From assembly GCA_043822305.1 (NCBI GenBank), contig JBDRBU010000027.1:1-29473 (forward strand): a stretch of DNA of 29,473 nucleotides, written 5' to 3'. Positions 1-29,473 of this stretch are shown one piece after another. The translations under genes were made by a program, and so were the position numbers. Each line of letters begins with the position of its first letter. Position 1 is the first letter of the stretch. Source of the DNA: Candidatus Firestoneibacteriota bacterium (GTDB taxonomy: Bacteria; Oederibacteriota; D2-FULL-39-29; JBDRBU01). The notes beneath the pieces are model-generated. The model was not told the DNA's origin, ran no database searches, and was given only the letters and a program-made list of their open reading frames with translations.

Positions 1-2
1 AG

Positions 3-119
3 GATAATTTAAAGGTTGCAAAAGAAGCGAGATTGATGTATTATTATGAAAAGAAAGTTGTTGTAAAACTTAAGACGGGAGAGCCAGAGCTTGTATACAA
101 CTCCTCCGCAGCTTTATGA
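3..119 (+). CDS. C-terminal end of an unknown ORF entering from the left edge (DNLKVAKEARLMYYYEKKVVVKLKTGEPELVYNSSAAL*)
   Basis: Frame 3 is open from the window start to TGA at 117-119 and overlaps the convergent rimO stop; no recognisable motif. Confidence 0.35.
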   Translation, partial: DNLKVAKEARLMYYYEKKVVVKLKTGEPELVYNSSAAL

Positions 120-1310
120 CAAAATCGAAAAATAATTCCGGTTATCTACTATCATACCTGTTTTACTTCCAATTTTCAACTTATTTAATTCTAAGGATAT
201 TTTTTGCTGAAGTTTCATTATTATATCTTTCCTTTTGTTTTTAACTTTGTTTGAAACCTGCCCTTCTAAAAACTCCGCCATAGTACCTTTTTCTTTAGAA
301 AACATAAATACTCCTAATTTATTAAACTTTATTTTTTTAACAAATTCGACCAAACTCTGGAATTTCTCTTCTGTCTCGTCTGGATATCCAACTATAAAAG
401 TTGTTCTTAAAATTACATCTGGTATTTTCTTTTTTATTTTTTTAATTAAAATATTAATTTTTTCGAATGTATATCTTCTTCCCATTAGTCTTAAAATTTG
501 ATTATCTATATGTTGTAATGGTATGTCAATATATTTACAAATCTTGTTACTTTTCGCTATTAAGTTAATCAACTCATCTGAGACATCCGCTGGATATAAA
601 TAAAGCAATCTTATCCATTTAATTCTTTCTATCTTTGTTAATTTCTTTAATAGTTTTATTAATTTTGGTTTTCCATACAAATCAATTCCATAATTAGTAG
701 TATCCTGGGATATTAAATTAATTTCTTTTACACCAATTTTACTTAAATTTTCTACTTCCTTAACAACAGATTCTATCGACCTGCTTCTTAAATTGCCCCT
801 GATAGAAGGAATAAGACAATAAAAACATCTATTATTGCATCCTTCTGATATTTTAACATAAGCGGTGTGTGAAGGAGTGCATAAAAGTCGTGGCATGCGT
901 TCATTGTAAATAAACTTTGGTTCAGATAATAATAACCTGTTTATCTTCTTTTTCTTTAATAAACTCGTGCAAACTTGAGATATCTTGTAAAATTCACCAA
1001 CACCAAGGCACGCATCAATTTCAGGAAACTTTTTAATTAAATTTTCTCCATATCTTTGAACAAGACAACCGGTGACAACAACCTTTTGCATTTTATTTTT
1101 ATTCTTTAAAATATTAGAAATAATTTTTAAAGATTCTTTAGTTGCTTCCTTGATAAAGCAGCAGGTATTTATTATGATAATTTTGGATTCTTTCTCGGAA
1201 TTAGTTAGACTAAAACCATCTTTACCAAGCAATCCTAACATTACTTCTGAATCTACAAGATTTTTAGAGCAGCCCAGACTGATTAAATTAATATTTACAT
1301 ACTTCTTCAT
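114..1310 (-). CDS. rimO: Ribosomal protein S12 methylthiotransferase RimO (C-terminal TRAM domain appears truncated)
   Basis: SLGCSKNLVDSE and NTCCFI UPF0004 motifs; radical SAM CNNRCFYC; PLQH and RTTFIVGYPDETEE; start taken at MKK (1310). Confidence 0.93.
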   Translation of the reverse strand: MKKYVNINLISLGCSKNLVDSEVMLGLLGKDGFSLTNSEKESKIIIINTCCFIKEATKESLKIISNILKNKNKMQKVVVTGCLVQRYGENLIKKFPEIDACLGVGEFYKISQVCTSLLKKKKINRLLLSEPKFIYNERMPRLLCTPSHTAYVKISEGCNNRCFYCLIPSIRGNLRSRSIESVVKEVENLSKIGVKEINLISQDTTNYGIDLYGKPKLIKLLKKLTKIERIKWIRLLYLYPADVSDELINLIAKSNKICKYIDIPLQHIDNQILRLMGRRYTFEKINILIKKIKKKIPDVILRTTFIVGYPDETEEKFQSLVEFVKKIKFNKLGVFMFSKEKGTMAEFLEGQVSNKVKNKRKDIIMKLQQKISLELNKLKIGSKTGMIVDNRNYFSILS

Positions 1311-2046
1311 AATATTCACAATAATTACATAATGGACCCTTTATAGTGCCAAAATCTTTTGTGTTCTCTATTTCTTCAATTATTTTTACTGTTTTACTTT
1401 TCACTTCGTTTAATTTCTCATCGGTCTTAGATAAAACAAATTCCTGATCAAACATAAGATAATGCCATATTAACTTTATTTGTTTACTATTACAACCTAA
1501 TGCATCTTTCACTCCTAGATGATAAAGTGACAGTTGTTCCTCTTCTTCTATCGCTTTTTGAGTTGGAAGTCTCATACCAGTCTTATAATCATGAATCTCT
1601 ATATCACCATTTGGTGTCTCATCAATTCTATCAACTACACCCGTTAAAAGATATTTATTGGAATCATCTATTTTAATATAAATCTTCTCTTCCAATCCTA
1701 TTATTTCATTCTTATTAAATGGATAATGCTTATCATAATACTTTTTAATACATTTTTCTCCTGTTTCTCTATAATGATTAAAATTATACTGTTTTTTCAC
1801 TATAATGATTTTGCTGTTAAAATTTTTATCCCAAAACCACTGGTATAGTTTAACAACAGAATCAACACTTCTACTTTTATCTGCTTTTATATCTTTATAT
1901 AAATATTCAAGTGTTGAATGAACAGTATTACCCAGAAATCTTTCGATAGTTTCTCTTTCAATTTTCACAAAATCGATGTATTTAAGTTTATATTGATATG
2001 GACAGTTTTTAAAAGAATTTAATTTTGAATATGAGTATATGTTCAT
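1288..2046 (-). CDS. PD-(D/E)XK nuclease, RecB/AddB/Cas4-like, with 4Fe-4S cysteines
   Basis: SYSKL..F..CP, GNTVH, GVVDRID, DYKTG, QLSLY and C-terminal CNYCEYYEEVC. Confidence 0.88.
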   Translation of the reverse strand: MNIYSYSKLNSFKNCPYQYKLKYIDFVKIERETIERFLGNTVHSTLEYLYKDIKADKSRSVDSVVKLYQWFWDKNFNSKIIIVKKQYNFNHYRETGEKCIKKYYDKHYPFNKNEIIGLEEKIYIKIDDSNKYLLTGVVDRIDETPNGDIEIHDYKTGMRLPTQKAIEEEEQLSLYHLGVKDALGCNSKQIKLIWHYLMFDQEFVLSKTDEKLNEVKSKTVKIIEEIENTKDFGTIKGPLCNYCEYYEEVCKY

Positions 2047-2056
2047 ATATTTTAAA

Positions 2057-2085
2057 ATTATATCATTATCTTACACTAAATACAA
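2057..2085 (-). promoter_or_regulatory. Sigma70-type promoter for the nuclease-rimO unit
   Basis: Minus strand TTGTAT-17 bp-TATAAT, ending 10 nt before the ATG at 2046. Confidence 0.55.
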
Positions 2086-2113
2086 TATTTTATTGACACG
2101 AAGCAATTAGACC

Positions 2114-2142
2114 TTGACAAATAATTAAAATGATTATATAAT
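2114..2142 (+). promoter_or_regulatory. Consensus sigma70 promoter, probably giving a leaderless mRNA
   Basis: TTGACA (2114-2119)-17 bp-TATAAT (2137-2142); ATG at 2149; no Shine-Dalgarno. Confidence 0.75.
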
Positions 2143-2148
2143 ATTTTC

Positions 2149-2754
2149 ATGATATCTTGTAAAGTCTTTTTAGCTATAGGACATGATAGAGCGGGCATTA
2201 TAAGTGAAGTATCGTTGTTCTTATCACAAAGAAACTGTAATATTGAAGATAGCAGAATGGCTTCTATTGGAGAAGAATTCGTTTTATTTTTACTCTTCTC
2301 AGGAGATCATAAAGATATCAAGGTTGTCCAAAAAGATATCAGTCTATTAGAAAAATCTTCCGGATTAAACATCTTACTTAAAGATACTAAACCACCTGTA
2401 CATAAATATGAATCTCCCCCGCCCTTGAAGGTCAAGGTCGCCAAGGCGTCTCTGCCAGGAAAACATGATATTATTGGCACTTCAGATAAAACCCAGACCA
2501 GACCTTATAAAGTAGTTGCTGTTGGAATGGACCATCCTGGAATTATTAATGAAATAACAACTTTACTAAAAAAATATAATATTAATATTGAAGATTTAAA
2601 ATCATCTGTTACCTATGCTCCAGTTTCTGGAACACCACTTTTTCATTTGCATATAAAGATGGCGGTACCCATAACCACACCTGTAAAAGAATTAAAAGAG
2701 AATCTAACTAAATTAGAAAAATTATTAAATCTCAATATCACATTATTACCCTAA
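2149..2754 (+). CDS. GcvR-like double ACT-domain protein (glycine cleavage regulator family)
   Basis: AIGHDRAGII...CNIEDSRM and GMDHPGII...INIEDL...APVSGTPLF ACT repeats. Confidence 0.82.
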   Translation: MISCKVFLAIGHDRAGIISEVSLFLSQRNCNIEDSRMASIGEEFVLFLLFSGDHKDIKVVQKDISLLEKSSGLNILLKDTKPPVHKYESPPPLKVKVAKASLPGKHDIIGTSDKTQTRPYKVVAVGMDHPGIINEITTLLKKYNINIEDLKSSVTYAPVSGTPLFHLHIKMAVPITTPVKELKENLTKLEKLLNLNITLLP

Positions 2755-2770
2755 TTCAACAACGGCTAAC

Positions 2771-5197
2771 CTATTTTTCTTTTGAAAGAGATTGATAATA
2801 CTTATCCACTAATTTTTTATATCTTGTTGGAATATTCTCCTTTTTCATATCTGCTATTATATCTTCATCTACACCATATTCTTTAAATAACTCAACCCTA
2901 TTCTTCAATTCACCGAATAATCCACCAAGCATCTCTAATTTCTTGCCAATAAATCTCCATCGTTTGTAGGCTCCATCTTTTTTTTCCTTATCTTCTTTTT
3001 TCATTTCGGCTTCACTCTCTTTTGGTTTCTTTGCTTCTTTCTTTAATTCTTCCATTTCTTTTTTTAATTCATTTGCAGCATCTTTATCTTTTTTCTCAAG
3101 TTCTTTCATTGCCTCTTCCAATTGTTTTAATAAATCTTTTAGTTCTTCTTCGCTCATCTTCTGTTCATCTGCTTTTTTTGCTGCTTCTTCTAATTTCTTT
3201 TGCAATTCATCTATCTTTTCTTTGGACAATTCATCTTCTTTTTTCTCTCCTTCTTTCTTTTCTGCCTTTTCGGCATCTTTCTTTTCCCCTTCTTTCTTTT
3301 CTTCTACTGATTTTTCCATCTGTTCTTGCATTAGTTTTTCTAAAGCTTCTTCTAATTTTTTCTCTGCCTCTAAAGACTTTTCTAATGCTTTTTCCATTTC
3401 CGTCTTTTCCATTTCTTTCTTTGATTCATCCATTTCTTCTTTAGAATCTTTTAATTTTTCCTGCGATTCTTTATCTTTCATTTCTTCTTTTTTAGCCTGC
3501 TCATCGGTCTTTTTAGCTAATTCATTTTGTTCTTTTTTAAACTCATCATTCTTTTTCATTTCTTCTTTCATGTCTTTAAGTTGGTCGGCCATTTCTTTAT
3601 TAACTTCCTTTTGCAGTTCATTTTGTTCTTTTTTATTCATCTCTTCTAACTTCTGACTAAGTTCATCCATTTTCTTCTGTGCTTCCTGGTTTTCCTGTTG
3701 TTTTTGCTCTTCACTCTTTTGCTGTTGATTTTCTTGATTCTGCATCTCTTCCATCTTTTGGGCTAAGTCTTTCATTTGCTCTGCTGCCTCTTTTTTCTCC
3801 TGATTCTGCTCCTGTTGTTCCTGCTGTTTTTCAAGATCTTTAGCCATCTCGTCTAATTTTTCTTTCATCTTCTTTTCTTGTGGATATGGAGGTGTTTCTT
3901 CTTGAGGTGAATCCTTTTTTTCAAATTCTTCATCAGCATCTGGTAAAATTACTTTAATGGCTAATGCATTTTCAAGTTTTTTCATATCACTCTTATCTTT
4001 TTTATTAAAATCATGCTTAGGAAATTCCGGCGGTAATTCAATGCCACCCTCCTCCCCTTTTCCGCCTGCCGCTTCTTTTGGCATTATTCCAAAATTATAT
4101 CCATCCCTTACTCTATTTGCCTCAACTACTACTCCGCCTCTATATCCTTCCGGTACACTTGTATAATCAGCATTTACTACCCACATTGAATACATTCCAT
4201 CTGTTATAAGATTATTTATAACATATTTTCCATTCTCGTCTGTTTTCCCTGTAGGTGCTACTCTTTTCGTATAATTCCTGGCAGCCACATAAATACCTTC
4301 TACTGGTTTACCATTCATAGTGACTATACCTGAAAGTCCTCCTGTTTTAGGTGGATTAAACTTAATCTGTTTTCCAGGAAGCCATGGTTTTTTGGCTAAC
4401 TCGGGGTTTTTTTTCTGCAATTCTTCCATTTTCTTTTCTGTTTGCTCTTTTTTGTCCTGTAAAGATTTTTTCATATCTTGATTTAATTTTTTCTGCTGTT
4501 CTAAAAGATCCTTTACCTTTTGTACTGTTTCTTTACCTTTCTCGTCTAATTTAAATTGCTCCTGTTTTTGCTTCTCCATACCTTTTGATAAATCTTGTTT
4601 TGCTAAATTTCTAACCAAGTTACTTACACCAGGTATATCTGTTGTACTTTTAAGAATAAACTCAGGAGCTATAAACGAGCCAATAAATGCTAATAAAAAG
4701 AGACCCATGGCCAGGACAACATACCTTTTACCTCTGGCCAGGGCTAATGCTTTTCTTAAATCCAATTTTAATGCCTTTTTAACTTTGTCCGTATCTACCC
4801 ATAATGCTTTTATTAATTGTGGAGAAAATATCTTTGCTGCTTCCTCTTGATTCATCTCAATAGAACAAATAAACCTGTCAAGTAACTGGGGATATTTCTT
4901 TTCTATCATTAAAGCTAAACTCTCCTCATCAATCTTGTCGAAAAATGGTTTTACCACATAAAAAACTATCATCAGAAAAATTGTAGTTAGTAATCCATAA
5001 AACATAAATTGCGCCGTTCTTGTCGGAAGTGGATACGCATAGTTTAAGCCTAACATAGCCAGATAAATAAAGAGACCCATAGTAACTGTTACTGAAAATC
5101 TTATGATTACTGCTAAAACTTTCTGGGTTTGGGCTACTTTATCTATTTCCGCTCTAATCTTTTTAAATTCTTCTTTTACATTTATTTCTTTTTTCAT
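2771..5197 (-). CDS. Membrane-anchored coiled-coil protein (DUF4175-like) with an internal carboxypeptidase-regulatory-like beta-sandwich
   Basis: Three N-terminal hydrophobic helices; A..IE..YPQL.DR motif; GGLSGIVT...GKPVEG...TDENGKY domain; long E/K/Q coiled coil; C-terminal IPTRYKKLVDKYYQSL; SD AGGAGG. Confidence 0.6.
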   Translation of the reverse strand: MKKEINVKEEFKKIRAEIDKVAQTQKVLAVIIRFSVTVTMGLFIYLAMLGLNYAYPLPTRTAQFMFYGLLTTIFLMIVFYVVKPFFDKIDEESLALMIEKKYPQLLDRFICSIEMNQEEAAKIFSPQLIKALWVDTDKVKKALKLDLRKALALARGKRYVVLAMGLFLLAFIGSFIAPEFILKSTTDIPGVSNLVRNLAKQDLSKGMEKQKQEQFKLDEKGKETVQKVKDLLEQQKKLNQDMKKSLQDKKEQTEKKMEELQKKNPELAKKPWLPGKQIKFNPPKTGGLSGIVTMNGKPVEGIYVAARNYTKRVAPTGKTDENGKYVINNLITDGMYSMWVVNADYTSVPEGYRGGVVVEANRVRDGYNFGIMPKEAAGGKGEEGGIELPPEFPKHDFNKKDKSDMKKLENALAIKVILPDADEEFEKKDSPQEETPPYPQEKKMKEKLDEMAKDLEKQQEQQEQNQEKKEAAEQMKDLAQKMEEMQNQENQQQKSEEQKQQENQEAQKKMDELSQKLEEMNKKEQNELQKEVNKEMADQLKDMKEEMKKNDEFKKEQNELAKKTDEQAKKEEMKDKESQEKLKDSKEEMDESKKEMEKTEMEKALEKSLEAEKKLEEALEKLMQEQMEKSVEEKKEGEKKDAEKAEKKEGEKKEDELSKEKIDELQKKLEEAAKKADEQKMSEEELKDLLKQLEEAMKELEKKDKDAANELKKEMEELKKEAKKPKESEAEMKKEDKEKKDGAYKRWRFIGKKLEMLGGLFGELKNRVELFKEYGVDEDIIADMKKENIPTRYKKLVDKYYQSLSKEK

Positions 5198-5214
5198 TTT
5201 GACACCCTCCTTTT

Positions 5215-5366
5215 TTTACCCACGTACCAGAAGGTGCGGGGTTTACCCACGCACCACCAAAGGGTGCGGGGTTTACCCACGCACCACCAAAGGGTGCGGG
5301 GTTTACCCACGCACCACCAAAGGGTGCGGGGTTTACCCACGCACCACCAAAGGGTGCGGGGTTTAC
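5215..5366 (+). repeat. Tandem array of a GC-rich hairpin unit: one 27-bp variant plus four identical 30-bp units (TTTACCCACGCACCACCAAAGGGTGCGGGG), closed by TTTAC
   Basis: Units at 5215-5241, 5242-5271, 5272-5301, 5302-5331 and 5332-5361, then TTTAC at 5362-5366; no spacers. Confidence 0.97.
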
Positions 5367-6664
5367 TTTTTTTCAATAGATTTAAAATATTTTTTAATTA
5401 AATTTTTATAAACAATTGGATATTCATCCTCTTTAAATAATTCATCCGCCTTAACACGTTCACCTTGTTTTATATATATTAGTGACATTATATTATAAGA
5501 TACCATTTTTAAATCTTCATCCGAAGACATAGAATTAAACATCTGCAAAGCTTCTTCATTATTGCCTTTAATCTTATGACACCATCCACTGTTGAATCTT
5601 GCTCTTTGGCTAATGGCATGACTGTAAGCATTAATCGCAGAATTATAATCCAACAAAAACAAATACATATTACCTAACTCATAATATGTTTCAGGTGTTA
5701 TTTTATTTTTTATTTTGTCTATTTTTGCAGATATAACTTTTCTTTCATTCGCTAATTTTATCATCTCATCAGACAATACTGATTGGATAGTATCAGGGAA
5801 CTCTTTCTTAACCCTTTTATAAAAAGAAATTGCCTCATCATATCTTTGTAAAGTTTCATATATATAACCTGATTTAAATAATGCTGAACTAACCTCTACT
5901 GGACTTTTGATATCGGATATAACTGTTTTTAATTTTTCTAAGGCATTATTATAACTTTTATTTTCAAAATCTAAACAAGCCTTCTTAAATAAATCCGAGA
6001 TAGATGTATCTACATTGGCTACACTAAAATCAATTTTCAAGTTGCCTTCTATAGTTCGAACAGAATCATCAAAGAAATTCAATAGCCAGAACCTTTGTGC
6101 TCTTTTATTGTACATTGTACTTCGTAGTAATCCATATATATCTATCTTTTGCTCCTGGAATATAATATTATCCGGAATATTAGAAATAAAATCAAAATTT
6201 AATACGTCCTTGATTGCCAATTTATCACTTACAATTTCTTTTATTACTTTATTAGGAATATATATCTTTTTAAAATCTTTTAGTTCTATATTATTTTTTA
6301 TATCAAATTCTACTACATTGTATAGTTCTTGAATAGAATTATCAAAAATTGCATTTTTATAGACAATGATTATTAATAATAAACATGTAACTGTAATAGC
6401 CAGTCTCCAGATTGGTTGAAAAATACTTATTTTACCTCGTTTTTCTAAGAGTGAATTACCTTTATTTAAAATGTTATAATCAAAGTCTTTACCAAAATCC
6501 TGCTTTTCTTGCCAAACACTCATAAAATCATTGATTTTATTTACATTTTCAAGATTCTCTTGACAGGCTTGACAGGTTTCTAAATGCCCTTTTATTTCCT
6601 GCATTTCTAAAGGCTCTAATTCATTATCCAAATATTCAATTATTTTTCCTTTATCACAATTCAT
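5363..6664 (-). CDS. Zinc-binding (zf-HC2) transmembrane anti-sigma factor with C-terminal TPR repeats
   Basis: N-terminal C..., YLDNEL, HLETCQAC; TM helix LAITVTCLLLIIIVY; TPR motifs (ALFKSGYIYE, YYELGNMY, ARFNSGWC); adjacent to the ECF sigma gene. Confidence 0.8.
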   Translation of the reverse strand: MNCDKGKIIEYLDNELEPLEMQEIKGHLETCQACQENLENVNKINDFMSVWQEKQDFGKDFDYNILNKGNSLLEKRGKISIFQPIWRLAITVTCLLLIIIVYKNAIFDNSIQELYNVVEFDIKNNIELKDFKKIYIPNKVIKEIVSDKLAIKDVLNFDFISNIPDNIIFQEQKIDIYGLLRSTMYNKRAQRFWLLNFFDDSVRTIEGNLKIDFSVANVDTSISDLFKKACLDFENKSYNNALEKLKTVISDIKSPVEVSSALFKSGYIYETLQRYDEAISFYKRVKKEFPDTIQSVLSDEMIKLANERKVISAKIDKIKNKITPETYYELGNMYLFLLDYNSAINAYSHAISQRARFNSGWCHKIKGNNEEALQMFNSMSSDEDLKMVSYNIMSLIYIKQGERVKADELFKEDEYPIVYKNLIKKYFKSIEKK

Positions 6665-6673
6665 ATTCTTCTC

Positions 6674-7276
6674 CTATTTAATAATACGAATGAATTCTAA
6701 ACTTGGAAGTGAAAAAGGAGTAAAATAAGGTTTTAATCTTTCTTCCAACTCATCATATGCACATTTGAGATGCCATTTTACCCAGTTTAAGTCCTTACCC
6801 AAAATTTCTGCAATTTCCTGATTCTTTAAACCCTGGTATTGCTTTAAAACTATAATTGACTTATGTTCCGCAGAAAGACTATTTATAACTTTTTTTATTA
6901 TTTGCTCTTTTTCTTTAGTCTCAATTTCTTCAGTAATCTCTTTGCTATCAACAACCTCTTTAATCTCTTCTGAACTATGGAATTTAGACCGTCTAATTTC
7001 ATCTAGACAAATATTTGTAGCAATTTTATATAGCCAACTTGAAAATTTTTTAGGAAAAATATACAAGTCTTTCTTTTTTAACAATTTTAAAAAAGTTTCC
7101 TGTGTTAAATCTTCTGCTTTTTGATAGTTTTGCATCATTCTACATATATAAGAAATTATCGGAAATTTGTATCTATTGTAAAGAATCTCAAACGGATAAG
7201 AATTACCAGTTTTAACGGCCAGCATCAATTCTTCATCAGAACTTTCTGGAGAGACATGTTTAATTTGGTTTTCCAT
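6674..7276 (-). CDS. ECF-type RNA polymerase sigma factor
   Basis: SDEELM, AEDLTQETFLK, FSSWLYKIATNICLD, region 4 EIAEILG; start taken at MENQ. Confidence 0.92.
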   Translation of the reverse strand: MENQIKHVSPESSDEELMLAVKTGNSYPFEILYNRYKFPIISYICRMMQNYQKAEDLTQETFLKLLKKKDLYIFPKKFSSWLYKIATNICLDEIRRSKFHSSEEIKEVVDSKEITEEIETKEKEQIIKKVINSLSAEHKSIIVLKQYQGLKNQEIAEILGKDLNWVKWHLKCAYDELEERLKPYFTPFSLPSLEFIRIIK

Positions 7277-7652
7277 ATTTTGCTTCAATTAGTGATTTAA
7301 TCCCGCCCCTTGGATTAAATTCGCCTTTAACCATTACCCATTTGGGTTTAACTGCTTTAACAAAATCTTTTAATATCTTATTTACAACATTTTCATAAAA
7401 AATACCCAGATTTCTATACGCTAAAATATAATACTTCAAAGATTTTAATTCAATACACCATTTATTCGGTATGTATTTAATAGTTATTACTCCAAAATCC
7501 GGTAGTTTACTTTTTGGGCAGATTGATGTAAATTCAGGAATAGTCATAGTAATTTCGTAATTTTTGAACTGATTCTCAAAACATTCTAATCTGGGCAACT
7601 TAACATTTATTCCTGCTTTAGCCTGTTTTTTATAATCTCTCATATTTTTCAC
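7260..7652 (-). CDS. queF: NADPH-dependent preQ0 reductase QueF (type I)
   Basis: PEFTSICP..KLPDFG, ELKSLKYY, FYEN.VN.I, FNPRGGI. Confidence 0.95.
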   Translation of the reverse strand: MKNMRDYKKQAKAGINVKLPRLECFENQFKNYEITMTIPEFTSICPKSKLPDFGVITIKYIPNKWCIELKSLKYYILAYRNLGIFYENVVNKILKDFVKAVKPKWVMVKGEFNPRGGIKSLIEAKYGKPN

Positions 7653-9430
7653 CCCTTTTTCAAAAAATTTAATAAATCTTTTAATTCTTTACAATTTAAC
7701 ACATCTTTTTTCTCAAGCCATCCACGTCTTGCCGTAATAACTCCAAAACTCATCCAATTTAGATTCTCTTTAGAATGTGCATCTGTATTTAGACAAACTA
7801 AAACATTTTTTTCTTTTGCTACTTTGCAATATACATCTATCAAATCCAATCTTTTAGGATAAGCATTTAATTCCAGGGCTACACCATAATCTTTTGCTGC
7901 TTTTATTATTTCATCCAAATCTATTTCATAACCTTCTCTTTCACCTAAAAGCCTTCCAGAAGGATGACCAAATATATGCATTTTTTTAGTTCTTATTGCC
8001 TTTATTACCCTTTTCGTCATCTCATCTTTTTTCATATTAAAATTCGTATGTATAGAACCAATAACAAAATCTAACTCGTTTAAGACATCATCATTATAAT
8101 CCAAACTACCATCGGATTTTATATCCACCTCGCTTCCGGATAGAACATAGAAATCTTTTAATTTCTCATTTAACTTTCTGATAGTCTTAATCTGAACTAA
8201 TAAACTCTTTTTATCCAGCCCCCGTGCAACTTTCAAGGACTGTGAGTGTTCTGTTATCCCTATATATTTATAACCCTTTTTTTGGCACTTGAGAATAATA
8301 TCCTCTAGATCATCAGTGCCATCACTCGCTTTTGTATGAATATGTAAATCACCCTTAATATCTGACTCTTCAACTAATTTTGGAATTTGATTTTTCGCTG
8401 CAAGTTCTATTTCCCCTCTATCTTCTCTTATTTCAGGTGGTATATATTGTAAACCTAAAACCTTGTAGATATGCTCTTCTGTATCACGAGCCATAACTTC
8501 ATTTTCCCTGGTAACACCATATTCGTTAACTTTAAGCCCTTTTTTTATAGCAAGTTCTCTTAGATGAATATTATGCTCTTTTGAACCAGTAAAGTAATTT
8601 AAGGCGGCACCGAAACATTCTGGTTTTATTACTCTTAAGTCCACTTGAATTCCATCTTTTGTTAAAATAGAAGACTTTGTCTCTCCTTTGGCTAAAACTT
8701 CACTTACAACATTTAATTCAGTAAATCTATCCATAATCTTTGTTGAAAAATTTGAAGTAATTAAAATATCTATATCTTTTATCGTTTCTTTCCCTCTTCT
8801 TACACTTCCGGCAACTTCAATTTTATCTATTTCTTTTATTTTCTTTAATTTATTTATTATTAAATTTGCAAGTGGAAGAGCAACACCAAGTGTAACTTTA
8901 CCTTTCCACTTTTTTAGGAATTCTATACCTTTCAAAATTTTTTCTTCAGATTTCTTACCCATTCCCGGCAATTTACATAATTTATGTTCTTTGGCTGCTT
9001 GTTCTAATTCTTCCATGCTTTTTATCTTTAATTTTTCAAAGAACTGTTTTACTTTCTTTGGCCCCATCCCCGACACAGAAAGTAAACCCCGCACCCTCTG
9101 GTGGTGCGTGGGTAAACCCCGCACCCTCTGGTGGTGCGTGGGTAAATCTATCAACCCTTCCGGAAATTTTCTTTCCAATTCTTCAAGTTGACTAATTTTT
9201 CCTGTTTTTACATATTCTTCTATCTTTAAAGCAATCCTTTCTCCTACTCCAGAAATTTCTCTTAAACCTTTCATACCCTTTTCTTTGTAAATTTTTTCTA
9301 AATCCACCGGATATACACTTAAAATCTCAGATGCTTTATAATATGCCCTTACCCTAAACATATTCTCACCATCTATTTCAAGAAGTTTGCTTATCTTATA
9401 AAACATTTCCCCTATCTTTGCATTATTCAT
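7649..9430 (-). CDS. polX: DNA polymerase X / PHP 3'-5' exonuclease with a 20-aa repeat-derived insertion
   Basis: ENMFRVRAY, AGSVRR, KDIDIL, QVDLR, YFTGSKEHN; PHP motifs GDLHIHT, TEHS and NTDAH. Confidence 0.95.
   Translation of the reverse strand: MNNAKIGEMFYKISKLLEIDGENMFRVRAYYKASEILSVYPVDLEKIYKEKGMKGLREISGVGERIALKIEEYVKTGKISQLEELERKFPEGLIDLPTHHQRVRGLPTHHQRVRGLLSVSGMGPKKVKQFFEKLKIKSMEELEQAAKEHKLCKLPGMGKKSEEKILKGIEFLKKWKGKVTLGVALPLANLIINKLKKIKEIDKIEVAGSVRRGKETIKDIDILITSNFSTKIMDRFTELNVVSEVLAKGETKSSILTKDGIQVDLRVIKPECFGAALNYFTGSKEHNIHLRELAIKKGLKVNEYGVTRENEVMARDTEEHIYKVLGLQYIPPEIREDRGEIELAAKNQIPKLVEESDIKGDLHIHTKASDGTDDLEDIILKCQKKGYKYIGITEHSQSLKVARGLDKKSLLVQIKTIRKLNEKLKDFYVLSGSEVDIKSDGSLDYNDDVLNELDFVIGSIHTNFNMKKDEMTKRVIKAIRTKKMHIFGHPSGRLLGEREGYEIDLDEIIKAAKDYGVALELNAYPKRLDLIDVYCKVAKEKNVLVCLNTDAHSKENLNWMSFGVITARRGWLEKKDVLNCKELKDLLNFLKKG
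9082..9146 (-). repeat. Two tandem 30-bp hairpin units (TTTACCCACGCACCACCAGAGGGTGCGGGG) plus TTTAC, in frame within polX
   Basis: Reverse complement matches the 5242-5361 unit at 29/30 positions; encodes LPTHHQRVRG twice. Confidence 0.97.
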
Positions 9431-9445
9431 ATTTTTCCAATACTT

Positions 9446-9760
9446 TCATATACTACTATTTATCCAATCCAAATAATCCTTATTACCATCAATGATTGGT
9501 AAAGCAATTACTTCCGGGACTGAATAACTATGGATTTTTTTAACTTCTTTAATCAATTTATTTAAAACACTTTTTTTTGTTTTTATAACGAGTAACAATT
9601 CTTTTGACTTTTCAATTTTTTCCTTCCACCAGTAAGTTGAAGAAATATTAGGAATTTCATTTACACATGCAGCCAGTTTGTTTTTAATCAAATACTCTGT
9701 AATTTTCTTGCTTTCTTTTTTACTGCTTACTGTAATAAATACTACTATATAATTTTTCAT
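9446..9760 (-). CDS. cutA: Divalent-cation tolerance protein CutA
   Basis: LAACVN, STYWW, HSYSVPEVIALPI. Confidence 0.95.
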   Translation of the reverse strand: MKNYIVVFITVSSKKESKKITEYLIKNKLAACVNEIPNISSTYWWKEKIEKSKELLLVIKTKKSVLNKLIKEVKKIHSYSVPEVIALPIIDGNKDYLDWINSSI

Positions 9761-9766
9761 ATATGA

Positions 9767-10990
9767 TTAAGAGAAAAATATCAGTAATAACCCGAGTAAA
9801 GGTAAAAAAAGTGATAAAAGAATTAAATATGGATAAACATCTGTTATCTCTACTCCAAAATATTCACAGGTAAATAAATAACATAAATGAATAGGGGATA
9901 ACATTACGCCTGTATATCCGCTTATAAACGCAAAAGATAAATAATGCAAATCAACTACTCCACCGTTAGTTATAAGTGGAAGTATTAATGGGAAGGTAAT
10001 TCCAACAAACGCCTGCACAACACCTGTTAGAAGTCCTACTAAGAAAGGCATGAAAAATAAAATGACTAAAGTATTTAATTTCATTATGGTAAAAAAATTT
10101 TTTAAATCAATTATAGCCTTACTTACTTCTAAAATATTTTTAAAATACATAACCCCAAATATTAAAAACATGATTTGCAAACTAAATGATTCTTTTAAAA
10201 AATTCAAAACATCCTTTAAGGAGAATTTATAAATAAAAAATAAGCATAAGATTATAACAATAAGTGAAATTATTAGACGAAGTTTAAAAAACATTACCGA
10301 AATTATTAAAAACAAGATAGGGAATACTCCTTCTAATAATGAAATTAAGTTGTTTTTAAATGGTTTATTTTCTCTTTTGTCTTCAATAACTTTTGGAACA
10401 TTACGAAATATAACAAACCAACCAGCCATTAACATAAATAGCGGATACCATATCTGAAATTTACTTATATCGCCTAAAGGAACACCAGAAAGAAATGAGG
10501 CTAAAATAATACCAGGATATAATGGAAAAACTGGTTCCCAAATATGTCTGAACCAGTAATTTACAAAACTCTTCTTTACATTATTGATATTTAAATCTTT
10601 ACTTACGGCACCAACTAATGGTGCTGAGAATCTTGCACCTCCTGCGGAAGGTAATGTTCCCAGAAATACCGGGAAGAATATTGCTGCTTTTCTAACATCT
10701 TTAATAAAAAAACCTATGGCATCAATCATTCTATCAAACACACCACTTTTACGCATAATGATTTCTAAAAGAGGAATAAGATATAATATTAACATTAATT
10801 CTAAAGTATCATTACTGATTAGAGTCTTAAAAACAAGTATAAATAATTTATTAATTTCTACTTTGAATATTAAACCTAAAATCCCTCCGGCTACTGTCAA
10901 AGAGACCCCCAAAGACACCTTAAGCCTGAGTAATATTAAAATTATTATAAATACTAGAATCAAATAAATTAAACTAGAAAATACTTCCAT
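9767..10990 (-). CDS. DUF401 family multi-pass membrane protein
   Basis: LPSAGGARFSAP, NYWFRHIWE..FPLYPG and GVMLSPIHLC motifs; many TM helices. Confidence 0.8.
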   Translation of the reverse strand: MEVFSSLIYLILVFIIILILLRLKVSLGVSLTVAGGILGLIFKVEINKLFILVFKTLISNDTLELMLILYLIPLLEIIMRKSGVFDRMIDAIGFFIKDVRKAAIFFPVFLGTLPSAGGARFSAPLVGAVSKDLNINNVKKSFVNYWFRHIWEPVFPLYPGIILASFLSGVPLGDISKFQIWYPLFMLMAGWFVIFRNVPKVIEDKRENKPFKNNLISLLEGVFPILFLIISVMFFKLRLIISLIVIILCLFFIYKFSLKDVLNFLKESFSLQIMFLIFGVMYFKNILEVSKAIIDLKNFFTIMKLNTLVILFFMPFLVGLLTGVVQAFVGITFPLILPLITNGGVVDLHYLSFAFISGYTGVMLSPIHLCYLFTCEYFGVEITDVYPYLILLSLFLPLLGLLLIFFS

Positions 10991-10992
10991 TT

Positions 10993-12651
10993 TTACATCC
11001 TATCCGGAGCGGATACTCCAAGAATATCTAAACCTTTCTTTAAAACTATCTTTACGGCATTACATAAAACAAGTCTTGAATAAGTCAAATCCTTATCGTC
11101 TGTTATTACTCTATGCTTTGTATAAAAAGAATGGAATGAAGAAGCAAGTTCTTCAAGATACTTACAAACCAAATGAGGTTGATAACTTATACCCGAAAAT
11201 ATCAATGTATCCTGAAAAACACTTATTTTTCTCATTAGTTCTATCTCTTCAGATTCCTTTAATAATTCTAATTTAGATTCTTTAACAGACTTTAACTTAA
11301 TTTCACCTGATTTAGCAAATTCAATTATATTACATATTCTGGCATGAGCATACTGGACATAGTAAACTGGATTTTCATTGGATTGTTTTTTGGCCTGGTC
11401 AATATCAAAATCTAAATGACTGTTTAAACTCCTCCTTATGAAAAAATACTTAGCCGCATCAGCACCAACTTCAGAAACTAATTCATTCATTGTTACAAAA
11501 CTTCCTTCTCTCTTGCTCATCTTAAATGGTTTACCATCTTTTATAAGATTTACCTGTTGGGCAATTAGAACATTAAATGTTGCAACATCTCTTCCAAATG
11601 CTTGTACTGCTCCTCTCATTCTTGGTATATAACCATGATGGTCTGGCCCCCATATATCTATGATTTGCTCAAAACCCCTGTCATATTTATTTTTATGATA
11701 CGCAATATCAGCCGCTAAATAAGTATAAGTTCCATCATTTTTTTGTAACACTCTATCCTTGTCATCTCCAAACAATGTGGATTTAAACCAAAGCGCATCT
11801 TCTTTTTTTTCTGTATATTGATTTTTCTCAAAAACCTCAATGGCTCTTTTTACTTGTCCACTTATATGTAAATCTATTTCTTTAAACCAGACATCAAACT
11901 TCACACCATAATCTTCTAAACTCTTTCTTTGAATTCCTATCATCCACTCTAAACCTTTTTCCTTAAACAATTTTATTCTTTCATCTTCACCTAAACTAAT
12001 ATATTTATCCCCTTCTTCATTTATTATTCTTCGGGCAATATCCTTTATATATTCTCCAGCATAGAAGTCTTGAGGAAAATCAATCTTTTTACCTAATAAT
12101 TCTTCATACCTTAAACTTATTGATTTACCAAAAATTTCAATTTGATTTCCAACATCATTAATATAATATTCTTTTGTCACATTATACCCAATATTTTCAA
12201 GTAAATTAGATAAAGAATTACCAACGGCGGCTGCTCTTGCATTTACTATATTAAGTGGACCAACTGGATTTGCACTTACAAATTCAATATTTACTTTTTT
12301 GCCTTTGCCTTCATCGGATTTAGCAAAATTCTCGTTTTCTTCTATTTCAATTAGTAGACCAGATAGGTATTTTTCGCTAAAAAAGAAATTTATAAATCCT
12401 GCACCGGCCATATCTACTTTTGAAATTAACTCTTTATCTATCCTTATGTTTTTAACTATCTCTTCCGCGATTTCAATAGGTGATTTATTTAATATCTTAC
12501 TTAAAGACAAAGCAATATTACATGATATATCGCCAAACTTTGTAAATCTGGGAACTTCAAAATTTATTTCCGGGATATCTTTTATTTTATATATCTTTAT
12601 TAAATTATTTTTTATCTCTTCTTTTAGATAGCTTTTTATATTTTTTTTCAT
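10993..12651 (-). CDS. argS: Arginine--tRNA ligase
   Basis: EFVSANPVGPL, GPDHHGY, KMSKREG, NPVYYVQYAHAR, LGVSAPDRM. Confidence 0.98.
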   Translation of the reverse strand: MKKNIKSYLKEEIKNNLIKIYKIKDIPEINFEVPRFTKFGDISCNIALSLSKILNKSPIEIAEEIVKNIRIDKELISKVDMAGAGFINFFFSEKYLSGLLIEIEENENFAKSDEGKGKKVNIEFVSANPVGPLNIVNARAAAVGNSLSNLLENIGYNVTKEYYINDVGNQIEIFGKSISLRYEELLGKKIDFPQDFYAGEYIKDIARRIINEEGDKYISLGEDERIKLFKEKGLEWMIGIQRKSLEDYGVKFDVWFKEIDLHISGQVKRAIEVFEKNQYTEKKEDALWFKSTLFGDDKDRVLQKNDGTYTYLAADIAYHKNKYDRGFEQIIDIWGPDHHGYIPRMRGAVQAFGRDVATFNVLIAQQVNLIKDGKPFKMSKREGSFVTMNELVSEVGADAAKYFFIRRSLNSHLDFDIDQAKKQSNENPVYYVQYAHARICNIIEFAKSGEIKLKSVKESKLELLKESEEIELMRKISVFQDTLIFSGISYQPHLVCKYLEELASSFHSFYTKHRVITDDKDLTYSRLVLCNAVKIVLKKGLDILGVSAPDRM

Positions 12652-13003
12652 GCTTATCCTTTAACTTAATAAATTTTGCATCTCCCCATAATCTTTCTAA
12701 AGCATAAAATTTTCTTGTATTCTCTTCAAATACATGAACTATAACATCGATATAGTCAAGCAGTATCCAACTACTTCCGACATCTTCTTCTTTATGAAAA
12801 GGATAAACCTTTTCCTCGCCCAACTTTTCATCTATATAATCTGCAATTGCTTTAACTTGAGTGGAAGAATTACCACTTAATATAACAAAAAAATCTGTTA
12901 TATAATCTATCTTCCTTAAATCTAAAATTAAAATATCCGATGCTTTCTTATCACTGGCAAGATTTGCAATAAACTTAGCGAAACTTAAACCGATTGATTT
13001 CAT
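12605..13003 (-). CDS. rsfS: Ribosome silencing factor RsfS (Iojap)
   Basis: DKKASDI, WILLDYIDVIVHVF, FYALERLWGDA; nadD-yqeK-LCP-rsfS synteny. Confidence 0.95.
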   Translation of the reverse strand: MKSIGLSFAKFIANLASDKKASDILILDLRKIDYITDFFVILSGNSSTQVKAIADYIDEKLGEEKVYPFHKEEDVGSSWILLDYIDVIVHVFEENTRKFYALERLWGDAKFIKLKDKHEKKYKKLSKRRDKK

Positions 13004-13021
13004 AATTCTCCTTTTATTATT

Positions 13022-13852
13022 TTATCTAATTTTCTTTACTATTTCATCAATCTCATGATAATCTGGTTTCCAAAAATAAATACCATTAATTTTTATATCC
13101 TCTCCTGGTAAAACAATTTTTTCTGATTTATTTAATTCAAATTTATTGAATTTTTCAAATAAAAAAATCGCCTTATCCAAAGAAATATTTGTATTCATAT
13201 GCTTGTATATTGCTTTGTAAATTAACGGAATTTCTTTTATGGTTAATTTCTTTTTGCAATCATTTAAAATTGTAAACAAAAATTTCTGATGCCTTTCAAT
13301 CCTTCCAAAATCTGCTTGATTATCAGCTCGGAATCTTAAATACTCAATTACCTTCTTACCGTTTAAATCATATATCCCCGGCTTAAAATTAATTGTTAAA
13401 CCACATGATTTATCTTCATAACACATTTTTTTCTCAATCTTTACCCTGGCTCCCCCTAATAAATCTACTATCTCTTTAACCCCATCGTAATTAGTTTGAA
13501 TATAATAAGGTATACTAATATTTAATAATTTTTCTACTTCTCTTGTAACTTTAGAAGAAGCATCTTTATGCCCTCCCTTAGAAAAGTTATAAACATAAAC
13601 CTCATTTATTTTAACATTCTTGCCTCGAAACGAGACCAAGGTATCCCGTGGAATGGAGACAAAGATTATTTTACTTTCTTTTGTATTAAAACTCATGAGC
13701 ATTATTGTATCTGCATGATGAGTATATTTGTCCGAACTATCTACGCCTAAAATTAAAACATTCATATCCTTATTAATTTTAAACCAGACAAGGAGCACAA
13801 TAAACACTAAAACAACTATTATGATCAGTAGTTTTATTATTTTAAAAATCAT
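13022..13852 (-). CDS. LytR-CpsA-Psr (LCP) family protein
   Basis: N-terminal TM; LILGVD, DTIML, SIPRDT, YLRFR, DFGRIERHQ. Confidence 0.92.
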   Translation of the reverse strand: MIFKIIKLLIIIVVLVFIVLLVWFKINKDMNVLILGVDSSDKYTHHADTIMLMSFNTKESKIIFVSIPRDTLVSFRGKNVKINEVYVYNFSKGGHKDASSKVTREVEKLLNISIPYYIQTNYDGVKEIVDLLGGARVKIEKKMCYEDKSCGLTINFKPGIYDLNGKKVIEYLRFRADNQADFGRIERHQKFLFTILNDCKKKLTIKEIPLIYKAIYKHMNTNISLDKAIFLFEKFNKFELNKSEKIVLPGEDIKINGIYFWKPDYHEIDEIVKKIR

Positions 13853-14406
13853 TTAACATACCCGTTCCACGCATAAATTGAACGTGGGTGAATTAAACCT
13901 TTTTTATTTAAAACATAATTTATTTTCTTCGCTAAGGCACAGATGAATCCTGTTTCCAAATTTAAAAATGCCGCTCTTCTTATTAAATCAACTCCTTTAA
14001 AATTTCTATTTCGTTCGATTATATCAGAGATATAAATTATTTTATCAAGTTTGCTCATTTTCACATCACCTGTACTATGTTTTCTTATAGCGCTTAAAAT
14101 TTCCATGTCTTTTATACCAAATTCTTTTCTTGCAATTATTTCACCTAATTTATTATGCCATAGTGCTTTAATTTTTTTCTCATATTTATCAAGTTTAAGA
14201 GATTTTAAATATTTTTTATTATTCTCAACTTCCTTCCCTGCATCATGAAGCAAGGCAGATAAAACAGTTTTCTTCATATCAACCTTATATTTCTTGGCTA
14301 ATTTCATAGAAACATTTAAGACTCCCAGAGTGTGTCTATATTTCTCTCTTGTTAATTTTCTCCTTAAATATCTTTTTATCTCATTCCCTGTATAACTTTT
14401 TTTCAT
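13849..14406 (-). CDS. yqeK: HD-domain Ap4A hydrolase YqeK
   Basis: RHTLGV, ALLHDAGK, H, HSTG, KIIYISD.IE..R; follows nadD. Confidence 0.88.
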   Translation of the reverse strand: MKKSYTGNEIKRYLRRKLTREKYRHTLGVLNVSMKLAKKYKVDMKKTVLSALLHDAGKEVENNKKYLKSLKLDKYEKKIKALWHNKLGEIIARKEFGIKDMEILSAIRKHSTGDVKMSKLDKIIYISDIIERNRNFKGVDLIRRAAFLNLETGFICALAKKINYVLNKKGLIHPRSIYAWNGYVK

Positions 14407-14962
14407 AAATATATTTTTCTACTCCATTCGGAACCAAATACTTTATAGATTCATCTTTTTTTACCAATCTCCTGATTTCCCTGGAGGATATATTTTCACT
14501 TTGAATATCTATAAATTTACCTATTTTTTTTATCTCTTCTTTTGGCACCTTAAAGCCCTGCCTGGTCATAACAATAAAATTACACAGTTTTATTAGTTTT
14601 TTAATATCTTTCCAGGCATGTAACTCCCTGACAATATCAGAACCTATAATAAAATATAGTTTGACACTACTTCCTAACCTTTTTTTAAAGTATCTTACAG
14701 TATCAATAGAATATGCTTTCTCTTTTCCCTTTATTTCATAATTAGATATAGAAAATTTTTGATTACCTTTTATGGCCAGTTTAACCATAGCAAACCTATG
14801 CTTGGCCTGTGTTATGTTTTTACAACTTTTATGCGGAGGGACACCTGTTGGAACAAATATTATTTTATCCAATTTTAAAATCCTGAATATATCCTCAGCC
14901 GCAATTAAATGCCCTGTATGTATTGGGTCAAATGTTCCCCCAAATAATGCAATTTTAACCAT
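14381..14962 (-). CDS. nadD: Nicotinate-nucleotide adenylyltransferase
   Basis: FGGTFDPIHTGH, PPHK, FIIGSD, ISSREIR. Confidence 0.96.
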   Translation of the reverse strand: MVKIALFGGTFDPIHTGHLIAAEDIFRILKLDKIIFVPTGVPPHKSCKNITQAKHRFAMVKLAIKGNQKFSISNYEIKGKEKAYSIDTVRYFKKRLGSSVKLYFIIGSDIVRELHAWKDIKKLIKLCNFIVMTRQGFKVPKEEIKKIGKFIDIQSENISSREIRRLVKKDESIKYLVPNGVEKYIYEKKLYRE

Positions 14963-14971
14963 AAATCCTCT

Positions 14972-17761
14972 TTAAAACATATGTCCTAATCCCAGATAAT
15001 ATACTTCTGTTGAAAATCTATCTGTTCTTTTGGCGACATCAAATCTTAGAATTAATGGATAGTATTCTCCAATAAATGTATGTAACCTTAATCCAACTCC
15101 GACACTATTTCTAAAATTTTCCCATGGAAAATAATCAAACCCATCCCATACTGCTCCCTCATCCATAAATAGAACTACTTTAAGTTTCTTAATAAGAAGT
15201 AAGTTAAGCGGTAAAATTACATAGTTAATATTATCTATTAAAGGAAATCTGAATTCTATATTTGCCAGAAACATATTGTTTCCGGAATATTCATCAAAAT
15301 CATAACCCCTTAATGAATACATTCCGCCTAATCCAAAATTCCCTCGATCAGTATCTGTACTTGCTCCAGCGAAAAGTCTTAATCCCAGCGTCATCTCTCT
15401 ATCAAATGCAAAATATTGCTGATATTCAGTAAAGATATTTGTATGCCTTTGCTGTCCACCAAAAAATAAATCTGCTCTTTCTATTGTTAAATTATTAGCA
15501 GACCCATAACAAACTTCATCTATGTTATACGCTAATTTATCTCTTACAAAAGAAATCCCTACTGAATTTATCAAATCTTTATATGATTCTCCTGCTCCCT
15601 CATAAAATGCCTTTTCGCTAATCTTTGTCGTAAAATTTAATTCTACCCTATGAAATCTATCAAAAGGATAAATCAAAGGAAGACTCAACCCAGTGTCTTC
15701 TATATAATATTTTCCAACTATCTCGCTATTATCCACTGATAATCCATAATTTCTCCATGTAAAAAGAGATACTCCGAAATTTATTCTATTGGCACTATTT
15801 ATATAACTCAATTGAAAACCACTTTGATAATCTTTTACAATTCCTCCGTATAGTTCAAGTCTATGGTCCCCAAACAAGTCAGATGCCTGTGTATACCCAC
15901 CTCCAACAAATCCATTGGCCGTATCGTAACCAATTAAAAAGTATATCAAATCTAATGAAAAATTAAAATTATAAGGAACTACAGGAAAATTGGAAAATTT
16001 ATAATCCTTTTTGGCAAGTTTCATAACAACACTTTGATTTAATTCCACAACCGGTAAGGTTTCTATTCTGGGACTATCTATAATATAAATATTATAACAA
16101 CCAGATTCATAATAACTACAAACTATCTTCTTACCATCGAAAGAGTACTTAGGATTAAATATACCACCTCTAACATCCGTGATTTTATAAATTTTATTAT
16201 CATTCAAATTAAATATATATAAATTATAAATTTTATCAAAGTTAGAAGTAAATACAATATTGCCCTCCGGGGAAATTGAAGGTGAAACAATATTATTATT
16301 ACCCTGAATTAGCGGCTTGATTTCTCTTTTATCATTTAAATAATCACTTATCAAAAATAAATTTCTATTACCTTCTCTTTCAGAAACATAAATAATATCT
16401 TGGCCATCTAAAGAAAAAATAGGTTCATTGTCATCATACCTATCATTAGTTACCCTTAACAAATCTTGTCCATTTATTTTACAAATATAAATATCACTAA
16501 TTCCGCCTTTAACACCAACAAAAGTAATAATATTTTCTTGGCCAAAAGATGGAGAATAAACCGCATCAAAACCCAAATTATATTCATAAACTATTCTTTC
16601 TTCTTTTAAATCATAAATATAAATTTTGTAACTACCTGCTATTTTGCCAATAAAGGACAAATATTTACCATCCTTAGATATACTTAAAGCATTACCATTA
16701 GATAAGATACTATCAAATTTATTCCCTATTATTTCTCTTATATTAGAATTATTTAGATTGAGTTCATAAATACCTGTATAATTATTCCTGTCTGATAAAA
16801 AATAAATCTTGTCGGAGGTTGTATTAAATACAGGTTTTGTGTTATATGTTAATTTTTCTTTTGTATCATATGTTAATGGCTGACCATAATCTTTTGCTTC
16901 TTTTTTGCCTTTAACATCTCCCCAATGTTTCACTTTTAGCTCATACTGCCATTTCTTATCCAATTCCTGGGTATTGATTCCTATAATTTTTGTCAAAGCA
17001 CTGTCTAAAGTAGTTGAAAATTTTTCAAACTCCTTAAAAATCAATCCTATTTTATCAGGGCCATAATTTTTATCTATGAACTCTAATATGGATTGAGATT
17101 CTTTATACATTAAGACAACATCTCTTCCATCTAAATAATTAAAACTACTCAAATAATCAATTCCTTTTAATCTATCGTTAATAACAGCATCCCTTAATAA
17201 CATCTCTGTAGAAGAAGGGTCGTAATCATCTGCTTCATATTCTGCCATGCCTTCCATTAGCCAGAGAGGAACAAAAATACCTTTAATGAGTTTATAGGAC
17301 TTACCAAATCCGCCATAAAGAGTTTCAAACTGAAGACGATGTGTAAATTCATGTGTAATAACTTCTTCTAATCTTTTTGGAGAAGGGACAAGAGGTAAGG
17401 CTATTCTGTCTTTAAATACTTCTGTAAATCCACCAACCCCTTCAGTTATGAGTTCCGACACTACATTTGTTTGCTCAAAATCAACATGGTCTTTATAGAT
17501 AATAAGTTTAACATAATCAGCTGGAACTATTTTAAGATGATTTGTTACCTTACGGTAGGCATTTTCAGCATATATGGCAACTTCTTTTATAATCTCTTCA
17601 TTTTCACCATAGAAATATATTTCAAAATTATTGGTAAGTAAAATATTCCAATCAAGATTTCTATAAATAACTTTATTCTTACCAAATGTTAAACAAAATG
17701 ATGGTGAAATTAACAATAAAATAATAAATATTATCTTTTTAAACAATCCATTGATTGTCAT
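14972..17761 (-). CDS. Secreted/outer-membrane protein: gluzincin-like (peptidase MA) domain, PD40 beta-propeller and Omp85/BamA-like barrel
   Basis: Signal peptide then FGKNKV; HEFTH...WLMEGMAEY; PD40 repeats (P.FS.DG); LRGY, NIEFRFP, SVGVGLR; terminal F. Confidence 0.8.
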   Translation of the reverse strand: MTINGLFKKIIFIILLLISPSFCLTFGKNKVIYRNLDWNILLTNNFEIYFYGENEEIIKEVAIYAENAYRKVTNHLKIVPADYVKLIIYKDHVDFEQTNVVSELITEGVGGFTEVFKDRIALPLVPSPKRLEEVITHEFTHRLQFETLYGGFGKSYKLIKGIFVPLWLMEGMAEYEADDYDPSSTEMLLRDAVINDRLKGIDYLSSFNYLDGRDVVLMYKESQSILEFIDKNYGPDKIGLIFKEFEKFSTTLDSALTKIIGINTQELDKKWQYELKVKHWGDVKGKKEAKDYGQPLTYDTKEKLTYNTKPVFNTTSDKIYFLSDRNNYTGIYELNLNNSNIREIIGNKFDSILSNGNALSISKDGKYLSFIGKIAGSYKIYIYDLKEERIVYEYNLGFDAVYSPSFGQENIITFVGVKGGISDIYICKINGQDLLRVTNDRYDDNEPIFSLDGQDIIYVSEREGNRNLFLISDYLNDKREIKPLIQGNNNIVSPSISPEGNIVFTSNFDKIYNLYIFNLNDNKIYKITDVRGGIFNPKYSFDGKKIVCSYYESGCYNIYIIDSPRIETLPVVELNQSVVMKLAKKDYKFSNFPVVPYNFNFSLDLIYFLIGYDTANGFVGGGYTQASDLFGDHRLELYGGIVKDYQSGFQLSYINSANRINFGVSLFTWRNYGLSVDNSEIVGKYYIEDTGLSLPLIYPFDRFHRVELNFTTKISEKAFYEGAGESYKDLINSVGISFVRDKLAYNIDEVCYGSANNLTIERADLFFGGQQRHTNIFTEYQQYFAFDREMTLGLRLFAGASTDTDRGNFGLGGMYSLRGYDFDEYSGNNMFLANIEFRFPLIDNINYVILPLNLLLIKKLKVVLFMDEGAVWDGFDYFPWENFRNSVGVGLRLHTFIGEYYPLILRFDVAKRTDRFSTEVYYLGLGHMF

Positions 17762-17766
17762 AGTAT

Positions 17767-17799
17767 ATTCCCCCTTAATAAAGGGGGTTAGGGGGTTGT
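17767..17799 (+). repeat. REP-like palindrome ATTCCCCCTTAATAAAGGGGGTTAGGGGGTTGT (partial second copy at 17829-17843)
   Basis: Exact 33-bp reverse complement of 27949-27981; related copy at 27823-27858. Confidence 0.9.
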
Positions 17800-17843
17800 C
17801 CTTTAATATATATCCCTCTAATTTTTAAATTCCCCCTTGATAA

Positions 17844-18065
17844 TCAAACCTTACAACTGCTACAAGAATTAGCATGACAAGAGTTACAAGAACTTCCGGT
17901 TGAACCTTTGAATTTACTACCAGACTTAAACCCAAATACTGAAATAAGTTTGTGTACATTTTTACTATTACATTCTGGACAAGAAACTTTGCTATAATTA
18001 CTACTAAATACTATATCTTCAAATTTCTTGCTGCATTTTTTACATTTAAATTCGTAAATAGGCAC
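17844..18065 (-). CDS. FmdB-family zinc-ribbon protein
   Basis: MPIYEFKCKKC...FE...CPECNS...KLIS; Cys/Ser-rich tail; GTG start with GAGG SD. Confidence 0.9.
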   Translation of the reverse strand: MPIYEFKCKKCSKKFEDIVFSSNYSKVSCPECNSKNVHKLISVFGFKSGSKFKGSTGSSCNSCHANSCSSCKV

Positions 18066-18088
18066 AAAATAATCCTCACTTAAAAAAT

Positions 18089-18220
18089 TTATTCTCTGCC
18101 ATTACCACATATTACACATTTACAACCATCTCTCTTGAAAATAATTTCTTTTTGCTGTGCTGTAAAGTCCTCAAGTTCTCTTTTTCTTTCCATAGTTGGA
18201 TCATATTTGTATAGTCCCCT
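18089..18220 (-). pseudogene. Remnant of an HNH endonuclease gene
   Basis: RGLYKYDP...RELEDFTAQQKEIIFKRDGCKCVICG resembles the segment before an HNH core; stop occurs before any HNH motif. Confidence 0.6.
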
Positions 18221-18308
18221 TAAAAAGATAATTTTTATTCTATTCGGTCTTGATACATTCCTATCTATATTATACTTATCATAAACATAAAAACCACGTA
18301 TACAAAAT

Positions 18309-18548
18309 TTAATAATTTTTCTCGAGTATATTATGAATTGCCAAGTGGAATTTTTGTTTTTTAACATCTCTCAAATTTATAGCTTTTTCTAATTTATAAA
18401 GTTCCATCTGGTCAATTAAAATCAATTCTCTTCTTCTTGCTTCATTCTCTGATATTTTATAACCAATATTTTCATTTATTTTAGGCCAACTTTTCATTTC
18501 TTTATAGATTTTTTTTAAACCTTCTTGTATTTGTTTTTCAGTCATCAT
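18309..18548 (-). CDS. Small hypothetical protein
   Basis: About 79-aa ORF with AAGGGG SD before MMTEK; no motif recognised. Confidence 0.5.
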   Translation of the reverse strand: MMTEKQIQEGLKKIYKEMKSWPKINENIGYKISENEARRRELILIDQMELYKLEKAINLRDVKKQKFHLAIHNILEKNY

Positions 18549-18586
18549 ATAAGCCCCTTTTATCAATAAAATTCAAATAATTACTC

Positions 18587-19276
18587 CTAAACCTTTTTCA
18601 TAATAAAAAGGTATTTAAATCCTCTTAAATAAAAGTTAAATCGCCTTGCCCTATCATGCCAAATCCCAGTATTTGATGTTTGATTATGTCGTGTTAAACA
18701 AATTATGTCCACTGCTTCAAAATGTTTTATTAATCTTTGCCAAAGCAGGAAACCTGCTGCAGTAAATTTCCTTTTTATCCATTGATCTGCAATTACCCAA
18801 CCCATGACTTTTTCTGGCTTTAATATCCTTGCTATTTCACTTGCAACCTTTTCCAACTCATCATAAAACTTTTTATTTTCGCAGGATATCTTACCAATGC
18901 AATTCAATTCTTCAGAATACTTGATATTATTTGAATATGGTGAATCTATAAAAACAAAATCAACACTATTAGATTCCAACGGAATTGTTCTTGAATCATT
19001 TTTAATAATATCATTACGAACAGAATTTATATCATAACCTATTGCTTTTCGTTTTAATTCTTTCGCAACATCTATTGTTGTTCCGCTTCCACACATAGGA
19101 TCGACTACAAGATCACCTTCTTTTGTATATCGTTGCACCAAATTCCATATCACGAATGCTGGAGTAACACCATTAAACTTATTATCACCGTGTGGTTTAT
19201 TTCCATAATTCTGTTTAGGATAGTCCCAAAGTGTTGTTGATTCAATTACTAAATCTTTTTCCTCTTTGCCTTGCAT
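18587..19276 (-). CDS. Amino (N4-C/N6-A) DNA methyltransferase
   Basis: TTLWDYP, motif I DPMCGSGTT, motif IV DSPY; coupled to the REase (TAATG overlap). Confidence 0.88.
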   Translation of the reverse strand: MQGKEEKDLVIESTTLWDYPKQNYGNKPHGDNKFNGVTPAFVIWNLVQRYTKEGDLVVDPMCGSGTTIDVAKELKRKAIGYDINSVRNDIIKNDSRTIPLESNSVDFVFIDSPYSNNIKYSEELNCIGKISCENKKFYDELEKVASEIARILKPEKVMGWVIADQWIKRKFTAAGFLLWQRLIKHFEAVDIICLTRHNQTSNTGIWHDRARRFNFYLRGFKYLFIMKKV

Positions 19277-19947
19277 TACTTTTTAATCAGTTCCTTTAAG
19301 TCATCTATAAACTTATCAAACATTTTTACTCTGCTGCTCTCTTCAATATTAACTTCGCTTAAAACATAACTTCCGTCAGTATCGACCTCTACAATTGCTC
19401 GTCCCTTTTTTGCAGGTTTTTTAACAGTAAGAGTTCCGTCCTCATCTGGCGTCATAAAGAATACTTTAATATGTTTAGTTATTTCATCGGAAGCAAGCTT
19501 TATCTTCCAATAACCTGTTTGAGCAATTCTTTCTCTTAAAGTTACTTTGCTTGACAAAACTGCAACAATTTTACTGGTATTCGGATTATAAATAATTATG
19601 TCAACATCTGGTAAATGATGACCATACTCACCATAATCAACAAGCAAATTTCTTTTAACCTGATTTAACTCTTTTGATAAGTTAGAACTATTCGTTCTTT
19701 CCAGAGTATTACCATTTACGACTTTTAAACCTAAAGCATTAACCTCATCAACAATAATATATTCAATTAACTTTTCAAGATTTTTCCCTTTAAACGCCTT
19801 CCAAGATTGTTCGTGATCATCTCCTTCAAAATCTTTTTTGTGTTGCCCTTTAGCTTCTTTTAATACATTAGAAATATGTCTATATGCTTGCAATCCATAT
19901 TTAGTTTTCTTCTTTTCATATATTTTAATTAAGTCTTTTATGGTCAT
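19276..19947 (-). CDS. Type II restriction endonuclease, BsaWI-like (CCGG-family PD-(D/E)XK)
   Basis: QSWKAFKGKNLE, LPDVD, SSKVTLRERIAQTGYWK; lies between two MTases. Confidence 0.8.
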   Translation of the reverse strand: MTIKDLIKIYEKKKTKYGLQAYRHISNVLKEAKGQHKKDFEGDDHEQSWKAFKGKNLEKLIEYIIVDEVNALGLKVVNGNTLERTNSSNLSKELNQVKRNLLVDYGEYGHHLPDVDIIIYNPNTSKIVAVLSSKVTLRERIAQTGYWKIKLASDEITKHIKVFFMTPDEDGTLTVKKPAKKGRAIVEVDTDGSYVLSEVNIEESSRVKMFDKFIDDLKELIKK

Positions 19948-21278
19948 ACTTTCTCCATTATTACTATATATTCCGTCGGATATGCATATATTTTATTTTT
20001 ACTTCCAATACTTGCAAATCTTCCAGTTTTTTTATCCCTGGTTGACGGAAGATTTTTTGAAGGTATTTCACGCTTTATAATGTCATATATCGTGAATCCT
20101 AAGTTTTGCAATTGTTCTGTAAATACTTCGGCATTTAATATTTCCACACCCTTTAAATTAGTATTTCCTATTACAATACAAGTTTTACCACCCTTCTTTA
20201 GAATCCTTTTTATTTCACAAAATACTTGATTCATCTCTCCAAAATATGTTGAAACTTCTTCTGAAGTACTTTTATCTTTAACAAACAATTGATCCTTTAT
20301 GCTTTCGGCAATTTCACTATTTAAATCAACCCCATTTTTTACATTATAAGAAGTACCTATAAATCTCTTTCTAAAATCACTCAAGTCTTTCGTATAATCA
20401 AACCATAATGCAGTAAGTTGATGTAAATCAGCATATTCATAAGAAGTCACATAAGGTGGTGATGTTACTATTAAACAAACCGAATTATCTTGAGTTGGAA
20501 TATCTCTTGCATCTTTACAATAAATTTTACACGGTATATTCAAAAATTCTCTGGTTTTTAATAAATTATAAATATTTGCATTCCCTCTACTCATCATTTT
20601 TACTTGTTTGAGAAATATACTAATAGGGTCAGAGGGTGTTTTCTTTAAATCTCTTGTTGGCTTATTGCTTTTTTGCATCCATATAGAACAATTTTTTAAA
20701 ATATTTGAAAATCCACAATAAAAATAGTCTCTTATATCTTGGTCTTTTAATTTTGAGATTATTGAGAAAATATAAGTAAGTTTTTTCTTTTCTTCTGGTT
20801 TAAACCAATAATCAATTCTTTCGTGTGTTGAGGTATGTATTTTAAGATTCTTATTATATGCATTTATCTTGTATTTTATATCTATAATCTGTTTTTCTAA
20901 TTTTAATGGATTTATAGCCGTAATTTTTGCTTTCGTAATTAAGACTGCAACAGGATTTATATCTACCCCTATTGAATGCCGACCCATTACTTTTGATTCT
21001 ACTAAAGTTGTTCCACAACCAGCAAAAGGATCCACAACAATTTCATTTTCTTTAGTGTATTTTTCAACTAAACGAGAAACAATTTGAGGAATAAACTTTG
21101 CCGGATAGCGATGGTACCCATGAGTTAAATATGCTGTATCCTTTCTTGTCTTATCAGAAAAAGCCCAGGCATTATTAATTTTTACTTCTTTAAATAACCT
21201 TATAATGTCTAAATAACTTAACCCATTAGATTTTTCACTTTTTTTTATTAAACAATTTTGGTTTATGACCACTCTCAT
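19944..21278 (-). CDS. N4-cytosine DNA methyltransferase
   Basis: THGYHRYPAKFIPQ, DPFAGCGTT, IVTSPPY; ATGA overlap with the REase. Confidence 0.9.
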   Translation of the reverse strand: MRVVINQNCLIKKSEKSNGLSYLDIIRLFKEVKINNAWAFSDKTRKDTAYLTHGYHRYPAKFIPQIVSRLVEKYTKENEIVVDPFAGCGTTLVESKVMGRHSIGVDINPVAVLITKAKITAINPLKLEKQIIDIKYKINAYNKNLKIHTSTHERIDYWFKPEEKKKLTYIFSIISKLKDQDIRDYFYCGFSNILKNCSIWMQKSNKPTRDLKKTPSDPISIFLKQVKMMSRGNANIYNLLKTREFLNIPCKIYCKDARDIPTQDNSVCLIVTSPPYVTSYEYADLHQLTALWFDYTKDLSDFRKRFIGTSYNVKNGVDLNSEIAESIKDQLFVKDKSTSEEVSTYFGEMNQVFCEIKRILKKGGKTCIVIGNTNLKGVEILNAEVFTEQLQNLGFTIYDIIKREIPSKNLPSTRDKKTGRFASIGSKNKIYAYPTEYIVIMEKV

Positions 21279-21491
21279 CTTTTTTAATTCCTATTAATTC
21301 TTTTAATTATAATGCTCTATATTCTTATTAATTATTATAGCCCTATTTTGCTAATTCATAAAATACTTTCTCACTCTTTTCGTATAAAAGAGCTTTTTCT
21401 TTTACTTGCTTTTGGCGTTTATTGGCTTTTATTTGATATTTTTTTATCATGTTGTTATTTCCATTATTTCAACTATACAAAATATTTTAGA

Positions 21492-21638
21492 TTTTAGTAA
21501 ATATGTAAGTATTCAGTGAACATCGTTACCTTGCATTTAAACTTTGGAGTGCAAAATCGGTGATTTTGCATAATAAAATCATTGAGATTATTTCACTCCC
21601 CGTTCACAATGACGGTGTTCAGCAAGGATTTACTAAAA
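21492..21638. repeat. Nested inverted-repeat element (MITE/REP-like, degenerate)
   Basis: TTTTAGTAAAT (21492-21502) / ATTTACTAAAA (21628-21638); TGAACATCGTTA (21517-21528) / TGACGGTGTTCA (21610-21621), 10/12; central TGCAAAATC-GGT-GATTTTGCA (21550-21570). Confidence 0.55.
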
Positions 21639-21648
21639 ACCATTTTGG

Positions 21649-21864
21649 TTATACAAGTGTAAGATTCTCTAATTCTATTTTTGGTTCTTCTTTTTTAAAT
21701 CCTAAATGAATCGAAGCGTCTAAAATTTCAATCCCTATTATCTCTTCACTTGGACCTAAGTCAATAGCAATATCCTCATTAATACGAATTGTTGTAACCT
21801 GCGTTTTCTCTTTTTTAAATGAAATATAAGCTGCATCAACCTGTGGATCATATTTAATTTTCAT
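21649..21864 (-). CDS. DUF2283 family protein (putative antitoxin)
   Basis: MKIKYDPQVDAAYISF...IIGIEILDAS. Confidence 0.88.
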   Translation of the reverse strand: MKIKYDPQVDAAYISFKKEKTQVTTIRINEDIAIDLGPSEEIIGIEILDASIHLGFKKEEPKIELENLTLV

Positions 21865-21867
21865 TTT

Positions 21868-22131
21868 TTACTCACCTCCAAAATAAAAAACATATACAGT
21901 TATAATTATATCTTGATTTATGTCTTCTTTCACAATAGGCATAACTTGTTTAATTTTATAATATTTTCCTTTCCAGATTGAATTAAAAATAAAATTTTTT
22001 CGAAATGCAATTCGACCCTTTTCAACAGACATTCGCTCTCCAATCTGGATTGCAATCTTTATTTCTTCTTGTGTTGCACCCCTATCTTCTAACTGCTCTA
22101 AACTATGTTTAGAAAAAACAACTTCTTTCAT
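21868..22131 (-). CDS. DUF4258 family protein (putative RelE-like toxin)
   Basis: FSKHSLEQLEDRG...IIITVY; directly upstream of the DUF2283 gene. Confidence 0.78.
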   Translation of the reverse strand: MKEVVFSKHSLEQLEDRGATQEEIKIAIQIGERMSVEKGRIAFRKNFIFNSIWKGKYYKIKQVMPIVKEDINQDIIITVYVFYFGGE

Positions 22132-22181
22132 ATAATCTTTCTATTTCAGTAAGTATTTACTCTTAATCTCCTTATCCAAAA

Positions 22182-23135
22182 CTACTCACCATAAAGATAA
22201 CTAAAACCATTATGAAAAAATTTACTAAGAATATTGTCTAGATTATTATCATTATCTCCTATTAGATATTCTAAAAAAGAAATTTTTTTTCTTTCTTCAA
22301 CAATCTCAGGCTCCCCCTTTATACCTGAAATCATGGCAGCATATGATTTAGCATCATCCATTGTACCAAGTTCATCCACTAATCCTAATTCTTTTGCTTG
22401 CTTACCTGAAAAAATTCTTCCATCTGCAATTTTTAAAATTTCATTTTTCATATCTTCTCTAGTAGGCTTTTTAATGCCTTTTTCTTTAATTAACTTACTT
22501 CTTAAAATATCTTTTCTGCCATCTACTATTGCATCTACAAACTGATGATAAACATCATCTATCACTTCTTGAAGCAGCTTTTGCTCTTCAGATGTTAGTT
22601 TTCTTGACGAAGAACCAATATCCTTGTATTTGCCACTTTTTACAACTTCTAACTTTATACCAATCTTATTAAGTAATCCTTCCAGGTTAACAAACTCCAT
22701 TATTACTCCAATACTCCCGGCCAGAGTTCCCGGATTTGCAAATATTCTATCGGCCACACAGGCAATATAGTAACCTCCAGAAGCAACAACACTGCCACAG
22801 GAAACTATAACTTTCTTGCCTTCAGATCTAACATTTTTAATCTCTTCAACTATCTCTTGCGTTGGAGCAACGGCACCGCCTGGTGAATCTATCCTTAAAA
22901 TAATGGATTTTATTGTTCCATCTTTCTTGAATCTCTTTAAATTATTAACAATTGGTTTAGAATTATATATTGGACCTGTTATATATATAACACCTATTCT
23001 CTTTCCGGGTAAAATGTTAACTCTCTCCCCAAGAGTAAATGAAGAAGCGAACATTAATCTTAATATATTTAATATTACTATGGCACAGATCAAAATCACA
23101 ATAAATCTTAACACGGCCAATTTACTGTTTTCCAT
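22182..23135 (-). CDS. sppA: Signal peptide peptidase SppA (36K type)
   Basis: RIDSPGG, ASGGYYIA, GSIGV, KSGKYKD, DGRIFSG, LGLVDELG; start taken at MENSK. Confidence 0.94.
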   Translation of the reverse strand: MENSKLAVLRFIVILICAIVILNILRLMFASSFTLGERVNILPGKRIGVIYITGPIYNSKPIVNNLKRFKKDGTIKSIILRIDSPGGAVAPTQEIVEEIKNVRSEGKKVIVSCGSVVASGGYYIACVADRIFANPGTLAGSIGVIMEFVNLEGLLNKIGIKLEVVKSGKYKDIGSSSRKLTSEEQKLLQEVIDDVYHQFVDAIVDGRKDILRSKLIKEKGIKKPTREDMKNEILKIADGRIFSGKQAKELGLVDELGTMDDAKSYAAMISGIKGEPEIVEERKKISFLEYLIGDNDNNLDNILSKFFHNGFSYLYGE

Positions 23136-23158
23136 TTTAATCATCTCCTTAAGTTTTA

Positions 23159-24835
23159 TCATTTATTTAAAACATCACCAAAAGTTGATTTCACTTCATT
23201 TGAATTATTATATTTTTTCAACTCTTCCTTTTTTAAGTCTAGATTATACTCCTTTATACTTAAATTTATCTTCCTGTTTTCTAAATCTAATTTTATAATC
23301 TTTGCTTTTTTTATATCACCAACTTTAACTACATCCTCAATCTTTGTTACTGCTTCTTCTAAAAGTTCTGATATATGTATAAACCCCTCTAAATCCTTCT
23401 CAAGATCAACAAATACTCCAAAATTAGCCAATTTTGTGACCTTACAGTCTACAACAGTTCCTACTTTGTATTTCTCTGGAATATAATATTTCCACGGGTC
23501 CGGCACTAATTGTTTTGTCCCAACATTAGTTCTTCTGTTCATTCTATCAATACTTAAAATTACAACTTCAACTTTTTCGCCTTTTCTAAATAAACCTTTT
23601 AAAGAACTAAATCTTATCGTCCACGAGATATCTCTTTTATGTAAAAATCCTTCAATCCCTCCCTCTAATTCTAAAAGTATTCCAGAGGCACTATATCCTG
23701 TAACCAAACCAATCACTTTTGAATCAACTGTAAACTTTTTTTCCGCATCAATAAAAGGATCGGTTTCTAATTGTTTTAAACCGAACAAAATTTTTCTGTT
23801 TTCCTTGTCAATGTTTAAAATTTTAACCTCAATATTATCACCCACGGCTAAAATTTCTGAAGGAATCTTTAAACTCTTCGTCCAGGATATATCTGAAATA
23901 TGAAGCAACCCTTCAATTCCTTCTTCTAACTTAATAAAGGCGCCATAGTCAACTATATTTACAATCTTTCCTTGGGCTTTAGAACCAATAGAATATTTCT
24001 CTTCTATCTTACTCCAGGGATCTTCTAACAATTGTTTTAATCCAAAAGACATTCTCTTTTTTTCTCTATCAATTTTTATTATCTTAATTTCTATAATACT
24101 ATCTATAACAAGAATCTCTGCTGGGTGTGCTACCTTTCCCCAGGATATATCTGAAATATGAAGTAATCCTGTTACACCATTAACATCTACAAAAGCACCA
24201 TATGAAGTTATACTTTTTACAACTCCCTTAACTAGATCTCCTTCTTTTAAATTGTCCCATGTTTCTTTTTGAACTCTTTTATTTTTATCTTTTAAGGCAA
24301 CCTTATGGGAAAGTATAATTTCTCCTTTTTCCCTACCAAATTTAATGACTTTTACCGGGATTACTTTACCTATTGCATTTTCAATACCACCAACTTCCTC
24401 TAATGAAAGTTGAGAATTAGGTAAAAATGCCTCAACACCTGCATTAACAATATAACCTCCTCTTATTTCTCTTATTATCTTACCATCAAGCACATCCTTA
24501 TCTTTATATGCCCTTTCTAATGTATCAACACTTTTCAACATGTCTGCTTTAAATTTAGATAAGACTAATAAACCTTCCTTATCCTCTATTCTATCTACAA
24601 CTACATCTACTTCATCTCCTACGGCTATATTAATTTCTCCTCTTCCATTCATAAATTCATTTATGGGTATTACTCCGTCAGATTTATAACCTACATCGAC
24701 AAAAATACCTTCTTTACTAACTTTTATTACCTTAGCCTTTATCAATTTACCTTCCTCAAGAACAGCAAAACTTTCGGATAGTACCGTTTCCATATTATAG
24801 TCTTCTTTTTTAATATTTCCTTCATTTTCTATCAT
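23159..24835 (-). CDS. rpsA: 30S ribosomal protein S1 (six S1 domains)
   Basis: VDVGYKSDG; repeated YGAFV...GLLHISDISW and LKQL..DPW. Confidence 0.96.
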   Translation of the reverse strand: MIENEGNIKKEDYNMETVLSESFAVLEEGKLIKAKVIKVSKEGIFVDVGYKSDGVIPINEFMNGRGEINIAVGDEVDVVVDRIEDKEGLLVLSKFKADMLKSVDTLERAYKDKDVLDGKIIREIRGGYIVNAGVEAFLPNSQLSLEEVGGIENAIGKVIPVKVIKFGREKGEIILSHKVALKDKNKRVQKETWDNLKEGDLVKGVVKSITSYGAFVDVNGVTGLLHISDISWGKVAHPAEILVIDSIIEIKIIKIDREKKRMSFGLKQLLEDPWSKIEEKYSIGSKAQGKIVNIVDYGAFIKLEEGIEGLLHISDISWTKSLKIPSEILAVGDNIEVKILNIDKENRKILFGLKQLETDPFIDAEKKFTVDSKVIGLVTGYSASGILLELEGGIEGFLHKRDISWTIRFSSLKGLFRKGEKVEVVILSIDRMNRRTNVGTKQLVPDPWKYYIPEKYKVGTVVDCKVTKLANFGVFVDLEKDLEGFIHISELLEEAVTKIEDVVKVGDIKKAKIIKLDLENRKINLSIKEYNLDLKKEELKKYNNSNEVKSTFGDVLNK

Positions 24836-24867
24836 AATCTCTCCTCTTTCCTGTCAAAACACAGGTG

Positions 24868-25743
24868 TTATATTTTGAGCCTTTTTAAATTTTTTACAAC
24901 CTCATTAATTACCCAGTCTGGAGTAGATGCACCGGCTGTAATACCTACCCTCTTTTTTCCTTTAAACCAATCTTTTTTCAAATCCAAAGAACTTTCAATA
25001 TGATATGTGGGAACAGCAGTAGATTCACACACCTCCGCTAAATGCTTTGTATTTGCACTATTGTAACCACCAATAACAATTATTATATCAACTTTCTTTG
25101 TTAATTTCAAGGATGAATTTTGCCTTTTTTTAGTTGCATCACATATAGTATTAAATATTTTTAATTCATTTGATTTTTCCAATAAACACATAACAATATT
25201 CTTAAAATTTTCAGGAGATTGGGTTGTTTGAACAACTATACCTATTCTCTGTAATTTTGGTAATTTCTTTACTTCACATACACTCCCAATTACAATCGCT
25301 TTATTTTTATTATGGATTCTATTTGCAGATTTCTCTAACTGGGTAAAACCACGGATACCTTTTACCTCCGGATGCTCACTTTCTCCTATAACTATAACTT
25401 GATAACCTTCTGTAGTAAGTTGTTTTGCAAACTTTTGAGCTTTTTTAACAAAAGGACAAGTTGCATCAATAATTTTAAGTTTTTTCTTTTTAAATTCTTT
25501 CACTTTATCCGGGGAAACTCCATGAGTTCTAATTATAATCGAACTCCCTTCTTTGATTCTTGATACATCCTCTACAGCAATTATCCCTTTCCTTTTAAAT
25601 TCAGTAACTACCTGAGGATTGTGAATTATAGGTCCGAATGTACAAACTTTCCCTTTTGTGTTTTTTGCTGTTTCTCCAGCTAAATTTATAGCCCTTTTAA
25701 CTCCAAAACAAAAACCTGCATTTTCTGCAAGATAAACCTTCAT
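24868..25743 (-). CDS. ispH: 4-hydroxy-3-methylbut-2-enyl diphosphate reductase
   Basis: AGFCFGVKRA, IIHNPQV, DATCPFV, HPEV, QTT, TICDAT..RQ, SAN, TAGASTP. Confidence 0.97.
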   Translation of the reverse strand: MKVYLAENAGFCFGVKRAINLAGETAKNTKGKVCTFGPIIHNPQVVTEFKRKGIIAVEDVSRIKEGSSIIIRTHGVSPDKVKEFKKKKLKIIDATCPFVKKAQKFAKQLTTEGYQVIVIGESEHPEVKGIRGFTQLEKSANRIHNKNKAIVIGSVCEVKKLPKLQRIGIVVQTTQSPENFKNIVMCLLEKSNELKIFNTICDATKKRQNSSLKLTKKVDIIIVIGGYNSANTKHLAEVCESTAVPTYHIESSLDLKKDWFKGKKRVGITAGASTPDWVINEVVKNLKRLKI

Positions 25744-26351
25744 ACCTCTCCAATCCTTTTTATGCTTTCCATAACATCATTAACTATTTTTTGATAAACT
25801 TCTTTAGACTCATTTAATTTACATATTTCGGAAAAATCTAAAGGGCTACCAAACCTAACCGTTATCCTGTGAAATTTTACAAATTTTGCTCCTTTTGGAA
25901 ATATCTTAAATGTTCCATCTATGCAACATGGAATCACCGGAACTTTCGCACTATGCACTAACATACCAATTCCAGGTTTTCCTCTTTGCAATTTACCATC
26001 TATACTTCTTGTTCCTTCCGGAAAGGCTAAAAGTGCTTCACCTTTGTTCAAAATTTCTAAGGCCCTTTCTAACCCTCCTCGAAATCCTACTCCTCTACTC
26101 ATAGGAATCATATGCCATCCTTTAAATATAAAATTGATAAAGAAGTTTTTAAATAAGGTATCTCTAGCTAAATAATAAATTTTCCTGTTAGTCATAGCTG
26201 CTCCTATCGCGGGGGGATCTAAAAAACTAATATGATTAGCCAGTATTAAAACTGCTCCTTTTTTAGGGATATTTTCTAAACCATAAACTTTTAATCTAAA
26301 AAATAATTTAGCAATTATATAAAATATAACATAAAAAATTGAGTAAATCAT
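25740..26351 (-). CDS. plsC: 1-acyl-sn-glycerol-3-phosphate acyltransferase
   Basis: NHISFLDP and FPEGTRS motifs; ATGA overlap with ispH. Confidence 0.9.
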   Translation of the reverse strand: MIYSIFYVIFYIIAKLFFRLKVYGLENIPKKGAVLILANHISFLDPPAIGAAMTNRKIYYLARDTLFKNFFINFIFKGWHMIPMSRGVGFRGGLERALEILNKGEALLAFPEGTRSIDGKLQRGKPGIGMLVHSAKVPVIPCCIDGTFKIFPKGAKFVKFHRITVRFGSPLDFSEICKLNESKEVYQKIVNDVMESIKRIGEV

Positions 26352-26432
26352 ATATTGATCATACAGCAAAAAGGAGGATTAAGCAAGAATTAAAATAGGG
26401 ACAGCGACTATTTTTTATACTTTCCTTGTGGG

Positions 26433-26717
26433 TTAATATACAAAAAAAATGCTTCTTTTAGTGCAAACAAGTTTTATGCTTTTTTTATTCTCATTGTTAA
26501 TCAATAAGTTAAGCGAGTAGCTTCCTTCTGTCAAATTTGCACCTTCATCATTTTTCCCATCCCAAAATAAAATTCCTTTTTCATTGATTTCTTCTTTTTT
26601 AAAAGTTCTCACTATCTCACCATGCTTATCACATATATTTAATATAAGACTACCAACTAAATTACTGATTTTAATATCTTTATTTTGCCCAAAGACAAAA
26701 GGATTTGGAGATATCAA
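26433..26717 (-). CDS. Stand-alone FlgD-Ig / C-terminal sorting-like domain (possibly a gene fragment)
   Basis: SPNPF...I.D..GEIVRT...WDGKNDEG...GSY; only a TTG start and no clear SD. Confidence 0.55.
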   Translation of the reverse strand: MISPNPFVFGQNKDIKISNLVGSLILNICDKHGEIVRTFKKEEINEKGILFWDGKNDEGANLTEGSYSLNLLINNENKKSIKLVCTKRSIFFVY

Positions 26718-26804
26718 TATAGATTCAACTGATTTATTTTTTGTAATCGATGATGAACTGTAATCTGTGCTTCATTTAAAAGCACAGCCATCCACATTAT
26801 TATG

Positions 26805-26881
26805 TGGCGCGCCCGAGAGGAATCGAACCTCCAGCCTTCTGATTCGAAGTCAGCCGCTCTATCCAGCTGAGCTACGGGCGC
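26805..26881 (-). tRNA. tRNA-Arg (anticodon UCG)
   Basis: GCGCCCGTAGCTCAGCTGGATAGAGCGGCTGACTTCGAATCAGAAGGCTGGAGGTTCGATTCCTCTCGGGCGCGCCA; cloverleaf with encoded CCA. Confidence 0.97.
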
Positions 26882-26891
26882 CCTTACTAAA

Positions 26892-26920
26892 ATTATAGCA
26901 GATTTAATTGCTTTTAGCAA
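26892..26920 (-). promoter_or_regulatory. Sigma70 promoter for tRNA-Arg
   Basis: TTGCTA-17 bp-TATAAT with extended -10 TG, 10 nt before the mature tRNA 5' end. Confidence 0.65.
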
Positions 26921-26970
26921 ATAATTCGGCTATAACAATATTGATAGTTTTGACATAATGGATACTAGAT

Positions 26971-27769
26971 ATGAGTGAAAATCATAACAAAATACAAAGT
27001 GATAAATGTGTTGCTTTTGTCCATCATAAAGGTGGGACAGGGAAAACAACCTCCTGCTTGAATATTGCTGGCTGGTTAGTTAAGATGAATAAAAAAGTAT
27101 TAGTTGTTGATCTGGATGCTCAGGGAAATGCTACAGCCGGTTTGGGCCTAGATAGAAAGACGATAGATGGTTCAATCTATGATGTAATTTTTAATAAAAA
27201 GAATATAAAAAAAATTATTTTAGAAACACCTTCGGGTGTTTATCTTGCTCCTTCATCTTTAGATTTGTTAAAGGCAGAGATGTGTCTTGGCGATCAGGAA
27301 ATTAGGATGGATTTATTAAATAAAAAAATTAAACGCTATAGAAAAATATTTTGATTACATTCTTATGGATGTGCCACCGGGTTCAACATTTTTTATGAGG
27401 ACAGGAATTGTTACTTGCAAAAATGTAATTGTACCCTTAGATGTGGGTGTGTTTGCCTACGAGACTCTTGAAACACTTAACAAATTAATTATAGACCTTA
27501 ATCAGGAATTTAAAATTAAAAGCAATTTAATGATGGTGTTATTAAAGTCCAATTTTAGTAAATATCAGGCTAAAGAGATTGAAGAATTGGTAAAAAATTT
27601 TTTAGTTAATAATAATCTGCCCATGGTGAAAATATTTACCGTACCATTTTCACGAAAGATTTATGAATCGCAAATGCAAGGTTTACCAATTTCTCATTAC
27701 GCACCGCATGCAAATATAGGAAAAGTGTACGAGAGAATAACAAAAGAATTATTGAATTATACAATGTGA
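26971..27769 (+). pseudogene. ParA/Soj family ATPase split by a frameshift in an A7 run (27322-27328)
   Basis: KGGTGKTT and DLDAQGNAT in the first ORF; removing one A gives ...NKKLNAIEKYFDYILMDVPPG, joining the second ORF. Confidence 0.85.
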
Positions 27770-27822
27770 AAGTGTATAATAAGGTAACTAGTCAGTGAAA
27801 GCCGTGAGGATTATATTTCCGT

Positions 27823-27981
27823 ATTCCCCCTTTGTTAAGGGGGATCAAGGGGGTTGTTGTTATGAATGTTTATTATAATCCAAAATTGAAATTTCGTGTA
27901 AGAGAACTTAACCATAAAATATTGTTTAGCACTGAAACTTGTAATTAAACAACCCCCTAACCCCCTTTATTAAGGGGGAAT
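27823..27981. mobile_element. Inverted pair of CCCCCTT..AAGGGGG palindromes enclosing a 28-codon DUF559-like endonuclease remnant (27862-27948)
   Basis: Left copy 27823-27858, right inverted copy 27948-27981; inner ORF MNVYYNPKLKFRVREL... Confidence 0.6.
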
Positions 27982-28367
27982 TAAAAGGACAAAATGAACG
28001 AATTTTAGTTGTGGAAGACGAGAAAGGTATCCGTGAATTTATAGTGGAAGTGCTTCGTAAAAATGGTTATAGAGTAGTCTCAGCGTCAAATGTAAAAGAA
28101 GCATTAGAAATATTTGAAAAAGAGAAAGGTAATTTTAATTTACTACTGACAGATGTTGTTTTACCTGATAGAACAGGAATATCGTTAGCCAATGAACTTA
28201 TTTCTAAAAATAATAAACTCTGCATTGTTGTTAGTAGTGGTTATCTAGATGATAAATCGCAAGGAGAAATTATTCATAAAAAGGGATGCCACTTCATACA
28301 GAAACCTTACGAATTAAAACAACTTCTTGAGATAATTAAGGAATCCTTAGAAAAAAGGAGCGAATAA
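27978..28367 (+). pseudogene. Receiver domain, apparently the C-terminal module of a hybrid histidine kinase lacking its 5' part
   Basis: ELKGQNERILVVEDE...LLLTDVVLP...SSGY...FIQKPY; in-frame stop at 27942 and no ATG/GTG before strand beta-1. Confidence 0.7.
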
Positions 28368-28378
28368 ATTCAGCCTGA

Positions 28379-29338
28379 ATGGATAAACATATGACTAAAC
28401 CCAAGATTCTGATTGCGGACGATGATATATCAATTAGAAATATGCTGTCAAGATATTTTGAAACGAGTGGATTTGAAGTAATTTTAGCCTCTAATGGTCT
28501 GGAAGCTATCGATATTGAGAAAGAGACAAAACCAGATTTGGTAATTTTAGATGTAGAGATGCCGGAAATGAATGGACTTGAATCCTGTCGTATGATTAGA
28601 GAAAAACGAAGTGGAATAAATTATATTCCTATAATATTTTTAAGTGGAGCGTCAGAAGAAAGCAGTATTATAAAAGGATTAGAATTAGGTGCAGATGATT
28701 ATATATGTAAACCTTTTGAACCACTTGAATTGTTAACCAGAATTAATAATTTATTGAAAATGAAAAATTTAATTGGTCAACTTGAATCACTTGAAAATAT
28801 GGTTTTTGCCCTTGTTAAATCAATTGAAGCCAGGGATTCTTATACAGCTACTCATTCTCATCATGTGTCTATTATCTCAAAAAATATTGGTAAGAAACTT
28901 GGACTTTCTGAAAAAGAAATAGAAATACTTAAAAAAGGTTCTTTATTACATGATGTGGGGAAGATTGGGATTTCTGATCAAATACTAAACAAGAAAGATA
29001 AACTCACTCTGGAAGAGTTTGCCCAGATTAAAAGACACCCTGTTTTGGGACAAGAGATTTGTTCTTATCTTAAATTAGACCCAAATGTGCATGCTATAAT
29101 TCATCATCATCATGAAAAATTAAATGGTAGTGGATATCCTGATAGATTAAAAGGAGATGAAATTAATAAACTTGTTAGAATTGTAACTGTAGCCGATATG
29201 TTTGATGCCTTAACGACTAATAGACCTTATCGTCTGGCCAAAAGTAATAGCGAAACAATTTCTATCTTAGAAAAAGAAACAGAAGAAGGCAAATTAGACA
29301 CATCTATTGTCGATTGTATAAAAGTAATATGTAAATAG
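28379..29338 (+). CDS. RpfG-type response regulator: receiver plus HD-GYP c-di-GMP phosphodiesterase
   Basis: ILIADDD, LDVEMP, KPF; EARDSYT..HS, LHDVGKIG, HHEKLNGSGYP, ADMFDALTTNRPYR. Confidence 0.93.
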   Translation: MDKHMTKPKILIADDDISIRNMLSRYFETSGFEVILASNGLEAIDIEKETKPDLVILDVEMPEMNGLESCRMIREKRSGINYIPIIFLSGASEESSIIKGLELGADDYICKPFEPLELLTRINNLLKMKNLIGQLESLENMVFALVKSIEARDSYTATHSHHVSIISKNIGKKLGLSEKEIEILKKGSLLHDVGKIGISDQILNKKDKLTLEEFAQIKRHPVLGQEICSYLKLDPNVHAIIHHHHEKLNGSGYPDRLKGDEINKLVRIVTVADMFDALTTNRPYRLAKSNSETISILEKETEEGKLDTSIVDCIKVICK

Positions 29339-29344
29339 GGACAG

Positions 29345-29473
29345 GGAACCTTCAATCTTCTAATGCAACACTAAATCTTGTATAATAAAGTACAAGAAGG
29401 AGGTTGCATATGAAGAACTATAAACGAATAAATATTAATGAACGAGAAGAACTCAGCCGCAATTTAGCAAAAG
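29345..29473 (+). mobile_element. Left end of an IS30-family insertion sequence (IRL 29345-29370)
   Basis: GGAACCTTCAATCTTCTAATGCAACA shares the TTCAAT.....AA.GCAACA pattern of IS30 ends; transposase start follows. Confidence 0.75.
29410..29473 (+). CDS. IS30-family transposase, N-terminus (runs off the window)
   Basis: AGGAGG SD, then MKNYKRININEREELSRNLAK, like the Y.RL...ERE.I...L HTH start of IS30 transposases. Confidence 0.75.
   Translation, partial: MKNYKRININEREELSRNLAK

Follow-up and report, generated by a model that had tools for sequence, protein, structure and literature searches.

A TTTAC-flanked mini hairpin repeat, present twice in frame in a bacterial polX gene, and its genome-wide family

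Introduction

The Rickettsia palindromic elements (RPEs) that Ogata and colleagues described in 2000 reportedly lie in frame in many unrelated housekeeping genes, adding peptides without destroying the genes, and RPE-1 is said to exceed 100 bp. In IS608, which belongs to the IS200/IS605 group, the cleavage sites lie 10-19 nt from the hairpins. According to the available part of one account, IS608 inserts 3' of TTAC beside imperfect palindromes, with purines disfavoured at position +1, and has two subterminal palindromes with separate cleavage sites (PMC5934647). REPs of the GTAG and CGTC types are described in the available part of Di Nocera et al. 2013 (PMC3733652) as GC-rich stem-loops of 20-40 bp (stem 8-13 bp, loop 4-7 nt), present in tens of copies. 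As stated there, some REPs lie wholly within ORFs that encode known proteins, among them genes for replication and repair, where they are translated into additional amino acids, and the CGTC REPs have no dedicated transposase. How REP- and RPE-type hairpins spread, and how they come to be present in frame in essential genes, is still an unsettled question.

Here we describe a hairpin repeat in a 29,473-nt contig of a Candidatus Firestoneibacteriota bacterium (JBDRBU010000027.1, hereafter the window), and its family in the genome. We propose, with a probability of roughly 0.6, that 60 bases in the polX gene of this window are two copies of a lineage-specific, non-autonomous and target-specific REP/RPE-like mini hairpin repeat that is moved in trans. 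No account of a TTTAC-flanked in-frame hairpin was found in the open-access literature searched.

Results

The polX ORF (7649..9430, minus strand) encodes a 593-aa protein with PolX and PHP domains and reads EGLID-LPTHHQRVRG-LPTHHQRVRG-LLSVSGMGPKK, with LPTHHQRVRG gained twice as residues 96-115. The DNA concerned (9082..9146, minus strand) was characterised by sequence, copy search, folding and frame check, and holds two identical 30-nt units with three TTTAC junctions. In plus-strand order, three GTAAA words (9082-9086, 9112-9116 and 9142-9146) alternate with two identical 25-nt cores (9087-9111 and 9117-9141). On the minus strand this becomes TTTAC (9146-9142), core (9141-9117), TTTAC (9116-9112), core (9111-9087) and TTTAC (9086-9082), giving TTTAC-CCACGCACCACCAGAGGGTGCGGGG twice and then TTTAC TTT. 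The final TTT, directly 3' of the last TTTAC (9079..9081, minus strand), is part of the pre-existing target TTTAC/TTT and codes for part of the conserved L-L-S. An earlier note on this DNA had reported two in-frame 30-nt hairpin units at TTTAC in polX, and both the sequence and the ORF translation confirm it. Its statement that the unit's only stop is located in the GTAAA target also holds in a six-frame check, the units being open in five of six frames and the sixth containing a TAA inside GTAAA.

Folded as single-stranded DNA, the polX unit forms a stem of 10 bp interrupted by a single bulged A, at a dG of -10 kcal/mol (z -4.7), and none of 200 shuffles folded as well. Its core has a G+C content of 76%, against 30% for the window, and a search for a 26-mer from the unit, allowing up to 3 mismatches, finds six occurrences in the window and none in 100 shuffles. 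In the structure model of PolX, which has a mean pLDDT of 86.8, values fall below 50 at residues 98-112; the insert is thus modelled as a 20-residue disordered loop within an otherwise confident prediction. The last unit and the T run of the target, in sense orientation, resemble an intrinsic terminator, and the insert may also dampen polX expression; sense-oriented copies are likewise present in LipA, AroE and MurF.

The insert peptide was found in none of nine PolX orthologs and none of five closer homologs, and the two closest homologs, at 83% and 80% identity, both lack it. In the DNA of a relative (L064/L065) the empty site reads GCAGATTTACTTTCTGTT, with an intact GATTTACTTTCTGT, and a single TTTACTTT stands exactly at the polX insertion point. 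The empty TTTAC site that had been proposed for a search among orthologs has therefore been located, and alignment with the relative's DNA places an intact GATTTACTTTCTGT at the polX site prior to insertion.

A second array of the same hairpin family is intergenic (5215..5366, plus strand). It comprises TTTAC, a 22-nt core (5220-5241) and four 25-nt cores (5247-5271, 5277-5301, 5307-5331 and 5337-5361), making five units with TTTAC after each core and a T run at 5367-5373. A 433-aa gene (5363..6664, minus strand) ends at the edge of this array with a TAA stop (5363-5365) inside GTAAA, in the one frame where the target word is itself a stop. The ribosome-binding site and start of the downstream 808-aa gene (2771..5197, minus strand) directly follow the array, which hence lies between two same-strand cistrons.

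All arrays of the family run head-to-tail, and in five of the six arrays examined the 5'-most position is taken by an odd or degenerate unit. Units are identical within each array, whereas the loop varies between arrays (ACCAAAG in 5247-5361, ACCAGAG in polX). For polX itself, we regard a single insertion followed by local tandem duplication through TTTAC slippage and two independent insertions as evenly matched. The identity of the two polX units is what duplication would produce, as is the family-wide pattern of identity within arrays and loop differences between them. However, the array at 5215-5366 joins a 22-nt core to 25-nt cores, which duplication alone cannot do, showing that occupied sites do receive further insertions; moreover, the polX units match the family consensus, and two fresh insertions would look alike.

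The expectation that further genomic copies exist was borne out. A pattern search gave 55 matches, and after 16 scoring below 8/12 on flank and orientation criteria had been left out there remained 39 good copies at 32 loci, which are distributed over 24 contigs, use both orientations and four frames, and encode four unrelated peptides. The locus count is best read as about 31-32, since the membership of one locus (C7_32393) is doubtful; this locus, with a 26-nt core in a 31-nt unit, lies directly 3' of a cobalamin riboswitch and may lie outside the family. The family unit has a core of 22 or 25 nt, or 27 or 30 nt with TTTAC. Three loop subfamilies share the same arms and tag, and half, truncated or diverged copies are also present. 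Covariation amounted to two compensatory pairs among 30 distinct units, which says little for or against the structure.

It is scarcely credible that the units are not mobile and represent an artefact of assembly or an ancient peptide repeat encoded by the host. Against this stand the recurrence of a 22-25-nt core over so many loci and contigs, in both orientations, four frames and four unrelated peptides, and the absence of the insert from the nearest PolX homologs; a 30-nt period is also presumably well below the k-mer sizes used in assembly. Over window positions 4500-10000, the only sequencing run found, containing 0.14 of the sampled words, yielded three identical 151-nt contigs (6524-6674, 8587-8737 and 8752-8902), with neither array spanned, and no RNA run was listed.

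A CRISPR repeat was considered and rejected: the hairpin units abut without spacers, and the 32-nt CRISPR repeat of this genome, on contig C39, differs in sequence. Rfam gave no match at E up to 1 for window positions 5000-9400. The family was not encountered in a second genome when 40 relatives, a species-representative collection and metagenome contigs were searched. Pattern searches returned perfect palindromes only, in two GC-rich genomes, from the 40 relatives, and one match, a single copy in G041, from the species-representative collection; a strict pattern had no match in the metagenome contigs. No presence/absence polymorphism was obtained for the family, whose mobility we infer.

On the left flank, the bases of the TTTAC consensus are found in 28-31 of the 32 loci per position, with the exact word in 22; on the right the corresponding figures are 25-29 and 17, and 11 loci have exact TTTAC on both sides. 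T occupies positions +6 to +8 in 24-27 loci, and the base after the putative cut is T in 26. The earlier note had expected further copies to be bounded consistently by TTTAC. The TTTAC consensus does indeed stand on both sides, but the target is better written TTTAC/TTT than TTTAC alone. The right TTTAC is conserved no better than the left (17 versus 22 of 32) and so gives no support for the right pentamer belonging to the element; the second TTTAC may be either the end of the element or a duplicate of the target.

The same pentamer on both sides of the unit would also fit a minimal MITE mobilised by a transposase of the DDE type, its 9-10-nt arms serving as terminal inverted repeats and TTTAC as a 5-bp target-site duplication at a favoured insertion site. 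Two loci have the expected appearance, with all three junction pentamers at C118 being the variant TGTAC and both flanks at C5 a TTAA variant. Among the 18 loci with a non-consensus pentamer, however, the variant is common to both sides in 2 and not in 16, and the two C118 units have a common arm mutation, local duplication explaining that locus. Furthermore, no IS in the assembly has the family arms as its ends. An element of 22-25 nt is far below the size range known for MITEs, and we consider this origin very unlikely.

Inside ORFs of at least 120 aa, in frame, lie 26 of the 32 loci, and the host genes include polX, LipA, MurF, MoeA, AroE, PyrK, FtsK and TamB. Pfam domains were detected in 19 of 20 host proteins scanned. 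When ten host proteins were compared with their homologs, six had a clear extra segment (PolX, LipA, MurF, PyrK, MoeA and a sugar-kinase-like protein) and two a partial one (AroE and RibF), while the alignments of KsgA and CheA were uninformative, the host region being variable. The unit is a multiple of three and free of stops in every frame possible for an intragenic TTTAC, so that the host gene reads through and gains 9-10 residues per unit.

The family occupies 32 of 743 TTTACTTT sites, and its spread over frames, orientations and intergenic DNA follows the availability of these sites. Context counts were 12/4/6/0/4/6, where the TTTACTTT sites predict 11.8/6.7/3.9/0.9/2.9/5.7 (P=0.53), whereas an even distribution among the five open frames was rejected (P=0.003); these statistics were unchanged without locus C7_32393. 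The agreement between contexts and target availability explains the presence of the family in genes, with no sign of selection on location.

The genome encodes six Y1_Tnp (Y1/HUH transposase) genes, of which five are RAYT/TIRYT-like, scoring 68-77 bits against REP_Tyr_transpos where the cut-off is 80, and one is IS200-like. A search for a RAYT or TnpA gene flanked by the TTTAC unit had been suggested. Such genes are present but flanked by other repeats: the TTTAC hairpin was found beside none of the six, each having another flanking repeat family or none. The repeats around the RAYT/TIRYT-like genes (GGGGACAG... and GGGGTCAG..., 9-24 k-mer occurrences) are unrelated to the TTTAC hairpin, and the IS200-like copies differ from it both in their hairpin and in their ends, which are not at TTTAC. 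No longer element ended by the family arms was found in the assembly, where the arms are confined to short hairpins. No TnpB was found in the genome; the only candidate, a weak match to PF07282, proved to be a zinc ribbon in an asparagine-synthase-like protein.

That neither a cognate transposase nor an autonomous parent was found would fit enzyme-free templated insertion, in which a nascent strand ending in TTTAC switches by microhomology to an existing copy, copies the unit and returns at TTTAC(TTT). The hairpin would stall the polymerase at both ends, and arrays would reflect slippage within one molecule. Several features agree with this scheme: the unit is bounded by 5-nt direct repeats, the 3' preference reaches TTTACTTT, an 8-nt microhomology common to most donor copies, units are identical within arrays that differ among themselves, and half, truncated or diverged copies exist. 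On the other hand, microhomology of 5-8 nt would have to be unusually efficient to carry the unit to about 31 unlinked loci. Occupied TTTACTTT sites number just 32 of 743, and other hairpins with short flanking repeats show nothing of the kind. The three loop subfamilies with common arms and tag are, in addition, what protein recognition of arm and tag would be expected to leave. We therefore treat templated insertion as a serious but unlikely account.

Discussion

Under our preferred reading, a mini hairpin repeat moved in trans, the unit would be mobilised as single-stranded DNA by a tyrosine (HUH/Y1) transposase. This enzyme would cut after TTTAC, just as TTAC or TTGAT precedes the cut made by IS200/IS605 enzymes. 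The piece that is inserted would consist of the core and its 3' TTTAC, rebuilding the target at its own 3' end, and arrays could then grow head-to-tail at that end or through slippage between TTTAC repeats.

The TTTAC family offers a clean case of hairpin spread, with an 8-nt target, a documented empty site, and a unit length and stop-free frames that explain its tolerance in genes. With these features and a spread that follows target availability, the insertion chemistry becomes testable with oligonucleotides and the six candidate Y1 transposases. The findings also call for caution in annotation, as 9-10-residue loops like NPAPSGGAW, THAPPEGAG and LPTHHQRVRG in proteins of this lineage are repeat-derived. 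A bolder proposal, which we think quite unlikely, is that the family represents a hitherto undescribed kind of mobile DNA, minimal and codon-neutral, whose hairpin unit of 27/30 nt is harmless by construction. Such a unit would colonise genes as freely as its target word occurs, without detectable selection on location, its mover (an enzyme or an enzyme-free template switch) being unlinked in the genome and outside the known REP-RAYT or IS200/IS605 arrangement.

Like the RPEs, the TTTAC hairpin is palindromic and lies in frame in many protein-coding genes. Compared by description only, it differs in lineage and in size, its unit measuring 27-30 nt against the >100 bp of RPE-1. Furthermore, a flanking pentamer repeat or defined target, present here, is not described for RPEs in the available part of PMC3733652.

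With REPs, as far as they are characterised in the same partial source, the family shares the form of a many-copy, short, GC-rich imperfect palindrome; the 39 copies here have cores of 22-25 nt, and their 10-bp stem is bulged. Copies that are translated as part of a host ORF are common to both, and the CGTC REPs likewise have no dedicated transposase. However, REPs carry a GTAG or CGTC tag at one end, whereas the TTTAC hairpin has neither and is flanked by a direct repeat on both sides; REPs form head-to-head or tail-to-tail dimers, in contrast to the head-to-tail arrays seen here; and REPs are mainly extragenic, while 26 of 32 TTTAC loci are intragenic. The defined target TTTAC/TTT with its documented empty site is a further difference from REPs, and the lack of a RAYT gene flanked by the hairpin sets it apart from a REPtron.

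The resemblance to IS200/IS605 elements such as IS608 and ISDra2, within what the available part of PMC5934647 describes, lies in insertion next to a T-rich TTAC or TTGAT (here TTTAC), in an imperfect hairpin and in the importance of the base after the cut, a pyrimidine there and T in 26 of 32 loci here; Y1 transposase genes are likewise present in the genome. In place of two subterminal hairpins with guide sequences, a single hairpin abuts both pentamers, and no tnpA is flanked by it. Finally, the TIRtrons or TIRYT cassettes of this genome (Di Nocera et al. 2013) have flanking repeats of their own that are unrelated to the TTTAC hairpin, yet their five RAYT/TIRYT-like genes are candidate enzymes for its movement in trans.

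A two-unit in-frame hairpin insertion in polX

The DNA polymerase gene polX (7649..9430, - strand) carries two copies of a hairpin unit at 9082-9146. On the + strand, two identical 25-nt cores alternate with three GTAAA pentamers, one at either end and one between the cores; the sense (-) strand has two copies of TTTAC-CCACGCACCACCAGAGGGTGCGGGG and, after them, a third TTTAC that leads into TTT. The polX ORF translates as ...PEGLID-LPTHHQRVRG-LPTHHQRVRG-LLSVSGMGPKK..., and strand sequence and translation together confirm the two in-frame 30-nt hairpin units at TTTAC described in the earlier note. Sequencing reads matching this stretch (three 151-nt contigs from one run) fall outside the insert. 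Six-frame reading also bears out that the unit is open in five of six frames, the sixth being stopped only by the TAA within GTAAA. As single-stranded DNA, the unit is predicted to form a 10-bp stem with a 7-nt loop, in which ACCC, a bulged A and CGCACC pair with GGTGCG and GGGT (folding energy -10 kcal/mol, z -4.7; equally good folds in 0 of 200 shuffles). G+C content reaches 76% in the core versus 30% for the window, which contains six matches to the 26-mer with up to three mismatches, versus none in 100 shuffles.

The units entered a pre-existing TTTAC|TTT and are read through in frame. In nine PolX orthologs from relatives (42-60% identity), PEGLL(E/D) runs straight into LLSV.G.GPKK. Two much closer homologs from a large protein collection (aligned identity 83% and 80%; 572 aa each) read PEGLVD-LLSIPGMGPKK and PPGLAD-LLSVPGMGPKK, without the 20 residues; the closest named relative of the protein is from a Candidatus Firestonebacteria MAG (57-59% identity). 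At the insertion point, the gene for the 80% homolog reads GCA GAT TTA CTT TCT GTT in two metagenome contigs (L064, L065), where host polX has ATA GAT, 60 nt, then TTA CTT TCT GTG. Judged from these sequences, the empty site anticipated in the earlier note is present in the polX of this relative, with a single TTTACTTT. Since the T run after TTTAC codes for the conserved Leu-Leu-Ser, we count it as part of the target.

Overall confidence is high in an AlphaFold2 model of PolX based on 10 aligned sequences (mean pLDDT 86.8), in which residues 98-112 (pLDDT <50) form a coil between two helices. The host PolX retains residues that are invariant in the 10 sequences, such as D219, D221, D264, H363 and H365; we take these to be catalytic palm and PHP residues.

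A genome-wide family of hairpin units

The host assembly (2.15 Mb, 31.6% G+C, 125 contigs), of which the window is contig C27, contains 55 matches to a pattern of both hairpin arms with a 3-10-nt loop. Scoring by flank and orientation criteria kept the 39 that reached 8 of 12 or more and dropped the other 16, so that the search for further copies proposed earlier yielded 39 copies in 32 loci or arrays. Units are 30 nt (n=24), 27 nt (n=13), 33 nt (n=1) or 31 nt (n=1) long, with three loop types on common arms (AGAA, ACCAGAG/ACCAAAG and AATATCT). Recent copies, at six loci, have the identical 25-mer. An nhmmer profile of the family recovered 44 known matches and 12 new ones from this genome, about 7 of the latter looking like diverged or truncated members.

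The 31-nt unit, C7_32393, is a doubtful family member that directly adjoins the 3' end of a cobalamin riboswitch. The 3' part of this riboswitch lies at G000:C7:32412-32501 of the host genome, G000 (L070 5413-5502, -; 30.8 bits vs a gathering score of 31.5), upstream of a B12-related operon and cut by the contig end; the hairpin abutting it resembles the TTTAC family and has a 26-nt core. A sister family, TTTAC-CCTGTACC-(A/G)ATAT-GGTGCAGGG-TT(C/T)A(C/T), occurs at G000:C9:7450-7472, C83:843-865, C85:36032-36054, C97:4052-4074 and C107:7510-7532. It has the 5' TTTAC of the polX family and a 27-nt unit, its stem lacks the bulge and shows compensatory changes relative to the TTTAC hairpin, and it is mostly intergenic, adjoining another repeat (CCCTGTCTCAAGAGACGGGG).

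Pattern search found no family member among 40 relatives, nor did the strict pattern in metagenome contigs. The species-representative collection gave one single-copy match, TTTAC-CCACGCACC-GCGTA-AGGTGCGGGG (L027 1501-1529; G041:C56:2059-2082), between genes of an unrelated 0.6-Mb MAG with no other hairpin copies; this is probably chance or an ordinary terminator.

Target availability governs the distribution

On the left flank, each position of TTTAC is conserved at 28-31 of the 32 loci, with nothing conserved further upstream; on the right, the corresponding figures are 25-29 of 32, and the next positions, +6 to +8, are T in 24-27. Exact TTTAC stands on the left at 22 loci, on the right at 17 and on both sides at 11. 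The suggestion that copies are consistently bounded by TTTAC holds position by position at most loci, the exact pentamer on both sides being confined to 11/32, and the target extends beyond it: flank conservation and the empty site in the relative define it as TTTAC|TTT.

The word TTTACTTT occurs 743 times in the host genome. Against a gene set of 1765 long ORFs (88.6% of the DNA), 274 occurrences are antisense in phase 0 and 156 in phase 1, 90, 22 and 68 are sense in phases 0, 1 and 2, and 133 are intergenic. Taken in that order, the 32 loci number 12/4/6/0/4/6, with 11.8/6.7/3.9/0.9/2.9/5.7 expected from these sites (G=4.6, simulated P=0.53), and the data reject an even distribution among the five open frames (P=0.003). 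Without the doubtful C7_32393 the two tests give P=0.52 and P=0.004. In its placement the family thus resembles a random draw from the occurrences of its target word, and the target drives its distribution.

Depending on orientation and phase, the unit encodes four peptides: FTHAPPEGAGFT, LPTHHQRVRGL, VNPAPSGGAWVN and KPRTFWCVGK. The NPAPSGGAW reading dominates and the YPRTTKGCG reading is absent because of where TTTACTTT falls in an AT-rich, lysine-rich proteome (AAA GTA AA); peptide selection need not be the cause of this bias.

At 26 of 32 loci the hairpin falls, in frame, within an ORF of 120 aa or longer. Of the 25 distinct host proteins with 150 aa or more, 20 were scanned against Pfam; domains were found in 19, including KsgA, RimP, CheA, FtsW, MurF, MoeA, RibF, AroE, LipA, the dihydroorotate dehydrogenase electron-transfer subunit (PyrK), two TMEM260-like glycosyltransferases and a TamB-like protein that holds two separate copies. 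When ten host proteins were compared with homologs, six had a clear extra segment: 20 aa in PolX, exactly 10 aa in LipA (vs 5exi), 9-11 aa in MurF, PyrK and MoeA, and 10-11 aa in a sugar-kinase-like protein. AroE (8 aa) and RibF (4 aa) showed a partial gap, and in KsgA and CheA the region varies among homologs, making the comparison uninformative.

Organisation and growth of arrays

A second array (5215-5366), consisting of one 22-nt-core unit and then four 25-nt-core units, sits between two - strand genes. The TAA stop of the upstream gene (5363..6664) lies in the GTAAA at the array's edge; only in this frame is the target itself a stop. Directly after the array starts an 808-aa protein (2771-5197, -) with a long, extremely Lys/Glu-rich low-complexity region.

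Units are identical within an array, as are the two in polX, and differ between arrays. Because two size classes are joined at 5215-5366, duplication alone is insufficient there; at C118 an arm mutation and a variant pentamer, TGTAC, common to both units point to local duplication. In five of six arrays examined, it is the 5'-most unit that is odd or degenerate. Such polarity agrees with extension at the 3' end, because no TTTAC but the last still has TTT after it, and also with slippage and subsequent decay of the older copy.

The only terminator-like matches in 4800-9600, at 9090-9108 (-) and 5340-5358 (+), each comprise the last unit of an array plus the target's T run, the polX match being sense-oriented and some 290 nt inside the gene. 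These are consensus matches only and not evidence of function.

Candidate mobilising enzymes

Six open frames in the host genome have Y1_Tnp matches above cut-off. Five are RAYT/TIRYT-like (G000:C51:22716-23429, C100:23000-23671, C81:27216-27923, C81:21933-22904 and C68:4363-5040), encoding 223-323 aa and matching REP_Tyr_transpos over its whole length at scores below the cut-off (68-77 bits vs 80). Four have their own flanking repeat families (GGGGACAG..., GGGGTCAG..., GGGGTCAAACC; 9-24 k-mer occurrences), and none was found flanking the C68 gene. Such flanks are consistent with the GGGGWSAS-bearing TIRtron class described by Di Nocera et al. 2013 (PMC3733652). Perfect inverted repeats enclose the C100 copy, and the 323-aa protein has a DnaA-C-like tail. 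The sixth belongs to an IS200-like element with a 146-aa TnpA (G000:C64:26900-27425, C2:1-200, C86:11800-11942, C87:1-140; several copies at contig ends). Its hairpin, CCTCGACGC-TCT-GCGTCGGGG, has a CCNCG...CGGGG foot as in the TTTAC hairpin; the element does not end at TTTAC.

The search for a RAYT or TnpA gene flanked by the unit, as proposed earlier, gave a negative result, none of the six carrying the TTTAC hairpin. No TnpB was found in the host genome. A CRISPR origin was rejected, the host repeat being a different sequence (GTTTCAATCCACGCCCCCGCACGGGGGGCGAC; at least 12 repeats of 32 nt, spaced 64-66 nt, at G000:C39:22519-23270).

We favour mobilisation in trans, in which the unit would move as single-stranded DNA and a tyrosine HUH transposase would cut after TTTAC. 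IS608 inserts 3' of TTAC and ISDra2 at TTGAT, and both are described as recognising imperfect hairpins and as sensitive to the base after the cut (PMC5934647). These parallels, the bulged base in the hairpin and the abundance of such enzymes in the host genome argue for this reading. Against it, no enzyme is linked to the hairpin element, conservation of the right pentamer does not exceed that of the left, and the geometry differs from that of IS608, the TTTAC unit being a single hairpin in direct contact with both pentamers. Less probable alternatives to HUH-mediated transfer are a double template switch on TTTAC/TTTACTTT microhomology that needs no enzyme, and a minimal MITE with a 5-bp duplication; the hairpin arms nowhere form the ends of a longer element in the host assembly.

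Comparison with known repeats

In-frame palindromic repeats inside genes are known from the RPEs of Rickettsia, and intragenic REPs of the GTAG and CGTC types are described, many in replication and repair genes (PMC3733652). The TTTAC family departs from the REP definition in tag, one-sided tag position, inverted dimers and extragenic location. RPE-1 is much larger than the TTTAC unit. To these known systems the family adds flanking by a pentamer at either end, an 8-nt target that is defined and has an empty site, arrays running head-to-tail, a unit whose construction makes it neutral for frame and stops, and a distribution equal to target availability.
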